From contig MU619262.1 in assembly GCA_025201805.1 (NCBI GenBank), positions 128,677-192,676 of the forward strand: a stretch of DNA of 64,000 bases. Direction: 5' to 3'. The notes under the pieces were generated by a model. The model was not told where the DNA came from. It worked only from the letters and a program-made list of their open reading frames with translations, and ran no database searches. The stretch's first letter is position 1; every line of letters begins with the position of its first letter. The translations under genes and the position numbers were made by a program. This document shows, piece by piece, positions 1 through 64,000 of the stretch. Source of the DNA: Parasitella parasitica NRRL 2501. Taxonomy: Eukaryota; Fungi; Mucoromycota.

Positions 1-361
1 ACAGTACTCAATAATATCTGCTAGCATTAATTTGTCCAGCGAATCTCGGTCAATCATCTGCAATTGAAGATACCGTTTGTCAATCATTCCACAAGGAACG
101 TCAGTTGTAAATCATTAGTGTGCGTATTACCTCTAAAGATGGATCAACATGTCTGTTTAAAGTCTCGAATATCATTAAATTTGAAAAAGAAGCAAAATGG
201 AGAAAAGACAGAAAGCATGTATCTTAAATGGCTTGCCATCAGCTGATAAAGGGTTCCCTGGCCGAGATACATCAAGATGGTGACACACCATGTGATTGCA
301 TGATGATCCGTCCAGCCACAACTCACATATATTAAATGTTACCATGTAGAAGAGCCAATCT

Positions 362-1778
362 TTATTTTATCAAGCAAGCAGCAGCAACAACAGAAATAGC
401 AATAATTATTATATATGTAGTAGAAATAGTAGAATTCTTAGATGTAATTGTTGGATCTTGTCTTCTAAGCACTCAAAAATAGAAATGGAATTAGGCTCCT
501 CGCTCTCCAAGATAAACTGTAGTATAAATGTATTTACCTGTTATAAGCAGGCTCCTTGGCATGCAGTGTTTTCCAACTGTTACTAACAAAAAGTGTGTTG
601 CTTTTCAAGCTGGACACAATCCAATCTCCAACAGTAAGACCACCAAATAAAGGTAAAACACCAGCACCTTGCTTTCTCCCAAAAGTAACAAACATGGCAT
701 CTGGAATCTTTTTGTATTCGGCCGTTGGTTTTTTCTTTTTGACAGCAATCTGCACAATATTCTCAACTACAACGGGCGCATGTGCACCGATACGATAAGC
801 CAACTTGGTTTCGTTGAAATCAGCAGCATCCCCTAAAACAAACACATTGGGTAAACCAGCATGGTCTACTTGGAATGTCTTCTTGACCTTGATGTAACCA
901 TTTGTGTTTACAATCTCGGCACCGAGGGAAGAGTTCTTTAACCAAGCTGTCTCAGGACGATTACCAAAAGCCAGCAACACAAGATCCACATTTTCAATCA
1001 TCTGTCCCTTGTTTGTTTTAACGATACCTGCTTCAGGGATGTAAAAATGTTCCTTGAGATCACTGGGTAAATTGACAGTATCGTTAAAGATGGTATCGAT
1101 TTTGTTCTTTTGTGCCAAACTCAACAAGTTTTTTCGTAATTTAGCATTGGGGCTGCTCGCTTCGTCCAAAAAGTTATCCTTGCCATGTACAATTGTGATT
1201 TTCTTCTCAGCATAAACATCACGGATCTCACCGGCCAATTCGATACCAACAGGACCACCACCAACAATCACAATAGAGTTTGCAGATTTGACACTGGCAC
1301 GGAGCGATTCGAGATTGGCATGTGCCGCCTCATAGGTCAAAGCAGAGGCTTTGGCAGGGGAAGGATAATGTGTTCCGGTAGCAATAACCAAGTAATCATA
1401 AGCAATGCGACTGCCATGTTCTTCAATGGATTGATCCAATACAATTTCACCCTTTTCAAGCATCACCGCACTAGCTTGAACAACCTTGTTACTTTTGTTC
1501 TGAAATAGATCTGTATAAGGAATCAAGATGCGTGAATCCCAATCCAAAACAGCAGATCTGAGACCTGCAATAGCGTGATAAAAATGCGATTTCTTACGTT
1601 ATATTTATTTGAGTGAGTGGCCTGTGCATACACACAAAATATTTTAACTTATACATACCTTTTCAACTAGAATAATACGATGTTCCTGATCGTTGGATTT
1701 GGCTAATGCTTTTTCCAGGGCACCGGCAACTGTAATACCAGCAAAGCCACCACCGATGATAACAATGTTTTTGGTCAT
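362..1778 (-). CDS. AIF/AMID (FSP1/AIFM2-like) FAD/NAD(P)H-dependent oxidoreductase
   Basis: ATG at 1778 gives MTKNIVIIGGGFAG (first Rossmann motif). Intron 1593-1658. Second Rossmann motif IVIVGGGPVGIELAGE, plus ATG and GD motifs. The unspliced stop is at 534; a canonical intron at 465-537 extends the CDS to TAA at 362 with a hydrophobic tail. Confidence 0.85.
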
Positions 1779-3287
1779 TTTTGAAAGGCGTGTGGAAGAC
1801 AAAAAGTGCAAAGATAGAGAAATCAGAAAAATAAGCTATTTTAGATCACCAGAAACTAGGCTGGGCCCTTTTATATGCTCGTACGGCATAGACGGTCCAA
1901 TAAAGCAAGCTGGAATCAAATATTGCCGCTTGCGTCCGGATTATTAATGCTTATAAATTCATCATCTGGCAGGCTACATGGTGAATTGCTATAACTAAAT
2001 AAGCAAAGTTTTCCGCATTGAAAAATTGGAAAAAAGTAGTGTAAATACGAAAAATAATCAACGCTACTTGACGCATATTTTTCATTTCGAGCTGGATATT
2101 CATAGGGTTTTAAAAGCTAAAGAGTCCTTTAAGATTATTCCTCTTTGATTTTCTTAATTCGGCCATCAATGTCATGATCCAAGAGATCAGAATAACCTTC
2201 GTGATTTATCTGTTCTTCTTTCCCTTCCTATACATTTATTACCATGATCCAATAAACATACTTTTATACGTCACTTATCCCTCATTGATACCTATAACCA
2301 TATATAAAATAGCAATCACAATTGACAACAACAACATCTAATAGCTTAACCTTAGGATCAAACCTTATAACCTATATATCTCATTGGAGCCTCTTAATCT
2401 ATCACAGTACATTTCTTTAATCACGCCTGCTTTTTCACACATTCATCTTCATTGAACTGCAATCCTTAACCACAAACCGTATCAGTCAGCCGAACTGATT
2501 ACCACTTGACAAGCTATCATTGATGTATACAATACACTACTGGATCCGCTATTAATATAGATAAGTTGGTTGAAAACGAGCATAAAACCTAAATCAACTT
2601 CAAAACATAATAAAGCTATCCATCAATCGGGTAAACCTGGTATAGACCAATATGCTTGCCGAGAAAATAATGGCTTACAAATAACGCCCCTCTTTCTTTT
2701 AATGTTATCAAGTATCATTGTAATTGCTAAATAAATATCCTTCTCGTGTCATTGCATCTATAAAAATTTATGATTGAAATAAATTTATGGTTATAAATAC
2801 AGATTCATCGTATCAAGCTCAAATGCTTGGTGGTTTTCGAGGAGAGTAGATGATTTGATAGCATCATAAATTAAAGCTTGGCGTTCATTGAAGGGCAAAA
2901 GATCGTTTATTTGCCTTCCCATAATGATATGTTTGGGTTTTTGCAGAAAATCTGTCATTTCTAGATGGTCAATTTACTCTAAATTTTGAAAATAAAAATT
3001 ATCATTTTCAACAACATGAAATTGACTTGATTAAAACCCATCATTAATTATTCATGCATACATAATGCAACAATATGCAACTTGACATGGCCGTGTTTCC
3101 AAATAAAACAAAACAGTTTATATAGCAAGACTTGACGCAAAGTCAGCTTTTTCTTGTATCATACAGTGCTTTTACACGCGCAGTATTTTTTAATCATTTT
3201 CTTTATAGTGTACAAATGGGAAATGACTACTATTCTTTATAATCTAGCAATAGCGGTATTATTACCCAAAAATTCAGATCCATCGAG

Positions 3288-4550
3288 TCAAGCTGAAGCA
3301 ACCTTATAGCCAAGCGTATTCAAAGAGTTGGCCAAAGCTCCTTCAACCTTCTTGATGTGTTGGCGCTCATCTTCCATGACAGAGATACCCATGTGACCAA
3401 TTCTGAAGTATTTGGTAGCACACTCTTTGAGAATACCACCAGCAATTTGAACACCCTGTCCGGCCAAACCACCGACAAGTTCACCAACTTGAACGCCCTC
3501 AGGAAGCCAGACGGCTGTCATGCCGTTTGCGGAACATTCTTCGCATTGGGCTACTTGCTTAAGGCCCCAGTTCTTGATGGTTTGTCTAAATTGAGAAGCA
3601 ACCTGACGATGCTTTTCAAAGCGAACCTCAAGGGGCTGGCTGAGAACCTTGGTCAAAGAAGCATGGAGAGCATAGATAAGTTGAACAGCAGGAGTGGCAA
3701 AGTAAGAGGGTTTACGAGCTTCATAGGCTTGCATAACAGGGAGCCACTTGTTCCAGTTGGAGTAGTATGAGGGGATAGGAGTCTTTCTATCTTGGACAAC
3801 TTGAAGAGCCTTTTGGCTGGCAACAACAATGGAGAGACCAGGGGGAACACCGAGACCCTTTTGAGAACCTGTGATAACGATATCCAAGTTCCAGGCATCG
3901 AAACGGATCTCCTCAGAACCGACGGAGCAAACGCCGTCAACAACAACCAAAGTGTTGGGAGAGACAGACTTGACAGTCTCTGCAACAGCCTTGATATCAG
4001 AAAGGACACCAGTACTAAACATTTGAAGTGTTGGTTATCCAAAGGCAATGAACATTTGAAAGGATTAGAGACTTACGAGGTGTCAACGTGTGTTACAGTG
4101 ACAAATTTGTATTGGGTCTTGGAACAAGCTTCCTTGATGGCTTCTTGGCTAGGGCGCGAGCCAACTTCAGCACCGAGTTGAGTAACCTTGGCACCATAAG
4201 TTTCAAGACTATCATGCGAGGTTAGCAAATATGCTTTCGTGTCTAGCTGGACTAACTTACCATTGAGCGAAATGAGAGCCGAAATAACCAGTGTTGAGAA
4301 GGAGGACCTCATCGCCTTGTTCAATCAAGTTAACCATCATATCCCAACCAAGGGTACCTGAGCCAGAGACAATGAAGGGTTGTGCGGTCTCCGAAATGAC
4401 AGCCTTACGAACCATCTCGATAGTCTCGCCAAAGATGGGAACAAAGTTGGGATCGACATGAGATGTAGCAGGAGTTGCCATGGCAGCCAAAACATCTTCA
4501 TGAAATTCGATAGGGCCAGGGATCATACAAATTTTACGGTCAACAGTCAT
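3288..4550 (-). CDS. AGX1: Alanine-glyoxylate aminotransferase (class V PLP enzyme)
   Basis: MTVDRKICMIPGP start; SGSGTLGWD, VTHVDTSTGV, VDGVCS, TGSQKG (PLP lysine) and FRIGHMG motifs. Introns 4209-4260 and 4015-4076. Confidence 0.93.
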
Positions 4551-5025
4551 TTTTTGGGGTTGATGGAGATAGTAAAGAAAGAAGGAGAAACTGAGCAAAC
4601 CCAAGGTATTTATGGGAAAAAATTAGATGGCGTAACACAAAACACTTAATAGTTGCAATCAAAGGGAAAAATATAGACTGCTTTAAGACTTGCTGCGATA
4701 TGAATGATTCATCTGTGTCATCTATACCTATGACAGACATAGAAATTCTAACAAGGTAGCAAATTTGCATACTTTATTACAAGGTAATCTGGGTTTCCAG
4801 CTCGATATGAACATGCAAATATATTACTGATGATTTCAACACATATGCTATATAGTGGTACACAGTGGATGACTATGTTGACCTTAAAAGGAACTAATAA
4901 TGTCCTTATTATTCAACTTTTTCAGCAATAACATTTATCGTGAGAAGTTTAAATGTTTTTGACACGTCTTTGTTTGTATATGATTTACTACCGTATAATA
5001 AATCAAAAGGGGTCATTTAAGTTTT

Positions 5026-5788
5026 TCAAAGGTGAATCACATCGGACTTGTCCAAAGACAAAGGTGCACCATTAGGATGCTCTTTTTCGTACTGAATGCA
5101 AGCAGCTTTCAGGTTGCTTATGAAGGCGGGTACACCTGTCTTTGCAGCCCAATTAATGACGGATATAGGTATGCTTCCCTATCATAAAATTAGCCTCCGT
5201 TATTTTATATATTGCAATGCCATGGTGATGTACCTTGGGGTCGTCAAAGTAATCCATAAATACAGAACATCCTTCACCGTCCTGTCCAGTAGCGATACAT
5301 ATATTTTGCATGTATGTATCAATACGAATGACGCCCTTACGCTCAGGGAAGCTTGCAGAGGGCAAAGACTCGCCGAGAATCACTTGATACTGTTTGCCAT
5401 CTGATTCTGTTACTACTTTTCTTTCGATGGTATATGCGTAATCTCTGTTGGAAAGCGGCCAAGGATACTTCATTTCAAAATGGTTGCCATGATGAGAGTC
5501 TTCATGAGCTGGTTCTACCTTGAAGTATTGATGCGATTGCATATTCTTGTCCCATTTCTTTCTAAATTCTAAATCCAAGTAGACATGAGCTAGTGTATCT
5601 GATTTGACATCGCTCCAACCACCAAAAGATCGATATTCGTACAGATTCGGATTTCTGTCGTGCGCAGGTCGGCGATATACAGTGAAATCTGAATTTTTGA
5701 CATAAAACTCCCATTTTCCATCGAGCTTAGTCTGTTCTTTGCATTGTTTGACAAAGTCGCGAAATTTATCGTCAGGGAAAAATGGCAT
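5026..5788 (-). CDS. START-domain lipid transfer protein, PCTP/StARD2-like
   Basis: DLEFRKKWD, KYPWPLSNRDY and YFDDPK|GSIPISVINWAAKTGVPAF motifs typical of PCTP. One intron at about 5179-5233; TGA at 5026. Confidence 0.85.
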
Positions 5789-6833
5789 TACGACAGTGAA
5801 AGAGAAAAGGAAAGAGAGACAAAGACAAAGACATCCTATATATAGAGCGTATCGATGACTCCCTTTGGATGATTCGAAATACGTTTTTTTTCTAATCATT
5901 GCGTCCAAAACGGTAGGAGGTTGTGACCGCAGCTGAAGTCTGTTATCTGGCCCCTTGTAGTCGAATGACCTATAGTTAAGCTTGGCTTGCCTCTTGTCCC
6001 AACTATCCTTAATGCAAAATATTGGTTGGATAATATTACGCAAAAGACGAACAATTGCTAGCGTCATATAATACACTGTTTTATTGATAATAAGCTTACG
6101 TTAATCGCAGTATATTACTTTGTATAGCAATACCAAGTATCTTTGCATTCTATTTTAACCTCAAATTTTGGAAGTTTTCTGTGAAAGACAGGTTTGCAGT
6201 TGTTTGCGTTCCACAGCAAAAATGCAGACTGAGATGAAAAAGACAACGTTCATGTAAAACGGAAGCTACGACCTCGGTTACAACAGTGTCGTGCAAGACA
6301 TTTGATTTATCACAGATATGGTTAATCAATCACCAATGAGGCAATATTTTCAGGGAAACCTGCTTTACATTTCCTGGCTCATCTGAGAGCCAACGACTAA
6401 ATTAACGTAATAGCCGGGATGCGAGTAATATCAACTATCTTTGGCTATCAAAAGAGTACGGCATCTACAAGCACTCAGAGGGAAATTCGCTAGAATTTGA
6501 CAATCATTCATGTCATAAATGTTTAATTTTGCTATATGGCATCAACTTGCCTTGAGCACAAACCTTATAACCATAATTTGACTTAAAAGAGGTATTTGTT
6601 TCTGTCCCAATGACAAAGTGAAAGTGACAGCATCACTGGAAGAAGGGGCGATCAACACATGTTCATGCCAGATTATAGTTATATCGTATCCCTATTTCAG
6701 CAAGCAGTGCAGCTACACAATAGTTTCCTTGCTCACTAGCCTATTCGCCGCCTCGAAAACTCTCTAGATGAACAGCGCCTTTATTAAACCAGTTTTACTG
6801 TGCTATTTGGAAATTAATAATCGAGGATCACCA

Positions 6834-6843
6834 NNNNNNNNNN
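6834..6843. other. Assembly gap next to a poly-A tract
   Basis: Run of N followed by about 28 A. Confidence 0.95.
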
Positions 6844-7118
6844 AAAAAAAAAAAAAAAAAAAAAAAAAAAACGCTCAACATAGAGAAGAGGAGAAAGGAG
6901 CTGCCAATCCATTTTTGTGTGGCCACACACAAATCTAAGCACCTAACTTGTATTGAATTTTTCTATGAGCAGTTTCTGTAAACAACAGAAAACGTAAAAG
7001 CAAAACCTCAAAGTCAACACATGTTTATTCTTTGTTGTATTTACTATTTTATTATCAGTATTATTAAGTATTAAGTAGAACTATTATTACTAGTGAGGAA
7101 TTATCAAGGGGAAAATGG

Positions 7119-7640
7119 TTAGAATACAGATCCAGTGGTGTGCCATCCTTGGTGGAATGCGAGAGCACCGATAGCTATAGTAACGCCATAGAAGACAATG
7201 TTGAAGAATAAGCGAATAAGATGATGGCTGACACCGACTTCAGTAAAAGCGTTTACGACAGTAAAGGCAAAGAAGATCCAGGCCAAAATCATGACAGCGC
7301 GAGTAGAGCCAGAGCCGAATGTATTCAAAGCCAATACAGACAAGAGCAACAGGGTATTTTCAAACAGGACCTCATGAGCTCTTTGCAAACGATCAGTCAA
7401 TGAGGTGTGGAGGCCCTTCCACTTGGGCTTCTTGGCAGCAGCAGCCTCGCCTTCGCTGCCCACAGCTGCCTCAGGATCCGCAGCAGCAGCGCCAGTTTGG
7501 TCATGACCAAAGGCATGGCGAAGAAAATAAGAGAGACCCCATAGAACCCAGAGGGTGAAGAAGGCAATCCACGACGATCTGACGTAAGGATCAGTGACAA
7601 ATGCGCTGATGTTGGCTTGTTGTTGGCTATTAGTATCCAT
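7119..7640 (-). CDS. Small multi-pass membrane protein of unknown function (173 aa, about 4 TM)
   Basis: Intronless ORF from MDTNSQQQ with hydrophobic segments WIAFFTLWVLWGLSYFL, LLLLSVLAL, VMILAWIFFAFTVV and LFFNIVFYGVTIAIGAL. TATA-like TATAAAAAG upstream at about 7697-7705. Confidence 0.75.
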   Translation of the reverse strand: MDTNSQQQANISAFVTDPYVRSSWIAFFTLWVLWGLSYFLRHAFGHDQTGAAAADPEAAVGSEGEAAAAKKPKWKGLHTSLTDRLQRAHEVLFENTLLLLSVLALNTFGSGSTRAVMILAWIFFAFTVVNAFTEVGVSHHLIRLFFNIVFYGVTIAIGALAFHQGWHTTGSVF

Positions 7641-8378
7641 TTTGTGCGTAAGATTAGAAAAGACTAGGGAGCAGCAAAATGGCATTTGCAATGCCTCTTT
7701 TTATACCAGTTTTCGATCGCTGAACCATCACTCTCACCGCAATGGATGGTGGTGATGATGACAGTACTAAAGTGTCATAATTGCGAGCTGTATGGATAAA
7801 CAAACAAATTCATGTAGCATGAAAGCAGTCTTTGTAACACAGCATATCAGACATTATAATCACCATCACTTTCATAGAGGAATTTTGAGGTGGCACCTGA
7901 CTCTCTCTAGCATTGATAAGAGTCCTTTATATCAGTAATTTGCGTGAAAAGGCGCCAGAGAATTTAGCGCTAAGGATGCGTCGTAGAAAAGATCGCTTCA
8001 AGCGAATAATACAATCACTTGCAACAAGGACCAAAGATTTATACCAGCATGTTAGACTCAATGAATACTAGGATGACAGATGACTTTTGCATGTTGTCAG
8101 AAATGTTCAAATAAGGGATTTCCTGGCAATAAACATACACAAACAAAACATGGCATCGTAGTCCTTTTTTTTTTATTTATTTTTTGTATTGAAATAAAAC
8201 TAAAGCGACCTGCAATGTACGATTAGATATATATTTATGTACTATGAACACTAATCATATTAAATCCAACGCAGGGCATAACGGACACTACATGGGATAT
8301 ATATCATTTTGTTTTAATAGCAATAACAAAAGGAAATGAGGGGGAAGGGGGGGGGGAGGGGGTTTTATTGTTGTACAG

Positions 8379-10416
8379 TTAAACAGTTTCACTTCTATCT
8401 CTGTTGCTGTTACTATCTGATCTACTACTTTGATTGTTTAAGCTATGGTTACCATTTTTTTTGTTCAACCGCGCTCCAAGCTGTACAAACCCTTGCTTGA
8501 AGGCATTGGATTTCCGTGCTGACTGTCTTGTTAGAATTCTATCAGCTTCTTCGGATTGTCTGCCATGTAAAGCTGCAAATGGCAACGCAAGATTCTCGTG
8601 CCGTAGTCGCAACAGTGCTGTCGATGCGGGTTGCTGGCGGCGATGCGTCGCACTAGCTGGACGCAAACTGCTGGCGGATGATGATCTTGGGCACATTTTG
8701 GGTTTAGATGATGATGATAGTAATGAGATTGATGTTGTTGTTATTGTTGTTGTTGTTGTAGGAAATGCATTGATTGCAGCAGCTGCAGAGTTCAATGCTT
8801 CATTTTCTGCAGTCGTGGGTAAACAAGGTATATCCTCACTACTGGAGCAAGATGATAAAAAACAATCCTGCTGTTGTACATGTTCCTCTAAGACGGGAGC
8901 AGACGATACACCCTCAGTGTCGATGAATGGTGGAGTTGATGGTGGTGGTGGCGGTGGTGGCGGTGGTGATGGCTGCTGTTGCACCACTAGCGCACAGATT
9001 GGCATAGATGCGCCGCTGGTAGGTGTCACTGAATGCGGTCGTTTGTAGTATGGTGTGGAAAACATGGCAGAAACACGATCGTTCTCGTCTGTCCAATGAG
9101 CACAGCATAACTGGTAATCCAGTGTGATGACTTGCCTCCCAGCTCTTTCAATAAAGCGGCTACGAGAAACAAATGACTCAAAGTAAGGGCCAAAGCAAAA
9201 AGAGCACGTTTGTTTTTGTTCGAAATAGTCGACAATATGGCAATGTGATAGAGAGGCGGGCAAGCTGATGCTGTTTTTTACCATGTTTCTAGCACATATT
9301 TCGAGTAGGCTGGGTGGGTCGTGCGCTAGTGTGTGTACTACTTCGTTTTCAAATGCGCATCCTACAGCTGTCAGTTTTCGCAGCGATTTCAATGCGGATA
9401 TCTCGGCAGGTATTGTCTTTAGAGGATTGTGAGATACATTCAACGTGATCATATCGTCTAAATTTGATAGTTCTCGTGGCAGTTGTGAAAGTTGGTTGTG
9501 ATTGAGAACAAGGATGATAAGATTAGGCAAACTACCTATGCCTTTCGGCAATGTTGTCAAATTGTTATGGCTGAGATTGATGGCTTTGAGCTTCCCTAAA
9601 GATGTGATTGTGTCTGGTATGGTTTCTAACTGGTTTTTGGAGGCATTGAATATACGAAGATTCTTTAACCTTCCAATAGCTCTTGGCAAATTTATCATTT
9701 GATTATTGGATCTACCCTATGTGTTAATGTCCAAGACAAAATATGAAAGATCAATAAGCTTACAGGTCCAATTTGGTAAGATTATCAAGATGGCTAATGC
9801 TTGAACTTAGTTTAATGAGCGACCTGCCAGACAAGTCTAGCGCAAGTGAAGGCCCAGAGACTAGCCTTTTGGGAGTGCTGCTAGGCATGATTTCGTCAAG
9901 GGTTAATTTGGACCAACCCTCCTCACCTCGTAACGTATTGTTGTCATCATCGTCTTCTGACATAATGCTGTCATCCTCGGCATCAGAGCCATTCAATGAG
10001 TTAGCACTGGTAGGTGTACTAGCATCAGCAGCAGCAAAGACTGCATCCAATTCAACGTCATTGTCATCATCATCTTCGTAATGCACAATGTTGGGATAGT
10101 AAGTTTCATCAATGTAGTTCAAGTCGTTGGCCAGATCTCTTTTTACAAGAGAAAGTCTCTTTTCCTGGCTGTAGCATCTGCATAACTGTGTATTCCTCTG
10201 GTCAGCAGCCATCATTGAATAATGTTTTTTGGAGGAACAATGTTGGCACGTCGGCTCTAGTTTGTAGAGATGAGGATTGTCGAGAACAAAGTCAGGCAAA
10301 GTGCGATCTCGACTGTCACTTCCAGTGCCTTCATTATTCTCTGGCTCGTGATAACTATTGCCAATGTATCCGAATGTGAGCGGTGCATTAGCTCCATTCG
10401 ACTGCTGCTGACCCAT
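8379..10416 (-). CDS. Leucine-rich repeat protein with BC/SOCS-box-like motif and Cys-rich module (LRRC58-like architecture)
   Basis: Start MGQQQS at 10416. Intron 9712-9763 joins TKLDL|SNNQMINLP. About 7 LxxLxLxxNxL repeats, then DPPSLLEICAR, CSFCFGPYF and LCCAHW. Confidence 0.8.
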
Positions 10417-10612
10417 TATTTTGGCGCTTTTGTATATATCCAAACCAGAAGCAAAAGAGATAAAACTCTTGTATGATATCTGTGGTATTTTTCTCTTTGT
10501 GTAACTATTCAGGTAGCACAATAAAGTCTTCGAATGCTGCAACCAGTTCCTGTAGTTTGAAGATTTCACATATATTTTTATTTATATATACATCAGCTAA
10601 AAAGGTTCAGTA

Positions 10613-13600
10613 TTAGATATAGGATTTAATTTCAGTTACAATACGTTGCAATTCGCGATTTTGAGCTAGATTATACGAGTTAATAGAGGGGGCGCATGCA
10701 AGAATAGAGTGTCAGTAACATACCTAGTACAGGGAGAATTTGCTTTAAAATGTCATTTTTTGTCAATGTACCCTGCTTGAACAAGTTAGTGAAAAACTGG
10801 CTTTTCATCGCTATTGCTTATTTACCATGATCGTAGGCTCCCACTTGGCAAACTCGGAGGCACTAAAAAAATATATATATATATATATATAAAAGAGGAG
10901 AGGAGAGGGTCAGAGATGTCTAAAAATCAAACCAATTGCCATGTGTGTAACTTTACGCAAAGGGAGGCCCCATAAGCCATTTACATAGTTCTTGTATTTT
11001 ATCGTGAGCATTCTCTTGAGACAGCTTTCTGGCATAGTACATCATCCAGTCTGAATATTCGTTTGGTGAATCCAACAGCGCGGCTACTGCTAATTGAGTC
11101 TACAAGTAATGAGCATTTTAGCTGCTGGGGGGTGCATTAGAGTGTGTCTCTCATTTTACCTCAATATGGCTAATTGTAATCACCGCCGCTGTGCTTTCAT
11201 CAGTGTTTGCAATGTCTAGAATCAATTTTGTGGTTGGATCTACCCCATTCCCATTCAATGTCATGCGAGAAGACAGCCAGCCCAGAGGATTTTCGGCTGG
11301 TTTGTAGCTATTTGATGATGGCTGCAAACCAGAGCCCCAAAACTCGGATATAATATACCAGGCGTCGCTGATTCTCAACCATACTTTCATATCTAAATGG
11401 TACACAAATGCTTGCTGTAGACTGGTAATTAAAATGGGAATGCCATTTTTCTGAATACGAACATCCTTAATATTGGCTGTTTTGTGCGCGGTGCCTTCTG
11501 TAAGTTTAGCTACTTGCAAAATAGGCGCAATGGATATTCCATCCAACGAATTTTTCAAATTCACAACGTCCCAAGTGTACAACAAGCCAGTGGCGGTTAA
11601 ACATATTAACCATTGCGACGAGCATTGCAGAATAACTGAGGTGCTCTCTAGTATAATAGGTGGTAATAGACGTCTTCCTGTTGCCGAATATATGACCAGA
11701 GATCCATCCTCGCATGCAACAACCGTGTATAAATGGTTTCCCGTCATCAGAATGGCTGCACTAGGGAGGTAGTCTTTCCAGAGAGCAGCTCCTTGCTTAC
11801 TTGCAATAACTTTGGTTCGAACGTGGACGGACGGATCCTGCAGACTAGGCGCATTATGACATTCAATAACAACAGTAGGTTCGCTGGGGTTTAGTTTAGA
11901 TGACAAGATAGATTTCACTTTAGGAACTCCCATCTTCACCTGGCTCTTTTGCACAACTGGCGGCACCACGGCCGAGTCCAGCCATTCTGGTCTACTTCTC
12001 GTTGGTTTATTGCCTCCTTCCGCTTCATTTTCATTTGAATCATCCTTCTTGCGTTTATTCCCGGTAGCTGTGGTTCCTACGCCAGAAGAGGGTATGGTGG
12101 GATTATCGTATAGTGTAGAACTGATATCTGATTGACTATGGCTACGCATATTAGAGGGTTGTGGCGTTGTTTGTGAAGATGTAGCTGTCGACGAGGTTGC
12201 GCTCAGCCTCATGGGCTGGATCCTCCGTTTGCCATTCTTTAAAATTGTAACTTTTTGTTCGGCAATCACTGTGGAAGTTGAAGATGCAAGTGGCGCCGAG
12301 TTGGATGCTATGCTGCTGCTGCTGTTGGAAGGTACAGAGGGCTCTGCATCTGTCATAGTGACATCGGCTGCATTACCACTGCTCTTTATTGTGGGCACTG
12401 ACAAAGTTTCTATGCTCGCATTCCCTGTCATTAGGTCGGCAAGTCTCTTGGATGTGGACGCTTTCGACACAATCGCAAAATCCTCTTCTAGTTCCAGCTG
12501 AGATGGGGTTTCTGGCAATTGTGTATTTTTTCGACCATAACCGTATTTTACCAGTTCTTTGTAAACAACGTCGTCTGGCGCAACATCATCCAATTCCTTG
12601 TCTAATAATATGCATGCAACTGTTCCGTCTTGCGAGCATGCAAACAGATTCTTTCCATCCGGTGTCCAGGCAATATCGTATACATTGTTGTCAAAAATGT
12701 CTGCTGCAACACATACAGGTCGGTTGAACTGCGTGACCCAAATAGAAATGCTTCTGTCTTGGCTTCCCAAAGCACAGATCGTTGCCAATGATTTCTCGGA
12801 TTCTTTGTCTCTTTGCACGTAAAACATCTTTGGGTTGTATGAGGTTATTTCTATAGGTAATTGGTGTCCCACAAGCGATACATCGGCATTCCAGTCGTCA
12901 CGATTGATAATTGCTGCGATACACTGGATGCCATTGACAGCGTTGGCAGCTGCAACGTGAGCTCCATCTGGCGACCAACTCAACCGCCTGAACAATGTCG
13001 TGCCTGGCGCGTTGATAAATGGGCTAATGAGATCCGCCTCTAATCCCCAATCTGATGTTCGAAATACTTTGACCATTTTGTCGTCAGACTACTCGCAAGC
13101 GTAAGTAGATCCATCCTCACTCAATCAATTCATCCCTACCTGCGAGGCGAGAAATTTCCCTGCTGGGTCCCACGTTACACCTTTTACGAAATCGCTATGC
13201 TGATCAATCTTGGTTATTTGCTCTATGTTGCAACACGTCAGTCATCTCATTGACAAGATCAGCCTTATCACATTACCAAACGTTGCTCCATTCCATACAA
13301 TCACAAATCCATCAACTCCACAAGATGCCAGGTACTTGTTGTCCTTTGACCAAGCCAAGTCTTGCACATCCGATTCATGACCTCTTAAATACTTGACAGG
13401 CCTCCACGCCTCATGATTTACGTCGTTGCTACCAAATACAGAGCCTGTCGTGGCGTTTCTGCTCGACATGTTAGAAAGCACCTCGCATACTTGCAATCCC
13501 ATGTCTCTCTGTTACCTGTCGCGTTCCCAAATGATGATGACATTATCATTGTCTGAACTGGAAGCCAAGTAGCGACCGTCTCCACTGGACCAACGAACAC

Positions 13601-13622
13601 ACAACACAGCACCTACAGCATA

Positions 13623-13664
<42 letters not shown>

Positions 13665-14079
13665 AAGGGCATGTTGGAACGAGTTTCTTATGCATACATC
13701 CAGCCGGAAAAAATAGGACCCATACCGTTATGCATAGTCATTGTACATAGCAACTTGTGACAGTTTGGATCTTTCTGGGCATCCTTTTCAAGAATTGGCT
13801 TTGTATTCCAAATTTTTACAGTGCCATCTATGCAATGTCAGCCTCAAACGAACGAGTCTGCAAGGATTGGCTACTTACCCAGACTCCCCGTGGCTAACCT
13901 TTGCCCATCAGGGTGTACATGTATCGAATAAATACAGGGTTTTTTATTCCTTGCATCTTGAGTGCGGTCTAGAAAGCAACGGATTTTGGACATTAAAAAA
14001 CACAAATACAAAGCTGGCTTGAGTGTATATTTCTTTCTTTACCTGCGTGAGAGACCCACTCTGGCTTAATGATCATCAT
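10613..14079 (-). CDS. HIR1: HIRA/Hir1 histone chaperone (WD40, B-domain, Hira C-terminal domain), multi-exon
   Basis: MMIIKPEWVSH start; SIHVHPDGQRLATG, LRGHESDVQDLAWS, FVKGVTWDPAG, FRRLSWSPDG; B-domain KNGKRRIQPM; C-terminal TISHIE...AQNRELQR; TAA at 10613. Confidence 0.92.
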
Positions 14080-14413
14080 CTTGTAAGATACGCGCGCTCT
14101 TGTTATTCAGTATAGTTTGTATTTTGTTATCGCCAAAAATCCAATGGTATATTTCACTGTATGCTGTATACAATGAACAGAGAGAGAGAGGGGATGATGG
14201 AAAAATGCAAAGTGTAGTCTATATTGAAGCAAATGGAAGCAGCGATGAAAAAATCAATTAAAAATACAAGATACGTGACGGCTAGGATGGGGGTCTTGTT
14301 GACCAAGGAAATCATAAATCCTCATGGCAACAGTAAGCTTGGAAAGTGGGTTGCATTTCAGCAATTGGATCGAAAAACAGAATCAAAATCCATCATTTTA
14401 GCTTTTTTTTTTT

Positions 14414-14443
14414 NNNNNNNNNNNNNNNNNNNNNNNNNNNNNN
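14414..14443. other. Assembly gap in a poly-T/(TTA)n tract
   Basis: Run of N. Confidence 0.95.
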
Positions 14444-14932
14444 TATTATTATTATTTGTAAGGTTGCCTTATTAGGGATGATGTATGGTTCCTGAGCTTT
14501 TGCTTTTGAATGATTCATGGATATTACATCTTTGCTCTCCATGCCGTTGACTTTCGATGAGCACTGCTTGTTAAAAATACGAGATTTTTTGCGGGTAAAA
14601 AAATATTGTGCCGCTGTTGTCAGAAACACATTGGCACTCTGAACGGTCAATGTACGGAGATCTAGCTGCCCCACCATGATAACGTTCGTCCAAAAAATTA
14701 AGCATATGCCATTTATACGATACCAATCTATTCAGGACCTCCTTTGATATATGCTTCTCTTCCTGAATCAACACTTTATTGTACATATTGGGTCAATTCC
14801 ATTTCTGGGTACATTGGCTGTTACTCCAAAGTCACACAAACAAAATATTGAAAACCAGGAAAACCAAATGGCAATGCCACATAACTCTTTTGGGCTCTTT
14901 TTCCTTTACTTTTACTGTTCAATTTGTTAAAA

Positions 14933-16399
14933 ATGGCCAATGCTGCCGGATTATTGACTATTGCTTTAGCTATTAGCTTGATTGGTAACTCTCTGCAATC
15001 ACAGTTTATTCAAGATGATATATTAGCATTTCCTCGCTACAAGGTAGAGGTTACCAGGGAAAAAGTATCCAACACAGATCTGAGCGCAAAGCACGCCGAG
15101 GTAAGAGTTTGGGTCGTCTCGCATCTTTTTTTACAGTCTAAATTTCTCTATCAAGGCTTTACCAAATACAATTGTTATGACATCTGCATTCGGTCAGCCA
15201 TTTTCTTGCATTATTCCAGACGTACAAGTTGAGCAAGACCGTCTAGAACGACAAAAAGAGGAAGCGACGCTAGAGGAGACTGAGCAAGAGGTAAATAAAA
15301 TCATAGAAAAAGGTCTCGAGCTACTGGAGCCGATTGGATCAAACTGCATTCGATTTTTCACCAGCGTAAGTGGGATAGACGCAAATGTGGATTACATAAA
15401 TTGACTGAATCCCAAAAGACACATCAGTATTGGGCCTACGAATATTGCCATAATCAATACGTCCGTCAATTTCACGTCGAACGCTCGCATGATGGTAAAG
15501 TGGAAAAGGAGCAGGAAACAGCTTCCTTCTTTTTAGGCCGTTACCCTGGTTTATCCAAGGGAAGTCTGATCAACGCGGACAAAAAAGCCATTGCTTCGAC
15601 AACAAAGAAACACTTTGCAGTAAAAACAGAATTGAAAAACAATGGAGATCAAAGATATTTGGTTCAGAAATGGGGCGACGGCTCAAAATGCGACCTAACT
15701 GATAAACCACGAGTCATTGAAGTGCAAGTAAGTGCAGACATAGCATTGATTTTGTGTGTGATGGTTAATTATTGAAAGTATCACTGTGACCTGCAAGGAC
15801 AAGACCGTGTATCCAGCTTTGTCGAATTATCAACATGCAACTATCAGATCGTCATTTCCACCCCTCGTTTATGCGAAGACATGAATCTTTCGCAGCGCCA
15901 TCATATTGAACCTCACAGAATTAAATGCCGACCTGTTGTGTCTGATCAATTGATCGAGCAAGAGCAGCAACAAGAGCAGCAACAAGAGCAAGAACAAGAG
16001 CAGGAGCAGAAGCAGGATAGGGAGCAACCAATAGCCAAACAAGACAATCAACAACAAATGGAAGCAAATGTAGAAGCAACACTTGCTACAGCTACCGCTA
16101 CCTCTGATAAACAATTACTTGAAATGATAAGCGATTTAACAGAGCAGATTAACCAACTTAAACTTCAAATGAGCTCTATGCCTTTTGACAATATGCAAGC
16201 TGATTTTTCTTTTTTCACTTTGGACAATCACGGAAATGTTATCCCAGGGGCCGATCTCGCCAGGCTGTTTTCTACTGCTAAACAATCTCAAAAGCAACCA
16301 CAAAAGGAACGAATAACTGCTAATGCCGAGAAAAGGCAGCGAGCCAAAGATCAATATGAGAATAAGCAGGCTTATCAACAAATGTACATTGCTGAATAA
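14933..16399 (+). CDS. OS-9/Yos9-like ERAD lectin (MRH domain), multi-exon
   Basis: Signal peptide MANAAGLLTIALAISLIG; DDILAFPRY; YWAYEYCHNQYVRQFH, QKWGDGSKCDLTDKPR and ELSTCNYQIVISTPRLC MRH motifs. No HDEL at the C-terminus. Confidence 0.85.
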
Positions 16400-16542
16400 A
16401 ATTACCCTTGACAATATCTGTGGAAGATTTGACCTATTTAAAAACCGCGCTCGACTGTTGTAGGACACCTAACAAAATTCTTTTTTTTTTGGGGGGGGAA
16501 GGTAGGTCCTATTTCTTTTCCTTGCATCTTGTTCTACTTGGT

Positions 16543-17200
16543 ATGGGCGCATCACAATCAAAGACACAGCAGCAGCAAAAAGAGCCTGTCATCTTTTATA
16601 ACCCTAATGTGCCACTTCAGGTACACGAAATCTAACATCACCAAGAAAATCTTTTTAATATCCAAACAGTTTTCTCAAAGTTTAGTTGGTTCACTCGAAA
16701 AGAAAGCAGAACAAACTACAGAACGAGTAGAAGCACGTCAAGTGGAAATTCTTGTCCGTCAACGTGTCGCCGAAGAGTTAGAAAAGATGAAGCACACGGA
16801 TTCGAAATTGAATGAAAGGTTTTATATCCAGTTATCCAAAGAAAATGCTGAAAAAGATCAGCTAAATGCTGTTAATACCGCCAAAGAGATTGATGCAATG
16901 GTAAAGCGTATTTCTAGGTAGGTCAACAATGGTATTTCCCAATACCCCGAGTAGTTTATTTACGGATTATACTAGATCAAGTTCAAAGGAGCTCCCGGCC
17001 CAAGTTAAAAAGTGTCAAGATGAGGTTATTGCATGCTACAAGTAAATACAAAAATTAGATGCTCTACAGTATTTCGCTTGACTAACACTCTATAAAGTAA
17101 CAATAAATCTAGATCTCTCGATTGCTGGGAGGAGGTTGCTGTTTTCAAGAAAGCCGTTGCTGAAGAACAAAAGAAATTCGTTGCTGCCCATCAAAAATAA
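16543..17200 (+). CDS. MIC19: MICOS subunit Mic19 (CHCHD3-like)
   Basis: N-myristoylation start MGASQS; PLQ|FSQSLV; coiled coil; C-terminal VIACY..NKSRSLDCWEEVAVFK cysteine pair; three introns. Confidence 0.8.
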
Positions 17201-20200
17201 TAATGATCCATGTTAATAAAAGTATTCTGCTTTATCTAAACTGACTGAAATGGCTAATCCAATGATAAGAGTTTTGTTTGCTGGTGATTCTTAAAAATAT
17301 ACGTTTCAAGTTACAATGCCATCGCATATTGCCGCATACTGAAATGATCTTTCACGAGCGTTTAAACATTTTATAATGCACATTTTACTATGTTCATAAT
17401 CGGTCTAATATATAGGCGTTCAAATAAAATTTTGATATGAAAATTTGCGTTTTCTGCTGATAGCTTTTGGATATATCGCATTTTCCACTCATAGAGACAT
17501 TTTTAGTATTAGATAATACTATACCGAGTTGTTACTATGCTTCCCAGGTTCTTCGATCGGGGTTGCATCGCGGTTCTACCGTTTCTTTAGCAAAAGTTAT
17601 ACGAGCAGATGTTTGAAATCATGGAAATCACAAAGCTTTTTGTACTAACTGCTTTTTATAACGAAATATAGACAGGAAAATAGCAATTAGAATTGAATAT
17701 TTTTATTTAGCTATTCCCAGATTAAATGAAAATCGAAAGTAGTGTACATTTCAAAGGTATTTACAGTTATTTGACTGTGCCGCAGCAATAGGACCTTGAT
17801 CTAGGATGGGGGATAATTAGGAAGGCCTTGAGCCCATCCGCAGGACTTGGTGGATAAGAGTTTACGAATCACCAGCAAGTCATGAGCCCAGATACGAATA
17901 AAGGATAAAAAGTTCTTCATAGTAGATTTTGTGGAAGAACATTCATCAGATTTCAACACCATTTCCAGGAACAAAATGTATAAATAACATGGCAAGGTCT
18001 CAGATCAGGGTCTCACATCAGTTTCAGGGTCTTACAGTATATGATGGGTAGTCATGATTTGCATCATGCAGTTAAATAGTATAACTATAGTGTAATGAAT
18101 ATGTATATAATACATCGAAAGATGCATTATGAATAAAAGTGTAATTTTTTGGTAGATTTATTTTATCAGACTTTTGACATAACCCAAAATACTATATGCT
18201 ATTACCACTATGCACTAGGATAAAGATCAGCCATTCAATGGCACCACTCATATCTCTTTGCCATGTCTAAAAAAGTCCTTCAATTCTACTACTCATTTCT
18301 GCTCATGCTCGCTTATGATGTATTATACCAAGTATAATACATTACCACAAAGATTTGGTCTATATCCTAAATAATATTATCATTATCCTATCCGTGCTGA
18401 AATATATTTCATGGCCTGATATTTTACTGTTCAGATGTGTTTATATTAATCATGATTTGATCTTTATTTTAGGGTCAATGATGATTAACAGTTATGATTC
18501 AAACCTTCTCATTTCAGTTTCAGTTGCATCATGATAAGATTTATTATACACTCTGTTGGGCCAGTGTCAAAGGGCGCAGCGAAATGTTGCTTAAATGTTA
18601 TATGAAAGAAGTGATAATGACTTTTTTTGAATAAAACCAGATACAAAAATGAAGACTTTTATTAACATAAGGTATGATCTCTATTTATACTAAAACATAT
18701 CCCAATCAATGTTTATCCACATAACATCTGTGTTGTGCCTGGTCTTGAAAATGAGCACAGCAGTTAATTGTATGTGATATAAAGGATATAAGAAATCAAT
18801 AAAGACTTGATTTACCAGATACAAAACTATTGATTTATTGATTGACAAGAAGCTGTTTATTTATATTAGAATAAATCTATCTGAATCAATCTATAAAATA
18901 CATTCAAATCATGTTTGACATTTAATTGTCAAACAAGTAGTCAGAACAAGGCCTATTATTTCTATATTTAATCAGCTAATCGTTATGAATGTGAATCATT
19001 CATCGATAAGTTGGACTTCGCAATTTAGAATAAGTATAAAACCCCAATAGATGGTTTCTAATACGAGACATATTCTATTCAATACTCCTATTTGCTAGAT
19101 AGAATAATCAATGGCCATTTAAACTTAGATCCGATCAGGAACGGTTGCCTTGACAACTTAGTTGAAATATTGGTAGCCATGGTAGAATACACAGTATTTC
19201 TATTGATATAAGATCTGGTTCTACTCCTGTACCTGATCAACATTAACAAATCGGCCATTATAATAGCTTCAGTTTCAATAATTACAGGGAACCAAAACAC
19301 AGAAACATCAAAGCACGTGATTTATTTCAAACTCCGGCACAGAAATCTGAAAAACGTTTGATGCAGGAAACTTTTGATAGAGACATTGCCCAGTGGAAAG
19401 CAACTTATGCTCAGATAGCGATGAATATACCTGTTCTTATGGCACATAAAAGACAGTGTTTATTTTGCTGTTTATTGAAGCGTATGGTCGATTATATGCA
19501 ATTCTGATATGTAAATATGTGATATCATCTGGTAACTGTATAAGTAGCGCCAAGTCAATTCTAAGTTTTCCAAGTGTTGGATGAAAAAAAGATAATAAAA
19601 CTAAAGGTTAACGAGATACGTTAACTTAAAGATAGTTTATTTAAGATCGAAATTGCATCTGCTTTTTACAACTACATAAATTTATGGTGACTTATTTAGA
19701 TTACTAATTGATAAGACTAATTCATAGTGACAATCTACATGACAAGGTACAATGTAAGGTTATACAACAAGGGCTACACGTCTTTGATCTGACAGTGCCT
19801 TAATCTTTATCCTGGTGCTCTCAGATCTGTGTTACTTACAGGAATAACCTTCTTGATTTGAAATAGAGACTTTATTCTCCAGTTTACACAAGCGTATCAC
19901 ATCACATCATTGAACAATCTTCAATATTTAAATTGAAGTATATTGCCATGATCTCTTATCTATAGTTATAGCAGATCACACTATATTTTACTGGTTTGAT
20001 CTTGGTTCTACATTTTAATTTTAAAAAAAGTTATGACCAAATGTGTATTATTAATGTGGGATAATTGCTGTAGTTTGAACTAATAGATTAATCATGTAGA
20101 TTTAATCAATATAGTAATATATACGGCCGTTTTTATCAATCACTGAAGTATCAAGAAGCTTTGTAACATGGTGAGCTAATAGTCTTTATATATTTCATTA

Positions 20201-21805
20201 TTAAACCAAACAGCTACTGTGCCTTCTCAGTCCTGGCACAATAATATTGATTCTGTTCTTATTACCACAATCGGAATTAGTCCGTCCACTGTGATATACT
20301 CTCCCCCAAGAACGGCATACAACGACGTCTCTTTTGAATTTTCTAATTTATAAGATGAGTTTGTGATTATAAACTATCTCATAACTCGAAAACTTTTTAC
20401 GTAAGTGTATTAAGAAATCTAATCATTTCAAGGAGTTTGTGATGTGTGGACTACTCCTCAATTGAAAATAGATACTCACTGGCAAAATATAGTCTTAAGC
20501 ATTTAGCTTTAAGGTATCAGGACATTCAGAGAAGATGAATGTCTAAAAAGATGTGTTTATTGCGTTTATTGCGTTTTGTGTCCTCTGTTCATAAACCTCA
20601 TTTAATCGTTTCATCATCGCTTCCTATTCCGATGTTTGCTTTTTCTTTTTCTAAATATTGCCATATCTCGCCAAATCACTACATTGATTATTAATTAATT
20701 AGTTCAGGGCTGATATTACCAAGATAAGTTACAATGGGTAGGATAGCCTGCCAAAAAATATTTGCAGATCCGGAATTGATTATACGATTTGAGATGGGGA
20801 TCCATCAATAGTAAAGTAGATGGTTTCTTCGTTTGGTTTCTATTCGGGAGACTACTGAGGCCATCAAGATATGGATTTAACAAATGGAAAGCATCAACGA
20901 TATTAAGTTCAATCCATATAAATGTTTTAATCGTGTTTCAGAGTACAGGTTACTTTATTAGATCAGTTTTATTACGTCAAAATCGACTTTAAATGACGGC
21001 AAGGGCGCCATCATGGCAAAAGCAACTTTCTGTCGGATGATATTTCTTCTTTTATGGGATTCAAGTGAAGGCTCGCTATATTATAAGGATTTTCATACTG
21101 ACAAAACACCGTTATCGTGTACCATCATAACAGACATGCAAAGCACCAAAATTTTCTATTGTATTCAGCATCCGATGGTAAAGTTGTTACAAAGACTCGT
21201 AGCCTTTTCCTTGTATTAAGATTACAAGCATGTGAATAGGAAGCTGCCATTTACAATTCAATGCATATTTATCAAGAAAATAATCGTTGAAAGGATACAA
21301 AATTTCTTTAAAGAAAACAGACTTTTTGTAGCTTTACTCAACATATTTTCAGGTTTGTGTTATCCATGCCATGGAGGGGTGAGGGCGTACTTTAGTTGGG
21401 CCCTTACTCTTTGATAAAAGAAATGTTGTAAACGTAAGATCTCTGGTTAATACGCATGCAATCTTGTTATCAATTCGAGTTTTAAATGTTTAGTCTGTTT
21501 CTAAATATGATATTTATCAACATGATGGAGTTCTGTACCCTTAAATAAAGTAGAAATTGCACCATGACGTACGACGACTTCCTTTTAAAACTTTTTGCAC
21601 TGTTTTTGAACTTTTTAGACTCTTTTTCGATTATCCTTTGGGTGTGTGAGTCTCTCTTTTGTGTTGTGATTTTCTCTTTGCTCCACTCTCCCTTTCTTCA
21701 TTTACATTGCTTGATTGAATGGTTTTTCAACATCAATATGTGGCAGGCAATTATGCTTTGCAGAAACCGGAAGCTTTACCCAACTATAGACTAAAGTTGG
21801 ACGCC

Positions 21806-24800
21806 ATGAAAATGCCCTCTATGGAACAGCCACAATCATCAGGACAACAGCAACAACAAGAACGCCATTATTTCTCTACTGTAAAATGATGTATATTGTA
21901 CATTCAAATGTGTTAATTAACTTGCGTAAATATTAGATCTTTAGTCATGATGATCCTGCTGCTTTTGCTTATTTCCAACAAGAGCTACAGCAGGCCTTAA
22001 TAAATCAAGCGACAGCGACAAGCATTGATCCTGCCAACTACATCCCACCACCACGGCAACAGCAACAAGAGCAATTACATCAGCAGATATTATTACATCA
22101 ACAACAACATCATCATCAAAGCTATAGTCATTATCAATCCAATCATTCTAGTAGTAGCTCTCAAAGACAATATATTCCACCCATTATGGTTCCACCGCAA
22201 TCGCCTACATTATCAAGCTATCATTTTGAGAGTGGATGGATGAATCAATATCATAGCCCAAAACGTAGACAGTATGTGTCAAGCAGAGTCAATCCAGATC
22301 ATTACCAAAGGTTATCTGAAAGGCAAGCTATGGATATGCTACAGCAGCAAGCGCAACAGCAGCAACAACAGCAACAACAGCAGCAAGCACAACAACAGCA
22401 ACGACAGCAACAACAGCAGCAACAGCAGCAACAGCAGCAACAGCAGCAGCAGCATTTGCATCAACAGCAATACATTTATCCCCGTGGTAACAAAAGATCG
22501 TATTCAACTGTATCAAATCAAAATGAAATCATTCAGCCTGCACTTGTTTTACCACACCATCATCAACAACATACACTTGATAATACTCAAAACTCATATC
22601 TATCGGCTGCTGCTGCTGCTGCTACTGCTGCTGCTGCGGTAGCTGCTGTTTCATCAGCATCGCAATCCATCATACCATCACAATTGCTGCTATCACCTAT
22701 TTCTACCAGTGCGGATGAATGGCGTGAAAGCCTACTTCAATATGCACATAACCTATACTCTGCTTCACCGCAAAACCCATATCTATTACCACTGCTACAT
22801 TCGTTGCATGATGCCTATCCAAGCCATTTACCAACACTATTACTATTAGCGTGTGTCTATTATTCATACCAGGATTATCAATCGTCGCTCAAATATAACA
22901 AGCTCATTCTAGAATACGATAAACATTATGTCGAGGCCATGAGCAATATTGGCACAACATTGCGAAGCATTGGACAAACTAAAGAAGCGGAGAGCTGGTG
23001 GTATCAAGCAGTTGAACTTCGACCTGGATACTGGGACGCCGTTGAAAACTTAGTTGGCGTTCTATGCGCCAAAAACGAAGATTCCAAAGACAATCCTCGG
23101 TACAAAGAAGCCTTGTCTGTTTGCGAGTTTGTGGAAAAGTTCTTTTTCAAGCAACAGCCGGCTGTGCTGAAGCAACCTCTTCAATTGCCCATTCATCAAC
23201 TTGCTCGTTTACAGAATCTGTTTTACGCAAAGGGTAACCTTAAATATGCTTTGGGGGATATTCAAGGGGCTCAAAGGGAGTACGAAAAAGGTTTAGAACT
23301 AGCCTTTGGTGGATTAGACCTCTTTTCTATCTGTAACTTGATTGCTTATGCATGCCACAGCTCAGCGACTGTTACCTCAACGACAAACAAATCAGGCGAA
23401 ATACCGCTGATCTTATTGCAACCAGATCAAGCTGTTCGTATCTTACAGATTGTATTTCCAAACTCTGGTGGTGCCTTGCCTAGTCTTATGAGCATAAGTA
23501 ACACTGCATCCAACAACCCCGAATCCATATCCACCATACAGCAGACAAATCAAACGACTTCCACAATCTTGTTGACGCTGTCGAAGCTGTTTCAGGACCT
23601 GATGAATCCTTCCACGCCTGAATTAGTTGCTGCTGCTGCAAGCGCCTCTTCTCTGGGAAAACAATCTTCTCTGTCCATGTTACTGCCACTGTACTATCTC
23701 AGTCTTGCTCTTCATCCAAGTCCATCTACTGCAAATAACCTTGGTATTATTCTCAGCAATATCCCAATAGCCGTTGCAACTCTAGCTGTCAAGCTACCCT
23801 CTACTCAGCATACTGCTCCCTTAACCGGCACCATGCTAGCGATGCAATACTACATGTATGGCTTACAGCTCGACCCTCGCCATCCTCACCTCTATACCAA
23901 TTTGGGCTCACTGCTAAAGGACATGGGACACTTGAGCGAAGCTGTTCGTATGTACGAAAAGGCAGTTGAATACAATCCTCGATTTGACGTTGCTTTGGCC
24001 AATTTGGGTAATGCCATCAAGGATTTGGGCCGAGTTCAAGACTCTGTTCAGTGGTATCGCCGTGCAGTAGAAGTCAATCCCAACTTTGTTGATGCTGTCT
24101 GTGGCCTAGTCAATTCTCTCAGCGGTGTATGTGATTGGCGTGGCAGAGGTGGTGTAGGCAACGAAGCTAGTGTGGATCAATACGGCCATTATTTCCCGTC
24201 TACAGGTGACAAGAGTGCCAAAAGCGGCTGGATCGGTCATGTGGTAGATATCGTTGAAAAGCAACTGGACGAAGGAGCTATTTGGGGTGCTGGTATCTTG
24301 AAAGTGGTTTACAACGGCCAGCATTCCAAAAAATCCAACGGGCAAGTATTAATCGAAAAAATGATGAGTTGCACCGGTGCAATGCACAACGCTGACAAGT
24401 GGAAATCTTACTTGGAGTTTTATGCGTCAAGTAATGATAAAACCAAAAGGAACGAAGGTGGTTGGGTGATTCGATTGATTGAACGCATTATTAGACGGCT
24501 GCAACGCAAATGGTATCTTGAGACGTATTCTCAAAGCAAAAACGATGGCTCTCAAAACAGAATTGTGGTAACACCTGAACTGGCAGAGAGATATGCGAGA
24601 CCTTTGATACCCAGTAGTTTGACAAGCCCTCCTGTGCCCACCGTTCTGCCATTTCATACGTTTACTTATCCGCTGACTGCTCGACAAATTCGACTGATTT
24701 CACACCGCAATGCTCTTCGCATTTCGCATACATCGCTGACTTCAGCTTGGGTGTCCCCGCATGTGTATCCTCCACCTCCACCCCCAGCGCCCTCGCTCAA

Positions 24801-26202
24801 ACTGGGATATATCTCTTCAGACTTTAATAACCATCCTCTCTCTCATTTAATGCAGTCTGTATTTGGGTTTCATGACAAGAAAAAATATCAAGTCTATTGC
24901 TACGCTACAACACCCTCTGACAATTCCCCTTACCGCCAAAAAATTGAGCAAGAATCCGAGTTTTTCTTTGATGTATCCTCCTGGTCTAACCAAGAAGTGG
25001 TAGAAAAAGTCATTGCTGATGGAATTCATGTATTAATCAACTTAAACGGGTATACCAAAGGCGCACGCAATGAAATTTTTGCTGCGAGACCTTGCCCGGT
25101 ACAATGTTCGTTTATGGGGTTTGCAGGTACACTAGGCGGTGGCTGGTGCGACTGGATTATCGCTGATCCTATTGTTTGCCCTCCTGAAATGGTGAGTGGC
25201 GAAGTTTGGCGTCAACGTGGATCCGTCATAGATATTGCAAATGGAGATTTCCAAGGAGATATCGATCCTGAAGAAGAGTCTCAAGATGATTTTGTGTATA
25301 CGGAGAAATTTATATATTTGCCTCACTCCTACTTTGTCAATGATCACAAGCAAGGCTTCAGAGACGATCATGATAATCACGGACTTGTATCATACAACCA
25401 CCAGGCAAATGAAGAATCGATTTGGGCTGTAGAGGAAGAGAAGAGGTGGAAAATGCGTCATGAAGTATTCCCCAACCTGCCTGATGATGTGGTTGTCTTT
25501 GCCAACTTCAATCAATTGTATAAGCTTGAGCCCGGTACTTTTCGCATGTGGTTGCGTATCTTGGAGCGAGTGCCTAACTCCATTCTGTGGTTATTGAGAT
25601 TTCCTCCTGCGGGTGAGCAACATCTTAAGCGTTGTGCACTTGAATGGGCTGGTCCGCAAATAGCGCAAAGAGTAATCTTTACAGATGTCGCACCCAAACA
25701 TGTCCATATTCACCGAGGAAGAGTTGCTGATATCTTTTTAGATACCCCTGAATGCAACGCTCATACAACGGCAGCTGATATCTTATGGTCTGGCACTCCC
25801 ATCATTACATTTCCAAAGTATATGCACAAAATGTGTTCTCGTGTTGGCGCAAGTATTGCCATGGCAACTGGTTTTGGTGACGAAATGGTTGTAATGAACC
25901 AGCAACAATACGAAGAGAAAGCTGTAGAGTTAGCTACCAGCTTGTACTATTCATACGAACCGTCTAACACTGGCGCTGTCTTGCGTCGAGGCCATGGTTC
26001 TCTGATGGATTTGCGCAAAAAATTGTTCTTGACCAGAGAACAAAGTCGTTTATTTGACACCGTACGTTGGACTCGGAATCTTGAAAGAGGTTATTCTGAA
26101 GCTTGGAAACGTTGGGTCAGTGGTGAAGAATTTGAGGATATCTCGCACAGCAAAGCTAAATCCGGTTGCATTTGGGTGAAGGATCCTGATGATGTTGTAT
26201 GA
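21806..26202 (+). CDS. O-GlcNAc transferase-like protein (TPR repeats + GT41 catalytic domain) with poly-Q N-terminus
   Basis: ATG at 21806 and intron 21881-21936 splice in frame to the long ORF. TPRs (NLGSLLKDMG, NLGNAIKDLG); catalytic motifs GYISSDFNNHP, NLNGYTKG, FANFNQLYK and LDTPECNAHTT. Confidence 0.92.
22342..22452 (+). repeat. CAG/CAA poly-glutamine microsatellite in the OGT-like CDS
   Basis: About 35 Gln codons with few interruptions. Confidence 0.9.
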
Positions 26203-26437
26203 ACCATTTCTCCCCCCCCCCTTTGTTTTTTCTAGACTATGCTCGCACACTTTTTTTGACCTAACTTGTTCTTTTACTACTTATTGCGCTTTTCCTTGTA
26301 TTCTTTATAATTTTTATATTTAAAAGAAGAAAAAAAGAGGCAGTGGTGATAATGATGTGATATTATTATTGTGTGCGTGCGAGTGTGTATGTGTATATGA
26401 TATACTAACTGAATATTTTGAAAGAAAAAAAAGAAGT

Positions 26438-28050
26438 CTATTTCATTAGGTTTTGTTGACAAAATACAACCACATCGCCTCTTCTTCGTTTATCGTCATG
26501 AAAATAACTATTGAAAAATCGCTGGCATTCTCTATACCCTTGTTTGTCTAGGTACTCTCGAATTTCAGGTATTAGATTGTCAAACAAAATTAAATGAGTT
26601 GTGGGCCAGACTCGATCTTGCTGATGTGTTTCCAAGAATTTGGTTGGATTTGCATAAAACTGATCTGCTTCATCCAACTCACTGGTTTCTACTAATGGTG
26701 GGTCACAAGTAAGGAACCACATTGGGATGTTGTCATGGATAATAGAGTACCACGGAGTAGAGTGGCAAGGCATAAGGACACCAACGGATATATTTTTAGG
26801 TTGAGATCGCATCCACAACATGACATCCATGACTCCTCGTTGATGCCAGATAGATGTATACAATGCCATTGGTAACTGAGTAAAAACCAAGAACAGTATG
26901 ATACGTTTACGCCATCTCGAAGATCCCGCTTGTTGTATTCCATAAGCTGCAATCATTAGAATCAAAGGTACAATAGGGAAAATGAAGCGAAATTCCTTGT
27001 GAGGTAATAAGCTATAGATGATAATAACCCAAGCTGATAAATAAAGCAATGACTTGAAGCGATTGAACATTGGAGTAGTACAAATACGATAAAGTCCAAC
27101 TCCAATCATGGGTAAAAATGTTGTAAAGATGAATGGAATCCCTTGAGATATATACCAATGCCATGTGTGAACACCGTAAAATAGAGACACATTGTTTACA
27201 ACATTTACTTTAAAGAACAAGTAAGGCGTAAATACAAGACTACCCGTGAAGTTTGACCAGCTATGGTTGTAAAGTCTTGTGTCAATCATCACATCCAATG
27301 CAATCACCAAAATACAAATGAAAAGTGCATTATAAGCTACTTTAAATACATTGCTAGAACATAGTAGTAAATGAACGCCCAAAAACAACCATATCAATCC
27401 GTTCGTAGGCCTCATCACACAAGCAATAGAAGCAAACACAAGTGATATACGATAGTTCTTTACCCAAGATTTCCCTGTAGTCTTTACAATACCAGGTAAT
27501 GGCCAATAATTCAATGCGATGATTGTGAACACCATCTCCATGCTGTTGGATAACGTTCTCGCTGCCATCTGAAAGTTGAACCAGGAACACAACGTTGTAA
27601 AAAGCTGCACAAAAAAATAAGCCGTTAGTATGATATTTGTCACGATAGTTTGATGCTTTTTACCATAGACAAAGCAATATCATTTCCAATGACCTTTTTG
27701 GCGAGTGTGTAAGTCGCTACATCAGCAACAGCAGCCAAAGTAGCCTGAAAGTATCGAGGTGCTGCTACTATAACATGTGTGTTTTGCAGACCAAGCAACA
27801 GAATTGTCTTGTATACAATTGCAATGGTAAGAGGATGCGAAAAGCTCCTTATCTTTTCCCTCCACTCCCAAGTGAGATATCCATTACCGAAAACAAGTTC
27901 GTGGGCTATTTCTTGTCCTTGCCAGTATTCGTCTGGATTGTCATATGTTCGGGTATAGTAAGCATTCAAAAACCTAAACAAGAGACATGTGACAAAAATG
28001 AATGTGCGTGATGAGGTTGTTGAAGTGGGTTGTATGGTTGCCTGAACCAT
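26438..28050 (-). CDS. GPI10: GPI mannosyltransferase 3 (PIG-B/Gpi10, GT22)
   Basis: RTYDNPDEYWQGQEIAH, GYLTWEW, RTLSNSME, FYGVHTWHWY, HKEFRF and LMPCHSTPW motifs. One intron at about 27607-27663. Confidence 0.93.
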
Positions 28051-28934
28051 AACTATTGTGTTGAATATTAGTATGATAGAGAAGGCATTAAACTTATGTT
28101 ACAAAAGGAGGTTTTATACTACTTTTACGTAGCACATGATTTGAAAAGCAGCAGCAGCCACTACACATAACCGACCATCCTCACTACAGGCTGGACAAGC
28201 TGTTGTGGTCAGGGCAATGAGTTGTCAAGTAGGCATCTACCGGGTAGGTTGTCTCTATTAAGGGTGTTTTGGATTCAAAAAAATTCTCAAAACCTGCACT
28301 CATTTCAACCACATTGCGCTCTTCATTATTGCTTTCTAGGTAAACAAAAATAAGCGTTTGATGCAGGCCACCCAACTATAAAGTGCCATCAGCCGTTTGA
28401 AGAACATCGTATCCCTTGGTCTATATTTCATCTATATCGGGGCAATTTAATTCTAATAAAATGCTCTATCTTTTGACGTTTGGAGAGAAAATGACCATAC
28501 ATCCATATATATCAATTACAAATCTAGTGCGACATTGTATAACTGTCAAGTGCATTAAAATGTGATACTATTGTGTCAAGTACTCTCGTATCTTGATTTT
28601 ATCGAAACAGAAATTATACATGTTTATGATACTACTATGAAATTAACATATGACTATGCTTTACCATCTGATCAACCCCAAAAAGCGTGATTAAAGGATG
28701 ATTCTGCGCTGCCTACTTTTTTTTTTTTTTTTTTAGAGAAACAAAAATCTCATCATAAGCAAGACCCTAAAAGTGCCTAATGAGTGGATTTGATGCTATT
28801 CAATCACTTGGAAACAAATAATTTCAGTGCAATCCTAGGCTCACTTTTCACATTTTGAGGTCGCAAACTACTTTTTACGTATAAGAAATTCTTCATTCAC
28901 GAAACACTGCATAATGTGCAAAAGTGCGAATTCA

Positions 28935-29250
28935 ACTTTATTTTGTGGTGCCCAGCACGTGCTACCGCAGGCCTGCTTCGTTTCGCAAAGCTTGTTAAAC
29001 CTCGCCATGTCCATATTTCTAGAAAAATTTGGAAAATACTGTGTTGTAAGTACAATGGCTGTGTTATATTTCAGCAGAGAAATTTCCTTGTCATCCATAA
29101 TCGTAATAGATGAAGGAATACTCATCCTTGAAAGGGCAACATACAACTGTCCGTGACATGAAATGTAAGATACAATCTAACCAAAGTTAGTGTTTAGCTT
29201 TGAGCATTAATGATGGTCATTGAAAGGGCCAATCGATACGGAGAATGAAT
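28935..29250 (-). mobile_element. Decayed Helitron/PIF1-type helicase C-terminal fragment
   Basis: The minus strand reads SPYRLALSMTIINAQS*TLTLVRLYL, then after a frameshift HGQLYVALSR. This matches the Helitron RepHel consensus QFPVRLAFAMTINKSQGQTL..VGLYL..FSHGQLYVALSR. A GC-rich stretch at about 28945-28990 lies where a 3' hairpin is expected. Confidence 0.75.
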
Positions 29251-32200
29251 TTACCTCATACATTATGTTTTGAAGAATAGACATTATGACCACAAACCGC
29301 ATTAGAGTTTGCAGCGACATTCACACGATTAATCAACACATTTTCTGATTCAAAGGTGTAAATGATTAGTCTGGCGAGATAAATTGAGTTAGCAACGTGT
29401 ATGATACCTCTCTTCTGCATAAAGAGCTAATAACTGGTGGTATAATAGGGATTTGGAGTTCATTCCTCAGTAACACCACCCAATAATCACAACATTAGAA
29501 ATTGGCCGAATCCTCGCCGTACAGTATCTTTGTGATCGACGTTGATGTCAAGTTCGAAAACACCTTTTACAAATCATTGCATTCTTTTCGACGACAGGTT
29601 CTGTTTAAAAACCGCAAGACAAATGCCCTGAATCTAACCTGATCTAAATTTTCTTTATTTGGGAACTTCAGAATTCGTTGAAGAAGGAAGATTTCGGGAC
29701 GAATTACTTGGTTGTATAAAAAGGAAATAACAGGTACGGTATTTTAGGACTGTAACTTAATAAGTAAGACGGAACTATTTAATAATGTTTGATAATGAAG
29801 ATGGTCTACTACTGTGGAACCAATACAAAATCCACTATCAGAATATTTTGTTGCATGGATCATCCACAGTGGAGAGTAGTACAGCAAAACTCTTGCTAGC
29901 ATTTTTTTTTTTTTTGCTATCTTCATTATCTTGATCATTAGTTTAGTTTTCTTTTAGATACGCAGAACGCATTGTTTTAATAAACTTGAAGGATATTAAC
30001 GAAAATGTCAAATGTGCATTGTCAATGGAAACCCCTCTCCTCCCACAAAAGGCGGTCTTGGAATATTTCCCAGCATCAGTACCTGTAGCAACAATGGGTT
30101 ACCTGACGGAAAGGAGCGTCAGAACAAGACAAAATGTAAAGAATTTATATATATCACGATTGACATTTTATGCAACACCTAGAATGACAACAGCGGAGCA
30201 GAAACAGAATAATTCATCAGCAGGTGACATGACTCGAGATCCCACGGCTCATTCAACCGATATAATTTTGAAACAAATTGCTGAAAATATTTTATTTATT
30301 CCATCAAAATGGCTTAGGATCTTCAACTATTACATCCAGATTGCATAGCGTCAATGACAAACATGTTTTTATTATATTGTTTTTGTTCATAAACCTGGAT
30401 CATTTGAAGGTCATAAATAAAAGATGCCAACTAGATTTCTGTAGTGGACATCAAAGCTGGTTCTTTTTTTGTTTTTGTTTGTTTACAAAATATATAACAA
30501 GTTCGTGTGTACTAGTGCGAGTGTGAGATTGTGTTTGAAAGGACCAAAAATACAATCTTTTGAAATATTATTCTAAATGAATGATAATGAAGGAATATGA
30601 TTGAATTTATTGTTTACAGCCCTTGAAATAGTTTTTTTCAGGTACAGTATTTATTCCCCCTTACTAAAAGACAAGTAGTGTCAAATCGAAAAAACGCTGA
30701 TCCGAATTTACATAAGCAACAGTTTTTGGCAACAAAAGTATCCAATGTGAGCGCCTCATTTTAATATTGATTTAAGGTTTTGAGCATAATAAAGTTATAA
30801 CTGAGGCTTTTGTTTGTCAAAAATCTTTTTACTTTTTTGAAATAAATTCAAACTATTTTAACCTGGGCTGATTATTTATAAATCCTTCAGCCATATATCC
30901 ATTCCTTTTTTAGCAATACATAAAAAAAAAAAAGGTTGAAATCTAGAATGAGGCGCTCCTGGCTGTCGCTGTATTTTTTGTATAGTAAGAGACTCTAGGA
31001 TACACACCTATATTTATATATACACATGTATGCGAGATGCACCGTTAAATGTAAGAGAATGTCGTTACCGAAAGTAAATGTCTCTAAATTTCAAGCGCTT
31101 TCAGTATAAATGACGTATAAAAAATTGAGATCTGATGTCAAAGAACGAATCCATGTATTTGCCACTGTATGAAAAGTGTAAGGGGGTCTTTAGATCCCTG
31201 CGCGAATATGTTTTTTATAATCTTTAACCCCATCAATACCCAAATCCACGTTGCAGCTGTTACTGTTGCACAGCAGACCAGTATCCAAGCTTTTGTTTTT
31301 GTGTAATAAGTCGTATAACAAATAAAAACAATAGGTTAGCTTAACCACCTGTTAGCAGCTTTGCTATAGGATTAGTTTCTATTAGTGATGTATCTAGTCA
31401 GATCAGAAACTGCATCGGGCCTATTGACATCACCAGAATACACATCGCGTCTGGGGTATACTATAATAACATACGTAGTATACCTTCATGGTTCAGGCCA
31501 AAGATGAGCTGAACTGTGGCACAATAGAATGGGGATTTCGTACGAGACTCACTCAAAGTCGTTCATGTTAGAGTTTGAAGTTAAAAAAAAAAAAAAAAAA
31601 AAAAAGATCTGTCATACAAGATGAAAAAAAAAAAAGCCAAATTATTGCTCATATTACTACTATCTCCAAGAGAGCAGCCATTATCCATAAGAAACAAATG
31701 CTATGTATCTATGATCTACTACTATTTTACCTTTCATTTCAATTGTGGCCGCGTAAATGCATTGTACAAGATCTTGACATGTTGTATCAGACATCAAGAA
31801 AAAACTCTGAGGAGCTGAATTTTGGATTACACAAGATGAGGTTTATACAAATATACCAGATTTAGGCTCTCTTATAAGATATAATAACATGAGAGTAAGT
31901 GCATGGTATCTCTTATACTATATTTCTAAAATACAGACCGAATATAACGCATATTTTGATCCGTGTTTTTGCAGTTGTCGTAGTTGTCTATTTCAGAACA
32001 TTGGCATACTTTAGAGTAGTAGTAAAGACAGAAGGTCATGATGCCATTTCTATAAAGAGGATGCCGGTCGAAGTAAAATCCTAGAAAGGAAAACGGAGGT
32101 GGCTTACAAGGGGACATTACTATGTATGAATACATTTATGCCATCAGTGAACAATGCTGTTGCTTGAACAAGTATATGTAATAATAATAAAAAAAAAAAT

Positions 32201-32521
32201 CTCGGTAAATGCGGTTTCGTTCATCTCGATAACTTCTGATATCGGAAAACGTTCATATGCCTCATAATATGATACTGTTTGATTTATTTTTAGCATTTTT
32301 TTTTATATATATATCTACTTTAGAATTGTAAACGATAAAAAATGCGCATTTGCGGTCATATGAATCCAAGTAAAAAAAGATTCCTACTGTGCAACAGATG
32401 TCGTTTATCGGAAACGGGTGGAGAGCGCAGTTACACCAAGCTTTTTTAATATAAAAAGAGCATTGTCTTTTCGCTTTCTTCAGTTTTTGTTTCTCTAAAT
32501 AACATCAGATAAAAAATCAAA

Positions 32522-33508
32522 ATGAACTCTGCTGTCTTTTATACTCAAGACATTTTTGCATCACCTCCTTCTTCTTCTAATACTAATAATCAGGGCTATT
32601 TTACATCCCTTGATCAGCTTGAAGCTCCATACTTTACAAAAGAGTGCCAATTTTACTATCCCAGTCCAAATGAAGACTGCAATATCTTTCAGCAACAACA
32701 GCAAAACATGTCCATGCTCATGGTTCCTCCTCTTGGCCAGTATGAGCCATTTGATCTGTCTGCTATTTCCTTAGACGCCTTTACTTCAATGATGGCGCCT
32801 GATTTTCTTCAACACAAAGTCCCTGCTATTGATTTGGTAGATCAATTTATCGCTGAGCATGAAGCTGCTTTAAACTTTCCTGAACAAGCCTTAAAACAAC
32901 ATCAACAACAAACACCTGTAATCGAAACAAATTGGTCTCACTGGACCTACAACAACATTTCTCGGGAAGCTTCTCCGGAAATCTTATCCGAAGGTCTGTC
33001 ATCCTCCAAATCTACTTCTGCCTCATCCGTTCCGCCATCTCCTGTGCCTGAAATTGCTGTGCTCAAAAACAAAAAGACAAATAAGGTAACTAAATCAACA
33101 ACGACAGCAGGTCCCGCTCGTCGTGGTCGCGGTAAAGGTGTCAAGAACAAGGTTGCCAACAAGAAGACCGTTGCTGCCGCTGCTGCTGCTGCTGCTGCTA
33201 TCAAGGAGTCATCCTCTTCAAAAACTCCTGTTGAAGGTGCTTTATATGTCTGTCAACATCACGACTGCGGTAGATCGTTTACTCGTCCTTATAATCTCAC
33301 ATCTCATATGCGTACGCACACTTCAGAACGCCCCTATGCTTGCTCGCACTGTGGTAGAAGATTCGCAAGACAACACGATCGCAACAGACACGAAAAATTA
33401 CACTGGGGTATCCGTCCTTACGCTTGCCATCACTGCCACAAATCATTTGCTCGTATGGATGCATTAAACAGACATTTGCGCATGGAAAATGGCTGTACTG
33501 GTGTACAT

Positions 33509-33514
<6 letters not shown>
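32522..33514 (+). CDS. C2H2 zinc-finger transcription factor with Crz1-type fingers
   Basis: Intronless 330 aa ORF with fingers CQHHDCGRSFTRPYNLTSHMRTH, CSHCGRRFARQHDRNRHEKLH and CHHCHKSFARMDALNRH. TATAAAA at about 32450. Confidence 0.88.
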
Positions 33515-33548
<34 letters not shown>

Positions 33549-33553
33549 AAAAT

Positions 33554-33588
<35 letters not shown>
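33513..33588 (+). repeat. Long interrupted poly-A tract starting within the stop codon of the C2H2 gene
   Basis: About 70 A with a short TTAAAATAATT interruption. Confidence 0.9.
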
Positions 33589-33590
<2 letters not shown>

Positions 33591-36028
33591 ATTATATATA
33601 TATCTTGTTCATATCCCTTCCCCTCCTTTTCGTATATTTCGTCCCTTCATCGCCTCTTTTTTTTTTGTATTTTATTATTACCATGTCTATCATATTCCAA
33701 AACCAAAAATCTTGTAAATAAAAAACTTAAAACTTGCTGTTTTGTTTAAATTAAATCGTCAAAAAAAGGCTCCCAAAACTGTATAAAATAGTAGTACAAT
33801 AGCCGCAGCCTCCATCTTGAGCTGTTCAATGTACACATCAGCCCTGGCTTGGTGTACTTTACCTTGATCTATATGCATATGCAGCCATCCGCACTTGTAA
33901 ATATATAAAAATCCTGGTGACATTTACCATGTATACACAAAAATATGTATTCAGTGTATCAGAAGAGTACTCATATGATGACGTTTGATGTGTTTGCAGA
34001 TGCACCTGAAAGACGAATGTGTTACAATTGTCAGTTTGGAATTGTGGTGGTGGCTGTGTGGAAACGTTTCCATTTTGGATTGTGTTTTTTTACAAGAATA
34101 GATTTGTTTTGACTTATGATCAACTTTTTTTTTTTTAGCTCTTCACACACTTTACAAGTTTCCATAGACACATAAAAAAGTGCCTTGGTGACCCATCACT
34201 TTTTGCTATCAGTTGTTGTATAGAACAACATCATACAAGTGTCATTTTTCGCTATCAGACCTTTTAAGTTATTTCCTTTACGAGCGGCTTCCCCGGCGAT
34301 TCTATAAAAATCAGTTTCAAATTGATATTTCTTTTAGATTATCTCAGATCGCCTTCAAGCATAAATGCAATATATCGAGCTGTTGGTTTCTGTTGCCAAG
34401 ATGATGAGTGTAATAATAGAAAACCTATATTTAAACTGACCTATATTGTATGTGTATGAGTATGTATATATGTTATACATGTATGTATTTATATACATGT
34501 CAGCAGGCAATCGACATTTGTGTTGGTATTCAGATTCTATTGTCTCAACTCTCACTCTCGGTGTAACCGAGATGATGTATTCTCGGTAAAATACAACCAG
34601 GCACAGAGGAAAACAATACTTTTAAGGTTGATTCCATCATTGATATAGTAGTCTATTTTTCAATTTTTTTGCCATTCAAAGATTTCTTTTTCTAAAAGAA
34701 ATGTCATCACAACAACCTTTTTTTTTTATTTTTTTGAATTTGGATGTTACTGTTCAACAAGGTAAACAATCATGCAATGGACGCAGACTCCACCACTTGA
34801 TTTTTTTTTGTGGTGGCTACAAGCCATGTACATATGTCCAAATATAGATTGACTTTAGAAAGAGTCTTTTTTGTTCGCTATCGATTATTGTGGTTGTACG
34901 TTCGACGGATCAATACAAGTGTAATACCAATCTTGAAACAAATAAAAAATTTCTAAACAAATTTTTGGTACTAAGAATATATCATGAAACTCTTTTTTTT
35001 TTTTTATTCAATCACGATATTATCAATAGTAGTAATATAGTATCTGGAGATGCCGGGATGCTTAGATTAGGGATTGAGCGTACTCGCAGTTTGATTTACT
35101 ACTGCCTTTCAATAGATACTAAAAACCTTCAAAAGGCTGGACAAATCCTCCTGTGTTAGTGGTTGATGACGATGGTATCACAGAAGGTTTCCATTGGCAT
35201 GTTGTTATCATCATCTTATTCTTACCAAAACGAGTATTTTTTAAAGATCAAGCAAATTACACGTTTCTGATCTATTACTACTTTATCGGATATCTTGAGG
35301 TTTGATTCATGCGCTTTCAAAGATATTGTAACTATGTCCGTTCAGTTGACTCGTCTTGAGCTTAAGGCTAGAATACATTAAATAGGAATGGCACTGTTGG
35401 AGACAAATATATAAATATATCGCTCATTTTCTTTTCTGAAAGTGGCATACAATGGCAGCCATATTAATAGAATATTTATCTTGTAGCAACTCTAATGAAT
35501 CTTGGAAAGTTTTTCTGTTGATTTTTTTTTTTTTTTGCAATGTCAATGAACAAAGCATCATCTTTTCAAACGTTGTTGGAATAAAAACGCCATAATGGCT
35601 CTCACATGTACTCAAACGACTCCAAGTGAACCAAAGCGATACTTGATGGATTAATAGCGTGTTCCAAGTGTTCTCGCCATGTTTCTATTGTTTATTACGC
35701 TGAGCAAGCGTCTTTGACTCCAGTGTTGAGCCAGCCGATTCCAACTGTAGAATGGACGGCGATGTGCGGTAAAAATCACAGTTGTATTATGTTGACAGAC
35801 ACAAAAAGGATAAAGATATCACATAATTATACAGATGTTGGGGAATATTGATTAATCACAGTGATATTATAGCCATTATCTACATGAATTTGATAGCATC
35901 GCGTATAGTGTACCATATGTGAACAAGCCGGAGCTGTTGACTGTAAACAACCCTTTTATTTGAAAGAGAAAATATGCGTTTGAAGGTTCTAATAAATGGG
36001 CAGCGATGTCAAAAATTAATGTTAGGAT

Positions 36029-37177
36029 TTACTGCTGCATGACCATCTCAACAAAGCGGTCAATAACCTATAAAATTCAGTTTAGAAAAATAGACAATTA
36101 ACACGAAATAAACGCAAACATTTACAAGATCTGGTCTCTTTTCTTTAACCAAAGCTAATGGGTGGATAGACTTGACGCCGTCCTTCCTATGCAGCGATAA
36201 AAATGAAGAGCGTGTTTAGAGGGAATGGCTGGCCGCGCCAAGGGTTACTTACCATTTGACAAGACAGTAGAGGTCTGACTGATCCATTTCCTTTCCAATA
36301 TATTCGACACTCTCGGTTTGAGTTTGCCAATCCAAAGGAGGATCGATAGCAAATTTCTCGTTGAAAATAACATCCTCGCTCTCTTGTATGTCTTCAATGT
36401 CGATCACTGCTTTCTTTGGCCTGGGAGGAGGAGACAGGCTTTCGATTGAAGAATCATCGTCAATGCCCAATTCCTCTCTCTTTCTCTTTTTTTCATGCTG
36501 CTCCAAAAAGTAGTCTTGCTGCTTGTTGTCATTGCTCACGGCTCTTTTAGTCGCTGCTGATTTAAACACTGCGTTTTCTGAGCCCATGTCTTCATCTGAT
36601 TGATTTGTTGAGCGGTTGGGAGTTGCAAAGACGTCTTCGTCATCGGAACTCTCTATTTCCATGGTCTCGGGCGGAATATCGTCATCCAAGTCATCGTCTT
36701 CATTGTTGGCAGTAGCGATGACTTGAGGTAATCGAACAGGCTCTTTTCCTTTATCCTTACTTGCGCTAAAGATACCATCTAAAGTTTGCTGCTGCTGCTG
36801 CTGCTGCTTGGCAGAGTCTGTTCTGTCGTCGTCGGCTGATCTTGTGGAAGTGGAGACGGACGCAGGAGAAGAGGGTGAATTGGCAGAAATGACGATGGGT
36901 ATTTGCTTTGGAGCAGCTGGCGCTTTTGTTAATTTAATTGGTTTCTTGCGAGTGTTGTTGAGTTTTTCAAATCGAACTCTGTCCTTGGAGTCGGGCGCCA
37001 TGGCATTCCAATATTTTTCAATCAAATCAATAGCAAATCTGATTGTGCCAAGAAGAAGATAAATAAATGATTCTTGGCGTATTCCCCATTATTTGTTTAC
37101 TTACACATTCGCTTCTTTCTCCCAAGTATTGTCTTCTGGGGGATAATTCATCCATTTGATAAAGTACAGCAGCTCCT

Positions 37178-37221
<44 letters not shown>

Positions 37222-37337
37222 TACAAGAGTCTTGGAGATGTAAAAATGTGCCCAGTTACCTTGTTTTTCTTGATGAATCTGTGAGCTTGGATCTCCTCGA
37301 CCTCGTAAACTTCTTCTTCTACCGGCGAATTGCTCAT
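36029..37337 (-). CDS. HP1/Swi6-like chromodomain + chromo-shadow protein
   Basis: Chromodomain YEVEEIQAHR...YFIKWMNYPPEDNTWE with aromatic cage residues; long acidic hinge; shadow-like C-terminus DWQ..VEYI..LYCLVK|WKDG..HPLALVKEKRPDL|VIDRFVE. Confidence 0.82.
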
Positions 37338-37759
37338 TGTATGGCCTTTTTTTTTATATATATATGTATTAGTTGAAACAGAAAAGAAAACCAGAGAAAA
37401 CTTTTTAGTTGCCATCACAAAGTGCTGAATACCACGTCTCACATTTTGTACTCCCACAGCTCTAAAAAAAAATTTACAGTGTCGAAAACCGCAACAAATA
37501 AAATTAACATCCGCATTTACCATGTCCCTATTGTTCAAACATGGCGTCAGGAACCAGCAACACACACTCTTCAATCCTTATTTGCGCCGTGAAAAATGAC
37601 AGATTCTACAAGGCCACAGCATTGAAACCATTTAGCAACTCTGCCCTGAAAAAAATCAGCACAAAAACAAGCCACCACCAACTGCATGAAATATGAATAT
37701 CAACTACATTTTTTTGGTTTTTCTATTTTCGTTGTATTTTATTTCTTTCGCTTATTGCC

Positions 37760-38674
37760 ATGCAAAGATTACATCCTGAGCAACAAAATTCGTCTTTGGG
37801 GATCAGCAAAGCGTTGCAAGAAGAAGTGCGTATGATGGAGGATGCAGAGAACCGTAGCAGTGGGCCCGTCATAAAGAAAGCGTTGACTGATTCCATGTTC
37901 AAAGTGCCCACAGGCGAGTCGAGTTTCTTTTCCTGGGCAAGGTTCTATATTTCGTTGTATTACAACAAGGTAAATTTACAATAAACTGCGCACCGCTGAA
38001 TTGAATCCAAATGCTAAAAATAAAATAAAATAACAAAGTTGGCTGTCAATTGCTTTGGCTGCCTCACAGGGTGGAAATGGTACAATCGATTGGATGATTA
38101 CATCATACTAGGCGCATTACCCACACCCACGCAAATCAGAAAGTTGCATGCTCAAGAAAAAGTGGATACGGTTGTCAACATGTGTCTGGAGTTTCCTGGA
38201 TACGAGAAACTTTACAGAGACCTTGGGATCACACAAATCCGACTGGAAACGCCTGATTTTTCAATACCATCAATTGACCTGATCCATAGCGGCATTTGCG
38301 AAATCGTCAAGAGAAAGCAGGATAAGCCCAAAAGCACGATCTATCTGCATTGCAAAGGTAAGTTGATGACCAACTTGTGAGTGACCACTGACGGCTCTAT
38401 TTGGCAAAGCTGGCAGAGGACGAAGCGCTGCCATTGCCATTTGCTACTTGCTCAGAACATATGAACTGAATCTTACCGAGTGTCAAGCATTACTGATTGG
38501 AAAAAGATCGCAGGTAAAGTGTTTTTGAAATCTTATACATGCATCCGAATCTGAATACTGCTACAGGTGGATAAGGATCTTGTCCAATCTGATGAAATTC
38601 GGCTATATTACAAGGATTTGCTACTGAACATTGAAGCCGGCCGATATTCAAGAGAACAGAGGCCCCTCGATTGA
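37760..38674 (+). CDS. PTPMT1-like dual-specificity / phosphatidylglycerophosphate phosphatase
   Basis: WYNRLDDYIILGALP, VVNMCLEF and TPDF motifs; catalytic HCK|AGRGRS split by an intron; TGA at 38672-38674. Confidence 0.85.
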
Positions 38675-38826
38675 TCACGCATACGGTATTACAAGCCTCA
38701 ATGTTCGGACACTCAATGGCATTAATTAAAATCAATAAATACCAACGAGGGAGAGACGCTGTGCTTTTCATCTTTCTTATCACAAAAAAAAAAAAGAAAA
38801 AGTCTAATAAATTCAATCTATCAAGC

Positions 38827-41314
38827 ATGGAGACCCTCGAGAATGAGAACACCTACTCTGAAACTGCTCAGGACTGGAACACTACTATTAGGCATTCAGG
38901 CCAATGGTTTAAGGATGTGCATGGTAGAACATTGCTAATGAGGGGCATCAATGTATGCGGTTCCTCAAAATTGCCCACAAAGCCCTATCCTGGCTCGACT
39001 CATATGTACGATGATAACTTGTTTTGGGACCACAGAAATGTGAGTTTTGTCGGCAGGCCCTTTCCCTTGGAGGAAGCAGACGAGCATTTCTCTCGACTCA
39101 AAGCGTGGGGGCTGACGCTGATCAGACTACTGGTGCCTTGGGAGAGTCTTGAACATTCAGGGCCAGGCATTTATGACGAAGAGTATATCGACTATCTGCG
39201 AACGCTGATTGATCTGATGCCCAAGTATGGCTTAAAATGCGTGATTGATCCACACCAGGACACTGTAAGTACATGTCTGCAAGAGTTTCAATTTTATCAA
39301 TTCCGTTAGCTAGTGGTCAAGATTTTCAGGCGGTTCCGGCGCCCCTGGATGGACTTTTGAAGCTGCTGGCATGGACATTAAGAATTTTAAAGAGACCGGT
39401 GCTGCCTATGTACACAACACGAATGCTGTTCCTGGCGACCCACTTCCGATGGTATTATAAGCCGCTACTGAATTTTGGTCTCGACCTGATTAACGATTTT
39501 TAAAAATTAGGTTTGGCCCACCAATTATACCAAATTAGCATCTTCCACCATGTTCACCCTGTTTTTCGCAGGAGACACTTTTGCCCCCAACCGACAATAC
39601 CAAGGAAAATCGGTCCAGCAGCTCCTGAATGATTGTTTTATCAATACATATCACCATTTAGCCCAGAGACTGGTTGATTTGGACGCTGTGCTGGGATTTG
39701 AATTCATGAACGAACCTCATCCAGGCTACATTGGCCTGGACCATCTGAACGACTTTGATCCTATTGTCAATCTTATCTTTGGCGATTCTCCAACTCCCTT
39801 GCAAAGCTTTGCGTTGGGCGACCGCATCCCGCAGAAGGTGGGCGTTTACATTAAATCATGGCCATTCCCAACAAAAAAGTCACATGACCGAATCCTCAAC
39901 ACCACCCGAGTCTCTGCATGGTTGGGAGAATGCATATGGAAAGAGCATGGCGTTTGGAAGTCTGATGAGACGACTGGTGATCCTGTGTTGATTGACTCGC
40001 ACTATTTCTCAAAGCATCCAGCTACGGGCAGGGAGGTGTCTTTCTATGACGACTTTTACGTGCCTCTTGTCAATCGGTATGCAAAGTCAATTCAGAGCGT
40101 AAAGCAGGATTGGTACTGTTTGGTCGAGCCATTAGCAAATGAGGTAAATTGGATCTGGGAATGCGGATGCACTCGTGTCATTTACAATGCTTGTCTCGTT
40201 CCTGTAGAGAGCCCCTGTGTATAAAGAAACGGATCATCACCACAACGTGGTATTTTCGCCTCATTGGTATGACCTCAACTGCGTGTTTTACAAAAAGTTC
40301 AACGGAAGAATGACTCATGATGTCCAATGCCTTCAGCGGGTACAGTGCCTGGCCCAACACATGATTGCATCAGAGTGACTGACTCGGATTACTGAATATA
40401 GGGAGGCAACGTTTTCAGCGCAACTTATTTTGGTAGGAACGGAGCCAAGAAAAACTACTATGGCCAGATCAAGAACATCAAGCAGGACGGCTTGCGAGAT
40501 ATGGGCGACAAACCTTGTATTCTTGGCGAGGTAGGCATTCCGATGGACTTGAACAACAAGATGGCTTTTCAAGACGAAAACTATTCAAAGCATGTCCACT
40601 TTTTGGATGCTATTATTCATGCCTTGGAAACGAATTTGATCAACTTTACGTAAGTGATGCCACACGCAGTGCGGTTGCTGCACAGTATTATTAATGCATG
40701 CTTTTTTTTTTTAGCTTATGGAACTATGATGTTTGCAATGACCACGAATACGGAGACCACTGGAATGGCGAGAATTTTTCTATTTACTCGGTCAAAAAGG
40801 CAAAAGAGGATTATTTAGAGCATGACGACGGCAACAGCAAGCTATCCAAAAAGCATCTGTACGATGGAGGAAGGGTTTTGGAAGCAGCCTTGGTAAGAGA
40901 GCAAATGCGAATGGCAATTGACATTGTTGCGATTTCTAACAATTCATAATGCAGCGTCCTTACGCCTCCAAGATTGCTGGTACGCCTACGTTTTCCGAAT
41001 TCAATCTGGATTCATTAAACTACACCTTTTCCTTTATACCGTTTACGACTGATGAGATCCAGAAAATGGAAGCGGAAGGCTATGCAGTCTCTGAGAATAT
41101 GGCTGGCGTAACTGAAATTTTTGTCCCTTACTTTCATTTTGGTGGAAAGCCTCTCAACATCCAAACAAATAACGGTGAATGCGACTACAATGAAGATAGA
41201 CAAACCTTATACCATTACTATGATCGTAAAGAAGAATCCACCGACTCTGTCACAATTTCTATTGATGTAGTGAAAACTAATACCACGTCTGCTCCGGCAT
41301 GCACCGTCATGTAA
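38827..41314 (+). CDS. GH5 endoglycoceramidase-related protein (EGCrP/Egh1-like glucosylceramidase or sterylglucosidase)
   Basis: GRTLLMRGINV, VSFVGRPFPL, WESLEHSGPGIYD, DPHQD|WSRFSGGSGAP; acid/base MNEP; nucleophile GEVGIP; C-terminus CTVM. Confidence 0.9.
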
Positions 41315-41927
41315 TAAACCTTTTCTTTCTTTTTCATATACAGTATTTTTCCCGTGCATATAAGCAATAGGGCCGATAATGATGCGTTTGATTCCAAAAC
41401 ATGAGTGAAAATCAAGACTTGGAGTGCCAAAAATGGCAACATTTAAAGAAACCAGTTGCACATTTTACTTGGGCGCTTATGTTTTAAATTCTTTTTATTT
41501 AATACAAATAAGCTGAAAATGGGCAATTTTTACAGTTTAAAAAAATGATCCTGGACTCTACCATTTTACACGAATTGTATGGCGCCTATGCTTGAACAAA
41601 GGGATCGCCTTGATGTTACTTGGATTCACGCAATCGTGTATCATGCAATGCTCAAGGCTGTCTGACAATGGTCACAGGTGACATCATGTAAACGTCGACT
41701 GCAAGTTACAAAAAGAACAAGAAGACGGGAATTAAAGGGCCCTGGAATATGGCTACAATCTTGAATTTAGACATTTGCACACTGCTCTTTGCTGTTGCGG
41801 TTATTCTACATCTGACCTACTGACATCTACATGTAAGAAAAAAAAAAAAAGTAGTGTGAGATAAACACCTACATAGAGAGATGTTATTAACAGCAAAAAC
41901 AAAAAAAGAAAAGTAATGTATACAAGA

Positions 41928-42675
41928 ATGAACTCTCTTTTCCGTTTGACGTCAGGCATTTCTTCTGGGCAAGTTCGTATGTATTCAACTGAATCCGCAG
42001 CACCTAGAGTGAGTGCCGCAAGAGGAGGGTAAGAGAATAGGAGAGAATAGAGATGGATAAGCATGTAGTAATGGACCTTTTTTTGTTTCTTATTTTTACT
42101 TGCAAAGAGTCATTGGATTTCTTCTGGGCGTTACAGTCGCCGGTTCAGCAGGTTACTGTTATCTTTTGGGTGAATACAACAATGCTTCAGCAGCGCTTTT
42201 ATTATCAGTTCAAGAGCTGCAAGCCTCTACTGACAAGGTGAGAAATTCAACTGCAGTAGACATGCGTTGCATTGGGATGCTGATTTTTGGGGGGGGGGGG
42301 GAATTTAGGTCAAGGACTATGCAAGGCGGATCGAGACAGTAGACAGAGATGTTGGTAAATTGAAAGAAATCACTGCAACAAAGCAGCAATTGGCTGATTT
42401 GAAAGTGGATTTTCGCAAATTATACGTGAGTGGAAACATTGTGCCATCCAGCTAGTGAAACTAACGATTGCATGAAATGGGAACATAGGACACCCTAAAC
42501 ATTGAACATCTCGAATTAAAAACACATGTTTGGGGATTAGGTAATTGAGAGATTTCGTACACGCACACACGCACACACATATATATGCAAATGCTGACTA
42601 ACGTTACATGTAGAAAAAGACTTGAGCAATTCATCGTCTGCATCCTGCAACGATGGCAATAGACCCTCCAATTAG
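41928..42675 (+). CDS. Small fungal mitochondrial single-pass coiled-coil protein of unknown function, 5 exons
   Basis: Presequence-like MNSLFRLTSGISSGQVRMYST; TM segment RGG|VIGFLLGVTVAGSAGYCYLL; coiled coil. Four GT-AG introns keep the frame to TAG at 42673-42675. Confidence 0.7.
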
Positions 42676-42855
42676 GACCTTTTGTATCCTTTCGTGGCTT
42701 ATATTGCACAGCGATAATGCCAATCGATGCGATGCCATATTGATGATAAATTTACTGTTTAGCATGGAAATGGATGTGAACATTTGCAAATCCCGATGCA
42801 ATCTCTTTGGTTGTTGACCGAAACAAAGTGCGTATATGTGTATATTGTAAAGTGT

Positions 42856-42884
42856 TGAAAATTTTTTTTTCCAGAAAAATTTTT
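42856..42884 (+). promoter_or_regulatory. RRPE-like elements (TGAAAATTTT, AGAAAAATTTTT) upstream of eEF3
   Basis: Match the RRPE consensus about 140-170 nt upstream of a translation-factor gene. AT-rich background lowers specificity. Confidence 0.4.
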
Positions 42885-43024
42885 ATTCAATAAATAGCAT
42901 TGAACACTTCATTTTGACATTTGTTAGCGTTTTAATCCCCTTATTCACAAAAACAACCATTTTGTGGTCTCCCTCCTTATTTTATTTTTCCCGCTCTAAT
43001 CCATTCTCTTATTAAATAACAAAC

Positions 43025-46000
43025 ATGCCAGCTGCCGCTGCCGCAAAGAACGTCCAGAGCGAAATCCAAAGTAAGAAGATGTCAATCGTCTCCAACACTC
43101 CTTCCGAGGTCGAGACCAAGAAGGCCAAGGATATTGTTACCAAGCTCGCCGCTGCCTCCGATGAAGATCGTGAGTCTGTCGCCGCTGAACTTGCTGCCAC
43201 TGTCAAGGCCAACGGTATCCTCTCCCTCAAGCCCGTCATCGAGCTTCTCAAAAAGGACATTGCCTCCAAGAAGAATGCCAATGCTCGTGCTGGCGCCGTA
43301 GCTGCCATCGTTGCCCTCACCAACGAAAGCCTCCAAGGTCAAGCCGAGCCTTTCATTGTTCCTTTCATTGCTAATCTTTTGGAACTCCAAGCCGACAAGC
43401 AAGCTAGTATCCAAAAGGCTGCCGAGGCTGCTGCCGTATCCCTTGCTTCCAAGGTCAACCCTCTTGCCTGTCCCTTGATGGTCCCCTTCATTCTTGAAGG
43501 CCTCGGTAACTCTTGCAAGTGGCAAACCAAGATGCTTGCTCTTGAGCTCTTGGAACTCCTTGCCAAACAAAACCCCAAGGAATTTATTGTCGCCATCCCT
43601 GAAGTCATCCCCACTGTCTCTGACTGTATGTGGGACACCAAGGCTGATGTCAAGAAGAAGGCCACTGACACTATGGGCGTCATCTGCTCTCTCGTCGACA
43701 ACAAGGATATCGAGCGTTTCATTCCCGCTGTCATTAAATGTATCAACCACCCCGAGAATGTCCCTGAAACTATTCATTTGCTGGGTGCTACCACTTTTGT
43801 TCAAGAAGTTGACACTGCCACGCTTTCCATTATGGTCCCTCTTTTGGGCCGTGGTTTGAACGAGCGTGCTACGCCCATCAAGCGTAAGGCTGCCTTGATC
43901 ATCGACAACATGTCCAAGCTTGTCGATGATCCCGATGTCGCTGCTCCTTTCTTGCCTCTTCTTTTGCCAGCTCTCGAAAAGGTCCAAGATGTCGTTGCAG
44001 ACCCCGAGTGCCGTGGTGTCGTCCAAAAGGCCCTCGCTACTCTCCAACGTGTCGGTAACCCCTCTATCGAGATCTTTACAAAGGATCAAAAGAAGGCCAA
44101 GGTCGAGTCCTCCATCAAGGAGCTCCTGCCTGAGAACTTGGATGACTTTTTCAACACTACCGTTTCTTTCATGAACGACATTGCTCTTACTCTCTGTGTC
44201 GCCAAGAACTTTTTCAAGGTCTCATGGATTGCTGCTCTTGCCCCCTATGCAAAGTCTTTCATCTCTGCTGAGGATGCAGAGAAACTTGCCTTTTCTGCTT
44301 TGGAAAAGTGCGAGGAAGCTGTCACTGCCAAGGACCCCGAGGAGGAAGACGATGAAGGCGAGGACCTCTGTAACTGTGAATTCTCTCTTGCTTATGGTGC
44401 CAAGATCTTGTTGAACCGCACTTCTCTCCGTCTTAAGCGTGGTCGTCGTTATGGTCTCTGTGGTGGTAACGGTTGTGGTAAGTCTACTCTCATGCGTGCT
44501 ATTGCCAACGAACAAGTCGAAGGTTTCCCTCCTCGTTCGGAGCTCAAAACTGTCTACGTTGAGCATGATATTGATGGTTCTGAGGCCGACACTCCTCTCG
44601 TCGATTTCATTCTTGCGTCTGATGGTGTGGAGACCAAGGATCCCGAGCAAGTTCGTAAGATTCTTCTCGAGTATGGTTTCTCTGAGGTCATGGTCACCAA
44701 GATGGCTATCGGCGAGCTCTCGGGTGGCTGGAAGATGAAGCTTGCTCTTGCTCGTGCCATGTTGATGAATGCTGATATTCTCTTGTTGGACGAACCTACC
44801 AATCACTTGGATGTCATCAACGTTGCCTGGTTGGAGAATTACCTCTTGGGCCTCAAGACCGTTACCTCCATCATTGTCTCTCACGACTCTGGATTCTTGG
44901 ATCACGTCTGTTCCGACATCATCCATTATGAGCCCAACTACAAGCTCAAGCGTTATGCCGGTAACTTGTCTGAATTCGTCAAGAAGGTTCCTCGCGCCGC
45001 CTCTTACTACTCTCTCGAGGTTTCCCAAATCTCCTTCAACTTCCCTGAGCCTGGTCTCCTCGAAGGTATCAAGACCAAGGAGCGTGCCATCTTGAAAATG
45101 AAGAACGTTGACTTTCAATACCCCGGTTCTGACAGGAAGCAATTGATGGACATTTCCATGCAATGCTCTCTTTCCTCTCGTGTTGCCGTCATTGGCCCTA
45201 ACGGTGCTGGTAAGTCTACTCTTATCAAGTTATTGACTGGTGAGATCGAGTCTGAAGTTGGTACTGTCTGGAAGCATCCCAACTTGCGTATTGCCTATGT
45301 TGCTCAGCACGCCTTCCACCATATTGAAAAGCACCTTGACAAGACTCCCAACGAGTACATTCAATGGCGTTATCTTACCGGCGAAGACCGTGAAGAGCTC
45401 GACAAGAATGATCGTATGCATGCCGATTCCAACAAGAAAGTCTTGGAGCAAGTCTTTGTTATTGATGGCGAGAAGCGCACTGTCGAGGAACTTGTTGGCC
45501 GCAGAAAGCTCAAGCAATCTTATGAATACGAAGTCTCTTGGGTCGGTCGTTCGTCTGTTGATAACACTTGGATCTCTCGTCAAAACCTTGAGGATATGGG
45601 TTTCGGCAAGAAGATTGCCGAAGTTGATTCTGCTGAGGCTGCCAAGATGGGTCTTAACCGCCCTCTCACTGCCAAGGAGATTGAGAGTCATTTGACTGAC
45701 GTTGGTCTTGAAGCTGAATTCGCTACTCACTCTCGTATCCGTGGTCTTTCTGGTGGTCAAAAGGTCAAGCTTGTTATTGGCGCAGCAATGTGGAACAAGC
45801 CTCACATGTTGGTTCTTGATGAGCCTACCAATTACTTGGATCGTGAATCTTTAGGTGCTTTGGCCATGGCTATCAAGGCATATGGCGGTGGTGTCGTTAT
45901 TGTTACTCACAACCGCGAATTTACCGAGGCTCTCTGTAACGAAGTGTGGATGGTTGATGGTGGTCGTTTGACTCCTTCAGGCCATAATTGGGTTTCTGGT

Positions 46001-46183
46001 AACGGAACCACCAAGGTCGTGGAAGCTGACGAAGAAGATCAATTTGATGCTTTCGGTAACAAGATTGAGAAGGTTGAAAAGAAGAAGAAGTTGTCTTCAA
46101 AGGAACTCCGTCAGAAGAAGAAGGATCGTATGGCACGTCGTAAGCGTGGCGAGGAAGTTTACACTACTGATGAAGAGTTGTAA
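43025..46183 (+). CDS. YEF3: Translation elongation factor 3 (HEAT repeats + two ABC domains with chromo insertion)
   Basis: Intronless 1052 aa ORF with strong codon bias; GGNGCGKST, LSGGWKM, GPNGAGKST, LSGGQKV and LDEPTN motifs; basic C-terminal tail. Confidence 0.97.
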   Translation: MPAAAAAKNVQSEIQSKKMSIVSNTPSEVETKKAKDIVTKLAAASDEDRESVAAELAATVKANGILSLKPVIELLKKDIASKKNANARAGAVAAIVALTNESLQGQAEPFIVPFIANLLELQADKQASIQKAAEAAAVSLASKVNPLACPLMVPFILEGLGNSCKWQTKMLALELLELLAKQNPKEFIVAIPEVIPTVSDCMWDTKADVKKKATDTMGVICSLVDNKDIERFIPAVIKCINHPENVPETIHLLGATTFVQEVDTATLSIMVPLLGRGLNERATPIKRKAALIIDNMSKLVDDPDVAAPFLPLLLPALEKVQDVVADPECRGVVQKALATLQRVGNPSIEIFTKDQKKAKVESSIKELLPENLDDFFNTTVSFMNDIALTLCVAKNFFKVSWIAALAPYAKSFISAEDAEKLAFSALEKCEEAVTAKDPEEEDDEGEDLCNCEFSLAYGAKILLNRTSLRLKRGRRYGLCGGNGCGKSTLMRAIANEQVEGFPPRSELKTVYVEHDIDGSEADTPLVDFILASDGVETKDPEQVRKILLEYGFSEVMVTKMAIGELSGGWKMKLALARAMLMNADILLLDEPTNHLDVINVAWLENYLLGLKTVTSIIVSHDSGFLDHVCSDIIHYEPNYKLKRYAGNLSEFVKKVPRAASYYSLEVSQISFNFPEPGLLEGIKTKERAILKMKNVDFQYPGSDRKQLMDISMQCSLSSRVAVIGPNGAGKSTLIKLLTGEIESEVGTVWKHPNLRIAYVAQHAFHHIEKHLDKTPNEYIQWRYLTGEDREELDKNDRMHADSNKKVLEQVFVIDGEKRTVEELVGRRKLKQSYEYEVSWVGRSSVDNTWISRQNLEDMGFGKKIAEVDSAEAAKMGLNRPLTAKEIESHLTDVGLEAEFATHSRIRGLSGGQKVKLVIGAAMWNKPHMLVLDEPTNYLDRESLGALAMAIKAYGGGVVIVTHNREFTEALCNEVWMVDGGRLTPSGHNWVSGNGTTKVVEADEEDQFDAFGNKIEKVEKKKKLSSKELRQKKKDRMARRKRGEEVYTTDEEL

Positions 46184-46508
46184 ACGCCTTTTTTTTTTTC
46201 TTCTTCTTCTTCTTTGCTTTTCCTTTTTCTTTATCAGTAACAATTTATAGACATTCTTCTTCTCAATATAATCACCCATTTTCATTCTCTTTTATACATA
46301 ATAAAAATTAACACACCAGATTTTTTTGTACCAATTCAAATCTAATATATACCATTCAAAAATGCAAAAGTATAAATAAAACATTTGAACACTATGGCTT
46401 CGTTATCAGATCAATTTTATCAAAGAGCAGGGTATTTATTACAGAAAAAAAAAATATAAAAAATAAAATTCATGTATATGTACAAAAGTTGAATGATGCT
46501 ACTATAAT

Positions 46509-47454
46509 CTAGTTTGTAATTTGTATGCCTTCTTCCGCAAGTTTGTGGTCTTTCCAGGCAAGTCTCATGCCACTAATATACAATTACGATACAATCGAGA
46601 TGAGAGATACGCTCCAGCATGCCAACACTTGAAAAAATTACCTGTCATTCCAATACACAATATCGCTTTGCCAGTTCTTTTGATCCAATTCAGCAGCAAA
46701 CTTGGGATAATTGTCCTTGGTCCAGGCCAACGAATCCTCCAATGCGTGAATATAGCTGCTCCAATCTGATTCCTTTGTAATGTTTGATTTGTTGAGACTA
46801 TCATGAAACTTGAGAGAGTGCAAAATGGATCTTATCACATCGTTCGATCCTGCGTCCTGATGGAACATGACCCACATTGTATTTTTATGATAGTTTAATA
46901 AATAGTTTTCGTGCTATGCAAACCAGTTTGGAGATGAGTAACAACGCAAGATATATATATATATAGAGAGAGATCATTGGTTATATTACCTTCAATACTT
47001 GAACGACGCCCTCTACTTCTCCTGCAACGCCATACGCTTGCTCAGCACTAGGACCCAGCTTGATATGGATGGTAATTGCTCCCTTTTTGTTCTTGCCGTA
47101 AGTTGGCTTGATCCATTCACCAAAGCCGACTTCACGATCCTTTAATTTGTCGTATTCTACAACTGCGCCCGAGTCGATAAATTCACGGCTAAGCAAGGTC
47201 AGCTTTGCTTGATTTAAAATCTCAAATTTCGCAGCATGGAGCATCTTTGTGGTAGCCCAAATGTTGACAGGCGAAAGTAGAGCAAACACACTAAACAGAA
47301 ACAGGGGTGAATGCGATACTGAAATAAGGCCAACGCCAGTCAACATGCCCATTAAATGAGCAGTGGACATTTGTGCGTCGTCCTTGGCAACGATATCACC
47401 AATATTACCGTTGGGCTATAGATACGCAGTTGTTTGTCAAGTATTACATGTATC

Positions 47455-47497
<43 letters not shown>

Positions 47498-48530
47498 NNN
47501 NNNNNNNNNNNNNNNNNNNNNNNNNNNNNNNNNNNTTTTGTAAATGTCATATGAGAGGCAATCCAGATGCTTTCATGTATCAATTCAAACATGTTTCCAG
47601 CTAATTGCAGTTAGTTTTTTTTTTAGGTGCATGTTTGAGCAGACGGTCGAATAATTTACCTGCTGCTAAAGGCAGGAAAAGCTTAGGGGTAACCACTGAT
47701 GTGCACAACTGCAAAAATGATCCCACCGTCGAAAATAACTCGCAAACAAACTTCCATGTTTTTGGGTGTGAGTCGAAAGAACTGGCGTATCTTTTGATGA
47801 AAAAGAGTTTGCCAATTTCGCCTATGCCGTCCTTCAAAACCCTATGCACACATCATTGAATATATGATACATGCATTGTACGCAATCGACATTTGTTTTT
47901 ACCATTGTATTGCTACAGCGCCACCAGTTGCTTCGACTGTACCCAGCCCCAATGAAGCCAACATGGCTTGAGAGCACAACACCCCAATCTACAGCGCCGC
48001 AGAACGTTAAGCGCATACCTCTATACATGCATAATAGAATATCTTACTGCAGATCCAACGTAGGTCTCCAAAAACAGCCATGTATGAAACTTTTGGTAGC
48101 AATCATGCACAGACTCTGGATACCCCACTGGCAGAAACATTTCTCTCATATTCTGCTTCATGGCATTGAGTGCGCCAAAGCCATTTTTGTTCTGTTTCAG
48201 CTGGTACCACTCTTTCTTCTTTTGGTTGTTGTCTTCTGCAGGCTGGATCCATTCCCAGGACATGGGGGATGTAGTGACAGGCGCAGCAATGCGTCCTTTC
48301 GAGGCCGTAGCAGACTTTGTTTTTCCAATTGTCTGTAGGCTAGTATATATGCGCTTTCGTCCGTACACGAGTTCTGTTAAAATGGGCTCGTGCTTGGTTT
48401 GCGAGTTGGATGTAAATTGGCCAAGGCTGCTCTGAAATCTCTTGTGCAATTGGATCGATTTGCAGTGTTGGATTCGGCAAGGGTATCTTGGCATGATACT
48501 CTTTGACGTCCATACAAAGCTCTTTAACAT
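46509..48530 (-). CDS. RUS1/RUSF1 (DUF647) family protein with mitochondrial-type presequence, multi-exon, spans a gap
   Basis: FLPVGYPESVHDCY, LKDGIGEIGKLFF, FDSHPKTWK, NIGDIVAKDDAQ and LNQAKL motifs. The last intron gives ...WND|SGMRLAW...TN*. Assembly gap at 47498-47535. Confidence 0.82.
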
Positions 48531-48632
48531 GATTTATACAGGCTGAAAATTTAGTATGAGGAAAGAGGAGGGGGGGGTGGCCCTTGTGGCAAGAAGACAA
48601 AGTTTTATTATTTTAAAACACAGGGATGGCCC

Positions 48633-50598
48633 TTAAAACTCCATCAATCTCTCTGCCTCGTCTGTCAAAAAAAAAAGGGGGAGGGGGAAGGGGGAGTTTT
48701 GTTAGTGCACTCCATTTCACGTTGCTGGCAGTAAAGAGCAAAACTTACCTCTTTTATCCCTAGTCACTTGCAATACCATGTCGTTGACAAATTTCTCAAA
48801 ATATTCAATGTAAGGTCTGAGAGATGTCTTTTTATAGTCTGCGAGCCGACTCTTTTCAGGATTGGCTCGGTTGTACTCGCTTAGCTCTTGGTTAAGAGTG
48901 GCCAAGTTGGGCACTGTCAATGGATTGAAGCTTTCACACTCGTCTACTTTAATGGGCACACACACTCGCACTAGTAAAAAAAAAAAAAAAAAAGCCCATT
49001 CAAGTCAGTTCCCAATCGCTAGTAGCGCAATTCGGCTCATGACTCACATGTCTTTGGATGCGCACAAAACGGGCTTTTGAGTAAATGGTTGATTGCGGTG
49101 GACACCTTGATATCAAGGCGAGGGTAGCAGTATTGGAATTCAATGTCTCTGGCAACCTCGTCTTTGAATTTCTTTTTCTTTTCGGCCTTGTTGATTGCGT
49201 TCTCCAAGATGCTCCACTTTTCTGCTCCAGATTTATTGGGATGCTCTATCCACTGACTCTCTATCTTTTCTCTGACTTCCGCATCTGGAATGATGTCCAG
49301 CACTTTGTCCCATGTCTCTGCCCTGTCCAAAATGCCCATATTTGATAGAAGCAATGATTTGAAATGTTTGTCTACGATCTTGAATGAGCGTCTGCGGTCG
49401 TCTGGTTTTTTAGTCTGCAGCTAGCCAGATAATGCCCCCCTCGACTTACCTGAGCGATGGATGCAGATTCATGGGTAATTTGACTTTACGAGCTACCTGC
49501 GAACCCCCTTTGATGATGTCCAAAAAGCTCACAATCGCTTTTCGACTTTCATTGTCCAATTTACGCGCACTTTGATCGCAAACCCAACAATGCACACCAC
49601 GACGACCAGAGTAGACCCATAGAATCTGCTCAAATCCAAAGTCATCTGTGCGCTTGGTATTTAGCAATCGAAGACTGGATAAAGTAGCGCACTAACCTCT
49701 AAGAGACGTATCAATGACTTTGATAGCTACTGTCATGAATTCCCAGCACAACATGCAAACATCGCCACCGCTACAAAAGTTGTAAGCGAAACGATTCTGA
49801 TCCACTGAACTCTCTCTTTTACCTGCAACAGGTACGGACTTCATCATAATCTGTCATATCAATATCAAACACAAGCTCCTTCTCCAGCGGTTTAAATGCC
49901 TTTTCGCTGACAGTCTTTTTGTCACTGGGCTGATCACATGTCATCTTGGTTTAGTTAAAGAGTCTTTAATGCCAGCATGTCAACGTACGTACCTTGACGG
50001 CGTAAATGGCACCAATATCGATTTTGATGGGCTGGATTCTTTCGATTTCTTTCTTCAGCTCTTCGCCGTTGGGGAAGGATTTGAAGCGAACATAAATATC
50101 AGAGGGCAAGGTGAAACTGAATTCCCTATGTGTAAAGTTTCGTGTTGGCGCTAAAAGGGACGTTAGAGCAGCAGATTATCTCCACAGACAAAAAAAATTT
50201 TTTTTTACCAACCTGTGTCGTAATTGAGCCAGTTGAAGTATGTTTTGAATGGAAACAATCTGCTGTAGAACATCCTGTACAGGAATACTGGATTGTTTTC
50301 GTATCTGACATGGACGCATTGGGGGTGAGCAGGATGGTCAAAACGGTTCCCCCCTTCTTTTACTGCACGACCTACCTTTCTAGCTCTAGCCTTTGTTGAG
50401 TTGTGTTGCCGTTGTTGTCGGAAAAGCCATCATCCAGATTATTCATATCTTGGTCATAATCGCTAAAGAAATCAGCCTCCATATCCACATCTCTTAATTC
50501 ATTTTGTGCTAATCCAAGCATTAGTTGCTTGCGCGTATGAGGCTCAAACGGGGGGGAGGGGGGTATCCAAGTTTACCTTGTTCCTGGATATCAGTCAT
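48633..50598 (-). CDS. PRI1: DNA primase small (catalytic) subunit, multi-exon
   Basis: [28 protein letters not shown] (catalytic Asps), [13 protein letters not shown] and [18 protein letters not shown] motifs. Confidence 0.93.
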
Positions 50599-50879
50599 TA
50601 TTTCGGTTTGGTAAATATAGAGAAAGACGTGTTTCGGGGAAAAGGGTGTTGCAGCAGTTTGAATGCTTCGCGTTCGGCTTTCAGGTCGCGATAAGCTTGT
50701 CACTTGTCATTGTGCATTTTGACAGCTTTTTCAAAAGAGAATATGGAGGGCAACATCCCTATCTAATACGGTACAACACCTCCTGACGAAAGCATACAAA
50801 AGTAACTACAACGGTGAGGGAAAAGAAGCAGGGCAGGTAGGGCAGGGACATTGAGGATTTTACAGAGTTACTCTCGACG

Positions 50880-51032
50880 ATGCATCATCACCATCATCAT
50901 CACCATCATCATCATGGTACTCTCCATATTGAGCACAGGTATTTTAAATTAAAAAAACAACAACAAGCGCTAGCTGTTCTATCTCAGCATAAACCTAGTG
51001 GATGCTTTACTCTTGCTGTTCTACATCATTGA
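50880..51032 (+). other. Candidate upstream ORF (50 aa) beginning M-His11
   Basis: ATG followed by 11 CAT/CAC codons; TGA lies 127 nt before the FOL3 ATG. It could be a chance microsatellite. Confidence 0.3.
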
Positions 51033-51159
51033 GCGGCGAAATGGGCATGATACTAATGACTGTTTTCCACGCCTTGTAGTCTACAATAGCGTAACATTTG
51101 AACGCAGCATCCCTTTTTTTTTTTTTTTTCCCTCATCTTCAAGGTACTGATCCTGGATA

Positions 51160-52398
51160 ATGAATTTCGGCCTTGAACGGATACATAGTCTACTCGAAGC
51201 TTTAGGCAGGCCGGATGAACGTACTCAGATTGTGCACGTTGCTGGAACAAACGGCAAGGGGTCTGTTTGCGCCTACATTGCTAGTGTGCTTGGGACCTGT
51301 GGATATTCAGTGGGTCGTTTTAATTCACCTCATTTGATTGAACCCCGCGACAGCATCAACGTCAACGGTCAGGCGGTTAGCCAACTGCTCTACGACGAGG
51401 CTTTCGCACATGTCCATCAGCTCAATAAAAAAGGAGCTATTGGTGCATCTTCATTCGAATGCCTAGTAGGCGCTGCATTCTATGTGTTTGATAAAGCAAA
51501 ATTAGACTTTGTAGTGCTGGAAGTTGGGCTTGGGGGGTTGTTGGATGCCACAAATGCAATCCGACATCCAGCAATGACAGTAATCACAGCCATCGGCTTG
51601 GACCATGCGCACATCTTGGGTCATACATTAGAGGAAATTGCTACTGCAAAAGCAGGTATAATGAAAACAGAATGTCCAGTCGTGATAGCACCACAAGATT
51701 CGAACAATGTCCTAGACACACTGATTCGCCATGCCGATAAAACCGGTGCTCCTTACAAGGTCGTACAGCCATCCGAGTTCATCAGATCCGATATCTGCCA
51801 ACTAGATTTTGATCAAGTGCACTACACATACCCGATTCGATTAGTGGGAGACTACCAGCGCATGAATTCAGCAACAGCAGTAACTGCATTAGACTGGATG
51901 TATCGCATGAAGCTTATTACAATGACACCTGAGCAATTAGCAGTCGGTATGAAGGAGACCCGCTGGCCCGGTAGACTGGACTGGGTGACTATAGGTAAAT
52001 ACGGCTTGCATCAAATCTTGGTTGATGGAGCTCATAACCCGCCTGCAACAATCGCGCTACGGGAATACATTGACAGTCTCGCAAAAAGCCGAGTGATTTG
52101 GATAATCGGATCCACGGCTGGTAAAGATTTACATGCAATGATGCAGGAATTGATCCAGCCACAAGATGCTGTATTTGCAGTGACATTTACCCAGCCTGCT
52201 GGCATGCCCTGGATCAAAAGCAGCTCGCCTAGTGACATTGCTAAAGAGGCCGCACAAGCGCAATATGTGGAATGCTGCTCCGGGTTGGATGATGCGCTAC
52301 ACAAAGCTGGGAAAATGTTTACCGAAAACGATGTTGCTGTACTATGTGGCTCCCTCTATTTGGTTGCTGATCTTTATCGCAAACTATCTCTTGAATAA
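51160..52398 (+). CDS. FOL3: Dihydrofolate synthase / FolC family
   Basis: HVAGTNGKGS, FNSPHL, EVGLGGLLDATN, DH, WPGR, DGAHN and CGSLYLV motifs; intronless. Confidence 0.88.
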   Translation: MNFGLERIHSLLEALGRPDERTQIVHVAGTNGKGSVCAYIASVLGTCGYSVGRFNSPHLIEPRDSINVNGQAVSQLLYDEAFAHVHQLNKKGAIGASSFECLVGAAFYVFDKAKLDFVVLEVGLGGLLDATNAIRHPAMTVITAIGLDHAHILGHTLEEIATAKAGIMKTECPVVIAPQDSNNVLDTLIRHADKTGAPYKVVQPSEFIRSDICQLDFDQVHYTYPIRLVGDYQRMNSATAVTALDWMYRMKLITMTPEQLAVGMKETRWPGRLDWVTIGKYGLHQILVDGAHNPPATIALREYIDSLAKSRVIWIIGSTAGKDLHAMMQELIQPQDAVFAVTFTQPAGMPWIKSSSPSDIAKEAAQAQYVECCSGLDDALHKAGKMFTENDVAVLCGSLYLVADLYRKLSLE

Positions 52399-53744
52399 AA
52401 CTATAAATACAGTGTGCAAGAAAAATGAGCCGGTCCAACATGGAGCGTACATGATATACCAGTGGGGGGGGGCACATGAATAGCCGACGTTTTCTGGGTT
52501 CCTCTAGGATTTGCTTCCCTGATACCAGGGCGAGCCTTGAGTCTATTACCTCGGATTCAGAGAGTGTTTCCTGCTGTGCAAGTTTTTAGCGGTGGACGGC
52601 TTCCTCGAACATTTGCCTAGCTTTAGCACACTCCTGCACAGGATGTACGCATGCTGTGCAAATGCCGTTTTGTTTTCCATGTCAGTTGCGCACCTGAGCC
52701 ATTTGAACTTGACACGAATGAGGCATTTTCCACAAAGTCTAGAATAAAAATAAAGGGGTAAAGAAAAATATTTTTGCTGTCAGGAGGGAGGAGGAGGAGG
52801 GGGGGGGACAATTTTTAGCTAAACGACTGATGTTGTGATAGTCGTGAGTCTAAATTCTTCAAAGACTGATGGAAAACTGTACACGTATATACAGGATGGC
52901 AATACTAGAGCTCAATGCGATTACGGCAGAATGGGTAATGGAGGCAAATGTTCCTTCTATTGATTGGAGAGCCAAGTCTATGGGTTAGAGGCCCACTTTA
53001 TCACTATTTCTCTTGCAAAAATCGTTCATCAGCAAAAGAACAACAGATGCTTACAGAGTGTCTGTCGGTAACAAATATGGATTAGCTTTAGCCAAAAAAA
53101 AAAAAAAAAAAAAAGATCCTTGGCTATCTCCATTACCTCGACAAGGATGTTGAGATCAGAAGCTTGATACTGTTGCAGGTCCACTAACGCCAGCGTCTTG
53201 TCGCATAATAAATATACTAAAAACTTGAAAGGTTGTCAGAGCAGAAAGTAATATACAACTCTTGTTCATGTTTAGAAAAAAAAACAAGGCATTTTTTCAG
53301 TTTACTAAGCTACCAATTTACCATGGCATTCAACTTTAATTCAGTAAATTGCTTGCCTACGGGCAACTCTCGAGTTTTTCAAAGATAGCAAACGTCTAGT
53401 TAGATAGCACGAATAACAACCTGCGGCGGCTTGGGGTTAAGCAAACAAAGCAAAGCAACTGGCATTCAAGGAGCCGCCACACAAGCCCAGGTAAGGGCTA
53501 GATATGCCATCTGTTGAATGAGCCATCTGCAAGATGTAGCACAAATGCAAGTTACCAAAGACACTAATGTGCAAGTGTTGAAGACGCAATTTGGCCAATT
53601 AAATCCACACAAACTCCAAAAAAAAAAAAAAAAAAATAGGTACCGTGAGCACTATTTGTGTATATTTTTGAGGTATATATATATATTTCTGTTTTCAAGT
53701 TTCTTATATTTTTCCTTTTTCTTTCTCGTTTTCTACACTATATC

Positions 53745-55147
53745 ATGCCTATGATGAACCGTTACCATCATGCATTCGTCTCTATACATTCAAAACGACT
53801 CATTCGCCCATTGCTGACGTCTTGCTCTTTACACACCTGTGCCGCAAACAGATCGGTTGCAGCGATTTCACCACAAGAAAAACCTCGCACAAACCTTAAT
53901 GTGATTGATTTCTTCCATCCTTCACTTTCATCGACTCTATTTCATTATACACTCAATCTTGGCGTATCTGGCTATCCAAAGGCAGGCAAACCCGTGGAGC
54001 AAATTGACGATTTAAACATATATTCCAGTATTCAGGTCGGTGATGACGCTTATTTCAAACGTCAAGATGCGTTGGGCGTTGCTGACGGTGTAGGCGGTTG
54101 GCGATCCCACAAAGGTATGTGTAGAGAGTTCAGCTGTTATCGATGGTATATTTATCGTGGTTTTTCCGTTTTCATCCCCCCCCCCCCTCCCAACCACCAT
54201 CACCCCTTGCTTTTTTTTTTTCGTATTATATTTAGGTGCCAACCCTGCTTTATACTCACGTAAATTGATGCACTACGCCCAAGTAGAGCTGGATCGTATC
54301 AAAACAAATGTTAGACCTCAGCAAATGCAAGCAAAGCCAGACCCAATTCAAGTATTAGAGAGCGCTTATCATATGACGACTTTAGATGCACAAAATGAGG
54401 TATAAACTGGAAAAAGAACGGGATAATGTAGGGAAAAATTAATATACACTCTATTACATAGGGTATAGTTGGTTCTACAACGGCCTGTATTGTTATATTA
54501 TGTCAAGATGAGCTTCGCATAGCAAATCTGGGTGATTGCGGTGTCTCAGTTATTCGACGGAACGACTATATATTTCGATCTGAGGAACAGCAGCATTCAT
54601 TCAACTTTCCTTATCAACTAGGCACAGCATCCTTTGATTCCCCGCACGATGCACAGGTAAAATATAAATCCTTACTTTATATCATTTGATATTCACGTAT
54701 ACGATAGCAATTCACAGTCAAAATAGAGGAAGGGGATATCGTTATTCTTGGGTCTGATGGATTATTCGACAACTTATACGACGATGAAATCTTGGAAGAA
54801 GTACAAAATTGTATTGATCAGCAGGCTGACGAAAAATCGGACAAGAATAATGATGATGATGATCAAAAATTGATTATACACAAAGTTGCACCCCAAAGTA
54901 TATCGGATGCTTTGGCTTGGCGAGCGAGGGTAGTGAGCGAAGATCCAGATAACCCTAGTTCTCCATTTCAGGTAAGAGCGATGCACGAGGGTCTATATTA
55001 TCAGGTAATAAATACAACATTGGCATCGGATTCTCTGGCTAACTGATTTAATTGCAGGGCGGAAAAGCAGATGATATAAGTGTTATTGTAGCGATAGTGA
55101 AAAAGGATGAGCAGCCACCTGAACCATCGCCCCCACCTTTACCGTGA
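53745..55147 (+). CDS. PTC7: PTC7-type PP2C protein phosphatase, probably mitochondrial
   Basis: Presequence-like N-terminus; GDDAYF, GVADGVGGW, GSTTA, ANLGDCG, QQHSFNFPYQLG, GSDGLFDNL and GGKADDISV motifs. Confidence 0.9.
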
Positions 55148-56239
55148 ATCAGAATACCTATCATTATATTCATTTATTTTGCATATTTTTAATCATCATA
55201 TTCTTAACATGGCGACGACTATCACTTTATGCTTATTTTTTATATCCATTCCTATTACCCTATTGCCTTTTATTTATTGTAAATACCAAAATTCAATCCT
55301 TTTCTTCTGTATATTTTATGCAAGCTTTTTTCATTTGTTTTTCAAAACAAGAAACAAAAAACAAAAACAAATAAAGGAATCTTTAAAGTTTTCTTCTCAT
55401 CTATAATTCGAACATAATCTTGTATATCTCGGAACCAATCTTTCGAGGAGATTGCAGTACATACTTTGGAGAGAATCGATCTTTTTGCAACTAGAAATAT
55501 TGCGTGTTTCAATTGAGCCGCAATTTAACATTAGACTAATGCTAATGCATATTTGGAGATTTTGTGAATTTTAGACATGAATATAATAATGTTCCAATTT
55601 GTCTGGTTCTTCTGGTACAAGCGAAAACACAGCATTTGTGTAATCCAATATTATGGTCAGCTGATTAGATTGCTAAATGCAGATTGCACTTTGCTGTCAA
55701 GCCGCTCTCCTTTGTTTCAGTAAAAATAGTAAAAAGGGAAAATATCAGGATTTCTGTTATAAATATACAACTAAATTTAAATCTTTATTTTTTTTGTAAA
55801 AAGAAGAAGGAAAAAAAAAAAAGATACTCGTAAATGAAAAATGAGCTTATTGCAAACAGTAAACATACAGACCAGGATTGAAAGAAAAGAAAGTCGACAG
55901 ACAGTGAGTTTACTACTGCAAATACATGTACGGTACATGGCCCAAAAAGAAAGTACATATACTCATAATAGGTATAGAGCCCATAGAGCTCCAGCCTTTC
56001 TGTGATTCTTTAAAGGGCTTCAATGACAGCTGGATAAACCGATGCGGCGAGGAAATAGATCTCTTGTTTGATGGAACATGTTTTGCAAGACAAAGATGCA
56101 GTTAGGGTAGGTACAGACAGTAGTTCCAGCTGAAGGCCTGGGCGCTTTCGTACTGGGAGAATCAGCTTTTGGTTGCTGCAGCTTTGCTTTTTCCTGACCA
56201 ATAATTCTGTCAATAATCTTTTTTTTTTTTTTTATCAAG

Positions 56240-57697
56240 GAGGCAGTCTTGAGTTTATGAGAAGACGAGATCTTTAGTGAACGATGTTGAAGAATCGAGA
56301 GACATCACTCCAGCTTAATACAGATTGTATTTGCACTTGACCATGAACAATCTTATACATTTTGCCTTTATAGCTTCAACGCGGTTTTTTCTTTTTTTAT
56401 AAAAGAAAACAAGAACATGTCTGATTTAAAAGCAATGATCATAAGCAAATGCTTACAGCAAGTACACAAGTAATAAAATAAATTACTTTGTTTATTGCAA
56501 TTGAATATAAATAATTAAATAAACTTCAAGTCTCCCTTAGTTTCAAAGCAACAAGCTTTTACTTACGGGAATACCACGAGAAGGTGAAGAATATTTATTC
56601 TCAACCCCAAGATCCTCAAGCAAGATCCCCACGGCAGGTTTAATCTAGCATTGGGATGAATCAAGATTTCAGTGTAGGGCTGAGTGTCCAAATAGATATT
56701 TTTTGCAGCTTAAAAACAAAAACTTGAGCTTCCTGTGCCATTTTTGACTGATTTTCATAATTTAAAGTGCCCTGAAAACGCCAGAAATAGTATCCATCGG
56801 GAAAAGACTATATTATATATGATTTTGGTGCAATTTGAGCATGATTTTTTTTTCGATGCAAAATGACGGATTTTTTCAATTTTTTCCTTGTATCCACACA
56901 TCCAAAATCATCGATTATGCATTATCCTCGATTTTGACCCCAAAAATGCAACTTTTTACTATAGCATATATTGGAGGAAAACGCTCGTAAAAGGCCATTC
57001 CTTGATCTGAATGCCTAGGAATGCGCTCTAATTAAGCACAATATTGACTTTTCGCTCTTAATCTGTATTTGAGATTTTTTGGCAGAATTCCTTCCATAGG
57101 CATACGGGGATTATAAAAATAACACCATCGTGTAGAGCGCCCAAAAATACAGCTATTATCATAGATTGACACCAGTGGTATGCATAGTATCAGAAGATGA
57201 TATCTTGCCTCAAAAGAGTAACTTTGATTTCTTTTTGTCCAAATCGAGTTTCTGAAAGAAGTTTTCCTTCCTGATTTTGGACGCGTTTAATCTCCGCTAT
57301 CAAAGAAAAATGATGTTTTTTTGAAGAAAGAATTAGCTTTGTGAAGCCATAGCTTACCCAATTCAAGAAAAAAATTATTGTAACATAGTTTATTCAAATG
57401 TTGCGCTTCTTGGCTTTCTAATGGTAGTAGCTGCATGTCTGTAACTGGCCTGACAATCTCACGCTCCGATTTTGAAAAATACGTTTCCAGGAAAAAGTCA
57501 AAAAAAGTCGTTGCCTTCAACTGATGACAACTTAAAACGTGCAAAAACTTGCTCTAAACTATGCAAATATGTGATCATAAGGTGCTTTATAGTCTAATGC
57601 AATACTTTGAATTAATTTTTTTAGTGTTTGAAATCTCTAAACATTGTTTTCTTACTGTTTTCGTCTTTTTTTCTGACAACAGCACACTGAAGTTCGC

Positions 57698-57732
<35 letters not shown>

Positions 57733-58720
57733 CCTGAATTCTACGCTGGCTTTACAAAGACACACACTTTTGAACCATTCCAATAGTATGGAAAAGATGG
57801 CACAGGTTTGACCATTTGTTCTATTGTGCAACTAGATATAGAGAACTTAGTTTGGTACTTGTCTGACAAGACCTTCTACACTAGAAGACGCCAGAGAAAA
57901 GGAAGCAATCTGCCACCAGGATAATACACCCATCATAAAAGATTATTTATGCAGGAATTTAAGAAATTCCAAGGACATGAATGTGTTTATCTTCAAGCTT
58001 GCTCTTCGTTCCTGAATCCAATTAAAGATTTTTTGATCCAAAATCAACAGACATACTTGAACCCAGAATCACAGATGTTTGTCACTAGGCAACCGTTACC
58101 TTTTTGAAAAGACTACCTTGAACTTAAAGATATGATATATATAGCTTATTTCACAACGCATCCTCCTTTTATTTGCAATCACCAGTAAAAGCAGTTTTTG
58201 GTCATCAACTAGGTACTTGGTAACAATGGTTCTGTATCTTAAAGAAGCATAATGACTATCACTTAAACTATATTGTTCAACAAATTTCTTCAAAAAAATG
58301 TATTCTTATTCTCAAAGTACTACTAAGCATCATAACTCAACTGTCTTTTTCTCTCCTTTAAATTAGGATGCTTAATGTTGTAATGGGAGAAGAGGTTGAC
58401 AAGTGATCACTTCAATTGACTTGACAAGTGCCGCTTGAAATCCAGCTACTAGCAAAGATAACGTGTTCCAACAGTTTTCTCTTTTCCTTCTACTCATTGG
58501 TTTAAAGCGACATGAAAGATGCTTGCAGCTTGTAGGTTAGGAAACTGACTGAACGTTCTCGATACTGCCCTTGTTCTGAAAGCTTTTTTAAGCTTGAAGC
58601 TTGGTAGCGGGTTCTTTTATGTTAACGGGATGCTTGCAGCTTGTAGGTTAGGAAACTAACTGAACGTTCTCGATACTGTTCTCGTTCTGAAAGCTTTTTA
58701 AGCTTGAAGCTTGGCAACAG
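56240..58720 (-). mobile_element. Probable heavily decayed TnpB/Fanzor-like element relic
   Basis: Ordered degenerate motifs on the minus strand across frameshifts and stops: MHTTGV, G-I-[2 nt]-D-Q-G, WMCGY, LNY..Q..KKY, LVA, CTCCK and WSDVSRFFNI. Recognised by eye against remembered family motifs; the boundaries are approximate. Confidence 0.4.
58518..58714. repeat. Tandem direct duplication (about 87 bp core, 111 bp period)
   Basis: GATGCTTGCAGCTTGTAGGTTAGGAAACT...AGCTTGAAGCTTGG occurs at 58518 and again at 58629 with few mismatches. Confidence 0.9.
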
Positions 58721-59354
58721 GTTTCTGTTTTGCTTAAAACCTATTTTTTTTTATTCGGTAAGTTAAAAGCGAACATAATATTAACGTTGTTACTTACTAT
58801 CGGTCCATTTTATTTATGTTTTTGCACCTGTGAGGAGATAACTAAAGTTCATCTAATTTCAGGGCTAGATTGCAAGTAATGAATCCCTTTCATTATGATT
58901 GGATTTCTCTTCACAAAGCCCACTTACAGTCTTTGAATGGAAGAGACGCTTGCAACCCGCTGCCTTTGGTGAACATCCTTGAATATGTGTACTGACTGGT
59001 GTTTAAATTACACCAGGATCTGTTTTACAGTCTATTGGATTCATCGTTTACACTACCATTGTGGTTCTTTTTTTTTTTAATAAAGGTTTTTATTATTTGC
59101 TACGCGTGCATGACTGTAGCAAAATAGTAATCAAGAGGCGGGCGTTAGGTTCAATACAAATAAAAGAAATTCTGAAACTAAACAAAATGACTTGTCGAGT
59201 CGGATGTTGGAAAGGAACACATAACCGGGTTCCATTAGCGTAATAAGGTGGCATTTTTACACTTTTAGCTTCAGTTTTTTCGGGCGCGCGTTTCTTTGTT
59301 TTAGGCATTTTCTTAATCGCCGTGTTTTTTCCTGTTCCAAATTCTTTTCTAATC

Positions 59355-62300
59355 ATGTTCACTAAAAGAGAGCGCCCGCTTGATTTCTTTGACGAAGAAG
59401 AAGATGATTTAGACTACCTGATCGAAGCCAGTATTGAAAATAGTAGCAGCAAGGAGAATGACATTGTTGGGCTAGATGATTACTTGAAACAGACACCTGG
59501 TAGCAACCACAAGCCAAGTAAGCAAGACACACACACAGCCACAGACAAGAGCAGCTTCTAACATTGAATTCCTAGATCAAAGTAACTATGATCCAGCAAG
59601 CTTCGCTGGTAACTTTGGCGACTACGGTCAGCTTGACAATAGCACTTTTAATGAAGAGGATTTGTTTGTGCAGGCAGATCCCATCTCGTCGCATGGTGAG
59701 TCAGTTACGAGGGCCATGTGTGATATGGACATTGACGACAATGAAGACGATGGCTACGAAATCGATTTGACTGGAGCTGAGAGGATGCCAGACGTCGAAT
59801 CTTACAGTATTATCAAGACAAACAAAGTAATCAACTACACGCAGATTCCTGACAATGGAGCCTTCGTTTCCGCTACCTGCCCAGTCACCAACTCATCCTT
59901 ATATTTCAGTAAAAGAACACCAACAGATTTGAAGCGTCGGCAAAAAGAGTTGAATGACAAGGCCATTAAAAAAACGAATAGATCATTATTGCCAAAGCCT
60001 CTCTGGCAATTGAGAAAAGAGATTGAGAAAAACAACCTAGAGGAATTGAAAAGGATTGAAAAGTGTGTTTGCAGACAGCAGCAGATTGAATTGTATATAC
60101 TAATACAGTTTTGCTTTCAAGGGAGATCGAAGAATCAAGAAGCAGGAAAAAGAAAAAAGTGCAACCCAAAGATGATTCAGGCCAGCTTTGGGTCGATAAA
60201 TATCGCCCCTCGTCTTACATGGATCTGATGGGTGACCAACGTGTCAATCGAGACGTGCTGCGATGGGTTAAGCAATGGGATCACTGCGTGTTCAAGAAAT
60301 CAGCCAGGATAGAATCACAACGTGATAAACAATTGAGACATTACAAAAGCACATTTGGTATAACGCCCAAGTTTGCTGCCTACAAGAAAGATGTCAAAGA
60401 AACAAGCGACCCGTTGTTAAGACCAGAAAAGAAGGTAGATTACACAGGAAAGTGCATGCGAGGTACGCTAAAACCAGCTGTAGATTCTGTTAATGTCGGG
60501 TCCTCCTGGCTTCGGTAAGACTACATTAGCTCATGTCGTTGCTAAACAGGCAGGATACAACATAATTGAAGTGAATGCCAGTGACGATAGAACGGGTGAG
60601 GTGGTCAAATCAAAGATAAAATCTTCGTTGGAGCATCAGGCGATCATACGAGACGTGAATGTAAAGGAAGAAAAACGGGAAATGTCAATGTCATCAAAGC
60701 CTAATATATTGATCATTGATGAAATTGATGGGGCCAGTGCTGGAGGTGGCCAGGATGTAAGTTCTTATAGTGTTGTTGTTTTTTTAAAAAAAAAAAAAAA
60801 AAAAATCTCCTCATTATTAATTCACTGGATTTGAGTAGAGTTTTATCAAGCAGTTGGTTCAACTCGCCACTGCCGAAATTGGTAATGGAAAAACAGGTAA
60901 GTTGCGCATTATTATCGCTTAGAGGATTATACCAAGTAGACTGGTGTAGGCAAAAAAAAGGGACCAAAACCTTTACTTCGGCCGATCATTTGTATTTGTA
61001 ACGATGCGTAAGTTTACTGAAACAATTGCTCACACACCCTTTGACTCTCGACTTTAGATATGCGCCTGTTCTTCGACCTCTTCGTATGGTTGCCGAGCTA
61101 GTGCAGTTTAAAAAAGTGCCAATGATGTCCTTAGCAAAGAGATTGCAGAATATTTGTGACAATGAAGGATTAGACAGTGATTTGAGAACGTTGAGCATTT
61201 TGTCAGAAACCACGGATGGCGATTTAAGAAGCTGTTTGAACACTTTGCAAGCAAGTTGTTGGTCGTTACAAGCCTATATTTATTTTCTAATGTTCCAGCT
61301 TAGTTTGTTAGGGGTAAAAGCACGGTTCTCACTCGGGATATGTTGAAAGAGGCAGGCATTGGTAAAAAGGATATGGGCCAATCCTTGTTCTCTATATGGG
61401 AAGATTTGTTTTCTGCACCAAATGCCCGTCTGAAGAACTCGCTCAACAAGGATGACGTTGGTAGGCAACAAACATAAATGCTTATAGTACATGTATTAAC
61501 ATACAAACTGAGCTAGATAATAACAAATACATGGACAGACTGACAACTGCAATAATGTCAAATGGTGAAATCGAAAGAATAATGCAAGGCTGTTTTGAGG
61601 CATACCCCATGATGAGATTCCATGATGTAGCACTCGAAAAGTTTTGCTTTATTGGGGAATGGCTTCATTTCTACGACCAAGTCTATCATAGAACCAACGA
61701 AAAGCACGAGTATGAAATGTTCAAGTATCTGCCATATCCTATTGTCAACTTTCATCGATTTTTTGCTGGTGCTGTGGTGCAAGAACATCGAGTCGAATAT
61801 CCTAGAGTCGATTATGAAATCTACTCTACCAAAAAGTCATATGAAAACCTAATTGAGGTGTTTTTGGCTGGTATTCACCCTCAAAAGAGGAGGTTTTTGA
61901 ACCATGATATGATTGCTAATGAGCTTGTTCCTTTGTTGATGCATGTTATTTCACCCGATTTGAAGCCAGTAGGTGATATACGGCACAATTTGAAATGTTG
62001 ACCTGAGCTAAAGCCAATGATAGGTGAATCAACAACTAATCAAACCAACAGAAAAAGCAAAGCTAGATAGATTAGTTCGCATTATGATTGAGTTTGGGCT
62101 TTCTTATGTGCAAGAAAAGAATGAAGACGGACAATTTGTGTTTAAGCTTGAGCCGTAAGAGAAGAAACAGAGTAATCGTGCAGTGTAGCTAATGATTGAT
62201 CAAACAGACCGGTGGAGCAACTTTTGAATTTTAACTTGTCGAGTCCAAAATCCATACTTCCAAAGCAATATGCTGTTAGACAAATGATTTCGCACGAGGT

Positions 62301-62774
62301 ACGAATGCAACATTTACACAAAAAGTAGACTAAAATATCTCTGAAATCAGATTGACACCGAAATACTGCGAAGAAGAGAAGAAGCCTCGCAATTACGAAA
62401 CAAAGGAAATGAAAAAGCATCAGACGCCGGGTAAGTCAAGCAAATGCATATGAACCATGCACTTGGAATATTCAAACTTCCATACTAGACTTATTCCAAA
62501 CAAAATCAAGAAGAAAATAGCAACAGAAAAGCAAATTTCGCTTGATTTCTTTGGCCGTGCAATTGTGTCTAAAGACGAGACTTTGAAAACAACAAAGAGC
62601 CTTAAAATGAAAGGTAAATTACTGTTACATGGAAGCATGTTGATTATAAAATTGATCCTTTTTTTTTTTTCTTTTGTCTTAGTTGATACACCTAAAACAA
62701 GTGTATTTTATAGATACCATGAGGGGTTTTCAAATGCTGTTAGAAAACCAATGACAGTGCAAATGTTTCTTTAA
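59355..62774 (+). CDS. CTF18: Chromosome transmission fidelity protein 18 (alternative RFC large subunit), multi-exon
   Basis: LWVDKYRP, WVKQWD, GPPGFGKTTLAHV, EVNASDDR, IIDEIDG, RPIICICND, DLRSCLNTLQ; C-terminal DFFGR and YHEGFSNAVRKP. Confidence 0.93.
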
Positions 62775-62782
62775 TAAAAAGC

Positions 62783-63859
62783 TTAGCGCAATTGAACATA
62801 CTGACAAGCTACACATGTAGACCATTTTTTCTCGTTTTCTAATGTACACTGAGGACAAGACCAATAATCACCTTCAACAATAACATCATAGGGCCTTTCC
62901 GTTTGACAGATTTGACAGGCTAGCGTAATTGGTCCATTGAGAAAAGTGCAAGCAGGGCAGGCCCATCCGTCCTGGTTTGACGTATGGGAATCAGCTGTAC
63001 GTTTCTTCTTTGACTGAGCCTCCATTATTTTGGGTATATTGAGGCTAAGCCTTCTTTTGGGTCCTTGGTTATTACCAGAAAGCGGGGAGGATACAGCAGG
63101 AGACGATGCAGCAGATGAAGAAGGGCTGCTTTCTTGCTCTACACTCCCCCCACACCAAACTTTATCCGATTGTCGTTTCTGAGCTGCTCTTGCTGCTAGC
63201 TGTGAAGGCGTCATATTCTTGATGTGGCTGCCTCCCAATCTAATTCCATCTGCTGGCAGCATGATTTTTGCTGTCTGCAATCTTTTCTCGGCTGCTTTTG
63301 CTGCTATTTCATTACTCAAATGTCTCGGCACTGACCGTGACCCTAACTTGTTTCCGTCTGAATAGAACCCTTCTCCTCTATATCCTGACGAAATGAGGAT
63401 TTCCGTCTCCTGTTTCAATTCATCCAGTAATTGATAAAACTTTTCGTCATGAGGGCCTCTTACGATATGAGCCATCCTAGCAAGAAAGATGAATACGCAA
63501 TCATGCACATAATATATTGCCTTACTCGTGCAACAGCGTTCCTAATATGTCTTCATATTCCAAAAACTGCGTCTCATCATGGTGTGGCCTCAGTCGCAGG
63601 TTGATCTTCCATCCTCTGTTTACATTCATACCTTGAGGTAATGTTAGCATTTGATACAAACGCCCAGAGTCATCAGACGCTTTATACCTAGCAGATTGGG
63701 ATTTGATGGAAAGAATTCAACCAGATTCTTTATGGTCCATTTATGGTTTGTTAATACAGGTTTCACTTGAGATGCTAAACGCTTTAATAACTGCAATGCT
63801 TCATCGTGCCGAGGCTTCTTTACCAACACTTTGTATTCTTTTGTTGGGTTGTTGTCCAT
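62783..63859 (-). CDS. WSS1: WLM-family metalloprotease (Wss1-like) with two C-terminal RanBP2-type zinc fingers
   Basis: LVEFFPSNPNLL|GMNVNRGWKINLRLR, TLLHE|MAHIVRGPHD (HExxH); WACPACTFLN and WSCPQCTLEN fingers. Confidence 0.9.
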
Positions 63860-64000
63860 AGGTAGGCGAAAGAGGAATGAAAAAAAGGTGCAGTACTACG
63901 GATTAACAACAGTGATTGAATGCATCAGCGTGACTATTCTGAGTCCAATGCAAATCACATTGATCCTCTTTATCTTTGTGAGATACGGTACAGTGTACTG

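What the first reader, a model, noticed from the sequence alone, without database searches (positions are those of the whole stretch)
3237..3290. Cryptic peroxisomal targeting signal (ARL) behind the AGX1 stop codon, reachable by TGA-CT readthrough
Seen: the minus-strand CDS ends ...GCT TCA GCT TGA, then continues in frame CTC GAT GGA TCT GAA TTT TTG GGT AAT AAT ACC GCT ATT GCT AGA TTA TAA. This encodes X-LDGSEFLGNNTAIARL*. ARL is a canonical PTS1, while the normal end (VASA) has none. Established: TGA followed by CT(A) is a leaky stop context that produces PTS1-extended peroxisomal isoforms of metabolic enzymes such as fungal PGK and animal MDH1/LDHB, and human alanine-glyoxylate aminotransferase is peroxisomal. 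Inference: this gene makes a major cytosolic and a minor peroxisomal glyoxylate-detoxifying enzyme by readthrough. I am not aware of this being described for an AGX in Mucorales. The context is TGA-CTC rather than the optimal TGA-CTA, so efficiency may be low.
Basis: partly seen in the sequence, partly recalled or inferred. Interest (0 to 1): 0.85.

Follow-up and report, generated by a model that had tools for sequence, protein, structure and literature searches.

The report
Readthrough peroxisomal tag on fungal AGT
A Mucorales alanine-glyoxylate aminotransferase gene ends in a leaky TGA stop followed by a short in-frame tail ending in the peroxisome-import signal ARL. The same arrangement is kept in distant relatives, so a minor peroxisomal form of the enzyme is very probably made by stop-codon readthrough.

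Summary
The three-exon minus-strand AGX1-type aminotransferase gene ends at TGA (3290-3288), followed by CTC. Sixteen in-frame codons then end in Ala-Arg-Leu, directly before TAA (3239-3237).

This is not chance. A shuffled 3' flank gives an in-frame ARL end in about 1 of 10,000 trials. Five other Mucorales orthologues keep TGA plus an in-frame tail ending in ARL: Mucor plumbeus, Backusella, Thamnidium, Radiomyces and Phascolomyces. Their tails differ in sequence and length (7-16 codons), and the ARL codons differ synonymously.

The seven homologues without a signal-bearing tail end in TAA (5), TAG (1) or TGA-TTT (1). One of the TAA cases is this genome's own paralogue. In Mucor mucedo there is no stop at that position and the frame runs straight into SRL.

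An unrelated, unnamed soil fungal lineage shows TGA CTA plus [A/S/G]RL in 14 of 14 loci (9 distinct sequences).

A spliced, mismatch-free transcript contig runs 71 nt past the second stop.

This is a new cargo and a new clade for a known mechanism, UGA-CU readthrough exposing a cryptic PTS1. The readthrough product and peroxisomal import remain unshown.

The parts
4261..4550 (-). AGT exon 1 (ATG at 4550; GT donor begins at 4260)
   Evidence: Gene model. The transcript contig joins 4261 to 4208 exactly.
4077..4208 (-). AGT exon 2
   Evidence: The contig pieces and both joints (skipped ends CT..AC on the + strand, i.e. GT..AG on the minus strand) are.
3291..4014 (-). AGT exon 3, through the last sense codon GCT (normal C-terminus ..GYKVASA)
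   Evidence: Pfam Aminotran_5. Yeast AGX1 2bkw is the best solved relative.
3285..3290 (-). Leaky stop context: TGA (3290-3288) followed by CTC (3287-3285)
   Evidence: TGA-CT is also found in M. plumbeus, Backusella and Thamnidium and as TGA CTA in 14/14 metagenome loci. UGA-CU is the core element per PMC4207609.
3240..3287 (-). 16-codon in-frame readthrough extension, ending in the PTS1 tripeptide Ala-Arg-Leu (3248-3240)
   Evidence: Orthologous tails all end in ARL, with diverged linkers and synonymous ARL codons.
3237..3239 (-). Second stop, TAA, directly after ARL, so ARL would be the free C-terminus
3166..3236 (-). 3' UTR covered by the transcript contig. It holds a 13-nt block (3216-3204) identical in M. 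plumbeus.

Best explanation
The gene encodes an AGX1-type alanine-glyoxylate aminotransferase of 382 residues, which is cytosolic by default because it has no targeting signal. Its stop codon is UGA followed by CU. This short context lets a near-cognate tRNA occasionally decode the stop. Such ribosomes add one residue plus 16 more and finish at the next stop, giving a 399-residue isoform whose free C-terminus is -Ala-Arg-Leu, a type-1 peroxisomal targeting signal. The PTS1 receptor PEX5 would import this minor isoform into peroxisomes. Because AGT is a dimer, it could enter together with untagged subunits. There it can transaminate glyoxylate to glycine. One mRNA therefore supplies two compartments. 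Shown here: the sequence anatomy, its protein-level conservation, its link to TGA, and that the mRNA covers the tail. Inferred: the readthrough itself, its rate, PEX5 binding, import, piggy-back import and the physiological role.
For: 1. Anatomy is as described.
2. Conservation under divergence. M. plumbeus has TGA CTT and a 16-codon tail. Backusella circina has TGA CTA and 13 codons. Thamnidium elegans has TGA CTT and 14 codons. Radiomyces and Phascolomyces have TGA ATT and 7 codons. All end in ARL directly before TAA. The linkers are unalignable between genera and length differences are whole codons.
3. ARL is encoded by GCT AGA TTA, GCA AGA TTG, GCA AGA TTA, GCG CGT CTT and GCT CGG TTA. The constraint is therefore on the peptide, not on the RNA.
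4. Link with stop identity. All tails follow TGA. Homologues without a tail use TAA (Mycotypha, Cunninghamella, Zychaea, Syncephalastrum, own paralogue), TAG (Umbelopsis) or TGA TTT (Benjaminiella). Fisher p = 3e-5 on distinct sequences.
5. In Mucor mucedo, a member of the same clade, there is no stop at that position and the ORF runs into ...SRL.
6. An independent unnamed soil fungal lineage, sister to Ascomycota sequences in the tree, has TGA CTA YAT GGN ... [A/S/G]RL plus a stop in 14/14 loci, 9 of them distinct. Tail lengths are 7-12 codons and Leu codons vary: CTA, TTA, CTC, CTG.
7. A spliced contig with 0 mismatches covers 3166-4521, with no splice near the stop.
8. The same genome uses -SRL on a malate synthase and has Pex14. 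Glyoxylate metabolism and PTS1 import are therefore peroxisomal here.
9. Chance expectation is 0.011% for ARL.
10. Two Logan gene calls near M. lusitanicus read the stop position as W and continue to ...VARL.
Against: There is no direct evidence of the extended protein or of import. The trait has been lost in several lineages, so it is dispensable. Radiomyces and Phascolomyces have A, not CU, after TGA, so the CU context is not universal. No stimulatory RNA structure follows the stop (z = 0.71). PGK and TPI, the classic fungal readthrough cargoes, show no cryptic PTS1 in this genome, so readthrough targeting has not been shown for any other gene of this organism. The transcript evidence is a single assembled contig from one run whose RNA status is only inferred from its being spliced.
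Confidence: 0.8

Rival explanations
1. Chance: the in-frame ARL is an accident of an AT-rich 3' UTR and nothing is made from it.
For: About 0.25% of shuffled flanks give some PTS1-like end, so a genome of some 10,000 genes holds dozens by chance. Several relatives lack the tail.
Against: ARL specifically recurs behind TGA in five more Mucorales species despite unalignable linkers, with synonymous codon changes. A PTS1-type end ([A/S/G]RL) behind TGA CTA also recurs in 9 distinct sequences of another fungal lineage. No such end occurs in the other two frames.
Confidence: 0.02
2. The conserved stretch is an untranslated 3' UTR element, such as a protein or RNA binding site or a polyadenylation element, that only looks like coding sequence.
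For: Window and M. plumbeus stay about 80% identical for some 40 nt beyond the second stop, including an identical 13-nt block. Part of the near-stop conservation between close species is therefore not coding.
Against: Between genera the nucleotides are not conserved. Only the frame, the stop type and the encoded ARL are. There is no significant fold. An RNA element would not require a stop directly after ARL, or TGA before the tail.
Confidence: 0.03
3. A PTS1 isoform is made by another route than readthrough: alternative splicing that removes the stop, or ribosomal frameshifting.
For: Both routes are documented for fungal cryptic PTS1: splicing for GAPDH and PGK (Freitag 2012, as summarised in PMC3798809), and +1 frameshifting for pre-duplication IDP2 (PMC4526572).
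Against: The tail is in frame 0 with the CDS in every species, so no frameshift is needed. In Radiomyces and Phascolomyces only 4 codons separate TGA from ARL, which leaves no room for an intron. The transcript contig is collinear across the stop. The strict link to TGA is expected for readthrough, not for splicing.
Confidence: 0.05
4. Readthrough occurs, but the tail serves something other than peroxisomal import, for example a degradation signal that clears readthrough products, or a regulatory C-terminus.
For: C-terminal extensions from readthrough often destabilise proteins (general knowledge). Import is not shown here.
Against: The only invariant part is the C-terminal tripeptide, which fits the PTS1 consensus (S/C/A)-(K/R/H)-L as quoted in PMC3338719. 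It is always placed at the very end. AGT is peroxisomal in humans and in Magnaporthe oryzae. The same genome tags malate synthase with SRL.
Confidence: 0.07

Closest known systems
Readthrough-derived PTS1 isoforms of Ustilago maydis Pgk1, Tpi1, Rpe1 and Art1 (Freitag 2012; Stiebler 2014, PMC4207609)
   Same: UGA followed by CU, a short in-frame tail ending in a PTS1, and one transcript giving cytosolic plus peroxisomal enzyme. The tail is conserved in some fungi and part of the ordinary ORF in others, which matches the pattern seen here with Mucor mucedo.
   Different: The cargo is alanine-glyoxylate aminotransferase, which is not in their list; the words aminotransferase, glyoxylate, Mucor and Rhizopus do not occur in that paper. 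The hosts are Mucorales and an unnamed soil lineage rather than Basidiomycota and Ascomycota. PGK and TPI of this genome lack the device. Two Mucorales genera have TGA A instead of TGA CU.
Mammalian LDHB and MDH1 readthrough extensions (Schueren 2014, PMC4359377; Hofhuis 2016, PMC5133446)
   Same: A UGA CUA context and a hidden PTS1. A small fraction is extended: 1.8% and 4%, as quoted in PMC9513677. The enzymes are oligomeric, so untagged subunits may be co-imported.
   Different: Animal rather than fungal, and redox-shuttle dehydrogenases rather than a glyoxylate aminotransferase. Readthrough is measured there and only inferred here.
Cryptic 3' UTR PTS1 of pre-duplication yeast IDP2 and the hard-wired PTS1 of IDP3 (Yanagida 2015, PMC4526572)
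   Same: A cryptic PTS1 in the 3' UTR is reached by a translational error. Gene duplication then leaves one copy with the peroxisomal role and one without, and in some lineages the signal becomes part of the ORF. Here clade A keeps the tail, clade B lacks it, and M. mucedo has fused it.
   Different: That case uses a +1 frameshift; here the tail is in frame 0 behind UGA. The enzyme family is different.
Peroxisomal AGT of humans (non-canonical C-terminal PTS1) and Magnaporthe oryzae AGT1 (PMC3338719)
   Same: The same enzyme family, and peroxisomal localisation through the C-terminus and the PTS1 pathway. The glyoxylate-handling role in peroxisomes is shared.
   Different: Those proteins carry their weak signal within the normal ORF. 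Here the normal ORF has none, and a canonical ARL is hidden behind the stop.

Membership tests
Functional stop-codon readthrough exposing a cryptic PTS1 (Freitag/Stiebler type) | UGA stop followed by CU | tested here: met
   TGA CTC in the window. TGA CTT/CTA/CTT in three orthologues. TGA CTA in 14/14 metagenome loci. Exception: TGA ATT in Radiomyces and Phascolomyces.
Functional stop-codon readthrough exposing a cryptic PTS1 (Freitag/Stiebler type) | Stop-free in-frame tail whose last three residues fit (S/A/C)(K/R/H)(L/M), directly followed by a stop | tested here: met
   16 codons ending in ARL, then TAA.
Functional stop-codon readthrough exposing a cryptic PTS1 (Freitag/Stiebler type) | Protein-level conservation of frame and signal in orthologues while the surrounding UTR diverges | tested here: met
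   Six Mucorales species including the window, with synonymous ARL codons and whole-codon length changes. Nine distinct sequences of a second lineage.
Functional stop-codon readthrough exposing a cryptic PTS1 (Freitag/Stiebler type) | The mature mRNA contains the tail, with no earlier polyadenylation and no splice across it | tested here: met
   A spliced contig with 0 mismatches covers 3166-4521. This is one run, and contigs cannot exclude minor isoforms.
Functional stop-codon readthrough exposing a cryptic PTS1 (Freitag/Stiebler type) | The extended protein is actually produced | not testable with these tools
   Needs a reporter, ribosome profiling or mass spectrometry.
Functional stop-codon readthrough exposing a cryptic PTS1 (Freitag/Stiebler type) | PEX5-dependent import of the extended form into peroxisomes | not testable with these tools
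   Only context is available: Pex14 is present, and a malate synthase ends in SRL in the same genome. The tail (16 aa) is below the 30-residue minimum of complex prediction, and read-through proteins may not be submitted.
AGX1-type alanine-glyoxylate aminotransferase (class V aminotransferase fold) | Aminotran_5 domain over Pfam's cut-off | tested here: met
   PF00266, 49.5 bits against a cut-off of 21.5, on exon 3 alone.
AGX1-type alanine-glyoxylate aminotransferase (class V aminotransferase fold) | Closest characterised or solved relatives are AGTs | tested here: met
   2bkw, yeast alanine-glyoxylate aminotransferase 1, E 9e-50, followed by other AGT/SGAT structures. UniRef names the orthologues alanine--glyoxylate transaminase.
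AGX1-type alanine-glyoxylate aminotransferase (class V aminotransferase fold) | Alanine:glyoxylate transaminase activity | not testable with these tools
   Needs an enzyme assay. The bacterial NCBIfam equivalogs are all far below cut-off, as expected for a fungal protein.

The most novel reading that the evidence does not exclude
The hidden PTS1 behind a UGA stop may be an old, evolutionarily labile switch of fungal AGT. On this reading it is shared by descent between Mucoromycota and a Dikarya-side lineage. It has been hard-wired repeatedly (Mucor mucedo SRL; perhaps the direct -ANL and -GAL ends in Glomeromycota and Mortierellomycota) or lost after duplication (clade B, TAA). It would work at low readthrough rates because tagged/untagged heterodimers piggy-back into peroxisomes. 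That would make AGT a natural series for studying how translational errors become fixed targeting signals.
Probability: 0.3. Interest if true: 0.7.

Novelty: new member of a known kind. Interest (0 to 1): 0.58.

Why it matters
Readthrough-made peroxisomal isoforms escape gene annotation and transcriptomics. Every database entry for this gene stops at 382 residues.

If confirmed, this adds a glyoxylate-detoxifying and glycine-forming aminotransferase to the peroxisomal inventory of Mucorales. I found no readthrough targeting described for that order in the held literature.

It also offers a compact natural series for studying how a translational error becomes a fixed targeting signal:
- a hidden signal (most of clade A, Radiomyces, Phascolomyces)
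- a fused signal (Mucor mucedo)
- a lost signal (clade B, Mycotypha and others)
- an independent lineage with the textbook TGA CTA context

Orthologues exist in the tractable Mucor lusitanicus and M. circinelloides, so the bench tests are straightforward.

Tried and rejected
- RNA structure as a readthrough stimulator: the 111 nt around and after the stop fold no better than shuffles.
- Other cargoes in this genome: PGK (contig C186, TAA) and TPI (contig C36, TAG after its last intron) have no in-frame PTS1 behind the stop. This genome gives no second example.
- Earlier notes of this scan: nothing near the site and nothing on readthrough or PTS1.
- Naming the metagenome lineage: a second protein search found only unnamed metagenome proteins above 63% identity. 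Archaeorhizomycetes is only my guess.
- Umbelopsis as an outgroup: TAG and no signal, so the trait cannot be pushed to the base of Mucoromycotina with these data.
W may be TGA read under another code table or a true TGG.
- Complex prediction with PEX5 was not attempted. The tail is shorter than the tool's 30-residue minimum, and proteins read through a stop may not be submitted.
- One script was killed by the sandbox and was rerun without scipy.
- One paper query was rejected for a colon and was resent.

Full report
**1. What is in the sequence**

On the minus strand lies a three-exon gene: 4550-4261, 4208-4077 and 4014-3291. Exon 3 carries a class V aminotransferase domain (PF00266). Its closest solved relative is yeast alanine-glyoxylate aminotransferase 1 (2bkw, E 9e-50), followed by other AGT and serine-glyoxylate or serine-pyruvate aminotransferases.

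The CDS ends ..GYKVASA, then TGA (3290-3288). After that come CTC and 15 further sense codons in frame. The last three encode Ala-Arg-Leu (3248-3240) and are followed at once by TAA (3239-3237).

**2. More than chance**

Shuffling the 300 nt after the stop 200,000 times gave an in-frame tail ending in any (S/A/C)(K/R/H)(L/M) in 0.25% of trials and in ARL in 0.011%. Alone, that would still allow a chance hit somewhere in a genome. The decisive evidence is comparative.

**3. Orthologues**

A protein search with exon 3 (by reference) found homologues throughout Mucorales. A tree splits the Mucoraceae-type copies into two clades:
- Clade A (support 100/98) holds the M. plumbeus orthologue (94/96 and 228/241 identical to the window's exons 1 and 3), which stands in for the window's gene here, plus Thamnidium, Backusella_a, Mycotypha, Benjaminiella_b and a Mucor mucedo copy.
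- Clade B holds M. circinelloides, Rhizopus and others.

The window's own genome has one copy of each. A START-domain gene lies upstream of the clade A copy in the window, Backusella, Thamnidium and Mycotypha, which supports orthology.

I fetched the DNA behind the stop for 12 homologues, using all 12 permitted look-ups.

| Species / locus | Stop and next codon | In-frame tail |
|---|---|---|
| M. plumbeus (L004) | TGA CTT | 16 codons, ends ARL TAA |
| Backusella circina (L005) | TGA CTA | 13 codons, ends ARL TAA |
| Thamnidium elegans (L006) | TGA CTT | 14 codons, ends ARL TAA |
| Radiomyces spectabilis (L008) | TGA ATT | 7 codons, ends ARL TAA |
| Phascolomyces articulosus (L009) | TGA ATT | 7 codons, ends ARL TAA |
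| Mycotypha | TAA | no signal |
| Cunninghamella | TAA | no signal |
| Zychaea | TAA | no signal |
| Syncephalastrum | TAA | no signal |
| Umbelopsis | TAG | no signal |
| Benjaminiella_b | TGA TTT | no signal |
| Own clade-B paralogue (L002) | TAA | no signal |

Between genera the linkers cannot be aligned and differ in length by whole codons. ARL is spelled GCT AGA TTA, GCA AGA TTG, GCA AGA TTA, GCG CGT CTT and GCT CGG TTA. That is the signature of selection on a translated peptide.

Stop identity and tail presence are tightly linked (Fisher p = 3e-5 on distinct sequences).

Between the window and M. plumbeus the tail has no indel. The first indel, of 5 nt, falls just after the second stop.

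**4. A fused version**

In the clade A copy of Mucor mucedo (L013) there is no stop at the homologous position. The ORF runs on from ..GYK through 12 more residues to -SRL and a TAG. The hidden signal has become constitutive there.

Two gene calls from public-run assemblies, nearly identical to the M. lusitanicus protein, read W at the stop position and continue 14-15 residues to ..VARL. I could not fetch their DNA. W may be TGA read under another code table.

**5. A second lineage**

They share 47-57% identity with the query. They form a well-supported clade with no named member; the nearest named proteins are about 63% identical. In the tree the clade sits beside Ascomycota sequences.

Every one has TGA CTA (T/C)AT GGN, a tail of 7-12 codons, and ARL, SRL or (once) GRL before the next stop. 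Their Leu codons vary among CTA, TTA, CTC and CTG. The scan's search patterns lay inside the enzyme, so the result is not biased towards the 3' end.

**6. Transcript**

The only public run holding this sequence gave one 1,243-nt contig with 0 mismatches. It lacks both introns exactly at the modelled junctions, so it derives from mRNA. It is collinear from 4521 to 3166, which is 71 nt beyond the second stop. Contigs cannot show minor isoforms or true 3' ends.

**7. Mechanism**

In Ustilago maydis, UGA followed by CU is sufficient for efficient readthrough. UAA or UAG in its place reduces it, and the two bases after the stop matter most (PMC4207609). The window's TGA CTC fits this.

No special RNA fold follows the stop.

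The same genome has Pex14. It also has two malate synthases, one ending in -SRL and one in -PRL. PTS1 import and glyoxylate metabolism in peroxisomes are therefore in place.

AGT is peroxisomal in humans and in Magnaporthe oryzae through its C-terminus.

The best reading is dual targeting. The bulk of the enzyme is cytosolic, and a minor readthrough isoform is imported by PEX5. Dimerisation may add co-import of untagged subunits; that step is inference.

**8. What is not shown**

The readthrough product, its rate, PEX5 binding, import and physiological role are all unshown. The trait is dispensable in several lineages. Two genera lack the CU context. PGK and TPI in this genome carry no such device.

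**9. Novelty**

In the held literature, no paper links AGT or AGX1 with readthrough, or Mucorales with readthrough targeting. Freitag 2012 itself and its supplements could not be read here. All database entries for the orthologues stop at 382 residues. This is a new cargo and a new clade for a known mechanism, with an unusually clear evolutionary series.

**10. Procedure notes**

- No search was run with the joined spliced protein or with a protein read through the stop. Exons were searched by reference.
- The exons were joined only inside a local script, to define the model.
- For the one whole-length scan I used the database protein P0222. It is identical to the window in exons 1 and 3 and is labelled Parasitella parasitica. 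That match suggests the source organism.

Noticed in passing
G000:C2:329649-330415 (L002 1160-1944): A second AGT paralogue (clade B) in the same genome has an extra intron in the last exon. It ends ..GYKA TAA with no PTS1 behind it. This looks like a cytosol-only copy after duplication.
   Followed up: partly
L013 2780-2832 (Mucor mucedo): The clade A copy has no stop at the homologous position and ends directly in -SRL. It sits on a long branch (1.04), so it may be fast-evolving or specialised.
   Followed up: partly
L015-L029 (soil metagenome contigs): An unnamed fungal AGT lineage uniformly has TGA CTA YAT GGN plus a short tail ending in ARL, SRL or GRL. Its taxon is unknown, and in the tree it is sister to Ascomycota sequences.
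   Followed up: partly
P0050, P0058, P0057, P0071, P0080: AGTs of some Glomeromycota end directly in -ANL, and those of Mortierellomycota in -GAL. These may be weak in-ORF PTS1-like ends. Their localisation was not examined.
   Followed up: no
window 3204-3216, minus strand: A 13-nt block just after the second stop (TTTGTACACTATA) is identical in M. plumbeus, while the UTR further on decays to about 40% identity. It may be a 3'-end processing or regulatory element.
   Followed up: no
G000:C17:190925-192145 and G000:C1:185685-186915 (L036, L037): There are two malate synthase paralogues, one ending in -SRL and one in -PRL. They may differ in peroxisomal targeting strength.
   Followed up: no
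window 5153-6076 (-) and 534-1547 (-): The neighbours are a START-domain protein upstream, syntenic with Backusella, Thamnidium and Mycotypha, and a pyridine nucleotide-disulphide oxidoreductase downstream.
   Followed up: partly
P0228, P0229: Public-run gene calls translate the AGT stop position as W and run on to ..VARL. Automatic callers using another code table can accidentally reveal readthrough tails, which could be a cheap way to mine for them.
   Followed up: no
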